Shown piece after piece: positions 1 through 64,000 of a stretch of 64,000 nucleotides of DNA (positions are counted from its first letter, which is position 1; each line of letters starts with the position of its first letter). Source of the stretch: Heteronotia binoei (lineage: Eukaryota); the NCBI RefSeq assembly GCF_032191835.1, contig NC_083236.1, positions 53,196,001-53,260,000 on the forward strand. The letters are read 5' to 3'. The notes under the pieces were generated by a model. It saw only the letters and a program-made list of their open reading frames with translations, had not been told where the DNA came from and searched no databases. The position numbers were made by a program, and so were the translations under genes.

Positions 1-1541
1 TCTCTTAAACACTCCTTTCTCCTCCCTCCATTTTGCCAGTTGCCTTCTCCACTTCTGGCTTTTCTCTTACCAGTATTTGCTACAATGGCTAAGCTGGGGA
101 AACCATGGTTAGCAATAACATTCAAATCATCATTTGAAACCATGGTTTGCAAACCAGGATTTGTAGATGAGTGGTAGCGACAATTACATAAATGTAGACA
201 TCATAACAAATGAAAGCAGGCCCAGAATAGAGAAAGGAGGATAGTGTGTGAACGAAGAACAAGGGAGGCGTGAGCCTGCAGCACTTTTCCAGTCCTCCAA
301 ACCATGGTTCAGAGGGTCATCTGAATGGAGCCAAAGTCAAAAATCCCAGTTGATGTGCACAAGCCCTTGGTCCTGTCTATAAAGTAGATTTTTGGACTCC
401 TCACCATTATATCTCCTTTGAAGCTTATGAATAGGGTTGTCAGCTTCGGGTTGGGAGAAACCTGGAGATTTTGAGGGTGGAGCTGAAGGTTTGGAAAGGG
501 AAGGGACTCTTCAGTATGGTATAATGCCATGCAGTCCACTTTCCAAAGCAGCTGTTTTCTCTAGGGGAACTGATCTCTGTAACGTGGAGACCAGTTATTG
601 TTGTTATTGTTTTCATTGATTAGATTTATAGACTGTCCTTCCCCAAAGGGCTCAGGGTGGTGCACAGCAGGTTAAAATAACAGAATAATTTAATTCCAGT
701 TTACAATAAAATCAGCTGTACTTGGCAGTGGCAGTAAAATTGTGCTTCACTCCCTTCCTTGGGTGGATCAGGGACTGACCATGGAGAAGGTCTCCATCCA
801 ACACTTGGAGACTGGCAACCCTAACCCTACTATGAAAGTAGCAGTAATTATTATGCAGCATAGGAGCAGCTCAGTAAAGAGGAGGATTATTTTTTGCAAG
901 ACAAAGGGGCAACCTATTTTATTTCATTTTGGCTTTTTGTTCTTATTGGACTTTGCCGCTGCTTCTACGAGGGGGACTTGAGGCTATTCTCAAAATATCG
1001 TCTTTGGTTTTGCATTCACTTTCCTTTCCTGAGCAACTCCATCATTTCCCGGTGGGAAGGGGGAATGTTCTTTCCCTAGCTTTTCTGCAGCAAAATGACC
1101 TTTCCTTTCTGAAAAGGTCACTGTGCTGCAGAACCATTGACCAGCCCCTCCCTGAAGTCTGCTTGGCTCAGAAAGCAGCAGATGAATTATCTTGGCTAGC
1201 GCCCTAAGAGTTAATGTGTTCAATGAGGCTATCTTGTGTGTGCAAAAAAAGTACAGGCCGGTGTGAGAGAGAGATATTTGGTGGGGGGGGGGAGGGTTCC
1301 AGATCATTTCTCCCCTCCTGTTCACGTTCGCTTGTCATCTCTTTTCTCAAATGCCATAAATACCCTCTTTTGGCCCAAAGCAGTTTCTCATAGCTACAAT
1401 ACCTGAAATGCAAGCTTCAGCAATTCTGGCTCCTCAACCACCCAACCCTAACGAGTTCTTTTTTTCCTCCTGTTGTTTGATGATTGAATTTAAACAGATC
1501 TTCCCCGTTCCTTAGAATTTACATGCTCCCCCATTTTGCAG

Positions 1542-1625
1542 GCTTACTTCCACCTGGGGATCAATGACAAGCTGGGCCTCTCGGGAAGACCGGACCGACC
1601 GATTGGCTGCCTCGGGACATCAAAG
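1542..1625 (+). CDS. PHKB: PHKB exon (~ex18), 84 nt
   Basis: ttttgcag|GCT...AAG|gttctt; [28 protein letters not shown]. Confidence 0.95.
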
Positions 1626-4600
1626 GTTCTTGCAAGGGATCTCTGATCTGCATGAGTTATAGCTAGCGTGAATAGTGGAGGAGGACTGGACTACTCTGTA
1701 AACACAGAGAGCAATTTCATTGCATTTGAGTATTTATTTAAAAAAAAACGTTTCACATGCTTTGTCCAAATGCATCGAGGATAAGTTATTTCAGTGACAC
1801 CACAGCTCAGCGACCTTCATGTGTATGATGAAGCTAGTTTTTGGTGGGGATTTTTGCCTATGAAAATTCATGCCATGGTAAATATGCCAGTCTTTAAGGT
1901 GCCACAGAAATGTTTTTGCTTGACTTTTCAGGGTATTATTAATTAAAGTAGTGCTTATTCATGACTGGCTTGTTCAAGACGAGTGTGGCATAGAGGTAGG
2001 GTTGCCAATTCCCAGGCGGGGGCAGGGGATCCCCTGGTTTGGAGACCCTCCCCCCGCTTCAGGGTCGTCAGAAAGCGGGGGGAGGGGAGGGAAATGTCTG
2101 CTGGGAACTCTGTTATTCCCTATGGAGATTTATTCCCATAGAAAATCAAGGAGAATTGATCCGCAGGTATCTGGGGCTCTGGGGGGGGGGTTGTTTTTTG
2201 GGGTAGAGGCACCAAATTTTCAGTATAGCATCTAGTGCCTCTCCCCAAAATACCCCCCAAGTTTCAAAAAGATTGGACCAGGGGGTCCAATTCTACGAGC
2301 CCCAAAAGAAGGCGCCCCTATCCTTCATTATTTCCTATGGAAGGAACTGAAAAGGTGTGCCATCCCTTTCAATGTGATGGCCCGAACTCCCTTTGAAGTT
2401 TAATTATGCTTGTCACAGCCTTGATCTTGGGTCCACCCCTAATGTCTCCTGGCTCCACCCCCAAAGTCTCCTTGCCCCACCCCCAAAGTCCCCAGATATT
2501 TCTTGAATTGAACTTGGCAACCCTACATAGAGGTTAGTGCAGGGAAACTCATTTGTTATGAGAACCAGATCCAACATAAACATGACCTTGTCGGGCCAGG
2601 CACGAGTGTCATAAAATGTAATGCTGGGTAGCGGAGATATAAATTGTATAAAGGACACAGACAAACACAATTAAAGATTTTAAAAACTGAAAACAAAACA
2701 TGCTTAAAACATTAGCACTCGTTGGTCTTAAAGGTGCTTTCTTTATATCTCTCCTGTGCGATCCAGGGAACTGGACAAAGGAAGCTCTGGCTCTTTCCTT
2801 CCTTTCTCAGGGGACCAGGAGGGAGAGGCTTGGCTTAGAAGCTCTGCTGGGCAATTGAGAGAGCCTGGCAAAGCTAGCTCTCCCTCCCCTCTTCCTCCTC
2901 AATTGAGGAGCCTGAGCCAATGGAGGAAATAGAGGATTTGCTTTGTAGCTCCTGTGTGATTGAGCAAGCCTGGCAAGGGAAGCTGTGATGCAGAAGGAAG
3001 CAAGAGAGAGAAAGAAGGAAGCAGATAGCCAGTTGCTCAGGGGGCTGATAGGCACATTCTGGGGGTCTAATTCAGCCCCCGGACTGCATGTTTGACGCCT
3101 CTGGGTTAGACTGTCAAGCTAGGATCTGGGAGGTCAAAGTTTGAGTCCTCGCTGAGCTTGCTGGATGACCTTGGGCCAGTCCCACACATGCAGCTTAATC
3201 TTCCACGCAGAGTTATTGTGGGGATAAAATTGTGAAAGGGACCCTATTGAGGAGGAAAGTAAGGCATGCATGCCATATATCAGTCTGGGTTTAATTGTAG
3301 AGTGGGAGGAGGACTTTCCTCCCTTGTAAGAGCAAGTTTGATTATCGGTGAAAAATTGATTTCTGTTTTCCTGTCTTTCTGTAGATTTACCGAATCCTGG
3401 GCAAGACGGTTGTCTGCTACCCAATAATTTTTGACCTGAGTGATTTCTACATGTCCCAGGATGTTATGATGCTGATCGATGACATTAAGGTACATGTTTG
3501 CTTAGTTAAAGATTGAATGTAGACCTGCACATTAGATGTTTGTCGATAAAAAGATTATTAGCTCCTATAGCCAATAAATAAGTACACTGTCTGTTCTTAG
3601 CGCTTTCAGTCTATGGCTGCAATCCTATGCGTATTTACTTGAGTGTAAGCCTGCTGAACACAGTGGGGTTGCGTCTGAGCAACCATACACAGTGTCAAAC
3701 TACTTGCATCACTTCAGAAGTTAGCAGCTCAGTTCTCATTGCTAGTCTTGCAAACCGAGCCATATGTAGCACACTTGGTCTTTTCCCACTCCACAAAGAT
3801 ACATTCCATATAGGAAATTGGCAATGTTTCAGATGCTCCTAAGTATCTCAGGTACAAGAAGAGTGTGAACGAGATAATTCTCAATAAATGGATGCAACAG
3901 GGTGTTAAATGTCAACACAAATCACAGGAAAGCGGGATTTCATAGTCACCCAGGACAAGCTTTGTGAACGTTTAAATTTAGAATTAATTGCATTCGCTCT
4001 GGATGCGCAATAAACGAGATCATTGAAAAATGTGGAGAGACATATTGAGAGGGAGGGTGTTGAGCTGACTCAAGGTGCTGTTAGCAACAAGTAGTTACGT
4101 AAGCGAACTTCAGAGCTGAACATACACTGATAGGAGGAAACGTGGCTGATGCATTAGGAGCTGTTAACTTACATACCCCTTCAATCTGGCCTTCCGAGGT
4201 CACTGTGTTGGGAAAGAAGTAGACGAAATACAGCTCCACACCAATGTCCCTTCTTTCCCCCTACTGAGGGGAGCAGTTCACAGCCTGAGCAGAAAAGAAC
4301 TGCTGTTATCTTAAACTGGCCTGTGAGTAATGCAAACCCTGCAGGGCTCCAAACTGCTGCGGAGCGGGGCTTCCTGTGTTAATGAGTGGCTGCACAGCTT
4401 AGAGGGAACACTCCTCCCTCACTGCAGTATTCACCCCATTTGCATTCTGCATCTGCTGGCCCTGCAAAGGTAGAGCAACAAACCAAGGCTCATTTCGCAC
4501 TAACCTTGCACCACGCCAGGCTTCCATTTCTGTCCAGAGCAGGCTAGTGATTTTGCACCAGCTGCTCCGTGCCGCCATTTTGCGTGGGGAAAAGCCGCGA

Positions 4601-7600
4601 TTTGCCGCGCCGCAGTGTAAACCTGAAAAAACAAGTTTACATTGCCGCGCATGAAATCGGGGCTTGCCCCAAATTAAAATGGCAGCACGGAGCAGCTTGT
4701 GCAAAATCTAGTAGGCTTACATTCAGCGAACCCCTCTTCTCGGGTTTTGTTTAGTATGTCACCGAATCATCCTTGAGCATCTTTGCCAGTGGCCCAACCT
4801 GGACCCCCTTCCGTGAGCTGTTAAAAAGACCAGCCTATCCCATTTTACAAGTTTATTAAGGTGCAGCATTGCCTATGCATCATACCCTTTATTTCTTTTT
4901 GTCTTTGTTTTTAACGCTTACATAGAATGCTTTGCAGTTCATTAAGCAGTACTGGAAGATGCATGGCCGCCCCTTGTTCCTCGTGCTTATTCGGGAGGAT
5001 AATATAAGGTAAGGCCATTCAGATGAGAGAGTGCATGTTGTTTCTGCCATAAAGTGGTGCAGCATTAAATCTCCTTGGTTTTTGCATCCTCAGGGGAAGC
5101 AGATTCAATCCGATACTAGACATGTTGGCCGCCTTTAAGAAAGGAGTAGTTGGAGGCGTGAAGGTTCATGTCGATAGGCTGCAGGTAAGTTGGTTTTTTT
5201 GCACATTTCTCATCATCGTTTGAAATCCAATTACATATTTGTTTGAATAACTTGATGTCCTAGCAGTGCAATTGGAGGCAGTGTTAATCCGTTCCAAGCC
5301 CATTCATTGCTGGTGGCTTCAACTAAAGTAACCCTGTATGACAGGGGTGGCCAACGGTAGCTCTCCAGATGTTTTTGCCTACAACTCCCATCAGCCCCAG
5401 CCATTGGCCATGCTGGCTGGGGCTGATGGGAGTTGTAGGCAAAAAACATCTGGGGAGCTACTGTTAGCCACCCCTGCTGTATGGGATTGTACTGTAATAG
5501 TATTCTGCCCCTTCCTCCAGAGAATTCAGAGAGGATTGTACTGTGCCTAGTTCTCCCATCCTCCATTCTATCCTAAGACTAAATTACTAGTGCAGGGGGT
5601 CCCAACCTTTTTGAGGCTGCAGGCATCTCTGGGATTCTGAGACGCAGTAGTGGGTGTGACAACAAAATGACTGATGCAGGAGGTGTAGCCAACCACAAAA
5701 TGGTTGCCAGAGGAGGTGGAGCCAACTACAAAATGTCAGCAACTGAAGTTAGATGTAACTCTGAGAGTAACTCTTCAACCTTCCAGGCAGAAGCTCTGTT
5801 GAATAGGATAACTTAATCTGCACAGGCAGTCTCAAGAGCTTCCAGTAGGCCCTGTAAGAAGAGCCCTGTAAGGTCTTGAAGGATTGGCTACATCAGAGGG
5901 GTGTAGCCTAATATGCAAAGGAGTTCCTGCTACAAAAAAACCCCTGGAAGTGCCATGTCTGAATGCTAACTTCGCAGACGTATGTGTATGGACCATACTG
6001 TAAAGAATCTTCTTGGCCTCGCTTATTTTAATCCTGCTTTGATAGAACAATAGATAATAAGATATCATTTTCAGATTTTTTTTTAACTGTTCCCAAACAC
6101 AGAGGGAAATGAGCATGTATTTTAAAAACAATATTTTATCTGATTAAAAAGACATGCTGCCAGGTGGAGATTGCCTCAGACATCCTCTGACAAAGCGTGC
6201 CCTTGTGGATTCTTTTTAAAAGCCGAGCTGTTTCCGAGTCCTTTGAGGACAGTTGTTCTCCTCACTTTACTGCCTTTCCACGAAGATTTACTTAATAATT
6301 AATAAGCATTTTAAGAAGAGTGTTTTATTTCTTTGACAATCATTGCTGCTTATGTTATATGTCTTATTCATGAAGGGTGTAAACTTAAAAAAACCCCTTT
6401 TTAATTTTTACAACCATTAAAACAAGATCAGGCTAGTCTTCAGCAAGGCCTCCTTTGTGCTTCGAGTTTTATTGGGTATTGCAAATGGATCCAGTTTCTC
6501 CACCATGTTGTGTTTTTGTATCTTTATATGCGAGAGATATTGCCAACAGTTTGCTGTGGAATGGTATAATATGGGAAGGATGGTGGCTCAGTGGTAGAGC
6601 ATCTGCTTGGTAAGCAGAAGGTCCCAGGTTCAATCCTCGGCATCTCCAACTAAAAAGGGTCCAGGCAAATAGGCTTGAAAAACCTCAACTTGAGACCCTG
6701 GAGAGCTGCTGCCAGTCTGAGCAGACAATACTGACTTTGATGGACCGAGGGTCTGATTCAGTATAAGGCAACTTCATATGTTCATATGTTCAATATAGCC
6801 TGCCCTAACCTGGGTGGCCCAACCTAGTCTGATCTCGTCAAATCCCAGAAGCTAAGCAAGGTTAGTACTTAGATGGGAGACCAGCAAGGAAGGTCACAGT
6901 CATTATGCAGAGGAAGATGAAGGCAAACCTCCCCTGTTAGTCTCTTGTCTATGCGATCACCAGCTTTATGCTCAGCTGGAAATAATCTACTCGTGATCCC
7001 TAGCCCTGAGAACAGCCAGCTGTCCTCGACCAGAGCAAGAGCTTTTTCAGCCCTAGCTCCTACCTGATGGAACTCTCAGTCAGATAACATCCATGCCCTG
7101 TGGGACCATATGCATTTCCTCAGGGTGTGTGTCATGCCCTAGACCTAGACCATCAGGCCTAGAGGACCTGGAGTAGGGTTGTCAAGACCCCTGCTTCCCA
7201 GAGCAGGTGACTTTTGTGCATGCGTGACACAATGATGTCACTCAAAAATGATGTCATCGCATGAGCGATGCTGTGTGTGGCCACTCTAGGTGTTTCCGGG
7301 AAAACTCTATGGTTTTTCCCAGACACTCTAGCCATTAGGGAGGGGGAAATTCTATGGTACCTATTGTACCATAGAGTTTTCCCTCCCAAATCGCTAGAGC
7401 AGCCGGGAAAACCATAGAATTTTCCCGAAAACTCCTAGAGCAGCCGCACGCAACATCACCAGTGTGATGACGTCATTTTCGGGCGATGTCATTGTGCCAG
7501 CGACGTAGGGGGAGGTTGGGAACCTCCTGGGCGGGGGAAATCCCCCTAGTCTGGAGAGGCCTGCTTCAATTTGCTAGTGTGCCTACATCTCCCAGGATCC

Positions 7601-9034
7601 CTTCTGTCCTTCTGATTGGGTGGCGGAGATATAGGAGGGAAAACTTGCCCAGTGAAGATCTGATGGTTGGGACCTGGAAGACAGAATAAATAGACCTAGC
7701 TGGAGAGAGAGATATATATATTGTTCTCTCTGGGAATGCTGAGCTGGATAGAGGCTGCAGCAGGAGGGAGTTTGAGTGAGTCAATTGGAATTAAAGGAAG
7801 GCAACGTGTAGTTAGTCATGTCAGGGCTTTTATTCTTTTGAACCATCTTTACTGTCTTGGGTTTTTTTTTTATATTCACTATTGCCAGGGGTGGAATTCT
7901 AGCAGGAGCTCCTTTGCATATTAGGCCACACATCCCTGATGTAGCCAATCCTCCAAGAGTTTACAAGGCTCTTTTTTGTAAGCTCTTGGAGGATTGGCTA
8001 CCTCAGGACTGTATGGCCTTATATACAAAGGAGCTCCTGCTAGAATTCCACCCCAACTATTGCACTGAAAAAGGTTACAACCCACTTGTTCGTTTTTGAG
8101 CAGTTTTAATAAAATTGTTGTTATACTGCCTGGGTCCTCACATCTCTTTGGTCACAGATAGAAGGTGTTTTCTTAAGAAGGAAGACAGAGGGGTTGGGTG
8201 GGTGTTCCGGTTCCTCTCAGACTGACCCCATACCATAGTGGTGGCAGCCAGTAAAGGTCCTCCCTGGTCCCCTGCTGTGTGATAGCATGTAAGGCAGAGA
8301 TGTTCCACCAGGCTTTTGTTTGAGGACAGCAATAGGTACAGCCTAAAAGACCCTGGCCCTGGTCGAGGACAGCCAGATACCTTTTAAGCCAGGGATCACT
8401 GGGAGATTTTGTTCCCCAGAGCATTACTCTCTTCAGGGTGGGGAGGTATATTGGGAGAGGAAGTCCCAAAAGTACACTGGCCTCTGACCGTTCAAGGCCT
8501 TAAAGGTTAAAAACCGAAACTTTGACTCTGACCCAGGACTCAACTAGCAGCTGGTAGAGCATTGGCTAAATGTGTGGTCTCTAAGGCAGAGGTGTCAAAC
8601 ATGCAGTTCGGGGGCCAAATCAGGCCCCGGGAGTGTTCCTATCAGCCCCCCAAGCAACTGGCTGTCATCTGCTTCCTTCTCCCTCTCTCTTGCTTCCTTC
8701 TGCATAACAGCTTGCTTTGTGAGGCTTGCTCAATCACACAGGAGCTACAGAGCAAAACCTCTATTTTTTTTCCGATTGGGTGAGGCTCCTCCCTTGGGGA
8801 GGAAGGGGAAAGGCAGAGCTTGTTCTTTCAGGCTCTCTCAATTGCACAGCAGAGCTAGTGAGCCAAGTCTGTCTTCCTTCTATTGGCTGAGTCTCCCCCC
8901 ACCCCAGTTCCCTGGGGAAGGAAGGAAAGAGCCAGAGCTTCCTTTGCCCAGTTCCCTGGATCCCATGGGAGAAATACAAAGCAAGCACCTTTAAGACCAA
9001 TGAGTGCTAACATTTCAAGCATGTTTTAAGTTTT

Positions 9035-9069
<35 letters not shown>

Positions 9070-12000
9070 GTTTGTGTTCTTTATCAAATTTATATCTCTG
9101 CTACCTAATCTTAAATAGGTACACACATGGCCCAGACCAACATGGCTTGACCCAACCCGACATGGCCCAGCCTCTCAAGGTCTCATTTATGTCAGATCCG
9201 GCCCTCATAACAAATGAGTTCGGCACCCCTGCTCTAAGGGGTCCCTGTAAGGACCCTGGCCAATGCCTTCTGGATTAGTTTCAACTTCCAGATCAGTCTC
9301 AAGGGTAGCCCAACGTAGAGGGCATTACAATAGTCTAACCTGGAGGGTGGACTCAATAGCATTATACTTTGCTGACGTTCCTCAACTCCCCAAATCCCAC
9401 CTTCCTTAGGCTCCACCCCCAAAATCTCCAGGAATTTCCCAACTTAGACCTAGCAACCATAAGGAAAGTGCCATATGGCAAGGCAGCTTCATGTGTTCCC
9501 CTGGTAGATATTTAGGGTTGCCAATCCCCAGGTGGGGGCAGGGGATCCCCCCGTTTGGAGGCTCTCCCCCCGCTTCAGGGTCATCAGAAAGTAGGGAGGG
9601 GAGGGAAATGACTGATGGGCACTCCATTATTCTCTATGGAGACCGATTTCCATAAGATTTAATAGATAATTGATCTGCAGGTATCTGGAGCTCTGGGGGG
9701 GGGGCTGTTTTTTGAGGTAGAAGCACCAAATTTGCAGCATAGCATCCAGTACTTCTCCTCAAAACACCCTCCAATGGATGGAAAGCATTTAGAAGCTGTG
9801 CAGTCCCTTTAAATGTGATTGCCAGAACTCCCTTTGGAGTTCAGTTACACTTGTCACACCCTTGTTCCTGGCTCCACCCCCCAAGGTCTCCTGGCTCCAC
9901 CCCTAAAGTCTCCTGGCTCCACACCCAGAGTCCCCAGATATTTCTTGAATTGGACTTGGCAACCCTATATTCCTCCCTTAAACCAAAGAAACACAGAAGG
10001 ATGAGCTGTGGTAGGCCAGGCCCAGGGACTTTTTTTTGTAGAAAAAGCCCAGCAGGAACTCATTTGCATTTTAGGCCACACACATACACACACCCCGATG
10101 CCAAGCCAGCCAGAACTGTGTTTCTGTGCATTCCTGCTCAAAAAAAAAAAAAAAATAGCCCTGGCCAGGCCAATACAATGCCTTCACTCTTGTGGTCTGT
10201 CTCAGTGCCCTGTGCTAAATACCTCTGTATTTCACCTTGTAGAGAGATATCAGTTTGTAGAAAAGCTGCCTTGTTGTTTTTGCCTCCTTGTCTGCCTTAA
10301 AACTATGGGAGTGCTCAATTATATTGCTACATTGTTTTAGATTGGCACCCCCCCTCATGTGTAATACTGAAGCCATAGTGGTTTTACCATTGTGACCTTT
10401 GAGCGCTAAAAGCACAGCTTTATGCCAATTTACATCCTTCAAAGCCCACTGATTTCAATGGCGTTAAGAAAGGGCTCAAATCTGTTCAGGATGGCATTGT
10501 AAATTTCTCAAGTTTTAAAAACGCTGCTCTTCCATCTGCTAATTTTAAAATGCCGATTTCCTAATGTAATCCTCTAAATCAATCAGTGTTTTGGATATTG
10601 TCCATTTCGTTAAAGCAAGGAGGGGAAGGTGAAATACTTAGATGGGGAAATGCCGATAATGCATTCTCTACTAAAGGAATATATACAGCGTGTTCATAAT
10701 TTAGTTCCAGTGTGTGCATTTGTATGCAGATGGCAGTACACACACACACACACACACAGAGTTAGGGTTATAGATGTTAATTCATGGAAGAGCAGCATAA
10801 TCTTTGCTTGGACTATTTGCATAAAAATCTTTCCATGCTTCGGCTGCAAATGTATAAGGGTTTCCTGCCCTAGCTGTAATAATTTTTCACATTTGCATCC
10901 TATAATTCTTTTATCATAATTTGTGCTTAGAGAGATTAGGCAAGTTAAACACAAAAAGGCAACATCAGCAATAAAAGCCGAACAGATAGTGTTGCAGGGA
11001 AGTCTTTCTGCAGTTGTGGCTGTATAGTGCAAAATATTTTTCCTACGCAACTGCAGTTGTACTTGTATTTATTTCTTCTCGTTGCCACTTGGAAAGGCTT
11101 TTTTTTTAAGCCAAAGACTTTACAGTGGGTTTAGTGTAATACATTTCCCCTGCAAGTTACACATGAACCTTTTCTGCACGTTCACTGAATTAACAGCAAT
11201 GAATACCCACCTAATAAAATATTAATAAAAGCAGGCAGCATTGTTCTGCCATAGAACACAAATATTTGTGCAAAGAATTCAGCTGGAAGGGGTGGAGAGA
11301 AGACAGAAAGCTGGATCAAAGGTAGCCCAACAAAGCCATAAATCTCTGTTTTGCTGTCTGTAGCATAGCATATCGTTAGGAGAAGAAGAAAATAGAGAGC
11401 ATCTTCCCAGAGATGTTGGAGATCAGTCTTGATTTCCAGGATAAAACTGTCTCTTGGATGGAAATCAGGGTTCCTTTCCTCTCATTTGTCTTTGTGCAAA
11501 TGAGGCTTGGATCCTTGTTTCCACGGGCCAAAACCATTCCTGCTAGCAGAAAAGGAAAAGAGTGATTTTGCCCAGCCCCCCCTCCCCCAACACACACACA
11601 CTGCAAACTTCCACTTCTTCCCCCTGTGCTGTTCCATTACTGTCCATTAGTCCAGGGGGCAATGGCACAGGCAGCTGTGGCAGGAAAATTCATTTACACA
11701 AGCACTGCATCACAAGTAGTCAGCAGCTCTCATCGCTTTCTTCCCTTCTCTTTGCTTCTGCTCCCTGAAACCCTTCAAGAAGGTTCAGCTAATTCCCAAT
11801 GGTCACAGGTTGAGTGTAGCTCACGGATTTCTTGCCAGCCCTAGTCTATGCCTAGGGGTCCCTAATGTGGCACCTGTGGCAATGTGATGTCCATCAACAC
11901 CTTTCTTGGTACCCACCAAATGTTTTCAGAAAATGGACAGGGTCAATGGGGCTTTCACCCAGCCGGGCTTCTGATTGCCCACTGGAGATTTGGCTTGGTG

Positions 12001-15000
12001 TGCAGATTGAAAGGCATACTGTCAAGTTGAGCGTATGCCTGAACTATTGAAGAGTTACTGTTAGAGTTACTTAGCTCCCTACATTTTGATATTTACTCCA
12101 CCTCTTATGGTAGCCATTTTTGTGCTTGGCTCCACAGCCATTTTGTTGGTGCGCCCACCACCCTGTGTCAGAATTCCGCAGGTGCCCGCAAAAATTGGGA
12201 ACCCCTGAACTGAAGTATCCCTGAGTGACTATTGATTGACACATTGAAGTTCAAGGCTCTTCACAAACCAGCACATGATGTGGAGAGCAGTAATGCCAAA
12301 GAGAAGACTAGGAAAAAAAAAACATTTCTTCCCCCCAACCGCCTTTCCCCCCAAGTTTTCCAGCTAGAAAACTTATATGAAATATTTTCTCTTTTGTAAT
12401 GGGCTGGTATGCTTTGACAAAGTTTATTCATATGAATGAGAATCAGTACTATAAGTAATTTTTTTTTGCCATTAAAGTCATGGTTGACTTATGACGATCC
12501 CATGGGGTTTTCAAAGCAAGAGACATTCAGAAGTGTTTCACAGCTGTCTTCCTCGTCATAGCAACCCTGGTATTCCTCAGTGGTCTCCCATTCCAATTAT
12601 AAGAATACACTATTGAAGAGTTCACTGTTTTCAGTGATAACAAAATTTTATTTGATATTCAAATATTAGGGTGCAACGGTGCGGTTTTACAGTTTTTAGT
12701 TTTTTCTTAACTCTCAGATGGCAAAATCCAAATATTTGCACCAAGGAAGTATAGGGTGCAGAAGTTTGCAGCTGTCTTTTAAGTACCAGGTATATTCACA
12801 ATTGTGCTTGTAGAAAACTTAGACATAAATATGTTTAAACTCTATAAGTATGCCTAAACTCTATAAATACGTCAAATAATACAATTTTATTTGCTAACTT
12901 AAGTTATACAAGAAACATTTATGCGGTTAAATATGTTCAGGTTTGATGAGGAAATATTGCATATATTCCTCTCCAAATCTGGGTATCCCCCTCCCCCCCC
13001 GAAATAAATGGAAAGATTCTAAATGTCTGGACATTTTAGATCTCCTTTGCCACATGGGAAGAAGGAAGATGGCACTGTGGCCTTAACAATATTGTTAAGC
13101 AGTCGGGTTTGAACAGATAAAAGGAAGTACTTCTTCTCCCAAAGGGTGATTAACATGTGGAATTCACTGCCACAGGAGGTGGTGGTGGCTGCAATAGGGG
13201 ATTGGATAAACCTATGGAGCAGAGGTCCATCAGTGACTATTAGCCGCAGCATATTGTTGGAACTCTTTTGTCTGGGGCAGTGATGCTCTATATTCTTGGT
13301 GCTTGTGAGGGACAACAGTGTGAGGACTTCTAGTGTCCTGGCCCCACTGATGGACCTCTAGTGTCCTGGCCCCACTGATGGACCTCCTGATGACACCTGG
13401 GTTTTTTGGACACTGTGTGTACAGAGTATTGGACTGGATAGGCCATTGGCCTGATCCGACTTGGCTTCTCTTATGTTCTTATTTTAAAAGCCTTTCGATT
13501 ATGGGGAGGTCAGTTTCTCTGGGATCAGCAGTGGCTCTGAGACTGCTGAGGAGACAGGTACATTTATGGCCAGGTATGGAGTGGCAAAGGAGCCAAGAAT
13601 CCTTGGTTCTCTGCACAAGCAATTGCAACAGCAGCCTGGCTCAGAGCCTGTCCAGCATACACATGCTGCTTCAGAGCATATAATCCATATAATCGACTGC
13701 TAAAGATTCATTTTGTATAACAGCACTCGAGTGTGGCTAGAAAGTTCTGCAGCTCTTTTGCTTCTTTGGAAAGCCTGTTTCTTATTACCTACTCCTTTCA
13801 CTAAGACCTTGACAATGTCTTAGTTGAGCCAGAAAAAGGATTAAGGAGGAACTGCCAGAACCACACGCCAAGCTGAGAGGTGAGTTACCAAGGCTGCAAC
13901 TTTCTTTCAGAAGTATTGGCTTGGCATCCCCATGGCAGAACTGAGCTGATATACCATAGAGATAAGCAACCCCACCTGCTGGTTAGTCCATAATTCACTA
14001 AGGGATGGGTTGATGCCAACACCAATGGCGTGTGCTTGTCCCTTTTTTATGAGCCTGATCTCTGTTGAAATTATAACAGCCTGTCACTATGTTTCCAGAT
14101 ATTGTTAACATTAGTTTCCTGTTACCAGATAAACATAAGCATGAGTGCCTTTATTGCTGTTGCAGCTTTCAAATCCAGAGTTGTCAAGTCAGCTGTCCAT
14201 CTTCTGTTGAGGATCATCTGGTTGCATTTCTGTACTTTATCCCTCCTTAGTCACAAGACTGATTTGGGCCCTGTGAGCCCTCACAGCGTATTGTCATTCA
14301 TCCATGGTCGCCCTGTACACACACTTTTAAAATATTCTTGCTAAACCTTATTTTCTCTCTGCCCCTTCCCTCCTTACCCCCTTTCAGACATTAATTTCTG
14401 GAGCAGTGGTTGAACAACTGGACTTCCTAAGGATCAGTGAAACAGATGAGTACGTACACTTGGAATAAAATTAATTTTAAAAAAATAATATGATAAACTT
14501 ATGAAATAAAAAAAAAACTTTCTAGATTGCTATCCCTCCCCCAGTTTGAAAATAAATTGCAAAGCTTGATCATTGAAGCAAGCCCTGGATTTTGGAAATC
14601 TCAGTGATTCCTTTCTGCAGGCCTCCAGAGTTCAAGAGCTTCGAAGAGCTCGATCTCCCAAAACATTCAAAAGTCAAGAGACAAACCAGCACACCAAATG
14701 TTACTGAACTGGAACAACAGCCAGATATTAATGTGAATGACTGGAAAAACAAGTCAACTTATGAGATTCTTCAGAAACTGAATGTAAGTATGTAGGAGAA
14801 AACAAAGTTTGTTCTTCTCCCTTGAGGCATAATATTTGCAAATGATGATGCTATTGAGGCATAATATTTGCAAGGCACTGGGCGTTCACAGGTGTAAATC
14901 ATGAAGCTTTCTGTGCACCTGCATTCTGAAGTGATTGAAGTCTTAGCAGAAAGGCAGATTCACAACGGCATTTCCACCCTTCTGCTCTTTTTATGGTGCA

Positions 15001-18000
15001 TGCGCAAATTTCGGCCAAACCCTGTCATCGTGGGAAATTTGGTAGAGATTTCAAAATAACATGTGCTGCGTATGTATAATGAAAAGCTATGTCCAAGCTT
15101 GTAACAAATGGCATTTTCTCACTGGTCTGTGACACTTTGATGGTTCTTCCTCGTCAGGACTGCAACTGCCTCGCAAGTCAAGCGATTCTACTGAACATTT
15201 TGCTCAAAAGGGAAGGCCCGAATTTCATCACCAAGGAAGGTACGTTATTCGAGGCGAGTTTGCGCAGATATCAATGAACATGAATAATGGGCGTGCACAT
15301 TGGAAGTTGTGTTGCTATTTTCCTCTCCATTAACACACTGTCTCTTTTAAATGGGAAATGTGTGTTCGACCACTGTAGGATGGAATGAACCGTTAAATGT
15401 ATTAACTCTTTTTCATTGTCTGCTCGTTATATGTCTCCCGCTTATAATTCTGAGCACGTACTTGAAGGGTAAATAGGTTCTATCTGCTATAGTAAGATGA
15501 AGCTGAAATGCTATTTTTTTTTTGCCTTGGATTGTCCTGAGCTGTGAAACATGCAAGTTGCTTTATGTGTAAATACATTTCTTGAATGTAATGCATACAT
15601 GTAAATATATTACTTGGAATGTTTTTAAAAAAGGACAACCGAAGGGGAGAATCAATCCATGGATATAAAATATTCCTCAAATATATTGATCTTTTAAAAA
15701 AGTGTAACAAGTGCGTATTTCAAGCTATATTTTTCTCCCAAGAATATTTGTCCAAATAAAACAAATAGCGAGCCCTAACACAAGCAGTGCTTTTTATGTT
15801 TATTCAACATATATGCTGCTTAATGAGCTGTAGTTCATTATCACGTTTCTTTAAGGCATACAGAACTACAAAATGTATTGGTAATTGTACATGATAAAAT
15901 GCGTTCCTAATTTTCTTGTAAGTATTGCTTTAAAAAACATTCCCGTGACATTTCTAAAACACAGATGATTTCTACTTCTGCCTCCTTAAGTGTTCAAAAG
16001 TATTTCATTTGAGGAAAGACACCCCCTTCCAATGGTCAGAGAGAGTTGCATTGCACTTAAACTATATATTCTAGCAGGAGCTCCTTTGCATATTAGACCA
16101 CACACCCCCGATTTAGCCAATCCTCCAAGAGCTTACAAAAAAGAGCCTTGAAAGTTCTTGGAGGATTGGCTACATCAGGGGGTGTGGCCTAATTATGCTA
16201 AAGAGCTCTTGCTAGAATTCCACCCCTGCTAGCAGTGAACTCTGTTAAATTGTTTTAAGCTATTTAATTGTTATTATTAACTTGGTTTAATTGTTAAACT
16301 CTAATGCTTATCTGTTGTTTTATTGTTTTAGTTTGATTGTTGCGAGCCGCCCTGAGCCTGTTTTGGCAGGGAGGGTGGGATATAAATCCAATAATTAAAT
16401 AAAGATCTAACAAAAGGAAGTTTTGACTCCTGAAAGCTTGTACCCCCAAAATCTTGTTATTTTCTAAGGCGCTACTAGACTCAAATCTTGCTCTCCTACT
16501 GCAGATCAACACTGCTACTCTGTTAACTCTGGGTATAAGCTAAGATGTGCAGGAGCCCAGCTTGTTTCTGGACTCACTTACCCACTTTGCTTCTCTGCCC
16601 CCAAACTACCTCCTTGAAAAGATTGCAGCAAAGGAATCCTGGTTAGAAACTGATTCCTCACCAGCGGTTGCTCTGGCCCCAGGCTTCTGCTTTCCTCGGA
16701 TCAAGTGATCAGTTCCCTACCAGTGGGTGCACAGGTGAATTTTGATCTGCGGCTCTCTCCAATTTCCCTTGCAGCTTCCTGCTCTGTTTTTTTTGAGATT
16801 CGGAAGCTGCAAGGGAAATTGCAGGGAGCCACAAATCAAAATGCAGCTGCGCAGCTACTAGTGGGGAATCGATCGCTTGATTCAAGGAATTAAGAAGCCC
16901 AGAGGTAGAGTGACTGCTATTGAGGTATTGGTCTTTGTCTGGCTAGCTGTGGTGCATGAATGTAGGTGCACAAATTAACCCGAGTTTCCGTTTCCTCCAC
17001 TAACTGGGATTCTAACCCAGAGTGGGTAATTAAGGCTTAACATTCCAGTTAGTGGAGAGGGTTGGCTGATTGTTGCCTACATTTGCACATCTTAGGTACC
17101 CAGGGCTACTTTCTAACCAGAATTGCTTCATTGTGTTCTGTTCCAGAAAGGAGGATCAAGGTATATGCCACTAGCCCAGCAACAAGTTACATCTGTGAAC
17201 TGCTGTTCAACCTGCTGTCCAAACACAATCTTGGTGCTTGGGGGGGCACAGTGGGAGGGCTTCTAGTGTCCTGGCCCCACTGATGGACCTCCTGATGGCA
17301 CCTGGGTTTTTTTTGCCACTGTGTGACAGAGTGTTGGGCTGGATGGGCCATTGGCCTGATCCCACATGGCTTCTCTTACATTCTTATATAGCACTGCCCT
17401 TGCTCTCTGGCTTCAAAACAAGCCAACAAAACAGGTCAAACTCATTTGGCAAAATAAAACTTCCTTTCTTTCTTTGTTTCTGCATGTTCTCTGGTAATTA
17501 GGCACCGTCTCTGATCACATTGAAAGGATCTATCGAAAAGCTGGCAGCAAAAAGCTCTGGTTTGTATATGGTATCTTCCAGTTTCCTATTTGTGTCATTG
17601 TGTAGTGAAGTTACTGCATATTTCTGAGTCTCATTTTGTGCGCTATAATTCACTATATTTATATGAAATCTATGGGAAATTATTAGTTTGGGGGTTCTGT
17701 TGGACAAATCTTAATAACCTAGGTTTAAATTTGTTCTCTTTTAGCAGAGCGCTGGCTATATTAACAGAGTGCTTGGTACATAGACAAAGTCTGAGGTTCC
17801 AGTTTGAAAGCCCTGCCACCTTATCCAAAGCTCATTCCCCCAATCTGTGACATGTGGGGGTTCTCTGTAGTTTATTCACTCTCTTATCAGAAGCCCACTC
17901 TCCAAAATCTGTGACATGTACGGGTTCTCCTTAGTTAATTTTGCAGTGGAAGAAGTGCCCTCTGCACTTGCACAGGGGCACTGCCATTTGAAAACATAAG

Positions 18001-21000
18001 AAATGCCCTGCTGGACCGATGCACTGGGCAGTCATATGCAGCATCCTGGTTCCCACAGTGAACAACCAGATGCTTCCATAAGCAAGGCCAGAAGACAATA
18101 GCAACCCCCTCCCCCAGCTGCCAATATCTAAAGATGAAAGTTCCATTTAGCTATTGTAGCTAGCAGCTGTCGGCAGATCCTTTCGTTCATGAATCGTCTG
18201 GTTCCTTTTCAAGTCATCGAAGCTAGGGGCAGCGAAGTCTGTAAATTAATAATGCCTCGTGCAAAGAAGCCGTTTTCATTGGTCACTTAATCTGCAGCCA
18301 GTCACCCAGTTCTGACATTCAGAAAGAGAGAAAAGATGCTCTTTATCCCAGATCTCCATGCCATTCATCATTTTATAACTCTCCCCCCTTTTATCTGTCC
18401 TTCATGTGACTTGGTATTGAGTGCCAGCATTGAAAGTAGATGGCAGAACTGGCTCAGATTAAGCCCCGAGAGCATCCGTGTAGGATACGGCATTATGAGA
18501 CTGAGTGCCAGTTGAGAGAAAGAGAGAGCAAATAACTATCGGAGAGTGACACAGCAATAATAGGATATTAATGCTGTTTGAGGTGGTATTAGGCAGACGT
18601 CACAATTAAAAGAAAAATCCCCATGATTTCTGGAGAGCACAGACATTGTGAATTTGATGAGATCTATTCTTTTTTTCCTGGAAACTTTCCTCCCATTAAA
18701 TCTTATTCTGCTAAGCTTTTAAAAGTGGTAATCTTCCCTTCCCGCCTATGTTTTGCCGCATGTCTTCTGTATCATTGCCTTGCCCTTGTATCTTTAGAAG
18801 CTTACCCAGAGGTGGTAAAATAGAGAACCCTGTACATGTGTGTTCCTAGTCCAGGCATCATATTCTGTGACGCAACTCCTTCTCTCACCCGCAGCTATTC
18901 AAGAAAAGGACTCTGGCAGTCTTCTGTAGGATAGAATGCAGTAAATATGCCATCAGGAATCCAGCCGGTGGGCCTGACCTGGACAACCCAGGCTAGTCCA
19001 ATCTTGTAAGATCTCGGAAGCTAAGCAGGGTTGGCCCTGGCTAGTATTTGGATGGAAGTCTTCCAAGGGAGCCCAGGGTAGTGATGCAGAGGCAGGCAAT
19101 GACAAGCCATCTCTGAACATCCCTTGCCTTGAAAACCCTACAGGGTCGCTGTAAGTCAGCTGTGACTTGATGGCAAACCCCCCCCCCCCCCAAACACTGA
19201 GGCTCTGCTTAACTGTCATGATCTAGCCACAAGTTTATCCAAAAAAGTAAAAACAGGTTGCTTACCTGTAACTGATGATCTTCGAGTGGTCATCTGTGCA
19301 TTCACACCCATGGGAGAGAGCGCGCCTGTGCTGATCCGATCGGTACTTAACAAGCCAAAGGATTTTCGCGCTCAGCTCCAGTGGGCATGCGCAAGAACCC
19401 CACCACGCATGCTCACAGAGTGGGCGCGGACATCCCATCAGTTCCTTCTGACCGCTGTATGATCCTAAAGAGTGCTGAAGGACCGACAGCAGTGGGGAAG
19501 GAGGGTGGGTGGTGTGAATGCACAGATGACCACTCGAAGATCATCAGTTACAGGTAAGCAACCTGTTTATCTTCTTCGTGGTCTCTGTGCATCACACCCA
19601 TGGGAGATTAGCAAGCTAGGCCTATGTCTGGAGGAGGGTGCTGGAGGTCATTCAGACACAGCAGACAGCAGAAGCACATTGCACACTAGGAAAAACACAA
19701 GTGTAGATAGACAGTAGAGGCATAGCAGCTTGCTGACCGGCCTAGATCGTAGCTCTGTAGATCTGCTGTATAGACTTCTGTGGTAGTTGGCATGGTCGGG
19801 AGGTTATAAGTGACTTGATACAGCCTGTCCTTGCCTCCCGTTCCCGGTATTCCAAGGAGGTCTCCCATCTAAGCACTTGACAGGGTTGGCCCTGCTTAGC
19901 TTCTGAGATCCGATGAAATCAGGTTCGCCTGGGCTATCCAGGTCAGGGCTGGTAAGCTCTTGACACGGGATCATTCATGTGCATCTTCCAGAATCAGACA
20001 CTGGTTTGTAATGATCCAAAAGGAAGGACAGGGAGTTGGAGAGATGTCCCGAAAAGCAGAAAGAGCTCCCATTATGCACCAATCCCATGGTTCGGGCAGT
20101 AGGGAGAAGTGGAGCAACAGGGGGTCTCTGAAGAGTCAGAGAGATCTGAGGCACCAGAACTCCAGAAATGTAGGACATGCATGAGGAGGCTGGTAAGCAC
20201 CCGGACCGAGGTGGTTGAAGCCATAAGGCCCAGCGAGGATAGACATGGAAAACTGTGTGTTCTTACCATGTTCGGAGCACATGTTCAAAAGAGAAAGTTC
20301 TGCACTCCCCATATGATGTGTGTACGTGTGTGGACCCCACAGGCTAGCATTCATAGTTGTCCCTGTGGACTGGGCTATGTNNNNNNNNNNNNNNNNNNNN
20401 NNNNNNNNNNNNNNNNNNNNNNNNNNNNNNNNNNNNNNNNNNNNNNNNNNNNNNNNNNNNNNNNNNNNNNNNNNNNNNNNNNNNNNNNNNNNNNNNNNNN
20501 NNNNNNNNNNNNNNNNNNNNNNNNNNNNNNNNNNNNNNNNNNNNNNNNNNNNNNNNNNNNNNNNNNNNNNACAGTTACAGGAGTGTGGTTAAACCTAGGA
20601 AGCAGAGCAGGCTGAGAGTTATAGTTTGAGAGGGAGGCATGATGAATTCAAATGCCCAATGGAAGTGAAGTGGTCCAACTGAAATGTAGTGGGAATACAC
20701 ACTCAGTAAATTAGGGGTGCCAATCCCTACTTCACGTTAGTTGGCAGGAGCATATCATGCAGGGCAGTCCTGCTAAAATTACTAGAGGGACTAGTACTAC
20801 TGTCAATTGGAGAGCCAGTTTGGTGTAGTGGTTAAGTGCACAGACTCTTATCTGGGGGAACCAGGTTTGATTCCCCACTCCTCCACTTGCACCTGCTAAC
20901 ATGGCCCCGGGTCAGCCATAGCTTTGGCAGAGGTCGTCCTTGAAAGGGCCAGCTGCTGTGACCCTTTCAAGCCCCACCCACCTCACAGGGTGTCTGTTGT

Positions 21001-24000
21001 GGGGGAGGAAGATAAAAGGAGATTGTGAGCTGCTCTGAGACTCATCGGAGTGGAGGGCTATAAATCCAATATCATCTTCTTCATCTAGTGCTCTGTGGAT
21101 CCTGATGAGGCAGAGGCCTCCCAGTCCTGTTCTTGATACCATGAAGTGGCTATTTCAAAGGGAAGTAAATAAAAGTACCACCCGGAGCGAGGAGATCAAC
21201 TGATCAGCGCGGCGGTCAGAAAAGAACTGATGGGATGTCCGCGCCCACTCTGTGAGCATGCGTGGTGGGGTTCTTGCGCATGCCCACTGGAGCTGAGCGC
21301 GAAAATCCTTTGGCTTGTTAAGTACCGATCGGATCAGCACAGGCGCGCTCTCTCCCATGGGTGTGATGCACAGAGACCACGAAGAAGATTCTCTGTCTAG
21401 TGGAAGGGTTCCCGTTTGCCCATTCATGGCAAGAGTCCTCTAGGAAATTGCAACATTTCATCATTTGGTGGGCAGAAACTGGGTCTGGGAGGGCATGATA
21501 ATTCTGGGGAAGAAAATTAAGAAGAAAAATAAGGCCTTGGCTGCTTACAGGAAGTGCTGGCCATAGAGTTCCTGGCATTTCCCGGAGCTACACGGGAATG
21601 ACAAGGGTAGTTCTGTTACTTGCCAGGAACTCTGTGGCCAGAACTTCCTGGAAGTACCCATGGCTTTACTTTTCTTCTTTATTTCTGCCCCCCGCGATGC
21701 TCCCCCCCCCCCCGATGCTGCCCCCCTCTACAACCCTTTTGCCGGTGCAAGGCAGTGCCTGGCAATCCTGGCTAGTGGCCATCATCAGCTCTCATGCCAG
21801 TGTGAATTCCATATTAACTATGAGATGTGTGAAGACATTCTTTCAAGTGCAATTAATTCTGCCCAAACCACTTAGTTTTTTCTTTTTATTTCAGTTTCTC
21901 AAACTCCAGCTGAGATTCTTTTCTCTACCCTGCACTCCCGAATTACATTTGCAGTATAAGGAAGGATTATAGTTCTGTCCTGTCTTAAAATAAGAATCCA
22001 ACAATGTGCACCCCAAGCACTCCCCCTCTCCCCCCCAGGCACGCCGAACCAGCTCTCAAGCGTAACAGGACTATGTTGTACAGCACAAATATGGAAAATA
22101 AGTCTTCCTTTTCGTTCCCCACTCATCACTGTCATGTGCTATGTCTAGGTTGGTGCTACGCTGCAGTGCGGCATACAATCAGAAATTCTCAGCCTCTTTA
22201 GCCCCCCATATTACCACTTTGGTAGTACATGGAAAGCAGGTAAAGTGCACCCGGAGGCCTGAAACCATGCTGCTTGAGACTTGTCAGCTTCTTTGCATTT
22301 TGATGGTTGTTGCTTGATGTTGTTTTCCCGAAACGCTTTGCTCTGGATTTTTAAGGAGTGCACACCCGTGGGTCACAGACATCAGCATCAATTTGACTGA
22401 TGGATTTTTGCGCTAACGTCATTGGATATTCCCCCACTCATTTATTAACTCTTGATAAAGTAATGTTTTGGCTTCACAGCCTGTCTCAGAAAATGTGAAA
22501 TATCCCATTTTGCTATATTTCTGTGGTTTGACAATTGAGACAAATAAGATGCTGGAAATTCTAGGTTTTTATAGCAACTAGCAAGCGGAAGGCATAGATC
22601 AGATTGTGGTGGTAGTGCCGTGAGGGGGTGGTTTAACTTTTCCCCATGTCTGTATATTTTCCTGAATTTGTTTATTTATTCAAATATTTGTACCCAGTCT
22701 CTGTTCTAACTTGGATATCCCAGATCTCAGAAATCAGCCCTGGTTAGTACTTGGTTGGGAGACCACCAAGAAAGTTTGTACTTTGGAGAGACAGGAAGTG
22801 GCAAACCACCTCTGAACATCTGTTGACTTGAAAATGCTATGGGGTTGGCTGCAACTGGATGGCAAAGTGAAAACAACAAAGCGTCTCTCCCCCCCCCCCC
22901 CCCAGTCTGTGTAGCTCATGTCAGTTTAAAAATCCAAATCTATAACATACAAAATACAGCAAAACCCCAAGTAATCCACCTTCCCACCAAATGCCTGCAG
23001 CCTACACTTCATCCCAGTGAATTTAATTTAATTAATTTGATTTAATTTTAGATTTATATCCTGTCCTGTCTCGCAAGCAGGCTCAGGGCGGCTTACAACA
23101 CTAAAACAACAGAGTTAAAATAATATCATCAAAACAGACATTACAAAACAGGAGCAGCACAGTAAACAATCTTACAGACCTAGGCGGTAAATAGCATGCG
23201 GCTGATGGCTAACAGCACAACATAACACCATAATGGTGAAATGCTGGGGGAAGTGATGACTTTCAAGGTTGAATAACATGGCTTTGCAGGATCTCCCAAA
23301 AACATGTTGAGTATCCTTGTAACCACCCCTGGGAGCCCACTCCATAGGGTGGGAGTTATCATGAGAAGAGCACAGGCTCAGGTGAGTGCCAGGTGGGCTA
23401 ACTTAAGTAGGGGAACAACATGAGGACAGTAGGTGGCACACAAAGATATATGGAAGGAGACAGTCCTTTAGATATGTGGCTCCAAGGCAGGCCGATAGCC
23501 ACTGGGGGGCACGGCCCCTCCACCCAACCCTCCCTTGGACCTTTGTGACCCCTCCTTTTCCCGGACTCCACTCTCTCCACCGCCGCTTTTGTCCCCGTGG
23601 CTCTGGCGGCCCCACCCCCCTCTGTGCGAAACTTCCCCCTCCCTCCCTCCCTCCTACCCACCCACTTACCCATTAACCAGGCGGAAGAGTAAAGAGCAGG
23701 CTCCTGGGGCTCTTGCAAGGCGCCCCCCCCCAGCCAATCACATGATCAGTAGAAAAAGTTTCTCTGAAGCCAGCTTTCCAGAGCAATCAGCAAGTTCAGC
23801 GCTGGGGTGACAAGCGCTAAACTTGCTGATCGCTCTGGAAAGCCAGCTTCAGAGAGGCTTTTTCTGCTGATCATGTGATCGGTGGGGGGGCGCCTTGCAA
23901 GAGCCCCATGAGCCCGCTCTTTACTCTTTTGCCCGGTTGATTGGTGAGTAAGTGGGTGGGTGGGAGGGGGGAGGGAGGGAGAGGTGCTGTGTGGAGGGGG

Positions 24001-27000
24001 GTGGGGCTCCAGAGCCAGGGGGAGAAAAGTGGCAGTGGAGAGAGTGGGGGTCGCCAGATGGGGGGGCCCCTCCATCAAAAAAAATTTCCTGTGGGCCCCC
24101 CCAACTGAAATTTTCTGGCTGCGGGCCTGCTCCTAGGTCATGAAGGGCTTTCAAAGTCATAACTCGCACCTTGAATTGAACTCAGGAATAAACTGGCAGT
24201 CAGCATAGCTGTTTTAAAATAAGCCAGATGTGTTCATGTTGCCCAACCCCTGAGGATGATGTGGCTGCCACATTCTGAACCAATTGTAATTTCCAAGTTG
24301 CCTTCAGGGACATCCAAATGTAGAGTATATTACAGTAACCCAGCCATGAGATTACAAAAGCCTGGATTAGCCTGGTCAGGTTGACTGAGCCTAAGAAAGG
24401 GAATGGTTGGTGAAGCAAATACAGCTGGTAGAAAGCAGTGTTAACCACCACTGCATAGCTTGGAGCATCTATTAGAAGAGAGAGAAAATAGAAAATTTGC
24501 CCCCCCCCCCAGCTGCAGTTCAACAATTCGGGTTGGGGTAGGGCTAAGGTCAGGGTTAGGGTTACGGCTAGGGTTATGGTTAGAATCTTCCAGCATCTCA
24601 TCTGTTTTGATGCTCGGAAAACCGAGACCAAGTTTATTTTTGGCTTTCTTGCATAGGAATAGTCAGATTAATACCCAAAGTGGCAGACTTTTTTTTTTTA
24701 AAACCAAGGAGTTTACATGGTTCTTGTTTCTTCCACCCCTTAGCTATTTACACCGGCGTGCACAGACTGTTCCTCTGGTGTTGGATCATTCATACTTGAC
24801 CAGTAGCTCTGTGTGAGATTTGCTGTAGGGCTGTACCATTCCAGACTTGGTGTGAGACTGAACGTTGGCATGCTTTGTCACTTTTGGAAAGCTCCTTGCA
24901 TACACAAAGCCTGTGTGTAAAAGGAGTAGGTTCTAGCCTGGGATTCTTCATGGCGTGCTAGTTTTGCAGTGAGAGGACTTTTATTTCATTCCAGTATTTT
25001 TCCCTCACCTGTAGTCTGAAGTGGTACAGTCCAGCAACAGATGCATCATGGGTACTCGCTGAGAGTGTGCTTTTGTCTGTTAGTATGTGTGCATCTTGCT
25101 CATTTTAAGATGTGGAGTTTCAGCTGATGATCCGAATGATCATCTGGTCAGTTGTAACTTTCATTATGGGACAGTGTCGTACACTTATCTTGACTCCATG
25201 GTGTCCTGTTTCTACACCCGTTAATGGAGAGGTAGGCTTGCATATGATGAATGTATTCCCAGGAGAATGGGGAGTCCAAAACCACCATTAACACCTGCCA
25301 CCTTTGGCAAAGGGCTAGCTACCATATCTTGGCCAGCGAAGGCCACGTTCTACATAGGATGCGAATGGCATGCGTTGAAATGTTTATGTTTTTTCAAGCT
25401 GGAAGACTGTCAAATGGCAGTAAACATGTTTTGCATGCTCTGTACTTTCTCTCACAACAGAAAGCCATTATTGCCTGTCTCATCTCAAAAACGCATTTTT
25501 AATTTAAGGAATTAAGAAAATTAAGCACTTTGGTTTTCTTTGAAAGATTGGAACAGAGCGATCTGATTGAAGATGACTGGCTGTATCTAAAAAAAATCCA
25601 AAATGCCCTCCTCCCCACCCCCGAGAGCGTGTCTGCTGAATGCAAATTATCAAGACAGTCTGGAAAAAATATATATATTTTTTAATTTTTGCTTTTATAA
25701 TTGTATCGAGCCATCTTGCTGTCATGTCAGAGAAAGGAACAGCAGTGTCCTATAATGTAGTATGCGGTTTAATGAGTTCAAACTGTGTTCCCAACACGGC
25801 CATTAAGAGTGTTCTTGCTTCAGTAGTTTAAATAATTCAAGATTTAGCCTCTCCAAAAAAGGAGAAAGAAAACAACATCTCAAGTTCAAAAATACTGTGC
25901 ATCTTTAAATGTTGAGCATTTGGGAACTGATCAAATATGACAACAAATTTTTCAGTCCTAGTTTCTGAATTCATTAAACTAGTATTTGATATCCAGTAGG
26001 ATTGCTCTGTTTTCTGCCCTCAGGTCTCTTGTGCGCTTCGCAGCAAGCCTTTTATGTAAACTAGTGGACAGCCTTGCCCCATCTATTACTAATGTTTTAG
26101 TTCAGGGCAAACAGGTAAGTTCTTTATTTTTCAGAATCCTTAAATCAGGCAGAATGTGAGCTTTGATGTCCAAAGCGTCTTGCGTAGTATGTTGTAAGAA
26201 GGGTGGGGGGGGGGGGTTGTTTTTGTTTCAAGACATAGCTGAACCAGATCTAGATGATAACAAAAACTTTTACAGCTCTCTAAAACCTCTCCAACTGGGC
26301 CAGCGTGAACCAGGGTCACTTCTCCTACCAGGCGGCCTAAGCTTCTGCTCTGGCAGCATAAGAAAGGGGGCATTCCCAAGTCCCCTGCACCCTCTCCGCT
26401 GTCATCTTACACCTTTCAGACAAGAGTTGAATCACATCCTCTGCATCTTTCCATCTTCCTTCAATACCAGGTGCCACACACCTGTTCGATCTTCCTGAAT
26501 TCTGTCAAGCTTCCCTCTTATTGTGATAGTTTAGGTGCCATTTTGATTACCTTGGTCATCGTATTGTGCAGTGAGACATTTGAACACGTCAAATGAGAGC
26601 CAGTTTGGTGTAGTGGTTAAGTGTGCAGACTCTTATCTGGGAGAACTGGGTTTGATTCCCCGCTCCTCCACTTGCAGCTGCTGGAATGGCCTTGAGTTAG
26701 CCACAGCTATCCCACGAGTTGTCTTTGAAAGGCCATAGCTATCCCACGAGCTGCTGTGAGAGCCCTCTCAGCCCCTCCCCCCCTATTGTGGGGGGAGAAG
26801 ATATAGGAAATTGTAAGCCTCTTTGAGTCTCTGATTCAGACAGAAGGGTGGGGTATAAATCTGCAGTCGCCTTCTTCACTGTGGGACCATTGTATTTCTA
26901 GGGGACTGTGGGACCATGACAGAAAAAATCAGGTCCCTCAGCCCTTAGCATGCCTGATGCTAGACTGAGGGAATGGACCTCTTTGCCAAAACCCCACAGT

Positions 27001-30000
27001 GATTCAGTAGAACATAAGCTAAATTCCTCACTGTATGACGAAATTTCTAAGATAACCAAAATGGTGCCTGACAGGTTGAGGGAATGTCATGAGAACTGAG
27101 GGAGATTTAGTGCACATGCACAGCTTTCAAGCTGAGGGGTGGAGTGGCCAAGAAGGTGTATTCTACATCTTGGCCTAACAGTAAGGCATGAAAGCTAGAA
27201 AGTAAAAAACAAAGCTGTGTAGCTGAGGGTGATAAAAATACATTAGAATGGCTCTGGTATATATGTGCTGATTAGTCACGGGCATGACCCGAACTATGAA
27301 TTGCAATTCATGCACAAATCGAGCCAATGTGTGAATCATTTTTAACTGCTTCTGACCATGGTGCTTCGTTTGTTTAGTCTTTGCAGTTTGTTTTCCCAGA
27401 CAGCCTGGTGCTGATTCAATCAGTTGCTAGGCAACACTGGGGGGTGGACTTCCGGGAGCCCTAGAAATACCCATAGCAGTTGTCCATACCTTCATTGGCA
27501 GTTCTGGGAGCCAGTCATGGAGCTCGCATTCTGCAGCATGAAGAGAGAAGAGTTAGTTGTGAGACCTGAAGCTGAGCTTTCCTGGGGGCACCTGCTTTGC
27601 GGGGAGGGGGCGGGGCTATAACTTGGACATGCCAAATCCAGTCTTTGCCAGACTTCGATGGCAGGTGGAAGAGAGCCTGCTGATGATAATTTCCAGTGAA
27701 TTTTACACCTAACAAACCCTGAACCAGGTCAGAAATCCAATGACTCATGAAACGAACCACCATCTCCCCCAGTTTGTGCCCATCCTTAGTGCTGACTCAC
27801 AGCATACTGATTAGTAAGCTGGTTTTGCTCTCTCACTGCAGTTTATGCCCTCCATTCCCCAAAGGAGATTTATTTGTTCACTTAAAAAAAATATTTTCCC
27901 CAGCTTTAGTCCAAGGAGTTTAGGGTAGATGGCATTGCATGATTTTCTCCCCTGCCCCCCCACCCCATGTCCTCACATCAACACTGTGAAGTAGATAGGC
28001 AGAAAGACTGATAACTATCCCAGAGTCACCCTGTGAGTTGAGTTGGGGATCACAGGCTTAGACGGTGATTGCTGTGAACCTCCAATTCCTTGGCCATGAT
28101 AAAACGATTTGTTCATTTAATGCGATTTTGCTTCCGTGTCTGGAAAGGCGTGGCAACTCATGAGCCAACGTGATGTCTGCACCAGCAGATAGTATATCCC
28201 AGATAACATTTTGCAAGGATGGGTAGAACTGGCTGTGGGAAAGTTGTTATCTGTAGAGTTAATAGTAAGAGCCAGGGGTAGAATTGTAGCAGGAGCTCCT
28301 TTGCATATTAGGCCACACACCCCTGATGTAGCCAATCCTCCAAGAGCTTACAAAAAAGAGCCTTGTAAGCTCTTGGAGGATTGGCTGCATCGGGTGTGTG
28401 GCCTAATATGCAAAGGAGCTCCTGCTAGAATTCCACCCCTGGTAAGAACTGTAGTCTTAAAAGGGTCCAAAAGTATAAAGGAGATATATTTGAGGAGGAA
28501 AAAACCCACAGATTTTTTTTTCCTTTGTGTTGTGGGGGGAAATAAAAATGTATCCATATATTTGTTTTTCACTAGATGTGAGTGTTTTATTTGAAGCCAG
28601 GAGGACTGGCTTCAAATCAGATCTGCTGGGTAGCTTTGGGCAAGCTCATAGCTTCCCTGCTATTCTTTCATCTGTGAAATGGAAGCAATATGGCTTGTCT
28701 CGCATAGTGGTTGTAAAACTGAGTGAACGTACAGCATTTTCTGCCTAACAGTGGCAATGGGCACTGTCTTTTAATTTTTGTATAGTTATAGTGCCTTCAG
28801 TGTGTCAGATGCTTTATAGAGCAGCATAATGAAAAGAAGTTTACTGTTAAAATCTGAATACATCCAGGGCAGGTTAAAAGCCTTAACAAAGTGGCAGATG
28901 CAAAGATAAAATGANNNNNNNNNNNNNNNNNNNNNNNNNNNNNNNNNNNNNNNNNNNNNNNNNNNNNNNNNNNNNNNNNNNNNNNNNNNNNNNNNNNNNN
29001 NNNNNNNNNNNNNNNNNNNNNNNNNNNNNNNNNNNNNNNNNNNNNACACTCTAAAGTGAATTTTGAAGTTCTCTCTTCCAAGATCAGGTAGCTAATGTTT
29101 CAGAATTCCAAACAGAACCATTTTCTGCCAGAGTTAAAAAATAATACTGCTGTATGATCCCCAAAGTAAATATTGGCCATCTAAAACAGAAACTTTCCAG
29201 AGTATGTAGTTTTGACTGCAACCTAAATTTTCATCTAAAAGGTTCTTGCAAGATTTACAATGGCTTTTTCTGTCCCGGACAATAAGGATATATGAGTAGA
29301 ACTGAAAATGTTGTTCTGGAGCAAAACAACAGTGTAAGCCAGTAACTCATACCACATGCACTTAGGACCCATAGAAATGACTAACCTTGGAGGTTCTTGT
29401 GTGTTCTGAAAAATACTTCCTTGACCCTCAAGCAAGCCATGCCATAATTGTTTTATTTGCTGCTTGAAATTTCATTAACATAGTCATAGTACATAGCTGC
29501 CCTTCTCTGGGTAGCCCAAGCTAACCTGCTCCTGTCAGATCTTGGAAGCTAAGCAGGGGGTCAGCCTTGGCTAGTATTTGGATGGAAGACCTTCAAGGAA
29601 TCCCAAGGTTGTGATGTGGGGGCAGGCAATGGCAAACCACCTCTAAACATAGAGAAAAGAAGAGGAAGAGAAGAAGGTGGATTGGATTGTGATCCACCCT
29701 GAACCCTTCCCTGGAAAAGGGCGGACTATAAATTGCCTAAAATAAATTAAATAAATTTATACCCTGCCCCTCACTAAGAGTCTCAAAGCAACTTACAATC
29801 TCCTTTCCCTTCCCCTCACCACAACAGACACCCTGTGAGGTAGGTGGAGCTGAAAGAACTGCTTTTAGGAGAACAGCTCTGAATGAACTTGTAACTGACT
29901 CAAGATCACACCAGAAGGTGCATGTGGGGGGGGGGGGAGAAAGGGGGGGATCAAACCCGGTTCTCCCAGATTAGAGTCCGTGCTCCTAACCACTACACTA

Positions 30001-33000
30001 AACTGGCTCCCTAAATGTACCTTGCCTTGAAAAACCTAAGGGGTCTCCATAGGTCAACTATGCCTTGACAGCAACAACAACAAAATACTCAGCTGACTAG
30101 AAAGGATTTTGAGGAGAGCGTTTTCCTGGGCCAAGGTAAATGACCCCGACTCTCCCCAGTCTAGACGCAACCGAGGGTCTCTCTTGCCTTCCTTGTATCC
30201 ATTCCCCTCCTCTCCATAATGTTACTAAAAGGGGGACATGAGTGCATTTTAAAAGTTGGCAGTATTGCAGCAGTCCAGAGTGCCCTGAATAAAGGAAGGT
30301 ATTGTTATTCATAACAGGTGGGAAAACTTCAAGGAGAACAGGCAACACAAAACATAACTATACTAACTAAATACGCTGTTAGATAGGAACATGTAATGTT
30401 ATTGTTCCTCTAAAGAAAAGTCATTTTCCTTTTGTTCATTATTAATCCTATTTGTTTTGTTAACTACTGTTATTTTTGGTTCTCCCCCCCAATGGTTTCA
30501 ATGGGAGACACATTATCAGCTATTAATTGTCTTCTGTTATGAGGATGCATCCTCCCACATTTCAGGGAGGTATAAGCTTTAATTGCTTATAAAAAAATCA
30601 TAGCAGAAATAAAAGACCTGTTTTGGTGATTGAATGTTTCCAGTACATCACCTTCATATCTCTTGATCTGTTTTGTCTGTCTCCCCCCTTACTTTGACAA
30701 CACGTATCAAAAAGAAAGATCTGTTTGACTTTGGTGATTGAATGCTCCTTGACTACTTTGATCACTCACTTAATGCTTCATGTTTGTTTTCTGTAGGATG
30801 AAGGGTTTTTTTGTAGCAGGAACTCCTTTGCATATTAGGCCACAAACACCTGATGTAGCCAATCCTTAAGGAACTTACAGGGCTCTTAGTACAGGGCCTA
30901 CTGTAAGCTCCAGGAGGATTGGCTACATCAGGGGTGTGTGGCCTAATATAAGGAGTTCCTGCTACAAAAAAAGCCCTGGGTAGGATACATTTCATTCCCA
31001 ATATTTTATGGAAATTACATAGGTATCTTTTAAGATAATTTAGCATCCGATGCGGGGGGTGATTCATAAGTCTATTTCAGTCACCTATAAATCTGGGACT
31101 TAATAGTCTATCTGTCTGGAATTTGGCAAGAATGATCCCTTTGGCAAGGGGTGTGGCCTGAGAATTTATCCCAGTTAAATAAAAACAAGTTACACCTGAA
31201 AACAAGTTTCCCATCAAAACCAACATAAACAAAATAAATGAAATTAGTTCGTTTGTTTTGAGCCCCATAAGTTATTCTTTGATTGTGAAAAAAATGCATA
31301 TCTATTGTATTACACAGAACGTCTCGAGAACACGATAATGCATCTCAAGAACATGATAGACAGGAGTCTTTTTTTTTCTTTCGATGTGCTTTTTCAAAGG
31401 AGATGATAGAGAATGGGAGGATTAAATACCAAGGGGCTAACCCATCCAGCTTCTAAGGACAGAAGCTTTTAAGATGTATATCCAGCTGCAGCCAATATTA
31501 ACAAGATTCCCATGGGCAGGTGAATCAAGAGTAAGCTTTGAAACCAGACTTCACATTATACACTTTAAAAGATTCTCCAGCTGTACTTCATAAGAGTAAA
31601 AGTTCTAGGCAGCAGAGTTTATCACTTCAGAGGTACAGGTAGACTTCTAAGGTGAGAGAAAGTTGGCTTTTTTTGCATATTAGGCCACACACCCCTGATG
31701 TAACCAGTCCTCCAAGAGCTTAAAGTAGTACCTGTAAGAAGAGCCCTGTAAGCTCCAGGAGGATTGGCTACATCAGTGGTGTGTGGCCTAATGTGCAGGA
31801 GAGTTCCTGCTACAAAGAAAGCCCTGGAGAAAGATAAATATTTGGGTTGTTTGCATTTGATGAACACCTCAACCAAGCGTTTCCCCAATCAAAGTAAACA
31901 GTGATAATTACTTTGAAATCCACTGCGTACCTGCATATCCACTGCATACCTGCCTTTCCAATAGGAGCTTGTTTTAAAAAAGGGGGGAACGTCTCATATT
32001 AAAAAAGAGCTTTCATCACAAGGTTTACCTTCGTTTAAGCATGATTTGGCACTATTTTGTTGCTGCTTTGGCTGCGCCTGTCCTAATAATCTCCTGCTTC
32101 TTTTGCATGTGTTCAAAGGCTGGTGCAGACATGTTACTGCCTGTCTCTTAGCTTTGGTTAAGACCACAGGTTGTGGCAAGATTCTGTGCTCCTCCTCACG
32201 CTAAGACTTGAACCCTGGTTAAGATTCAGCGTGGTTAAAACTGGTGCAGACATAACGACTAACCATAGTTAAAGCTAGGGCAAGGTTGGTTCAGATGGAT
32301 GAATAGAAGAGCTGGAACTCATGGGATGGGGACAGCATTATGTTTGCACTGGCTCTGAGGTTGCATGTGAAGAAATAAACCGAAACGTTGCAGAAGCGGC
32401 ATGCCTTGCCAATCAGTTGAACGCTTGGATTGGAACATAAAGTTAAATACGCCAAACATACGCTGCTCAGTTCCTAACGTTTCAGTGAATCTCCCACAAC
32501 AGCTTCCAACCCCTGCCTACTCCAAATTTCATTTCCTTGCTTTTATATATACCCCACCCCACCAAAGCCATGCTTTCCTTTTGCTATAAAATCAGCTGAA
32601 CTGGCTCCCCCCCCCCAAAAAAAAAAAAAAAAGCCTCCCAACTACCACTACGGTTGCCAGGTCCTTCCTGGCCACTGGCAGGGGATGGGTGGTGAAGAGT
32701 TGCCAGCTCCAGGTTGGAAAGCTCCTGTAAATTTGGGCTTGGAGCCTTGGGTGGACGGGACCTCAGTAGGGGTGCACTGCCATAGACTCCAACCTCTAAA
32801 ACAGGAGAGTCAAACTAATTTGTTATGAGGACCGGATCTGACATAAATGAGACATCGTCAGGCTGGGCCATGCGTGCACCTATTTAAGATTAGGTAGCAG
32901 AGATATAAACTTTATGAAGGACACAGACAAACACAAAGATTTTTTTTTCCTCCCATGAGATCCAGGAAACTGGGCAAAGGAAGCTTGGGCTCTTTCCTTC

Positions 33001-36000
33001 CTTCCCCAGGGGACCAGGAGGGGGAGGAGCCTCAGCCAATAGAAGGAAGAGAGGCTTGGCTCAGTAGCTCTGCTGTGGGATTGAGAGAGCCTGGCAAAGC
33101 AAGCTCTCCACCCCCCTTCCTCCCCAAGGGAGGAGCGTCAGCCAATGCAGAAAATAGAGGTTTTGCTCTGTAGCTCCTGTGTGATTAAGCAAGCCTTGCA
33201 AAGCAAGCTGTTATGCACAAGAAAGCAAGAGAGAGGGAGAAGAAAGCAGATGACAGCCAGTTGCTCGGGAGCCTGATAGGAGCCTTCCAGGCCGCATTCA
33301 GCCCTCGGGCCGCATGTTTGATACCCCTGCTCTAAAGCATATATTTTCTCCAGAAGAACTGCTCTCTGTAGTCTGGAGATGAGCAGTAATTCTGAGGGAT
33401 CCGCAGATCCCATCTGGAGGCTGACATTCCTAACCGTCACCAACCAAACCGAATGCAGGAACTGGAGAATACGGGGTGAGCACTGAGCTCACAGAAGACT
33501 GGAAGAGAAACCTAGCAACCCCCACAAACAGCATCATACCCCTTATAGTGGCTGGTTGAGGGGACCTCTCTTCCCTAATGCCCTAGCAGTTATCAGGAAA
33601 TATTCTCTATTTGACACCTGATCAGTTTTATTTACAAGGAATTGATGGAGGCAGGTCATGCCTTTTTCTGAATATGCATTTTCCCTTCTCATTTATCTTC
33701 CTTTGGGGATCATGCATTTATTTTGTTGTTGTTGTTGTTGTTACAGGATGCTGTCTTAATGCAAAATAACCAAGCCCTGCAAATCTGTGTTACCCATCAG
33801 TTGGCAATTTAACCTGCCACGCTAATTATCTGTCTGTCTTGATGCAGGCAGGGAGAGTTGACAACTGGGGAATATGACAGATAAGAAGCCCTGCACCGCT
33901 TGCCTGTCTCAGGTTGTAACTCTAATTGCCGCTAATATATTCCTTTAGGTGACTCTTGGGGCATTTGGCCAGGAAGAAGAAATTATATCGAATCCCTTGT
34001 CTCCTGGCGCAATTAAGAACATCATCTACAACAAGTGTAATTTGCAGGACGAGAGGGAAGCTGTTCTCCAGCAAGAGCTTGTCATTCACATTGGCTGGAT
34101 CATCTCCAACTCCCCTGAATTTTTTAACGGCATGCTGAAGATACGAGTGGGGTCAGTGAACCCATATTTTACTATATTTGTTGTGCTGTCTGAAGGTCTG
34201 GGTGGACACACCAAAAAAACACCAGGTGGCATCACTGAGGAAAGTTTTAAGAACATTAATATTTTATTCATCAAGGTTCTAAAAGCAGTGGCCTTTAACC
34301 TCAATGCTGCTGAGAGCTCATTACACCAGTGCAATGTCTTTATTTATTTATATCTTAGACTTATGTTATATCTGCCATCTCCCAGGGACAATTTGAAGTG
34401 CTGGTTTGATTCTGTAGAACCCTAAAGGGCTTAGGCCTGATGTATCTTTCACTTTGCTTCCTCCCATTTGCACCATCTCGGAGACCCACAAATGATGTCA
34501 TATACTCAGGGCTGGCTCATCCACTAGGCAAATTAGGCAATTGCCTAGGGCGCTGGCTGGGCAGGGTGCCAAATTTGGCCTTCCCCTGTGCCCCGCCTCC
34601 TAGGTAAATCCAAATTTACCTCCCCAGCCTCCTCCTCCCTCTTTCCTCATAATTTGAATGCCCAGGAAAAGGCAATGAAGCACTGCGCTCCCTGGGCTCT
34701 TTAAAGGCCGCCCCCCCACCAATCAGCTGATCAGCAGGTAAAATCGCGCTGGAGGCTGGTGGCTCCTATGCCCTCCTTCCGGTGCGCTCACTATCAGCAT
34801 GGGGGCAGCAGTGGCGGGAAGGACGAATGAGCCGCTGAAAAAGAGCGGCTGGCACCGCTGTCTCTTCCTCACTTCCTTTCCACGCAATCCAGGAAGGAAG
34901 GGGGGAGGAGGAGGCAGCGGCAGGCTCCATTATGCACTTTCCACTTCATTTTGTGAAGAGTAGCAAGTCAAAATTCTAGGAAGAAAAGCTAACGAGACTG
35001 GGACTTTTCAGATTTAGAAAGAAGGTGACTGGGGGGGGGGGAGGATGATAAAGATTTATAAAATTATGCATAGGACAGAAAAAGTGGAGGGCGAGAATTT
35101 TTAACCCCTTTCCCATAATGCTACATCTGGGGTCACCCAACGAAGGCGATGGGAGTAAATTCAGGATGGACACCAGGAAGTACTTCTGGGGAAGGAGGAG
35201 TGGGAGGCAAAAGATTTCTGTCTGCCCATCTGATGCCATTTGACCCATCCTACTATGTGCCTGGTCAGCTGCTGCAAAGTTTGGTCCAGAGGAAAATATG
35301 AGACCATGATGCTCAGTTTTGCACAAGAAAACGCAGAAGCTCTTTTTCTCAGTCACAGTATCTATTAGTGTAGGATCCCCATCTCTTTCGGCAGACCTGC
35401 AGGGCTCAGCATTGTCTCGAAAAAGTTGAGAAATTGCAGCAGTCACATATTTTGGTGATGCCCTGGTTTGCTGTGGAGATGTCTTTTTTCTCCTTTGCTG
35501 ATGTTACCTACCCTGAGCCTTTTGAATAGAGCAAACTAAGCGAGAGGGCCACTTTTGCTTGTGGATAAAGCCCCATTTACCTGGCAGGCGTCTCCTCTTA
35601 CCCCCATCAGCAGATGTTCCCCATGGCAAATCCTGTGTTATCTATGCTCTCAGGTCAGTGTTGCATTTGTGTTGTTTTCCTGATGGCATTTTAGATTGCG
35701 GCGGTATCATAACTCTATACTATAGCGCTGAAAACACAATAGAAGGTGATAAATTATGGATTACACGCTGGGGGCCAGGCCGTAGCTGCTCTGCTTGCCT
35801 GACGGGGGTGGAAACCTGAAGCGATGCACCTTCTCTCTTCGTTGTTTGATCTAAATAGCGATCTAAGGGATGCTCCACTGTGTATGGCAGCCATAATTCA
35901 CAGGCCACTTAATGCACTCCAAATGTACTTAAATTTGGCACGTCTCCATTGGCCTCAGCCGGTGATTTGTAGATTGCCATTTCACTTCTTCGGTCTTCCA

Positions 36001-39000
36001 AAGGTAAAGCTTGGGATATCCAATCGGATATATTATTGCCACGACAGTTTCAGTAATGTGCATTCCAGGATGGAGTTAAGATGCTTCCGGAGCTGCAGCC
36101 GAGGGAACATAGTGCCCAGTATGAGCATCCCAGCTGCAGTGGCGTCCTTTTACAAGACCCTAAACAAAGCTTTAAAGCAAAGTTTGTTTGTCAGCGTTTT
36201 ACAGCGCTATATTTTTCGCTCCTTCAATGGTTCTGCCTCACCACCAGTTTACCATCTTGGAACAAATTTAAATTTATTCTGCTGGGATAACAGCTTCTTC
36301 CTCCAATTTTTTTTCTTAAAGTTTCCCTAGACTTCACGCAAATGTGCTTATGCCAAACTTATCCCATAAATAGCACCCCCCCCCAGCTGTTGTGTGTTTA
36401 CTCTTTAAAACAGTTGTTTTAGATGAGAAATTGCTACCTTTTTCACTGAAACATGGTACAAATAGAAGTAAAAATAATACTCAGGCAGCATAAACAGAAA
36501 CCATTTAAGTGCATCCCAATGAAAAAAAAATGCAGGATGGCACAGTGTATTCTCAGATCTGATTTCCATGCTTTGATCTATGACATCTCTGTGGCTTCTC
36601 TGTCATAGAAGAATATATTCTCTGCATGGATCTAGTTGCTTGGCTTCGCTTCTGTGCAGCTGAGTGCACTGTGCTTCACAAGATCAGAACTGAAAGATTT
36701 TGGTTTTGCCATCCAATATCTAAAGGGAAAAAAAATCAGCTTGTCATTAAACTTCATAAACATTTTTTCAGTATGCCTTCATTCAGCAAGATGTATCCAT
36801 GAAGAGGGCTGGGTTCTAGAAACTTCTTTTAACACCTGGCCTTTTTTTTAGCAGGAACTCCTTTGCGTATTAGGCCATGCCCCCCTGATGTAGCCAGTCC
36901 TCTAAGAGTTTACAGTAGGCCCTGTACTAAGAGCCCTGTAAGCTCCAGGAGGATTGGCTACATCAGTGGTGTGTGGCCTAATATGCAAAGGAGTTCCTGC
37001 TACAACATAAGCCCTGCTTAACACTGAAATAATCCATTCTTTATTGTTTATTTCATTCATGTATACCTTGCCTTTCTCCCCTGTGGGGACCAGAAGTGGC
37101 TTAGATCATTCTCCTCTCCTCCATTTTAATCATACAACTGCCCTGTGAGGTAGGTTAGGCTGAAAGAGTGTGCCTGGCGCTGGGTCCCCTGGTGAGCTTC
37201 TAAGGCCCAAGTGGGGATTCAAACCTGGGTATCCTAGATACTTGTCCAACGCTCTTAACCACTACACCACCCTGGCTGTGTGCAGCAATGAATGTGACCC
37301 TTGTGAATCAGAGTTGAAATTACAACTGAGCCATGGACTCTGTGGGTATCCTTAAACAGGTGTCCTGTCTCTGTGGTATACTAGTTAGAGTGTTGGACTA
37401 GAATCTGGAAGACCCAAGTCTGAATCTCGTCACACACTCAGCCTTACCTGCTTCACAGGTTCATAAAGACAAACTGGAAGACAGGAGAACTAATTAAACT
37501 TCTTAGGGGAGAAGGATGTGGTAGAAATGATCCACTTTTCAGTTTCCAAGTGTGATAGAAGAGTGAAATGGAGGAAGGTATGCGAACCTCACCTGATCTT
37601 ACTTAATGGTTGCCAAATCCAAGTTGGGAAACACCTGGAGGTTGGGGAATGGAACCTGGGGGTAGTGGGGCTTGGGAAGGGGAGGGACCTCATCAGGGTA
37701 TAATGTCATAAAGAAGAAGAAGACCGTAGATTTATACCCCGCCCTTCTCTCTGAATCAGAGTTTCAGAGCAGCTTGCAATCTCCTTTATCTTCTTCCCCC
37801 ACAACAGACACCCTGTGGGGTGGGTGGGGCTGAGAGAGCTCCCACAGAAGCTGCCCTTTCAAGGACAACTCCTGCGAGAGCTATGGCTGACCCAAGGCCA
37901 TTCCGGCAGCTGCAAGTGGAGGAGTGGGGAATCAAACTCAGTTCTCCAGGATAAGAGTCTACACATTTAACCACTACACCAAAAGTCAACCCTTCAAAGC
38001 AGTCATGTACTCCAGGGGAACTGATCTGTCATCTGGAGATTCAGTGGTAATTCTGGGAGATGTCCAGGTCATACCTGGAGGCTGGCAACCCTAACTTATT
38101 TGAATGCCATCATAACGGGGCTTTGTGTCTGAGAGAGCTGTGACCACTGTAGCTTGCATGCATCGGAGGCTGGTCTCTCAAGGGACTCCTGAATGCAAAA
38201 TCTTTGGAAGTTTTGAAGCCAGGGAAAATATGGTATTCGGGGGAATGATCGAAAATGTGAAATGTATACAATTCTGTTCAAATCTGAATTTATTTTACTG
38301 CGTGAACAACATAAAGTTCATCATTTATAACTTAGTGCATAAAATTGTGCTGCTTGAGTTGGCATATTTATGGAATTGAGAAATATAAGTCTTTTTACAA
38401 GCCAAACTCTAAATATACACGGCACCTGAGAGAGAGAGCGCTGCAAACTGCTGCACCTTGTACTAGCTTTATGTCCGTATCTTAATTTTGGCAGCAGGAG
38501 ATATAGGGGGGAGAAATAGAAAGCAACTTTTGTAGTAAACAAAGGAAAAGTCCCCTGTGCAAGCACCACTCGTTTCCGACTCTGGGGTGATGCTGCTTTC
38601 ACAACGTTTTCACGGCAGACCTTTTTATGGGGTGGTTTACCATTGCCTTCCCCGGTCATTACACTTTCCCCCCAGCAAGCTGGGTACTCATTTTACCGAC
38701 CTTAGGAGGATGGAAGGCTGAGTCAACTTCGAGCCGGCTACCTGAACCAGCGGAAAGATTCCGCTGGAATCGAACTCAGGTCGTGAGGAGAGGGCTCCGA
38801 CTGCAGTACTGCAGCTTTACCACTTTGCGCCATGGGGCTCTGTAGTAAACAAAAGGGTGCATTATATGTAGAAAGAAGGTCGCAGTAGTACTAGCAGCTT
38901 GTTTGGGTTTTGAGTTAAACTTCATAACACTGAAAACACCAAGTCTTTGATAGTGTATTATTCTACATGTTATCTTAATTATGGACAACACTGATCGCAT

Positions 39001-42000
39001 TTGAACAATGAAGGATATCTTTGAAATGTTTGTCTTTAAAAAGTATTTCTCTCATTCCAAAAGAGAAAATATTCCTTGGGACAGGAACTCATTAGTATGT
39101 GAGGCCACACCTCTGACATAACCATCATTTGTATACTAGGCCACACCTCTGACTCACCATCATTTGCATATTAGGCTGCACCTCTGACATCACCACCATT
39201 TGCATGCTAGGCCACACCAATGACATCACCACCATTTGCATACTAGGCCTCACCTCTGACATCACCAAAAGTGCTATAATATCTTTTTTGAGCTGGTCAC
39301 CACACCTCAAAAAAGATATTCTAGCATTGGAAAAAGTTCACAAATATATAGCCATTCCAGAAAAAATAAATCAAATTCCAACACGCTACTCGATCACAAG
39401 AGCCAGCATGGTATAGTGCAGAAAGAAAGAAAGAGAGAAAGAAAGAGAGAAAGAGAGAGAAAGGGAGGGAGGAGGGGGACAGTGGGGCAGTAGGAAGGCA
39501 AACGGAAAAAATAAATATTGACAGAAAGACTGACAGAAAGAAAGAGTTGGGGAGTGGAAAATAAAGCAAATAGACAAGAGAAAAAGAAAGACTGCAGAAA
39601 GAAAAAATGAATGAATAAAAGGGAGAGAGAGTTAGAAAAGAAGGAAGGAAAAGGGAGGGGAGGAGGGGAAGAAAGGAAAAAAAGAAAGGAAAAGAACAAA
39701 AGAAATGGAAAGGGGATGGGAGCAACTCACCTTAAAAACTGCTGACTCTGTGCTGCATGGTTGGTTTTGTAGAGCTCCGCTGGCCGGCACAACAATGGGA
39801 AGCCCCTGTGCAAGCACGGTTGGGCCCCCTGAGCTTCACCGGCCGGCGCAACGATAGGAAGCCCCCACGCAAGTGTGGTTGGACCCCCTGAGCTCTGCAA
39901 GCCGGCATGACAACGGGAAGCCCCGGCGAAAGCGCGATTGGGCCCCTGAGCTCCGCAGGCTGGTGCGACAACAGGAAGCCCCTGTGGAAGCACGGTTGGG
40001 CCCCCTGAGTGCCACCGGCTGGCACAACGATGAGAAGCCCCCACACAAGTGGGGTTGGGCCCCCTGAGCTCTGCAGGCCGGTGTGACGATGGAAGCCCCC
40101 GTGCAAGCGCGGTTGGGCCCCCCGAGCTCTGCTGGCCGGCGCGACAATGGGAAGCCCCTGTGCAAGCGCGGTTGGGCTCCCTGAGCCCCACAGCTAATGG
40201 GATGTTGGGAGGCCTCTGCACAAGTGTGGCTTAGCCCCCTGAGCCCAGTGGCCAGCTGGGAAGCCGCCTGGGGTGAACCGGAACGCTGATGTAGGTAGCC
40301 GGAATGCTGCCCCTGCCAGCCGGAATGCTGTTCCGGTGCATTCCGGCTCAAAAAAAGCCCTGTTTGGGACTCTTCTTAAGGGCTCCTCAATAGTTCCAAT
40401 TTTTCCATTGGAAAGATAGGAAGGAGTCAGCCAGTGAGGGGGGTCGGGGATAGTCTCCCCCACTTTTTTGAATTATTTTTCTAGGCCTTCACACCTCTAT
40501 TAAAATATAATTCTCAGAGGCCAGGAAGCCCGTTTAACTTGCATATTTTTGTAAGTACATATTTTGGGGAAATTGAATTAATCTCCTTACTTTTCTGTAA
40601 TGCTTCTCTCATTTATTAGTTCTCTTTCTCTGCTTTCCCAGTCTCCGCGTGAACCAGTTCCCTTCCTTGTCCCAAGGTTAATGCCGTACTCTCAATTTCC
40701 TTTATTTCGCTCTTCTCACCCACCCCAGTGAACAAAATTAACCTTCTCCCAGAAATAGTATTCTGGTCCCAGTAATGATTAGATTGGGTGTCTCATTATC
40801 GATTTGTGTGCTGGGTTTCCTGCTGAAATAGATACAGATCTTGACAGCCCCATTACTGTAAAGACTTCCAATCCAATACAGCCTATTCAACCTCCGTCCG
40901 TCAGAGTTTGGCAGGCTGTGCCTCTAAAGAGTTGCCTCCTTAAACTCAACTCGCTCTTTTTCCCTCTCCCTTCTTTTATACCAAGAGAATGACTCACATA
41001 AGCAATTACAGACGGAGAAGACTTTGTCCGTGAACGTCTCTCTCTTGGTTTCCAGGCTGCATCATTGTGTAGCCTCTAGGCTGTTTTCCAAACGATGTGT
41101 TCTGCATTGTTGTATCAGCATCGATGGGGAGAGAAGTACTGTAATTGAGTCTGAGAACCGATGTCTCCTTCCTACCCTTTTCTTCATGGAGTGTTGTAAG
41201 CTCCATTCAGAGCTGTCGCAGCAGCACTTTCGTTTTGCCTTTGGCATGAGACGAACGTTCTCTAGCTGAACCTGCTTTATCGTCCCTTGCCTGATGGTAC
41301 CTTTGACCATGGGTGGTCAAACTTGCTTAACATAAGAGCCGCATAGAATAAACATCGGATGTTTGAGAGCCACAAGACATGAATGCCGGATGTTTTGAGC
41401 GCAGGAAGGATGAAAGGGGTGGGAAGAAAGCAATTTTAACTTTAAATGTGTTCTGAAGCTGCTGGCTGACTTAGCTCGGGAAAGTGATATAAAGAGAGAA
41501 ATGCAAACCGACTGACAGGGTGATGGGAGCTTCGAGAGCCATACAATATGTGTGAAAGAGCCACATGCGACTCCCAAGCCACACTTTGGCCACCCCCTAC
41601 CTTTGACCATGTGCGGCGCTTCTATCCAGGAGTAGCCCACAAATCTACTATCCGGAGATCACACATGCCCAGCTTCAGCCATATTTGGCACCCACAGAAA
41701 ACAACCACGAGTCTTGTAACATCTTCATGTGTTTGTTTTGGCATAAGGTTGTGCAAACCCAGAGCCCACTTTGCCAGATGGATTCTGATTCACGAAAGTT
41801 TATGCTTCAGATGCATTCATCTGTCCTTAAGGAGCAGTGATCATTTGGCTGCAACAGACTGGCACAGCTACGCTACCCATCTGGAATTCAGTCGAAAACG
41901 GCCATTAGTTTAATTAAACCCATTGGGAGAGCACAGTTAAGTAGCTGGACTTTCTTAGAAACTTAAGGAAATAATCACCATACAAAACACATCAGTGCTG

Positions 42001-45000
42001 TTCTTTTAGTTCTAACTAGACAGTTTTTGTTTTTTTTAAAGGAGGCATTTAAAAGTTGGGTGTAATGTAAATGGCATGAGTTCGATTCCAGTGGAAGCTG
42101 GATTCAGGTAGCCGGCTCAAGGTTAACTCAGCCTTCCATCCTTCCAAGGTCAGTAAAATGAGTACCTGGCTTGCTGGACGTAAAGTGTAGATGTCTGGGG
42201 AAGGCAATGGCAAACCACCCCATAAAAAGTCTGCCAAGAAAACGTCATGGCGTTTGCAAAGGGGACTCTCTCTCTCTCTCTCTCTCTCTCAGCTTGACTT
42301 CGCGAACGAAGATTTAAGAAGGGTGCAGTAGTCCACGTCTGCTGCAGGCTCGCTGGTGGCTGACAAGACCAATGCGGGACAGGCAGATCCGGCCACAGGG
42401 GCTGCAGGGAAAAGTCTGATTTGGGGTTGGTGCTGTATTTTTTGACCGCAAGTAAGGATGCCCGTTGACCGCGGCTAGCCAACTGGGGTGGGGGAGACGA
42501 GCTTTGTTTAGGCCACCTTTTCTAGGCCCCTCTCCATGTGGAGCAAGCAGTGCTGTCCCTAGATAAGGCTGCTTGGTCATTCAGGGTGCTGCCGAAAGAT
42601 GCTTTCGTCTCCGGGTCAGCATCAGGCGACCAATACCCTGAACCGCCTACATGCAGGATCGGGACTGCGGCTTCCAGTGGCATCTTCCACCTGCCGTTTC
42701 GCCCCTTGCCCATCGCTGCAGGACTTGGTGTGTTGTGGGTTGTGGATGTGGATATGCCCTTCAGGCCTGCGCAGAGGAATTTACCTTTACCTTTACTAAA
42801 TGGTTGGTAAGGTGGAAGACGTTCTTATTCAGAATGAGCATCTCATGTGTTGTGGTCCAATGAGCAGGATGTTTTGAAAGAGAGAGGGATAACCAATCAA
42901 AATTGCTTCTGGGGACTCCTTTCGTCTTTTCCCCTCCAACGGCCTTTGCAACTGCCACCGCATGGGACTCTTGTTTATTTTCTTATTGCCTGCAACCCAG
43001 CAGGCTCTTCTGTATGAGATCCAGCCAACTCACACTTACCCAGTAGATGCAGTGGATTTAGACAAAAAGAGAGAGAAAGTTTCTGACACTTAAGGTGCTT
43101 ATGCAAAAAAAAAATCAGAGTTTTTACTTGTTCAGTTCAGCTTCATATATAAAAACTATAAGAGCATTCTGGGTAAGAAAATGAGGGAGATCATATCCAG
43201 CCAAACTTACCTAGACGGTCCACTCCCCTGACAGAGTCTAAAAGAAATCGATTTCTTTTAGCTACACCGAATTCCTTTCTGAGGGCAAGTCCTTTGCCTC
43301 CTTATAGCAGCCAAGATCTCCAGGAAAGATTTCTCCTCAGTTCTTTTTCAATGATGTTCTGCCTCTTGACGTCCGTATTTGAACCCTTTCTTCTTGCTTC
43401 TCGGCCTCAGAGTGCTCTTATTCACGTAGCCTAGATTGAGAACTACCTCCCGGGTTTTGACCAGTCAATTCCTGCCTTTCAGTTCTCCAGACCCCAATCA
43501 ATGCCTGGTTTTCAATTTGGCAGACCAATCCCTGCCTTTCAGTTCTCCAGACTATCAAGGGACCCACTCTTTTGCTTCCATTTCCTAGGCTGACCTTATG
43601 ACCCTTATGCTGAAAAGAGACCAATGCATTTTGGGGTTTCCCCCCCTTTCTTTCTCATGTTTAGGATTAGACATAACCAGAACTAATCGCCAAGTGGTAG
43701 AAGCAGTTCCATTCTTTCACACCATGAACCATAGAATCATAGAATCGCAGGATCATAGAAGCATAAGAGTTGGAAGGGACCTCCAGGGTCATCTAGTCCA
43801 CCTTTACAATGCAGGAAACTCACAAATAAGTGCTTGCACAGGGGACTACCTTTACCATTTAAAAAAAATTCACAGAATCAAAATTCGCCAGATTTAATTC
43901 TGCCCAAAGGGCTGAGCCCTCCCTGTTTCTGACTGCCAGAAGCACACATCAAAACCGAGAGGTTTATTGGTTGCAGCAGGTCACACACTACATGGCTGGT
44001 GTTCACTTGGGTGGGTCACAAGCAACACAGACTTGGTGTGTCCCAGCAAGATCAAACTCTTCTGCCGCCCCCCCCCCCTCTTCCTAGTGGGGACCTCGAG
44101 CAGCCTGCATTTGTTATGCCTGTTTGGGGTTGGAAAGCAGCACTCAATTCAGCCATTGTTTTTGTTCTTCAGGTGGATCGTGCATGCCATGAAGTACGAG
44201 CTGAAGATCCGCGCCGGGGAGTTGGCTCCTGTCGACTTGTACCAGCTGTCACCCAGTGAAGTGAAGCAGCTTCTTCTGGACATTCTTCAGCCGCAGCAGC
44301 AAGGAAGGTAAAGGACCAGGGTGTTTTTTTTAGCAGGAACGCAGTTCTGGCTGGCTTGGCGTCAGGGAATGTGGCCTAATACGCAAATGAGTTTTAACAA
44401 AAAAAAAGCTCTGTAAATGGACACAGTTTCCAGCTTTATATTGTTGTTGCTTACCTTTTGCAGCCTGTTCCCCCCCCCACCCCCAAAATCACTCCTCTAT
44501 TTTTTGGTATCAGAAAAAACAAAATATGCTTTTGTTAGCTCAATTGTTCAGGATTTTCAAGGCTCCGTTTAACGTGAGCTCGCCTGGCCTTTATCCCCGC
44601 ACACGGCTTTGTTTTATCATCAGATTTTGCTACCGCAGTCAGTGGGCATCTGGAATATAGGATTTCTCTCACCTAGTTTGACATTGGGAAGGGAGCCAGC
44701 GTAACCCAAAGGTTAGTTACTTAAGGAGCTTGTTTCAATCACAGCGCAGCTTTCCTGCTGATTGCCGAACTCTTTCTTTGGGTTGTCTCTAAATCCCCTC
44801 TCAGCTTGCTCAGGCTGCAGCAGTGTATTGCTTCTCCAAGTCTACCTTCTTGGTTAATATTAGCAGACAGGACATGTCTGTACATGTGTGTGGTGTTGTG
44901 CAGTTACTTAAACCTAAGCCAAGGGGTGGAAATCAGAAGCTGAACTCAGACATCGCAACAAACGATAACTGAACAGGGGGTTCTCCCGTTGGGCACGGAC

Positions 45001-48000
45001 ATAGCTAGTCTGCTCTGCTGACACGATCCCCTCACTCCTCCTGCGCAAGAAGCTTGATTGAAGACTTCCTGGTTTGCTCAAGCCCTGATTCGCTATAACA
45101 GATTTCTTTGGCAAATTGGAGGTGGGGCAAACTCCAGTTTTCTGCAGTGCTTGCAGTCCAGACATCGCACCAAATCAGAGTGCAATCAAACTAGGGAAGT
45201 GTTCTAACTTGGCTCAGGGAGTGTCCTAACTCGGCCTCTGAAATCTGCGGATCCCTGGTCACGCGAGGGACTTCGGCAGTCCAAGACCGACTGAAACAAA
45301 GAAGCTTTAATCAGCTTTCAGGAAAGCCTCCAAGTGTGGCCTGGAGATCTTCTGGAATTACAACTGGTCTCCAAATGTCAGATATCAGTTCCTCTGGGGA
45401 AAAGGGCTGCTTTGGAGGGCAGATTCTATGCTGTTAGACCCCACTGAGGTCCTTCCCTTCCCCAAACCCCACCTTCCCCAGGCTGCTCCATCAAATCTCC
45501 AGGGATTTCTCAACCCGGAGCTGGCAGCCCTGCTTCAGAATGTCGTCAGCAGGGGTGGAATTCTAGCAGGAGCTCCTTTGCATATTAGGCCACACACCCC
45601 TGATGTAGCCAGTCCTCCAAGAACTTACAAGGCTCTTTTTTGTAAGCTCTTGGGGATTGGCTACGTCAGGAGTGTGTGGCCTAATATGCAAAGGAGCTCT
45701 TGCTAGAATTCCACCCCTGGTCATCAGGGACAATGCCTGATGAATATCTTGAAACAGTTACTACAAAGGCCCTGATACATAACTGGGTATCTGCATCAAG
45801 GTCTCAATTCCCTCCCCTCCTTAGTTTTATTCACCACTTTGAAGCTATGGTATAAAGCAGTATAAATCAAAAGATGGGCTCTCTTGTCTGAGAGCTATTA
45901 AAGATAGAATCCTTCAGCTGGAATTTTCAAGTATGAAAAAACATTTCCGCATGCTTCTGTGGCATTGTGCTTGTTTTTTTAAAGGATGTCAGTTATCGCT
46001 AGTTAGGCTTCGGGGTCTATTAATACAAAGTGACGTTTTTAAATAACTTGGAACATTTGGTGTGGCCAATCCTCTGCCAACAAATCTGCACGTACGTGTG
46101 CGCTTTTAATACCAACACCTTTTCCCCCTCCTCCTTTAAAGGAGGAGTGTTTAATTTTCTCTTGGGGGGAGGGAGACTCTGTTAACATTGATAAAACAGG
46201 TTTGGGTTTTTTTGTACTGAGAGATATGAAAAATGCGCTCTTGCTTATTTTCTACTCACCTGCTTCTTGGGAAGATGAAGTTCCTGGTGGAAAAAAAAAA
46301 TTAGTTCTTCTAAGCCCCTTAGCTTATTTTATGATATCAGTTTCTGTAGAGAATCAGCAAAGTAGTTCTTTCTGGGCTACGTATAGAGAGAGATCTTCAA
46401 AGGCAAGAGCTACTCTGTGGAGATATTGCTGCCAGAAGGAAAAAATGCACTTAGAATAATTTTAAAAGTTAACAGAAAACTTTAGAGGATTTTTTTTTTT
46501 AAAATACCAGTTTATAGGCCAGGCAGATTTTTAATAGGAAACCCACATTGCATTGCATAGAGCTGGGGGTTCTTGTTAAATGAAAGGTCATCTTCTTGCC
46601 TGCGATCTCTCGGCCGGGAAGCAGAATACAGACCAGCTAAGCCATAAGTACATTTAGATCCCAAATTTGAATAAACTGGCACATTGTTTCCATGTGCTGT
46701 GTGAATTATCCTTTCTTACATGACACGTTCTGCAACCCCACATGTTCACAAGACGTGTGTACCTTCAATCCTCCCCTCAATCAGCTGAACATCCATACAC
46801 ACGTCTTGTGTTCATAGCACTAGATCCATCCAGTTTTTCCACTGGTGCAAAACAGAGGCAGCTATCTCCTTTGATCATCTTAAAAGCTGTTCTGGGGAGC
46901 ATAGGACCTTTATGGACAAAAGTCACATGGGAAGAGGGCGGTAGTAAAGAGGGAAATGTGTGTGTTAAGTGATGGAAGGTCACTTCAGCTGATGGTGACC
47001 CTGTGAATTAGTGGCCTCCCAAAATGTCCTGTTGTTTACAACCTTGCTCGTATCTTGCAAACTGAGGCCCACAGCTTCCTTGATTGAGTTTGGTCTTCCT
47101 CCTTTCCTACCACCTTTTACTTTGGTCGTCCTCTTTTCCTCCTGCCTTCTATTTTTCTTAGCATGATTGTCTTTGCCAGTGACTCTTGTCTTCACATTAT
47201 GTGGCCAAAGTATGATAGCCTCAGTTTAGTCATTTTAGCTTGAGGGAGAGTTCAGGCTTGATCCATAAAATCATAGAGTTGGAAGGGACTTCTAGGGTCA
47301 TCTAGGTCCAACCCTCTACACAATACAGGGATTTCACAAATACCTCCCCTCTCACACACAAACATACATCCCCAGTGACCCTGCTCCATGCCCAGAAGAT
47401 GGCAAAAACCTCCAGGATCCCTGGCCAGACTGGCCTGGAGAAAAATTGCTGACTGACCCCATAGTGTCAATCAGCATTTCTCTGGGTGTGTAAGAAAGGG
47501 CTACGAGAACTAAGCACTGAAGCAACCCTTCCTGACCTCCTTCCCATGATCTGCCTAATTCACAAAATCAACATTGCTGTCAGATTCGATCTAGATAAAC
47601 TAGGTGAGACTAAGTGAAAAACCTGGCTGGATCCAAGTCATAATAGCTTCCATTCTTTCTGCCCAAGAGATGTAATAGAGATCTCTTCCACCACACTTTT
47701 CAGTTCTGCTGGTCTCAAAAAATGCACTAAGGGGACCAGAGCAGACAGAACATCCCAACAAGGAGCAATCATGGCGGCCTTTGCCTGGCTTTATGGACTC
47801 CCAATGATGGAGTCCTCTTACCTATGGAAACAGGGAGCCAGTCTGTCGGTCTTCAGCATTGTCAACAAACACAATAAATGGGGAGCCAGGCAACTTGCCT
47901 GTCTTGGGTGAGGGGAAAGTTGCCTCTATCTCCTGCCCCGTCTCTGAACTTTTCTTGCCTCAAAAACCCTAAAGGGTCACCATAAATTCAACTGTGACTT

Positions 48001-51000
48001 TATTTTTTTTTTTTTTAAAAAATCTTGTCATGTCTCGACACTGGTATATTTGTCTCTTTGGAGGAAACCTATGAAGATGCATTCACGTATCTTTCAGCAT
48101 ATCATTTAGTTTGCTCCTAAGCATTCCACCTTTAGAAAACTTCCATATTGTCCTTCAGTCTACATTATTTTTGTGTCTGCCTGTTCTTGCTAAAACCCCT
48201 TATGAATATTGATTTGCTTAAAATACTAGCAATGTTGACTTCCTAAATTAAATATTATCTTTAAAAAAAAAAAAAAGACGCTGCTGAGAAAAGTGGATGA
48301 CAACTGAGACGAATCACAAGCAACACTCTGCTTGAATTTTTCAAACTTGACAAATATGCGAAAATATCTGAACAGCTAGGATGCTTTTTCTGCACCAAAA
48401 GGCTTTGCTCTATCAGATTAACTTTCTGGTCATGACCCAAAGAGATTAATGTGGTTCTGTTCCTTTGTTTTTCCACTTAAGGAAATTTCACTTTTTTTTT
48501 AGAAGATCTTTAGACCTTTTAGTACGGTTCACATTTAAGCACCACGCTAGCTTTTAAAGCCAAACCTCTTGCTTCATTCTCATTAGCATCTGGGTTTTTT
48601 GTCTCTTTGTTAAAATAACCTCAAGAAACATTTTACAAGAAAGGCACTGCAGTAGACTGTGTTTTGCTTTATTAATTGATTGCCTTTTTCTCTTTATTTC
48701 CGACTGGGTTTAATTAATCCTCAAAGTAAGTATTATTTTGATCTAGAAGCAGATTCCCCCCCACCCTTAAAGGCCATCAACATGTGTGTGTATTGTTTGT
48801 TTGTTTTTTGCATCCTCAGGTGCTGGCTGCACAGACGGCAGATTGATGGCTCCCTAAACCGAACCCCCAGCGGGTTCTACGACAGGGTGTGGCAGATTTT
48901 GGAGAGGACCCCCAACGGTTTAATAGTAGCTGAGAAATTTTTGCCGCAGGTAAAATCACACACCTGGTCCTGGATCCAGAATAATTTGGGAACTTCTTGC
49001 CTTTATTTCTTTTACTAGTGAACCTAAGAAGCTAGAGCAGGGGGGCCAAACTTGCTTAATGTAGAAGGAAGGAAGGAAGGAAGGAAGGAAGGAAGGAAGG
49101 AAGGAAGGAAGGAAGGAAGGAAGGAAGGAAGGAAGGAGTTAAATAGTGAGTTTGATGCGGCAGAGTTCAACCAGGAACATGCTTTATTAAAGAACTACAC
49201 ATGAAAGGCAAAATGATGCGGCCGAGACCCCGCTTATAAACATGCAAACAAAACACCCCCTGGAATCCCATACCCAATCACAGCGGTCAGGTTTTGCGCC
49301 AAGACCGCTCATTGGCTTCTGTTCAGAGTTCAAATCTATCAAGTATTTTAGGCCTTCCCACGGTTACCCAGATGTATGCAAAAGCTGCCGCGAGACATTA
49401 AATTCAGTACACAACAGAAGGAAAAGAAGGAAAGCAACTAGAGGGCAGGGAAGGTGAAAAGAAAAAAAACTTTACCTTTAAACTTAACTGGTTGGCTTGG
49501 CTTAGAGAAGAGATTCAAAGAGACAAGTGCCTTCTCCAAGCCAGCCGATGGGGTAGTGGGGGCTTCAGGAGCCACACACGTGTGGCTCCCAAGCTGCAGT
49601 TTGGCCACCCCTGATCTAGGGGATTTGCTTTGAACCAAAACATTAGGCTTCACTCTTCCCCTACCCATTGTGTATGGCCCAATCTAGTAGTTTTTAAGAA
49701 AACAAGAGCTGCCAGTGTAGTCTCAGAACAAGGGTCTATCTAGTCCAGTACACAGTCTCCAATTATATATTCCCTAGAATGCCACCAACAGAACAAGATA
49801 GAAATAGCCATTTTCCCCTCAAGCGTGCAATAAAGGTACACCATCTCTAAACATGGTGTTTCCACTTAGCTGTCCTGCTGACTAACTACTATCAGTAAGC
49901 TTGTCCTCCCGTGAGATTGCCTCATCTTTTTAAAAAAGCTATCTAAGCCAGAAGATGTCGTTGGCTTTGGGTGACCATGAATTCCAAATGGAAAGGTCCT
50001 TGTCTTTCTTGTCTCGCAACTTGCTATTGTCCTTCAGTTTCACTGAATGACTCTGAATCATGTAGTCTGTAAAGAGAAAATTATTTCCCTCCCTTTCATG
50101 GTGCTATAGATCTTTGCAGCAAGAAACAATGGCAAGCCACCTCTGCACATCTCTTGCTTTGAAAACCCCATGGGGTGGTTTTGTTTTTGTTTTTCTGCTG
50201 TAAGTCATTTATGACTTGATGGCATTTAATTATTATAATTATAGCAAGCCCCCACCCCCAACATCTGGTAAGCTAAAATTTATTTATTTATTTCATGGGA
50301 TTCTATCCCGCCCATCCTGCCACGGCAGACTCAAGGCAGGTTAAAGGCATAAATAAATTACAGTGTGACAATAAAAGCTTAAAATGCACAATATACAGCA
50401 TCCAAATTGTAAAAGCTCCTTTTTAATGGGCACAGCTGCTCAAAGACATACCTGCAGATCCTGTACCAGTAAGAACTCTTCCTCCTTATCAGTACTGAAA
50501 CAGATTCTCTTGCATATTTGTTCACAGATATGGGCATGCTCTCTACATTGAAACAAATGATATTTGGGGTTGGGTCATTTCTGGCTAGCCTTCAAGCAAG
50601 TCACCATCTATCTGCCTCAGCTTCTTTATCTGTATAATTTGAAGGATGGGGATCTAGTTCATACAGAAACTTTACACAATTGTGTTATACGCATGTCACA
50701 TCCATGCAGGGATATTCTATTTGGTCATATTTTTAAAAGCTCATGGTGTTTGGTTCTTTTCCCCCCCTCCATTTTCTCTTCAACAGCTGCATGAGGGAAG
50801 TTAGCCTAAAAGTGAATGACTGGCCCAGTGTCACCAAGAGATTTATGGCTCAGTGGGGTTTTGAACCTTAGTTTTCCCAATCGTAGACCAGCACTAAATC
50901 TTCTCTGCTCTCTTTAACGCCAGAAAAGCTTTGGTTGTTGGAGATTCTGATGCTGGAACAAGGGCTTATTCTCAGGGGACCACTAGTTTATTAGAGGAGA

Positions 51001-54000
51001 GGGTTGACTGAGGAAGGCGGGGTTTGGGAACAGAAGGAACTCCAATGGGGTATGATCAGGGGTGGAATTCTATCAGGAGCTCCTTTGCATATTAGGCCAC
51101 ACACCCCTGATGTAGCCAATCCCCCAAGAGCTTACAAGGCTCTTTTTTGGTAAGCTCTTGGAGGATTGGTTGCATCAGGGGTGTGTGGCCTAATATGCAA
51201 AGGAGCTCCTGATAGAATTCCACTCCTGAGTATGATGCCATAGAATCCACCTTCCAAAGCAACCATTTTCTCCAGGGGAGTTGTTCTTTGTTGCCTGGAC
51301 ACCAGCTGTAATAGTGGCAGATCTCCAGCCACTACCTGGAGGTTTGGCAACCCTACTAGAGGACCAGGTTCTATTCCAGTTCAGTTACTGCAAAGATGCT
51401 GTACCAAAATCTCCGACCCTATAGAAAATGTATGATTCAAGAGATACCACCGTAACAACACACTTTTAACACCCGCGCATTTGTTTCTTTTTACAGCAAC
51501 CAACCTTGTCTGATATGACGATGTACGAAATGAACTTTTCCCTTCTGGTGGAGGACATGTTACAAAACATTGATCAACCTGAATACCGGCAAATAATCGT
51601 AGAGGTTGGTAAGATTTTATGTTGAAAAATATGAATTAAATATTTCATGTTTCATTTGGAGGAGCAAGGATGTTCAAGGACTATCACAATAGAGGCATTT
51701 CAAACTATGTGTTTATTTATGGTATTTGTACCCTGCTTATATATCAATATTATATATTATACCCTTTTATATCAATATTAGCTCAAAAGTGAGCACTCCC
51801 ATATTGCGATCACTCAGATAGACTATAATTTCATTCGCGTAATATTTACCTGTTATATTTTTATCTTGCTCTTCTGCCAGAGATCTCAGTTTGCCAAAAA
51901 GCATCCTAAGGGATTGCCATCACAAAAAATATATATCAAAATAGTTTGCTGTATTGCAAAATGTATATAAATAATTGAGTTGGTGATATTCAACACAGAA
52001 GCAGCATTCAATATAGTGCTCACATGCACCATGAAGTGCTCACAGGCATCTAGCATGAAAGCATGGAACAATGTGTGAAACTTAATGAACAGCTTGAGTG
52101 CTGAAATGGTAACACTGTAATCCCAATAAGCATCAGTCTAATAACAAGTACAAATCACAAAGGAATACAGTGACAAGCTGCACTAAGGCAGAAATTAATA
52201 AACACAACTGAACAGCAATAAGACCCCCATTGCAGTGTTTCAGTTTCTCCTCAGTCAGTTGCGGTGTTTCAGTTTCTTTTCATCAGTTGCAGTTTTCATC
52301 TAGCTTGTGCAAGGATGTCAAACTAATTTCTTATGAGGGCTGAATCTGACATAAATGAGACCTTGCCGGGCCGGGCCATGTGCTTACCTATTCAAGATTA
52401 GGTAGCAGAGATATAAACTTTATAATGAACTCAGACAAACACAATTAAAGATTTTTTAAAATTAAAAAAAATCCTTAAAATAAAACATGCTTAAAACATT
52501 AGCACTCATTGGTCTTAAAGGTGCTTTCTTTGTATCTCTCCCATGGGATCTGGAGAACTGGGCAAAGGAAGCTCTGGCTCTTTCCCTCCTTTTCCAGGGG
52601 ACCAGGAGAGAGAAGAGCCTCAATCAATGGAGAAAACAGACGTTTTGCTCTGTAGCTCCTGTTCAGTTGAGCAAGTCTGGCAAAGCAAGCTGTTATGCAG
52701 AAGGAAGCAAGAGAGAGGGAGAAGGAAGCAGATGACAGCCAGTTGCTTGGGGGCCTAATAGGAGCCCTCCAGAGGCCTGATTTGGCCCCCAGGCCACATG
52801 TTTGACACCCCTGATCTAGCAGGCTGCTTCACTGAAACCCAATTTCAGCATCTCTACATTTCAGACATAAGTTCACAGCATAGTAATGGAATCCTCTGAG
52901 AAAGAGTGACTGACCCAGGGGGACTCAGTGACCTTCATTTAGTGTAGAACATCCTTTTGAAATGCCAGTCTTGTGATGTGAAAAGAAGAACAGAAGAATA
53001 GCCCAGCTGGATCAGACCATCTAGTCCACCATCCTGTCTCATACAGTAGCCAACTGGTTCCTATGAAGGTCCAGCAACAGAGACTAAGATCTTCCTCTAT
53101 GTTGCTGTTGGGGGATTTCTATTGTACCCCCAACAATAGAAAACCCCCAAACCAAAACATGCAGTTACCAAAACAACTTGCAGTTATCAGAAGGCTAATA
53201 CATACTCACTAATAAGTTTTAGGACCTCGTAGATAAACTTTCTTAGACTCCATGTTTAGAAAGGCAAACAGTTTCTTCTTTAGACAGAAGGCTTCAAATG
53301 GATAGAAAACAAAGCCGTTAGATAAACTTAGTATATTTCAGTTTTTCCTTTAGATAGAAGGCTTAAAATATACGGATAGAAAACAAAACAGAAAACAGCT
53401 ATACAGTTAGAATTCAGTCAAGCATAAAACACAACATACAATAAAGCAGAGATCATAATGAAAAATATAAGTCCCAAAAGCAACAGGGACTTTACTGTAT
53501 TGGTCTACATTTTCTCATTTTAAATCTAGGTCCCAAGCCTTAGTTTTAGACCATAGAGCTATACTCTATAGTCTAAGGTTGAGCATTAAGCTGTGTTTGA
53601 GCATTTATACTATGTTTGAGGCCCCAAACAGGAGATAATTTAAAATCAGCAAAGGCTGTCTCTCCTCTTAGGTTGTCCAGCAGAGAAACTGTCTCTGCAA
53701 AGCAATCCAAGAGTCTAAGTTCCGATTAGCTTGGCATGATCTGACACAGAGGCAGTGTAGCAAAACTCTACTGCAGATCAGCAGCTTGTGCCCAAAAATC
53801 CACAGCTTTTAAAGGCTCCAACTGATCTCGTATCATATCTACTGGGTCACAGCTGTGCCTTACTGTAAACAATTTCACAGCCAAATATAAATAATCAGAG
53901 CCCAGATTGTCCTTAGTTTACTTTCACCTTCAACCCACTTTGTAGCAGGCTTCCTCCATCTTGTTTCCTGCCATACCAAATAAGGACCCAACCCAAATAT

Positions 54001-57000
54001 GGTCTTCCTGCTTGAAGAGGCAGCTTGAACTCTTACCCACTAACCTAAATTTCCCTAAGACTGAAAGTGTGCTCTATCAGACCTCTAGTGACCAAATCCC
54101 ATAACTGCAGCAAAGATGGTTGAGAGAGCCAACTTAAAAAAAAAAAATAACGTTTGAAGAGCTTAGTGCCCGTTTCATAAGAGACCCAACCCAAAATTCT
54201 GCGACAGTTGCCTCCTAACATTGGGATTCAGAGGATTAGTGCCCCTGATTGTGGAGGTTCCTTTTAGTCACCATGGCTAGTAGCCACTGATAGACCTGTC
54301 CTCCACGAAATCATCTCATCCCCCTTTAAAGTCATCTGTACCTGTGGCCATCACTGCCTCTTCTGGCAGCAAATTCCGCATTGGTTGTGGCATAAGGTAG
54401 AGTGATGGTATTTGTAGGAGAAATCAAGTCCCACCAAGGACATGTACCGTTCTTGGAGACACCAAAAAGATCTCTCTGGATGGCCCCTGTTATTGTGTTG
54501 GGGTTTTTTTCCCATTTCCAACATTTATTTGTGTTCAAGACAACCAGCAACATTGGTTTATTTAGTACATTTTTTAATCTCACCTTTCTTCCATGGAGCT
54601 CAGAGCAACAGATTCCATTTTACCCATACATCCCTGTGAGAGAGGCATAATTGACCCAAGGTCACGCAGCAAGCTTCATGAGTGAGTTTGAATTTGGGTC
54701 TCCGAGGTTCTATTCAAGACTCTAACCATCAGCACCACACTGGTACAAATCCATAAACACAAAATTCAGGGGAAACTACGAGACAGGTATTCAAGATCAA
54801 TTCAAGTGATTTAACAACAGGGCTCTAAAAAATCCTGTATTCTGTTCATCCAAAAAAGCCTGCTGTAGAACATCACACCATTCATATATGCAGTAAAATC
54901 CAGTTCAAAGAGAACGGCTTTTAGAATCGCTGCAAAGCTGTATGAAGAAGAGGCAATTCCATAAAGCAGGAATGGTAGACAATTCCATGAAGTAGGTATG
55001 GATGCTGTTCTCACCTGGAAGCGGGAAGGAACCATCAATAGATAATGTTGAGCAGGGTTGGACGCAGTGACTTCTCTTCCAGTAAGTTAGACCCAGTGAC
55101 TCTTTTCTACTCATTTTTCTGTTGCTGGAATAAGTCTTAGCCAAAGAGAGTCCTTGCATCCATCCTAAAGACTTAGGAAATGTACAAGAAATTTGCGGGG
55201 AGGGAGCGTTCCCCTGCCTGTCTTTTTTCTGCCCCCATTCCTTATCTGTCAATCTTCCCTACTTCCTCCTCCCCCCACCCTTCTCTGTCAGTCTACCTCA
55301 CTCTTTTTCTCTCCCACTCTCATCTCTAGGAAACCCTGTCTCCCCTCACCCCTTTTATGTCAGTGTCCCTCGCCTCCATCCTTTCTCAGACAGTGTCTCC
55401 TCTCTCTTTCCTTCACCCAGGGCCGTAGCCAAGATTTAAAAATCCAGGGAGCTTTTTAAAAAGTCAGGGGGCACCCTTTCCCATCCACTGTGGGGCTTGC
55501 CGCTTCTCAGAAGCTTTCTGGAGTAGGGGCAAAAGTTGGAGACTCTGAATGTGGCCAAGTCAGGGCAGCCAGCCCTAAAATTTTGGGCTCAAGAAGGGAC
55601 TGCAGCTTGTGTGCAAGCAGGGGGGTTCCCTTCCACCTCCCTCTCCCCCATCTCAGCACTTTGCAGCCAGCAGCTCCATCTTTCACCCCCTCCCTGGCCC
55701 ATTCCACATGGCTTCTTCTCCCTCACGCTTCTCCACCTGCTGCTTTTGCTGTTGCAGTGCACTGTGCCCTGCTCAGCTCTCCTGACTCCGGCTGACACTG
55801 ATGACATGTCAAAAATGGAGGAAAAGCAAGCTGTGCCCCAGACTTGGGGATCGGGGGCCCTACCTGGAAGTGTGGGGGCAGTGCCCCCACAGGCCCCCCT
55901 GTGACTATAGACCTGCCTCCACCCCTTCTTGATCAGCTCCCTCTTTCTCTCCCCTTCCTTCCTTTCTTTTCATCTTCCATCAGACAGTCTCCCACTTCTT
56001 TCTGTTTCTCTTCTGCCTCCCTCAAACAAATCCCCTCTTCTTTTTCCCTACCTTTGAGCCTGGCCTGGGAGCCAAACCAAGCCCATAGTCTCTCCTGGTA
56101 TCCACCACCACTGAGCCTGGACAGGCTGCCTAAAGCCAGGCCAGAGCAGCTCCTTGTGGCAGCTGCCGACAGCTCTGTAGGTAAGTGTGTTCTCTGCACA
56201 TGCACAGACAACACTGTTTTATTGGAGAGGGATTTAACTCCCCCTTGTTTTTAAAAAAAGGTTTTCATATATTTATGCAAATCTGGGGAGTCCCTCGAGT
56301 TTGAAGAACCAGGGGTGTGGAGCTCATTAGCATAACTCATAAGTGGTGGAGCTCATTAGCATAATTCATTATGCTAAATAGAGATCCAGCCAGCCCAAGT
56401 AGGCCTCGCTCACTTGGGGCTCTCCTTGGCTCCCCCTCCCCAGTCAAAAGGCCAGCAAGCCATCCATCACCCAAAATCCCATAAGAAGCGGAGAAAGGGT
56501 GGCGCAGGCTTCTCCAGGGGTTAATGAAGGCTTCTGGGGGTGTGGCAAAGCTCCTGGTGGCTGGCTGGCTGCCCACTCTCCTAATCCAGGGATTTTTATG
56601 CAGCTGCACCTACAATTCAATGGACAAGGTGGGGAGGGGGGCATCAGAAAGGTTCAGGAGCTGTACTCCTGTGAAATCCTGCTGAATTCAAGGCCTGTGC
56701 AGAACTATCTGTTTGGGATAAGAGCGGCCCCAATCTGTGAATTTAGGTATCCACAGATGGGGGCTACATTTGAGAAATAGATATCTAGATGTGCTGATAC
56801 AAAGAGAAGATGATATTACGTCTGTGTTTGTTGCAAAAGCTGTGGATTTTTAAAAAGCGATTTGTTGCATTATTGGGGCTACAAATCAAATACGGCATTA
56901 TCAATAGCAAGATTATGTTGTTTCACATCAAAATAAAACTGTCTCTTGTTATCCATAATGGGTGCATAAATTAGAAAAATAAAGAGAAAAAGGCAGGCAG

Positions 57001-60000
57001 ATCAAAGGAAGTGGAAAGATAATGAAGAAAAAACATTGTTACAAATGTAAATGACTTTTGCATTCTTTTTGTGTTTCAACCCCACAAACGTTTCTATTTG
57101 CCAGTAATTATGCCTTTTATCTAGTCTCTAGCTATGGTTATTACTCCGTCAATTCATTACAGTAATGTTTTTAATGTTCTTCTACCTTAATTAATTTCTA
57201 GCATATTTTGTGCAGTAGATGAACAAGTTCCAACCTAAAGCATTTACGCACTAAATTCTTCCATGGAAATCAGTGGGGCTTGAAGTGTTTAACTGCGGCT
57301 GGATCGTGCCCTGTGACAAGTGTCACTAGCATTAACTTTTATTTCCATTTTTAATTATGGGTTCAATCGGCTAATTTCCATTATAATGCATTATGCTTTT
57401 ATACGGGTAGGTCTTGAAAAGGCCATGAAAAGATCGTTGTGTTTGAATATCTTCCCTCCCCCCTCTTTTTTTTTTTTTTTTTTGCTTTAGTTGTTGATGG
57501 TTGTCTCTGTGATTCTGGAAAGAAACCCGGAATTAGAGTTTCAGGATAAAGTGGACTTGGACAAACTGGTGAAAGAAGCATTTCTTGATTTCCAGAAGGA
57601 CCAGAGCAGACTCAAAGGAACTGAAAAACAAGTAAGTGCAACAGCAGCGGTAGAAAGTGCAGTCAGGTTGCAGCCAACTCAAGACAACCCCATAGGGTTT
57701 TCAAGACAAGAGACAAACTGCGGCGCTTTGCCGTTTCCTGCCCCTGCATAGCAACCTTGAACATATATGAACATATGAAGCTGCCTTATACAGAATCAGA
57801 CCTTTGGTCCATCAAAGGCAGTATTGTCTTCTCAGACTGGCAGCAGCTCTCCAGGGTTGCAAGCTGAGGTTTTTCACACCTATTTGCCCGGACCCTTTTT
57901 AGTTGGAGATGCCAGGGATTGAACCTGGGACCTTTTGCTTCCCAAGCAGATGCTCTACCACTGAGCCACTGTCCCTCCCCAACTTCCTTAGTGGTCTGCC
58001 ATCCAAGTGGGGCCGGCTCTAGACTGTCTGGCATCCTAGGCCAGGCTAACGTTTGGTGCTCCCCCCACCACTGATAACATCACCAAGCCACATGGGGTAC
58101 CCAATTTGGTGCCCAGGAGGTCGGCGCCCTAGACAATCACCTAGTCTGCATAGTGGCAGGACTGGCCCTGCATCCAAGCACTAATCAGCTGACCCTGAGC
58201 TTCTGAGATTCGACGAGTCGGACCAGCCTGAGCCATCTAGGTGATGGCAGTAGTTGCAATACTCATTCCAAAGTTACAGATTTTCTTGACTTGAATGAAC
58301 AAAGCTGGAACTTGCAGCAGTTGTGCTTTAACACTCAGCCCCTCCTTAGTTAATGTTGCAGGGTGATTGAAGAGACTTTTGTGGCATAAGTAGCTCCTAT
58401 GTGCTGTCGGTTTCCTGTGGAATACCAAACCTCTTAGAGGATCTTCAGGAAAGAATTAAACATTTCTCCATCATGCTCATGCATTTGTGTGAGTTGATAC
58501 TTGACTCATCCCCGAAGTCTCTTATTACCTTCATGAACACATTTTGTATGCCTGTCCACCTGCTGACTTCCCATATGACCTTATAGGCAGATTCTTCCTT
58601 CATAGTACTCTCAAGAGGCCGGAAGTGGGTCTCAACATGTCTTAATACGTATTGGGATAAAGCTCCCATGTGACACCTGAATGGCATCACGAGTGTCTCT
58701 TTCATCCCAAAGACCTTGGTAGCAAACTCTCCTTTATAGGGTTGCCAACCTCCATTGGAGAGTTCCTAGAATTACAACTGATCTCCAGATAACAGAGGTC
58801 AGTTCCCCAGGAGAAAATGGCTGCTTTAGAGGGTGGAGTGTATGGTATCATACCCTGCTGAGCTCTGCCCTTCAAGCCTCCATGAATTTCCCAACCTTGC
58901 TTTCCAATAATAATTTTTAATTTATATCCCACCCTCCCCGCCGAAGCAGGCTCAGGATGGCTCCAAGCAGTGAGGCTGAGTCTGGGCTCATGCCGCAACT
59001 GTGAGCAAACAGATTGAGGATGCCGTACAAGTTTGCAGAGCGGTTGAAAGCCATAGCTTCACCCCAAGAGCCCTTGGAAGCATGCCATTGGGTGGTAATG
59101 GCTCTGGATGAAGTGGACACCTGCTCTCTTGCAAGTCCTTTCGTCTTCTTTCCTTCTCCTCTGGCGATGCTTGTCCACTGTCCTCTCCATCGATTTTTAT
59201 CTCCTCTTTGCAGAACTCTTTTAAAAAGGTAAAGGTAGTCCCCCGTGCAAGCACCAGTCCTTTCCGACTCTGGAGTGATGTTGCATCGTGACGTCTTCAT
59301 GGCAGACGTTTTATGGGGTGGTCTGCCATTGCCTTCCCCAGTCAGCTACACTTTCCCCCCAGCAAGCTGGGTACTCATTTTACCGACCTCAGAAGGATGG
59401 AAGGCTGAGTCAACCTTGAGCCAGCTACCTGAACCCAGCTTCCTCCGGGATCAATCTCAGGTCGTGAGAGGAGCTTAGGACTGCAGTACTGCAACTTTAC
59501 CACTCTGCGCTATGGGGCTGCATTTGCAGAACTCTTTATCCAATGCGAAAGCCACTTAGTGATGCAGGAAACTGTAACACTTCCATTACCATGATTGCAT
59601 TTGGCTAATCTCCTTGCTTGAGAACAGTTGCAGCCTGGTGACTCGTATCTCTATCGGATGAAGGGAGCTTTGGCTCTCGAACACTAATACATGCCCCCCC
59701 CCCCCCCCCCCAAATCATGTTGTTCTCTAAGGTGCCACTGAATTCAAATCTAGCTCACCATGAAAACAGCAACTTGAAATACTATAGAAAAAGTGGCAGT
59801 GCTTCACCATGGTGTAAAGCCCTTGTTTCAAGCAGCTTCCTTTTCCTGATTGAAGTTATGGTGGGCAGCGTTCTTTTCTGAACGCACAGAGCGAATCCTT
59901 CACAAAGTGTGCACCCTTCAATTCACTCGCCTTTTTCTCTCTCTGAAAAAGCTTTTCTGTCCGTACTTCTTTCTGCCCTCCTCCCCCCTTCAAAGAAAAA

Positions 60001-60316
60001 AATTTGGTTCAAATCCAAAATATTTATCACACTAAACAAACAGAGAACCTCAAGCGTGCGAAATGCACTTTTCATCAGCGCCGTCTTTCCCATCTGTGTC
60101 TCTTCTCAACCACTCACCGAGTGGATTGTTACCCGTCAGCGCCGTGGCCTCTGATCACATTCTGTTTTATTCCTGCAGGACGACATGACGTCCTTTTACA
60201 ACACTCCTCCGATTGGGAAAAGGGGAACCTGCAGCTACCTGACAAAGGCGGTGATGAATCTGTTGCTGGAAGGGGAAGTGAAACCCTGTGCCGACGACCC
60301 GTGTTCCATCAGCTAA
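1542..60316 (+). CDS. PHKB: PHKB, spliced 3' portion (human-equivalent exons 18-33); 5' part lies upstream of the window
   Basis: Exons translate contiguously from [28 protein letters not shown] to [15 protein letters not shown], matching the recalled vertebrate PHKB C-terminal half. All junctions are GT-AG with compatible phases. Confidence 0.98.
1997..2525. mobile_element. hAT MITE with TAGGGTTGCCA...TGGCAACCCTA termini (Blackjack-like)
   Basis: 11-bp terminal inverted repeats; perfect 8-bp TSD CATAGAGG (1989-1996, 2526-2533). Confidence 0.85.
2540..3103 (-). mobile_element. hAT-Charlie/Buster-like MITE (same family as 8587, 32802, 52310)
   Basis: Reverse copy of 8587-9231; flanks GGTTAGTG/GGTTAGAC with central TA. 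Confidence 0.8.
3385..3489 (+). CDS. PHKB: PHKB exon (~ex19), 105 nt
   Basis: ttctgtag|ATT...AAG|gtacat; [35 protein letters not shown]. Confidence 0.97.
4488..4710. mobile_element. Degenerate palindromic MITE-like element
   Basis: Arms ttttgcaccagctgctccgtgccgccatttt...gtaaac and gtttac...aaaatggcagcacggagcagcttgtgcaaaa around ~4607; family uncertain. Confidence 0.55.
4926..5008 (+). CDS. PHKB: PHKB exon (~ex20), 83 nt
   Basis: acatag|AAT...AG|gtaagg; [27 protein letters not shown](R). Confidence 0.97.
5094..5184 (+). CDS. PHKB: PHKB exon (~ex21), 91 nt, after an 85-nt intron
   Basis: cctcag|G...CAG|gtaagt; [30 protein letters not shown]. Confidence 0.97.
5342..5476. mobile_element. Palindromic Charlie-like hAT MITE, 135 bp
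   Basis: CAGGGGTGGCCAAC...GTTAGCCACCCCTG near-perfect hairpin; TSD CTGTATGA/CTGTATGG. Confidence 0.85.
5835..5945. mobile_element. Half copy of octamer-core palindromic MITE, subfamily B
   Basis: Matches the right arm of 30801/36836 (gattggctacatca...atatgcaaaggagttcctgctacaaaaaa). Confidence 0.75.
6573..6792 (+). mobile_element. tRNA-derived SINE with (ATATGTTC)n tail
   Basis: A-box TGGCTCAGTGG, B-box GGTTCAATCC, tandem tail; second copy reversed at 57758-57980. Confidence 0.8.
6797..6950 (+). mobile_element. Degenerate 5S rRNA-derived SINE
   Basis: gatctcgtc...agaagctaagca...ttagtacttagatgggagacc resembles the 5S internal control region. Confidence 0.65.
7176..7545. mobile_element. Palindromic MITE with TAGGGTTG start
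   Basis: Inverted arms centred on ctatggtac-ctatt-gtaccatag (~7352-7374). Confidence 0.6.
7886..8055. mobile_element. Octamer-core palindromic hAT MITE, subfamily A
   Basis: CAGGGGTGGAATTCTAGCAGG... hairpin; perfect TSD ACTATTGC (7878-7885, 8056-8063). Confidence 0.88.
8150..9370 (-). mobile_element. L2-like LINE fragment split by a Charlie MITE
   Basis: Minus-strand translation [32 protein letters not shown], typical of the L2/CR1-group post-RT region. Confidence 0.7.
8587..9231 (+). mobile_element. hAT-Charlie/Buster-like MITE containing (TA)n
   Basis: CAGAGGTGTCAAAC...GTTCGGCACCCCTG; perfect TSD CTCTAAGG. Confidence 0.88.
9513..9967. mobile_element. Blackjack-like hAT MITE (paralog of 1997-2525)
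   Basis: Same termini and body as 1997-2525; TSD not evident. Confidence 0.8.
10023..10163 (+). mobile_element. Octamer-core hAT MITE, subfamily C
   Basis: CAGGGAC...GCCCTG; perfect TSD GCCAGGCC; ATTTGCAT at 10062-10069. Confidence 0.85.
13090..13482 (+). mobile_element. CR1 LINE 3' fragment
   Basis: Encodes [23 protein letters not shown]; ends in ttctcttatgttcttat tail; similar 3' piece at ~17225-17385. Confidence 0.8.
14388..14449 (+). CDS. PHKB: PHKB exon (~ex22), 62 nt
   Basis: tttcag|ACA...GA|gtacgt; [20 protein letters not shown](E). Confidence 0.97.
14621..14783 (+). CDS. PHKB: PHKB exon (~ex23), 163 nt
   Basis: ctgcag|G...AAT|gtaagt; [54 protein letters not shown]. Confidence 0.97.
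15158..15239 (+). CDS. PHKB: PHKB exon (~ex24), 82 nt
   Basis: cgtcag|GAC...G|gtacgt; [27 protein letters not shown](G). Confidence 0.97.
16068..16228. mobile_element. Octamer-core palindromic MITE, subfamily A (left end truncated)
   Basis: Aligns to 7886/28273 copies; ends ...GAATTCCACCCCTG. Confidence 0.85.
17502..17559 (+). CDS. PHKB: PHKB exon (~ex25), 58 nt
   Basis: aattag|GC...TG|gtttgt; [18 protein letters not shown](W). Confidence 0.96.
18971..19176 (+). mobile_element. 5S rRNA-headed SINE with RTE/BovB-like tail (best copy)
   Basis: GATCTCGGAAGCTAAGCAGGGT (19010-19031) identical to recalled vertebrate 5S rRNA; tail ggcaatgacaagcc...cttgccttgaaaaccc...gggtcgc. Confidence 0.75.
19802..19948 (-). 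mobile_element. 5S-derived SINE copy inside the DIRS-like element
   Basis: Reverse complement reads gccctgacctggatagcccaggc...gatctcagaagctaagcaggg...gatgggagacc...ggaataccggg. Confidence 0.7.
20381..20570. other. Assembly gap (190 N)
   Basis: Run of N. Confidence 1.
20810..21086 (+). mobile_element. Squam3-like tRNA SINE inside the DIRS-like element
   Basis: A-box TGGTGTAGTGG, B-box GGTTTGATTCC, (CTT)-type tail; family name from recall. Confidence 0.75.
22149..22239 (+). CDS. PHKB: PHKB mutually exclusive exon, muscle-type (~ex26), 91 nt
   Basis: gtctag|G...CAG|gtaaag; [30 protein letters not shown] resembles recalled human [30 protein letters not shown]; same length and phase as the 26024 exon. 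Confidence 0.93.
22703..22865 (+). mobile_element. Degenerate 5S-derived SINE
   Basis: ccctggttagtacttggttgggagaccacc followed by ggcaaaccacctctg tail. Confidence 0.65.
23488..24129. mobile_element. ~640-bp palindromic hAT (Tip100-like) MITE inserted in L2-like sequence
   Basis: Termini CAGGCCGATAGCCA / TGGCTGCGGGCCTG; TSD CTCCAAGG/CTCCTAGG; long inverted arms centred ~23805. Confidence 0.75.
24130..24480 (-). mobile_element. L2-like LINE fragment
   Basis: Minus strand [29 protein letters not shown]. Confidence 0.7.
24530..24583 (+). repeat. Degenerate (GGTTAG)n telomere-like hexamer array, ~9 units
   Basis: gggttg gggtag ggctaa ggtcag ggttag ggttac ggctag ggttat ggttag. Confidence 0.7.
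26024..26114 (+). CDS. PHKB: PHKB mutually exclusive exon, non-muscle-type (~ex27), 91 nt
   Basis: cctcag|G...CAG|gtaagt; [30 protein letters not shown] resembles recalled human [30 protein letters not shown]. Confidence 0.95.
26595..26877 (+). mobile_element. Squam3-like tRNA SINE
   Basis: Same head and tail as 20810; internal duplication of agctatcccacgag. Confidence 0.78.
28273..28441. mobile_element. Octamer-core palindromic MITE, subfamily A
   Basis: Full hairpin; TSD GTAAGAGC/GTAAGAAC. Confidence 0.88.
28915..29045. other. Assembly gap (131 N)
   Basis: Run of N. Confidence 1.
29495..30075. mobile_element. 5S-derived SINE (+) split by a Squam3-like SINE (-, ~29651-30010)
   Basis: 5S-SINE tail ggcaaaccacctctaaac resumes as ctaaatgtaccttgccttgaaaa after the insert. 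Confidence 0.7.
30801..30978. mobile_element. Octamer-core palindromic MITE, subfamily B
   Basis: AGGGTTTTTTTGTAGCAGGAAC...GCTACAAAAAAAGCCCTG; GTAGGAT on both flanks. Confidence 0.82.
31664..31826. mobile_element. Octamer-core MITE, subfamily B (left deletion)
   Basis: TSD GAGAAAGT/GAGAAAGA. Confidence 0.8.
32649..33432. mobile_element. Blackjack-like MITE interrupted by a Charlie-like MITE (32802-33329)
   Basis: Inner TSD CTCTAAAA/CTCTAAAG; outer halves rejoin to the family body. Confidence 0.75.
33949..34151 (+). CDS. PHKB: PHKB exon (~ex28), 203 nt
   Basis: ctttag|GTG...GG|gtcagt; [19 protein letters not shown]...GMLKIRV(G). Confidence 0.97.
34978..35190 (+). mobile_element. CR1 ORF2 fragment
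   Basis: Degenerate [13 protein letters not shown]...IYKIMH.TEKVE...RKYF motif region. Confidence 0.7.
36836..37016. mobile_element. Octamer-core palindromic MITE, subfamily B
   Basis: TSD TTTAACAC/CTTAACAC. Confidence 0.82.
37604..38093. mobile_element. Blackjack-like MITE interrupted by a Squam3-like SINE (-, ~37711-37983)
   Basis: ...GGTTGCCA start and TGGCAACCCTA end; SINE with (AAG)n tail in the middle. Confidence 0.72.
38544..38840 (-). mobile_element. Sauria SINE
   Basis: tRNA-like head, BovB-like tail; 13-bp TSD TGTAGTAAACAAA (38531-38543, 38841-38853). Confidence 0.85.
39090..39267 (+). repeat. Five ~36-bp tandem units (catttgcatattaggccacacctctgacatcaccac)
   Basis: Units start at 39090, 39126, 39161, 39197, 39233. 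Confidence 0.9.
39420..39720 (+). repeat. GA-rich low-complexity tract
   Basis: (GAAA)/(GA)/(GGGA) runs. Confidence 0.85.
39772..40190 (+). repeat. GC-rich 58-59-bp minisatellite, 7 full units plus a partial
   Basis: Units start at 39772, 39831, 39890, 39948, 40007, 40066, 40124, 40183. Confidence 0.9.
41308..41599. mobile_element. Charlie-like hAT MITE
   Basis: CATGGGTGGTCAAAC...TTTGGCCACCCCCTA; perfect TSD CCTTTGAC; related to 49038-49613. Confidence 0.8.
42073..42267 (+). mobile_element. Partial Sauria SINE
   Basis: gagttcgattcc...ggcaatggcaaaccaccc...ggggact; its (ACCTTT)n tail appears displaced to ~42781-42795. Confidence 0.72.
42268..42780 (-). mobile_element. Internally deleted (bipartite) RTE-clade retroelement
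   Basis: Minus ORF 42314-42580 ends in [21 protein letters not shown] (RTE-type C-terminal zinc-finger motif); (AG)n tail; no EN/RT sequence. Confidence 0.7.
43011..43673. mobile_element. Possible solo LTR
   Basis: TG...CA ends, internal 27-bp direct repeat (caat.cctgcctttcagttctccagac); no TSD found. Confidence 0.3.
44173..44307 (+). CDS. PHKB: PHKB exon (~ex29), 135 nt
   Basis: cttcag|G...AG|gtaaag; [44 protein letters not shown](R). Confidence 0.97.
44317..44413 (-). mobile_element. Subfamily-C hAT MITE 9 nt downstream of a PHKB donor
   Basis: Reverse of 10023 family; TSD TAAAGGAC / TAAATGGAC. Confidence 0.78.
45550..45719. mobile_element. Octamer-core palindromic MITE, subfamily A
   Basis: TSD GTCGTCAG/GTCATCAG. 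Confidence 0.88.
46981..47250 (-). mobile_element. BovB (RTE) LINE 3' fragment
   Basis: Minus strand [14 protein letters not shown]...KRGRPN..IKEA..LSLQD...VNNRTFW. Confidence 0.8.
48820..48949 (+). CDS. PHKB: PHKB exon (~ex30), 130 nt
   Basis: cctcag|G...CAG|gtaaaa; [43 protein letters not shown]. Confidence 0.97.
49038..49613. mobile_element. Charlie-like MITE with (GAAG)n microsatellite at ~49063-49137
   Basis: CAGGGGGGCCAAAC...GTTTGGCCACCCCTG; flanks AGCTAGAG/ATCTAGGG. Confidence 0.72.
51057..51228. mobile_element. Octamer-core palindromic MITE, subfamily A, nested in a Blackjack-like MITE
   Basis: TSD GGTATGAT/AGTATGAT; host body continues to TGGCAACCCTA at ~51355. Confidence 0.88.
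51497..51604 (+). CDS. PHKB: PHKB exon (~ex31), 108 nt
   Basis: ttacag|CAA...GAG|gttggt; [36 protein letters not shown]. Confidence 0.97.
52310..52813 (-). mobile_element. Charlie-like MITE (8587 family)
   Basis: Body matches 2540 and 32802 copies. Confidence 0.8.
57491..57631 (+). CDS. PHKB: PHKB exon (~ex32), 141 nt
   Basis: poly-T tract, ctttag|TTG...CAA|gtaagt; [47 protein letters not shown]. Confidence 0.97.
57660..58010 (-). mobile_element. 5S-derived SINE interrupted by a tRNA SINE (57758-57980)
   Basis: Reverse tail, then (GAACATAT)n SINE, then tggtctgccatccaagt (5S box C, reversed). Confidence 0.7.
59222..59522 (-). mobile_element. Sauria SINE
   Basis: 15-bp TSD TTTGCAGAACTCTTT (59207-59221, 59523-59537). 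Confidence 0.87.
60179..60316 (+). CDS. PHKB: PHKB last coding exon (~ex33) with stop; CaaX motif CSIS
   Basis: ctgcag|GAC...TAA; [45 protein letters not shown]. Confidence 0.97.
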
Positions 60317-61004
60317 AGCCGGCGGCGCCAGGTGGAACTCAACCTGACTTGTGTAGGGCCGCGTTGATGTTTGGCATGTGCTACCTAATTGTTCCTTGTC
60401 AAGGGGGAGGCCTGGAAACGGTCACTGCGATAAGCTCAGGCGCTTTAGAATAGCAAAGACCACAGCTGATTCTGTGGCAGCCAAAAAGCACGTTTAATCA
60501 AGAAGCGGTCCTCTCCCCCCACCACCCCGTAGGTTTCCAATAGCAACCTGCACGTTCCACTTAAGCGTTGCATTCGTACATTGGCACAGGGAATGCATGA
60601 AATGCGCTGTAGCACATACTGATTAAGACCTTGGCTATGCTCGAAGAATCAACTGGGTTTATGGGTTGGGTTTGTTCGTTTCTTTTTGGTCAAGCATTGT
60701 TTACGAACAATTGCAGTGGCAAAATGTATTTATTTAATAGCAAACTAAATGAGCACTGCAGATTTTTTTTTCCATTTCTCGCTCTCCTTCCCCCTCCCCC
60801 CCCCAATAATTTGTATTGTAATTCATTATTGAATGGCTACATTATGAATGCTGGATGAAACAAGCATAAATTTAAAAAAATCAGCAGGAGTGTGTTTGAT
60901 ATTGCTTTGTTTGTTGCTCTGAGGAAGTTGCTGTGACTTTGGACTTTGCGTGTTCCAGCTAAACTTCTAAGGTGTTTTTAAAAAAAACCCCAAAACCCTA
61001 CTCT

Positions 61005-61010
61005 ATTAAA
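61005..61010 (+). promoter_or_regulatory. Candidate PHKB polyadenylation signal (ATTAAA)
   Basis: ATTAAA about 690 nt after the stop, followed by T/GT-rich sequence; I saw no AATAAA closer to the stop. Confidence 0.45.
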
Positions 61011-61669
61011 AATATACAAATTTGCTTTAAAATGTGCCTGTAATTGGTTTTTCTGTTTGAGGATTACTCCGGATGGTAATTGCTTATGCCTACGCATTTT
61101 ATATAAATGGAAAGGAATTAATTTTAAAAGAACAGAACATCTCTTACCATCATAGATCCTTCCTTTGCTCCAATTCAGACGCTTTAAGGGTCATTGTGTA
61201 AATTATCCTGACACTTTAAATTATCCTGCTGTGAAGGTGACGAAGAGTCAATAAGAGTCCAGACTACTGCTGGACAAAGTAGTCTGAATAAGGACGGTTC
61301 AGTCCTGTCTACAGAACGTATTGTTCCAGAAACAGAATCCCATCCCTCCACATAACAAGAACTGGGTCTGACCAAAGGACCGCCTAGTCCAGGAAGTCCA
61401 CAAGTAGGGCATGGAGAATAGCCCCACCTCATAATGCCTACCAGAACTAGCATTCCAGGGGTGTAATGGACTGACTCCTTTAAAGCAGTACAACAGCAAT
61501 TTGACGCATTCAGACTAGGGCATGTGCTAATTTTCACACATGCAAATGCAGTCCCTCCATATTTTGTTTAAAATATTCTATGATTCTATTCTGACAGCAA
61601 TGCGGATCCTGTGAATTTAGGGGGAGATATTTGTGAATTTCTTGCATTGTGCAGGAGATTGGACTAGAT

Positions 61670-62208
61670 CAGGGGTCCCCAACCCCCAGGCCTGTTTCCT
61701 ACCGGGTCATACAGCCTAGCTGCCCTGCCCCCCCCCCGCACAGCCTTGCACCCCTACCCCCCCTTTTCACCATTTTAAGGTCAGAGAAGGGGCTGTGAAG
61801 TGCCTCCCAGGCTGACCCCCCCCCCACAGCTGATTGGTGGGAAAACCGCAGCAGCAGTGGCGAGTAACCCACTGAAAGAGCGGGGCAAGGGCAGCGCCAC
61901 TCTTTCAGTGGGTCGCTTGCCACTGCTGCCGGGGTTTTCCCTGCCGATCAGGGAGGCGCTTTATGGCTCCTTGCTCAGCCTTAAAATGGTGAAAATGGGG
62001 TGGTGAGGCTGCGCAGAGGGGGCAGCAAGGCTGCATGGGAGGGGGGTGGAGGAGAGAGGATGAAACAGGGCAAGGAAAATGGGGAGGAGGCACTGCGGGG
62101 GGCAGGGGGAGGCCTAATTGGGGGCCCCCACACTGCCAGCACTGGGGCCACTATGGGCGGGCCAGCTCTGGGGCCAGTCCCCAGGGCCAAAAAGGTTGGG
62201 GGCTACTG
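61670..62208. mobile_element. Charlie-like hAT MITE inserted in a CR1 3' end
   Basis: CAGGGGTCCCCAACC...GGTTGGGGGCTACTG; perfect TSD GACTAGAT. Confidence 0.85.
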
Positions 62209-63040
62209 GACTAGATGACTCTGGAGGTTCCTTCCAACTCTATGCTTCTAAAACTAGTTGAAATACCACAGCTCTCTGCTTCTCCTTCGTGGTACCCTAT
62301 CTGAGGTGGGATGTGTAATAAGGTTGCCATCTTCATGCTGGAAAATTTTTAGAGATATAGGGGCAGAATTTGGGGATGGAAGAGAGCTCAGCAGGGGTGT
62401 GATGCCATGGAGCCCACCCTCCCAAGGGGCTATTTTCTCTGGAGGGAAATGATTTCCATTGTATGGGAGAATTTCAGGAGGTTGGCAACCCCATGTGTAG
62501 GAGGGATTAGTTTCCTGTGTTCTTCTTTCGTAAAAAAATCATGGTGTGTTTTTTACTTTTAGGACTTCCTTTTGAAGAGCAGAAAAAATGTTCTTTCTGT
62601 TTACCAAGGCTAAATGGGGGGTAGGGGGGTGGGATTACAGCATGTGGATCCAAAAAAAGTGTTCAAGCTAAGAGAAACTGAAAGGGAAAGTGGAAACGGA
62701 CCAGGAGACAGAGAGGGAATGGAACACCCCAATCCACAAGAAAGGAGATGAGAACAAAAACTCCTAACTGGAAAACCGCGCCAGAGGGATCCAGAAGGAA
62801 TCGATACATGCAGAATACCAAACATGGTGCAAAGTGGATTTTTAAAATGCTCCTAAGATTCTGGCTGTTGCCATACCTTCCATACAATTATACATCTGCC
62901 GTGTGACACATGTTCTGCTGCTCCTTGCGAATCCACTGCCATTTATTGGGCTATTCTGCACTCCCATTTTTGTCACTTGTGTGCCCCATTGCTCTTCTTA
63001 CACGTGTGTTTTGCTCCCTCTAGGGGTTGCTTCAATATTA

Positions 63041-63343
63041 AAAAAAAGGAAAGGTCCCCTGTGCAAGCACCAGTAGTTTCCGACTCTGGAGTGACGTTAC
63101 TTTCACAACATTTTCATGGGAGACTTTTTATGGAGTGGTTTGCCATTGCCTTCCCCAGTCATCTACACTTCCCCCCCCAGCAAGCTGCATACTCATTTTA
63201 CCGACTTCGGAAGGATGGAAGGCTGAGTCAACCTCAAGCCGGCTACCTGAAAACCCCGCTTCTGCCGGGGATCGAACTCAGGTTGTGAGCAGAGCTTAGG
63301 ACTGCAGTACTGCAGCTTTAACACTGTGCTACGGGGCTCTTAA
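63041..63343 (-). mobile_element. Sauria SINE
   Basis: 12-bp TSD GCTTCAATATTA (63029-63040, 63344-63355). Confidence 0.87.
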
Positions 63344-63474
63344 GCTTCAATATTACATTGCTGTATATCTGCATATATCCTTGCAAGAGATGCAGAGATG
63401 TAGTATTGAAGCGACCACTAGAGGGAGCAAAAGAAGTACAGAAGAAAAAAGAAGTAATGGCACCTAAGCAAGAA

Positions 63475-63917
63475 GAGGAGGAGATTGAATTTATACTTCA
63501 CCTTTCATTACCCAAGGGAGTCTTGGAGTGGTTTACAATCTCCTTTCCCTTCCCCTCCCCACAAAAGACACCCTGTGAGGTACATGGGGCTGAGAGCTCT
63601 GACAGAAACTGTTCTTTCCAGAACAGAGTTATGACCAGGGGTGAAATTCTAACAGGAGCTCTTTTGCATATTAGGCCACACACCCCTGATGTAGCCAATC
63701 CTCCAAGAGTTTACAAAGCTCTCTTGTATTCTCCTGGAGGATTGGCTACATCAGGGGTGTGTGGCCTAGTATGCAAAAGAGCTCCTGCTAGAATTCCACC
63801 CCGGTTATGACTGACCCAAGGTCACTCCAGCAGTTGCATGTGGAGGAGTGGGGAATCAAACCCAGTTCTCCCAGATAAGAGTCCGCACCCTTCACCACTA
63901 CACCAAACTGGCTCTCT
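63475..63917 (-). mobile_element. Squam3-like SINE split by a subfamily-A MITE (63636-63803)
   Basis: Perfect inner TSD GTTATGAC (63628-63635, 63804-63811). Confidence 0.85.
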
Positions 63918-64000
63918 TTGGGAGAGCCCATCGTCACCATTTCCAAGTTATAGAGAAATGATGTGAAATGTCTTATCTACCTTCATTCAATTCTTGCATT

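Follow-up and report, generated by a model that had tools for sequence, protein, structure and literature searches.

The locus described here raises the question whether a retrotransposon of the DIRS1 type that carries no genes of its own can have been mobile. It lies in a window of 64 kb, i.e. the whole stretch of contig NC_083236.1 of Heteronotia binoei that was analysed, and all positions refer to this window. The putative element is 2,139 bp long, 190 of which are N (Table 1). Its layout of inverted terminal repeats (ITRs) and an internal complementary region (ICR) is of the DIRS1 type, genes are absent from its visible sequence, and its repeats and its interior differ in age. We consider it reasonably probable, at roughly 60%, that 19251-21389 derives from a DIRS1-like tyrosine-recombinase retrotransposon of squamates, is itself non-autonomous and was copied in trans more recently than about 3-9 My ago.

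Table 1. Parts of the putative mini-DIRS1 element in window coordinates, with the observation on which each part is based
Feature	Position	Strand	Basis or remark
Putative mini-DIRS1 element	19251-21389	minus	Heteronotia binoei, NC_083236.1 stretch
Right extension (rE), 3' tip of the element	19251-19277	-	Alignment of the termini
Divergent part of the right ITR	19278-19301	-	Partly like the other terminus; exact match to its own ICR half
Conserved right ITR	19302-19447	-	No mismatch to the left ITR within 19302-19444
Spacer between ICR and right ITR, 63 nt	19448-19510	-	Sequence reading
Right ICR, 58 nt	19511-19568	-	Reverse-complementary to 19251-19308 (3' terminus) at all positions
Left ICR, 39 nt	19569-19607	-	Reverse-complementary to 21351-21389 (5' terminus) at all positions
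Interior, 3' side, non-coding	19608-20380	-	CpG obs/exp 0.31; 5S-type SINE head 19833-19947
Assembly gap, 190 N, length an estimate	20381-20570	.	Sequence reading
Interior, 5' side, non-coding	20571-21220	-	CpG obs/exp 0.23; tRNA-type SINE ~20802-21068 (+)
Conserved left ITR, presumed promoter side	21221-21366	-	Repeat search and position-by-position comparison
Left ITR, divergent part, forming the 5' tip	21367-21389	-	Exact match to the left ICR

The termini were examined for the features that distinguish DIRS1-like elements. A repeat search aligned the conserved ITR arms over 146 nt with 99% identity. The original prediction had described identical ITRs of 142 bp beginning at 19303; when compared position by position, the perfect run comprises 143 nt (19302-19444 and 21224-21366), and 10 CpGs are intact in each arm. 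A 30-nt probe from the ITR matched only the two ITR sites in the window, with 0 matches expected by chance. Outside of the conserved arms the ITRs diverge over about 24 nt by several mismatches and one indel, as they do in DIRS1-like elements. Moreover, only one of the two repeats had been claimed to carry an outer extension, which proved to be a segment of 27 nt found solely at this end and in the right ICR. This extension is complementary to the right ICR only and missing from the other terminus, which is again a property of DIRS1-like elements. It is able to form a hairpin with a 6-bp stem of ACAGGT and ACCTGT (fold -6.7 kcal/mol, z -2.4). A splice-donor-like CAG/GTAAGC was also seen in the extension.

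The predicted ICR of 97 nt (19511-19607) with complementarity to both outer ends was recovered without a single deviation, as 58/58 positions of its right half and 39/39 of its left half match. The halves meet at 19568/19569, with 63 nt separating the ICR from the right ITR, and each half pairs with its own terminus and not with the opposite one. Hence the DIRS1 architecture proposed for this locus, i.e. ITRs with a conserved inner and a divergent outer part together with ICR halves complementary to both ends, holds, and so does the minus-strand orientation, as the ICR adjoins the terminus bearing the extension and the left ICR precedes the right ICR. The set of cis modules is complete, comprising the left terminus, both ICR halves, the spacer, the right terminus and the right extension. 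No direct repeat was found in the flanks, which end with ...AAAAAAGTAA and begin with TCTCTGTCTA..., and the lack of a target-site duplication is in line with DIRS1-like elements. These are further characterized by a 3-bp circular junction, in which the ICR halves overlap and both ends share the same trinucleotide. Such a junction was not found here, which counts against the reading as a DIRS1 derivative; the halves abut without a 3-bp overlap, and the sense strand begins with ATC (flank AGA) and ends with TTT. The end trinucleotides are likewise unequal in AcDIRS1 (CTT/CAT) and AcDIRS2 (TTT/TGT), the DIRS1-like elements of Anolis carolinensis described by Piednoel et al. 2011 (PMC3266345), and therefore this junction is a weak criterion.

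The places of gag, reverse transcriptase (RT)/RNase H/methyltransferase and recombinase are occupied by non-coding, SINE-bearing DNA. In the visible interior of 1,423 bases, the 190-N gap being outside of this reading, no ORF on the sense strand exceeds 95 aa; the longest stop-to-stop piece of this length is located within 19608-20380 and has no Pfam match. None of the 20 translated pieces of the visible interior contains a Pfam domain, and a word-based protein search found no relatives of the ORF spanning the ITR or of the longest interior ORF. The gag, RT/RNase H/methyltransferase and tyrosine recombinase ORFs of an autonomous DIRS1-like element are thus absent from the visible sequence. This agrees with the predicted span of about 2.1 kb without an RT, RNase H or recombinase ORF and with the claimed absence of coding capacity. 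The suggestion of a recombinase-like C-terminal remnant had to be abandoned, since the corresponding 51-aa stop-to-stop peptide has no Pfam match and phmmer found no recombinase. Its sole match among 1.84 billion representative proteins was an immunoglobulin-repeat protein, hit by a repeated chance match of 21 residues. Nor does any ORF of at least 150 aa in the 64-kb window resemble a second DIRS element.

Part of the interior is hidden by the assembly gap, and the absence of genes could thus reflect an assembly problem, either because the gap conceals much more sequence or because the scaffold joins two different contigs bearing DIRS elements. The gap interrupts the element itself, its given length is an estimate, and gap sides that look compatible would be obtained from any pair of copies within a single young family; the two gap flanks do not overlap. 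A listed ORF of 168 aa across the gap (20109-20615) is not real, as it is made of X. We nevertheless regard this explanation as very improbable. The gaps of the window have the uneven sizes 190 and 131, which look like read-pair estimates instead of placeholders, and non-coding, SINE-bearing sequence is already present both beside the ICR (773 nt) and beside the left ITR (650 nt). In AcDIRS1 and AcDIRS2 the ITR is followed by gag, and the recombinase motif precedes the ICR by about 515 nt (PMC3266345). Since gag and recombinase are missing at these places, the gap alone cannot restore an autonomous copy, whatever it hides. The repeats themselves are no artefact either, because the halves of the bipartite ICR match two different termini, which an assembler could not have invented.

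The repeats and the interior contrast in age. The repeats show zero differences over 143 plus 97 paired bases, in agreement with the youth originally predicted for the insertion. As replication resets the ITR arms and the termini and zero differences remain, the last insertion should have occurred less than about 3-9 My ago, a bound derived from 243 compared positions. The interior contains, on the minus strand, a 5S-type SINE head scoring 46 bits against Rfam and, on the plus strand, a tRNA-type SINE which is 78-89% identical to other copies in the window. This SINE identity, set against the zero differences in the element's own repeats, bears out the claim that the SINEs are much older than the insertion. 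CpG obs/exp amounts to about 0.76 for 19251-19447 and about 0.83 for 21221-21389; the interior (0.23-0.31) and the flanks (0.30-0.34) are similarly depleted.

The interior hence resembles the surrounding genome, and other origins fit it too, which has to be counted against the reading as a non-autonomous derivative. The locus might never have been one mobile unit, if two separate DIRS fragments, one with the ICR and the right terminus and one with the left terminus alone, bracketed resident DNA or if an old rearranged copy had its repeats homogenized by gene conversion. An interior with the CpG depletion and the SINE load of the flanks would then be expected, and gene conversion is possible between close inverted repeats. 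However, two fragments would have to derive from the same young family, to end at exact true termini and to lie 1.6 kb apart in the correct relative orientation, and gene conversion would have had to act on three separate repeat pairs without leaving a mismatch, segments of 39 nt and 58 nt among them. In addition, neither DIRS module visibly interrupts a repeat. We therefore judge this origin to be very improbable.

The same interior is also compatible with a chimera that was dead on arrival. The RT of a full-length DIRS element would have switched to a host RNA of intronic or UTR origin carrying old SINEs and back again during one recent retrotransposition, giving a single defective copy which never spread. 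Ordinary genomic DNA is indistinguishable from the interior in CpG depletion and SINE content, and a single event predicts equally perfect identity of ITRs and ICR. Moreover, neither another copy nor a partner was found, which also counts against a non-autonomous derivative: probes for the ITR and the ICR yielded nothing relevant in metagenome, viral and prokaryote collections, but these are not expected to contain the genome of Heteronotia binoei and could not have shown further copies in it. The only metagenome match to the ICR junction (L001) was an unrelated protein-coding contig without any other likeness to the element, i.e. a chance match. Among sequencing runs the best one was an RNA metatranscriptome containing 0.36 of the sampled words, the part of the stretch being unspecified, with DNA runs reaching at most 0.12; these values bear on neither expression nor copy number. 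The chimera requires two precise template switches which spared every cis module, and we consider it unlikely, though it deserves more weight than the explanations discussed above.

For a non-autonomous derivative, movement can be described along the Cappello model, which has been partly tested in Dictyostelium. The CpG-rich left ITR would drive a transcript lacking both outer tips, and the reverse transcriptase of a full-length DIRS element would copy this transcript in trans. The opposite arm would serve to restore the conserved ITR and the ICR would be the template for the tips, which would make the ITR arms identical again and the termini fully complementary to the ICR. The ends would then join to a circle, which the recombinase of the partner would integrate without target-site duplication. 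The enzymes for these steps were probably borrowed from full-length relatives, and we infer mobilisation in trans as well as the existence of sister copies and of an autonomous partner. More tentatively, the element may belong to a family of protein-less DIRS1 hitch-hikers that is actively spreading and that would represent, among tyrosine-recombinase elements, the counterpart of LARD/TRIM elements or MITEs. Full-text literature searches did not turn up any account of a non-autonomous DIRS element of the ITR/ICR type in a vertebrate; Repbase, which was outside of this search, may catalogue such families.

The replication of DIRS elements is unusual and only partly tested. A young copy found in nature with no more than the cis signals suggests that every step of the DIRS cycle can be borrowed, and it delimits the sequences that are sufficient. 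If the hitch-hiker family exists, it would be natural proof that reverse transcription, end repair templated by the ICR, circle formation and integration by a recombinase all work in trans. The minimal cis set would then comprise about 180 nt of the left and about 200 nt of the right terminus together with the ICR of 97 nt and a spacer of about 60 nt, and foreign cargo of more than 1.4 kb would be tolerated. For genome annotation it is relevant that short ITR/ICR units are easily mistaken for foldback or MITE-like repeats.

The closest match in terminal organization is provided by AcDIRS1 and AcDIRS2 (PMC3266345). Their ICR halves measure 39-40 and 58-60 nt, the spacer about 60, the conserved ITR 136-140, the divergent ITR 26 and the right extension 26-28 nt. 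The corresponding values of the present element, which has no left extension, are 39 and 58, 63, about 146, about 24 and 27 nt, so that the terminal geometry is nearly equal in its dimensions; the absence of a target-site duplication is common to both. In contrast, AcDIRS1 and AcDIRS2 are 5,938-5,997 bp long and encode gag, RT/RNase H/methyltransferase (MT) and recombinase, whereas the copy described here is geneless and only 2,139 bp long. The same logic is known from the LARD and TRIM derivatives of LTR retrotransposons and from the SIDEs of LINEs, which keep their cis-acting ends around a non-coding or foreign interior and are copied in trans by a partner. They differ in their cis signals, i.e. 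LTR, PBS and PPT or the LINE 3' end, and in the enzymes used for integration. Within the DIRS order, the repeats of TOC1 are direct and split, as in the PAT type, in place of ITRs with an ICR. TOC1 of Chlamydomonas is a mobile, non-autonomous element without coding capacity (PMC9940879); its host is a green alga, whereas the present element resides in a vertebrate. DIRS-1 of Dictyostelium discoideum, which was studied together with the truncated construct trDIRS-1 by Malicki et al. 2020 (PMC7192593), shares the ITRs and an ICR that pairs with both tips (33 + 55 nt, against 39 + 58 nt here) as well as a small hairpin near the 3' end. In DIRS-1 the ICR is essential and RT acts in trans on a gene-deleted element (PMC7192593). 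Retrotransposition of trDIRS-1 was not completed in the assay and the full trans cycle of a truncated DIRS element has not been shown experimentally (PMC7192593). Unlike trDIRS-1, the natural geneless copy described here appears to have finished retrotransposition.

The repeat search and a position-by-position check revealed three sets of exact inverse matches within 19251-21389. They are listed below with the lengths published for AcDIRS1 and AcDIRS2, two DIRS1-like elements of Anolis carolinensis (PMC3266345). The core of the inverted terminal repeats (ITRs) pairs perfectly and retains 10 CpGs, the original prediction having claimed identical repeats with all CpGs intact, and pairing reaches 146 nt at 99%. 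Local BLAST in the window extended this pairing with a few differences. A 30-nt ITR probe found two sites only in the 64-kb window, both of them the ITRs, where none was expected by chance. Alignment of the termini resolved three zones, namely an extension at one end (right extension, rE), a divergent zone of about 24 nt with several mismatches and one indel, and the identical core. The two halves of the internal complementary region (ICR), likewise predicted to be complementary to the outer ends, each match their own terminus through the divergent zone and not the opposite one. This identifies a DIRS1-type element, and an assembler artefact could not yield such a pattern.

Features of the element and its surroundings (window coordinates), with lengths in the Anolis elements
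Feature	Position	This copy	AcDIRS1	AcDIRS2	Remark
Left divergent ITR		~23 nt	26	26	sense strand
Conserved ITR		~146 nt	140	136
ITR core	19302-19444, 21224-21366	143 nt			perfect pairing
Extended ITR pairing	~19279-19455, 21212-21385				few differences
Left ICR	19569-19607	39 nt	40	39	exact reverse complement of 21351-21389
Right ICR	19511-19568	58 nt	58	60	exact reverse complement of 19251-19308
Spacer, ICR to right ITR		63 nt	~60	~60
Right divergent ITR		~24 nt	26-27	26-27
rE	19251-19277	27 nt	26	28	one end only
Total length	19251-21389	2,139 bp incl. 190 N	5,938 bp	5,997 bp
GCATGCG motif pair	19386-19412, mirror in 21256-21282				~14 nt apart
Gap in element	20381-20570	190 N
Second window gap	28915-29045	131 N
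5S-type SINE	18971-19250				Rfam 24 bits, below threshold
Hairpin-like repeat	21514-21684				78-nt arms, 15-nt loop
Tandem array	39772-40191				~59-nt units, at least 6 copies, 68-90% identity

By definition, the ICRs of DIRS1 elements lie close to the 3' end, the left ICR being complementary to the start of the left terminus and the right ICR to where the right terminus ends, rE included (PMC3266345). All three features agree here and place the element on the minus strand, the orientation originally proposed. No target-site duplication was read at its flanks. Nor was the 3-bp junction overlap seen that has been described for many DIRS (PMC3266345), as the ICR halves adjoin without overlap and the element, on its sense strand, begins with ATC and ends with TTT; the end trinucleotides are also unequal in both Anolis elements (PMC3266345). 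The rE folds into a hairpin with a 6-bp stem and, by reading of this copy, carries the donor-like string CAG|GTAAGC. In the conserved ITR, two inverted GCATGCG motifs stand in CpG-rich surroundings, and judging by their sequence they may represent a family promoter element. Immediately to the right of the element lies a hairpin-like inverted repeat with 81% complementary arms. Rfam returned mir-3199-like matches for both of its strands, but these were weak (42 and 32 bits, the gathering score being 100), and it is probably a palindromic MITE-type repeat.

The predicted absence of coding capacity was borne out in the visible sequence. The 1,423 bases of interior contained no sense-strand stop-to-stop piece above 95 aa, none of 20 pieces from both strands belonged to a Pfam family, and the longest interior ORF had no word-sharing relative in the protein search. 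The longest ORF of the region (168 aa, + strand, 20109-20615) was rejected, since it exists only where the N gap is translated as X; the 90 aa of actual sequence in it (20109-20378) matched no Pfam family above threshold, and relatives were not found. A recombinase-like remnant had also been proposed, and this claim was abandoned. The 51-aa piece had no Pfam match, and a full HMMER pass (phmmer) over 1.84 billion representative proteins returned no recombinase and one match only, an immunoglobulin-repeat protein hit through a chance match of 21 residues that recurs eight times.

The gap might conceal a longer or mis-joined element, which we consider very unlikely. Its flanks do not overlap, and the differing lengths of the two window gaps suggest that they were estimated from read pairs and are not placeholders. 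In the two Anolis elements the recombinase motif precedes the left ICR by about 515 nt, and gag comes after the left ITR (PMC3266345). In this copy, non-coding sequence with one SINE occupies both the 773 nt preceding the ICR and the 650 nt following the left ITR, which argues against a hidden element; on this layout, filling the gap could not restore autonomy in any case. A mis-join is opposed by the ICR halves matching different termini.

CpG observed/expected was 0.76-0.83 in the termini and 0.23-0.31 in the interior, compared with 0.30-0.34 in the flanks and 0.29 in the window. In the Cappello model the right repeat serves to restore the left one and the ICR is the template on which the tips are restored (PMC7192593), so that every retrotransposition resets the ITR and ICR matches. 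Zero differences at 243 compared positions put the insertion age at no more than about 3-9 My, at assumed rates of 0.7-2 x 10^-9 per site per year. The least probable reading is that of two separate fragments around resident DNA, or of repeats held identical by gene conversion. The inner tRNA-type SINE shows 78-89% identity to other window copies, about the distance of those copies among themselves, and the inner 5S-type SINE head scored 46 bits in Rfam. By their divergence the SINEs are much older than the bound, in line with the older SINEs predicted in a young element, and were thus already in the template when this copy arose. A second 5S-type SINE abuts the element at its 3' end, with its A-rich tail right at the insertion point.

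With this architecture and age contrast and no genes in the visible sequence, the element is most likely a gene-less DIRS1 derivative copied in trans. The CpG-rich left ITR would drive transcription, and the reverse transcriptase of a full-length partner would copy the transcript in trans. The ends would be repaired on the copy's own ICR and joined into a circle, which the partner's tyrosine recombinase would integrate. We infer mobilisation as a unit, sister copies and a partner; a one-off chimeric cDNA from template switching is an unlikely alternative origin. For DIRS-1, the ICR was essential and the reverse transcriptase acted in trans on a truncated element, the full cycle in trans not being demonstrated in that study (PMC7192593).

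When sequencing runs were ranked by word sharing, an RNA metatranscriptome shared 0.36 of sampled words and DNA runs at most 0.12, figures that give no firm indication of expression or copy number. The 21-nt ICR junction string matched one metagenome contig (Ga0247727_10216407, 869-889); this was dismissed as chance, the contig being protein-coding and unrelated to the element. The ORF around the match looks by eye like a bacterial transposase. ITR probes found nothing in viral and prokaryote collections; neither these nor the metagenomes are expected to include a squamate genome. The literature search, with Repbase, where entries may exist, outside its scope, turned up no vertebrate DIRS of the ITR/ICR type described as non-autonomous. 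Anolis is rich in DIRS1-like elements, with 775 sequences in 42 families (PMC3266345), and TOC1 of Chlamydomonas is a known non-autonomous element of the DIRS order (PMC9940879).
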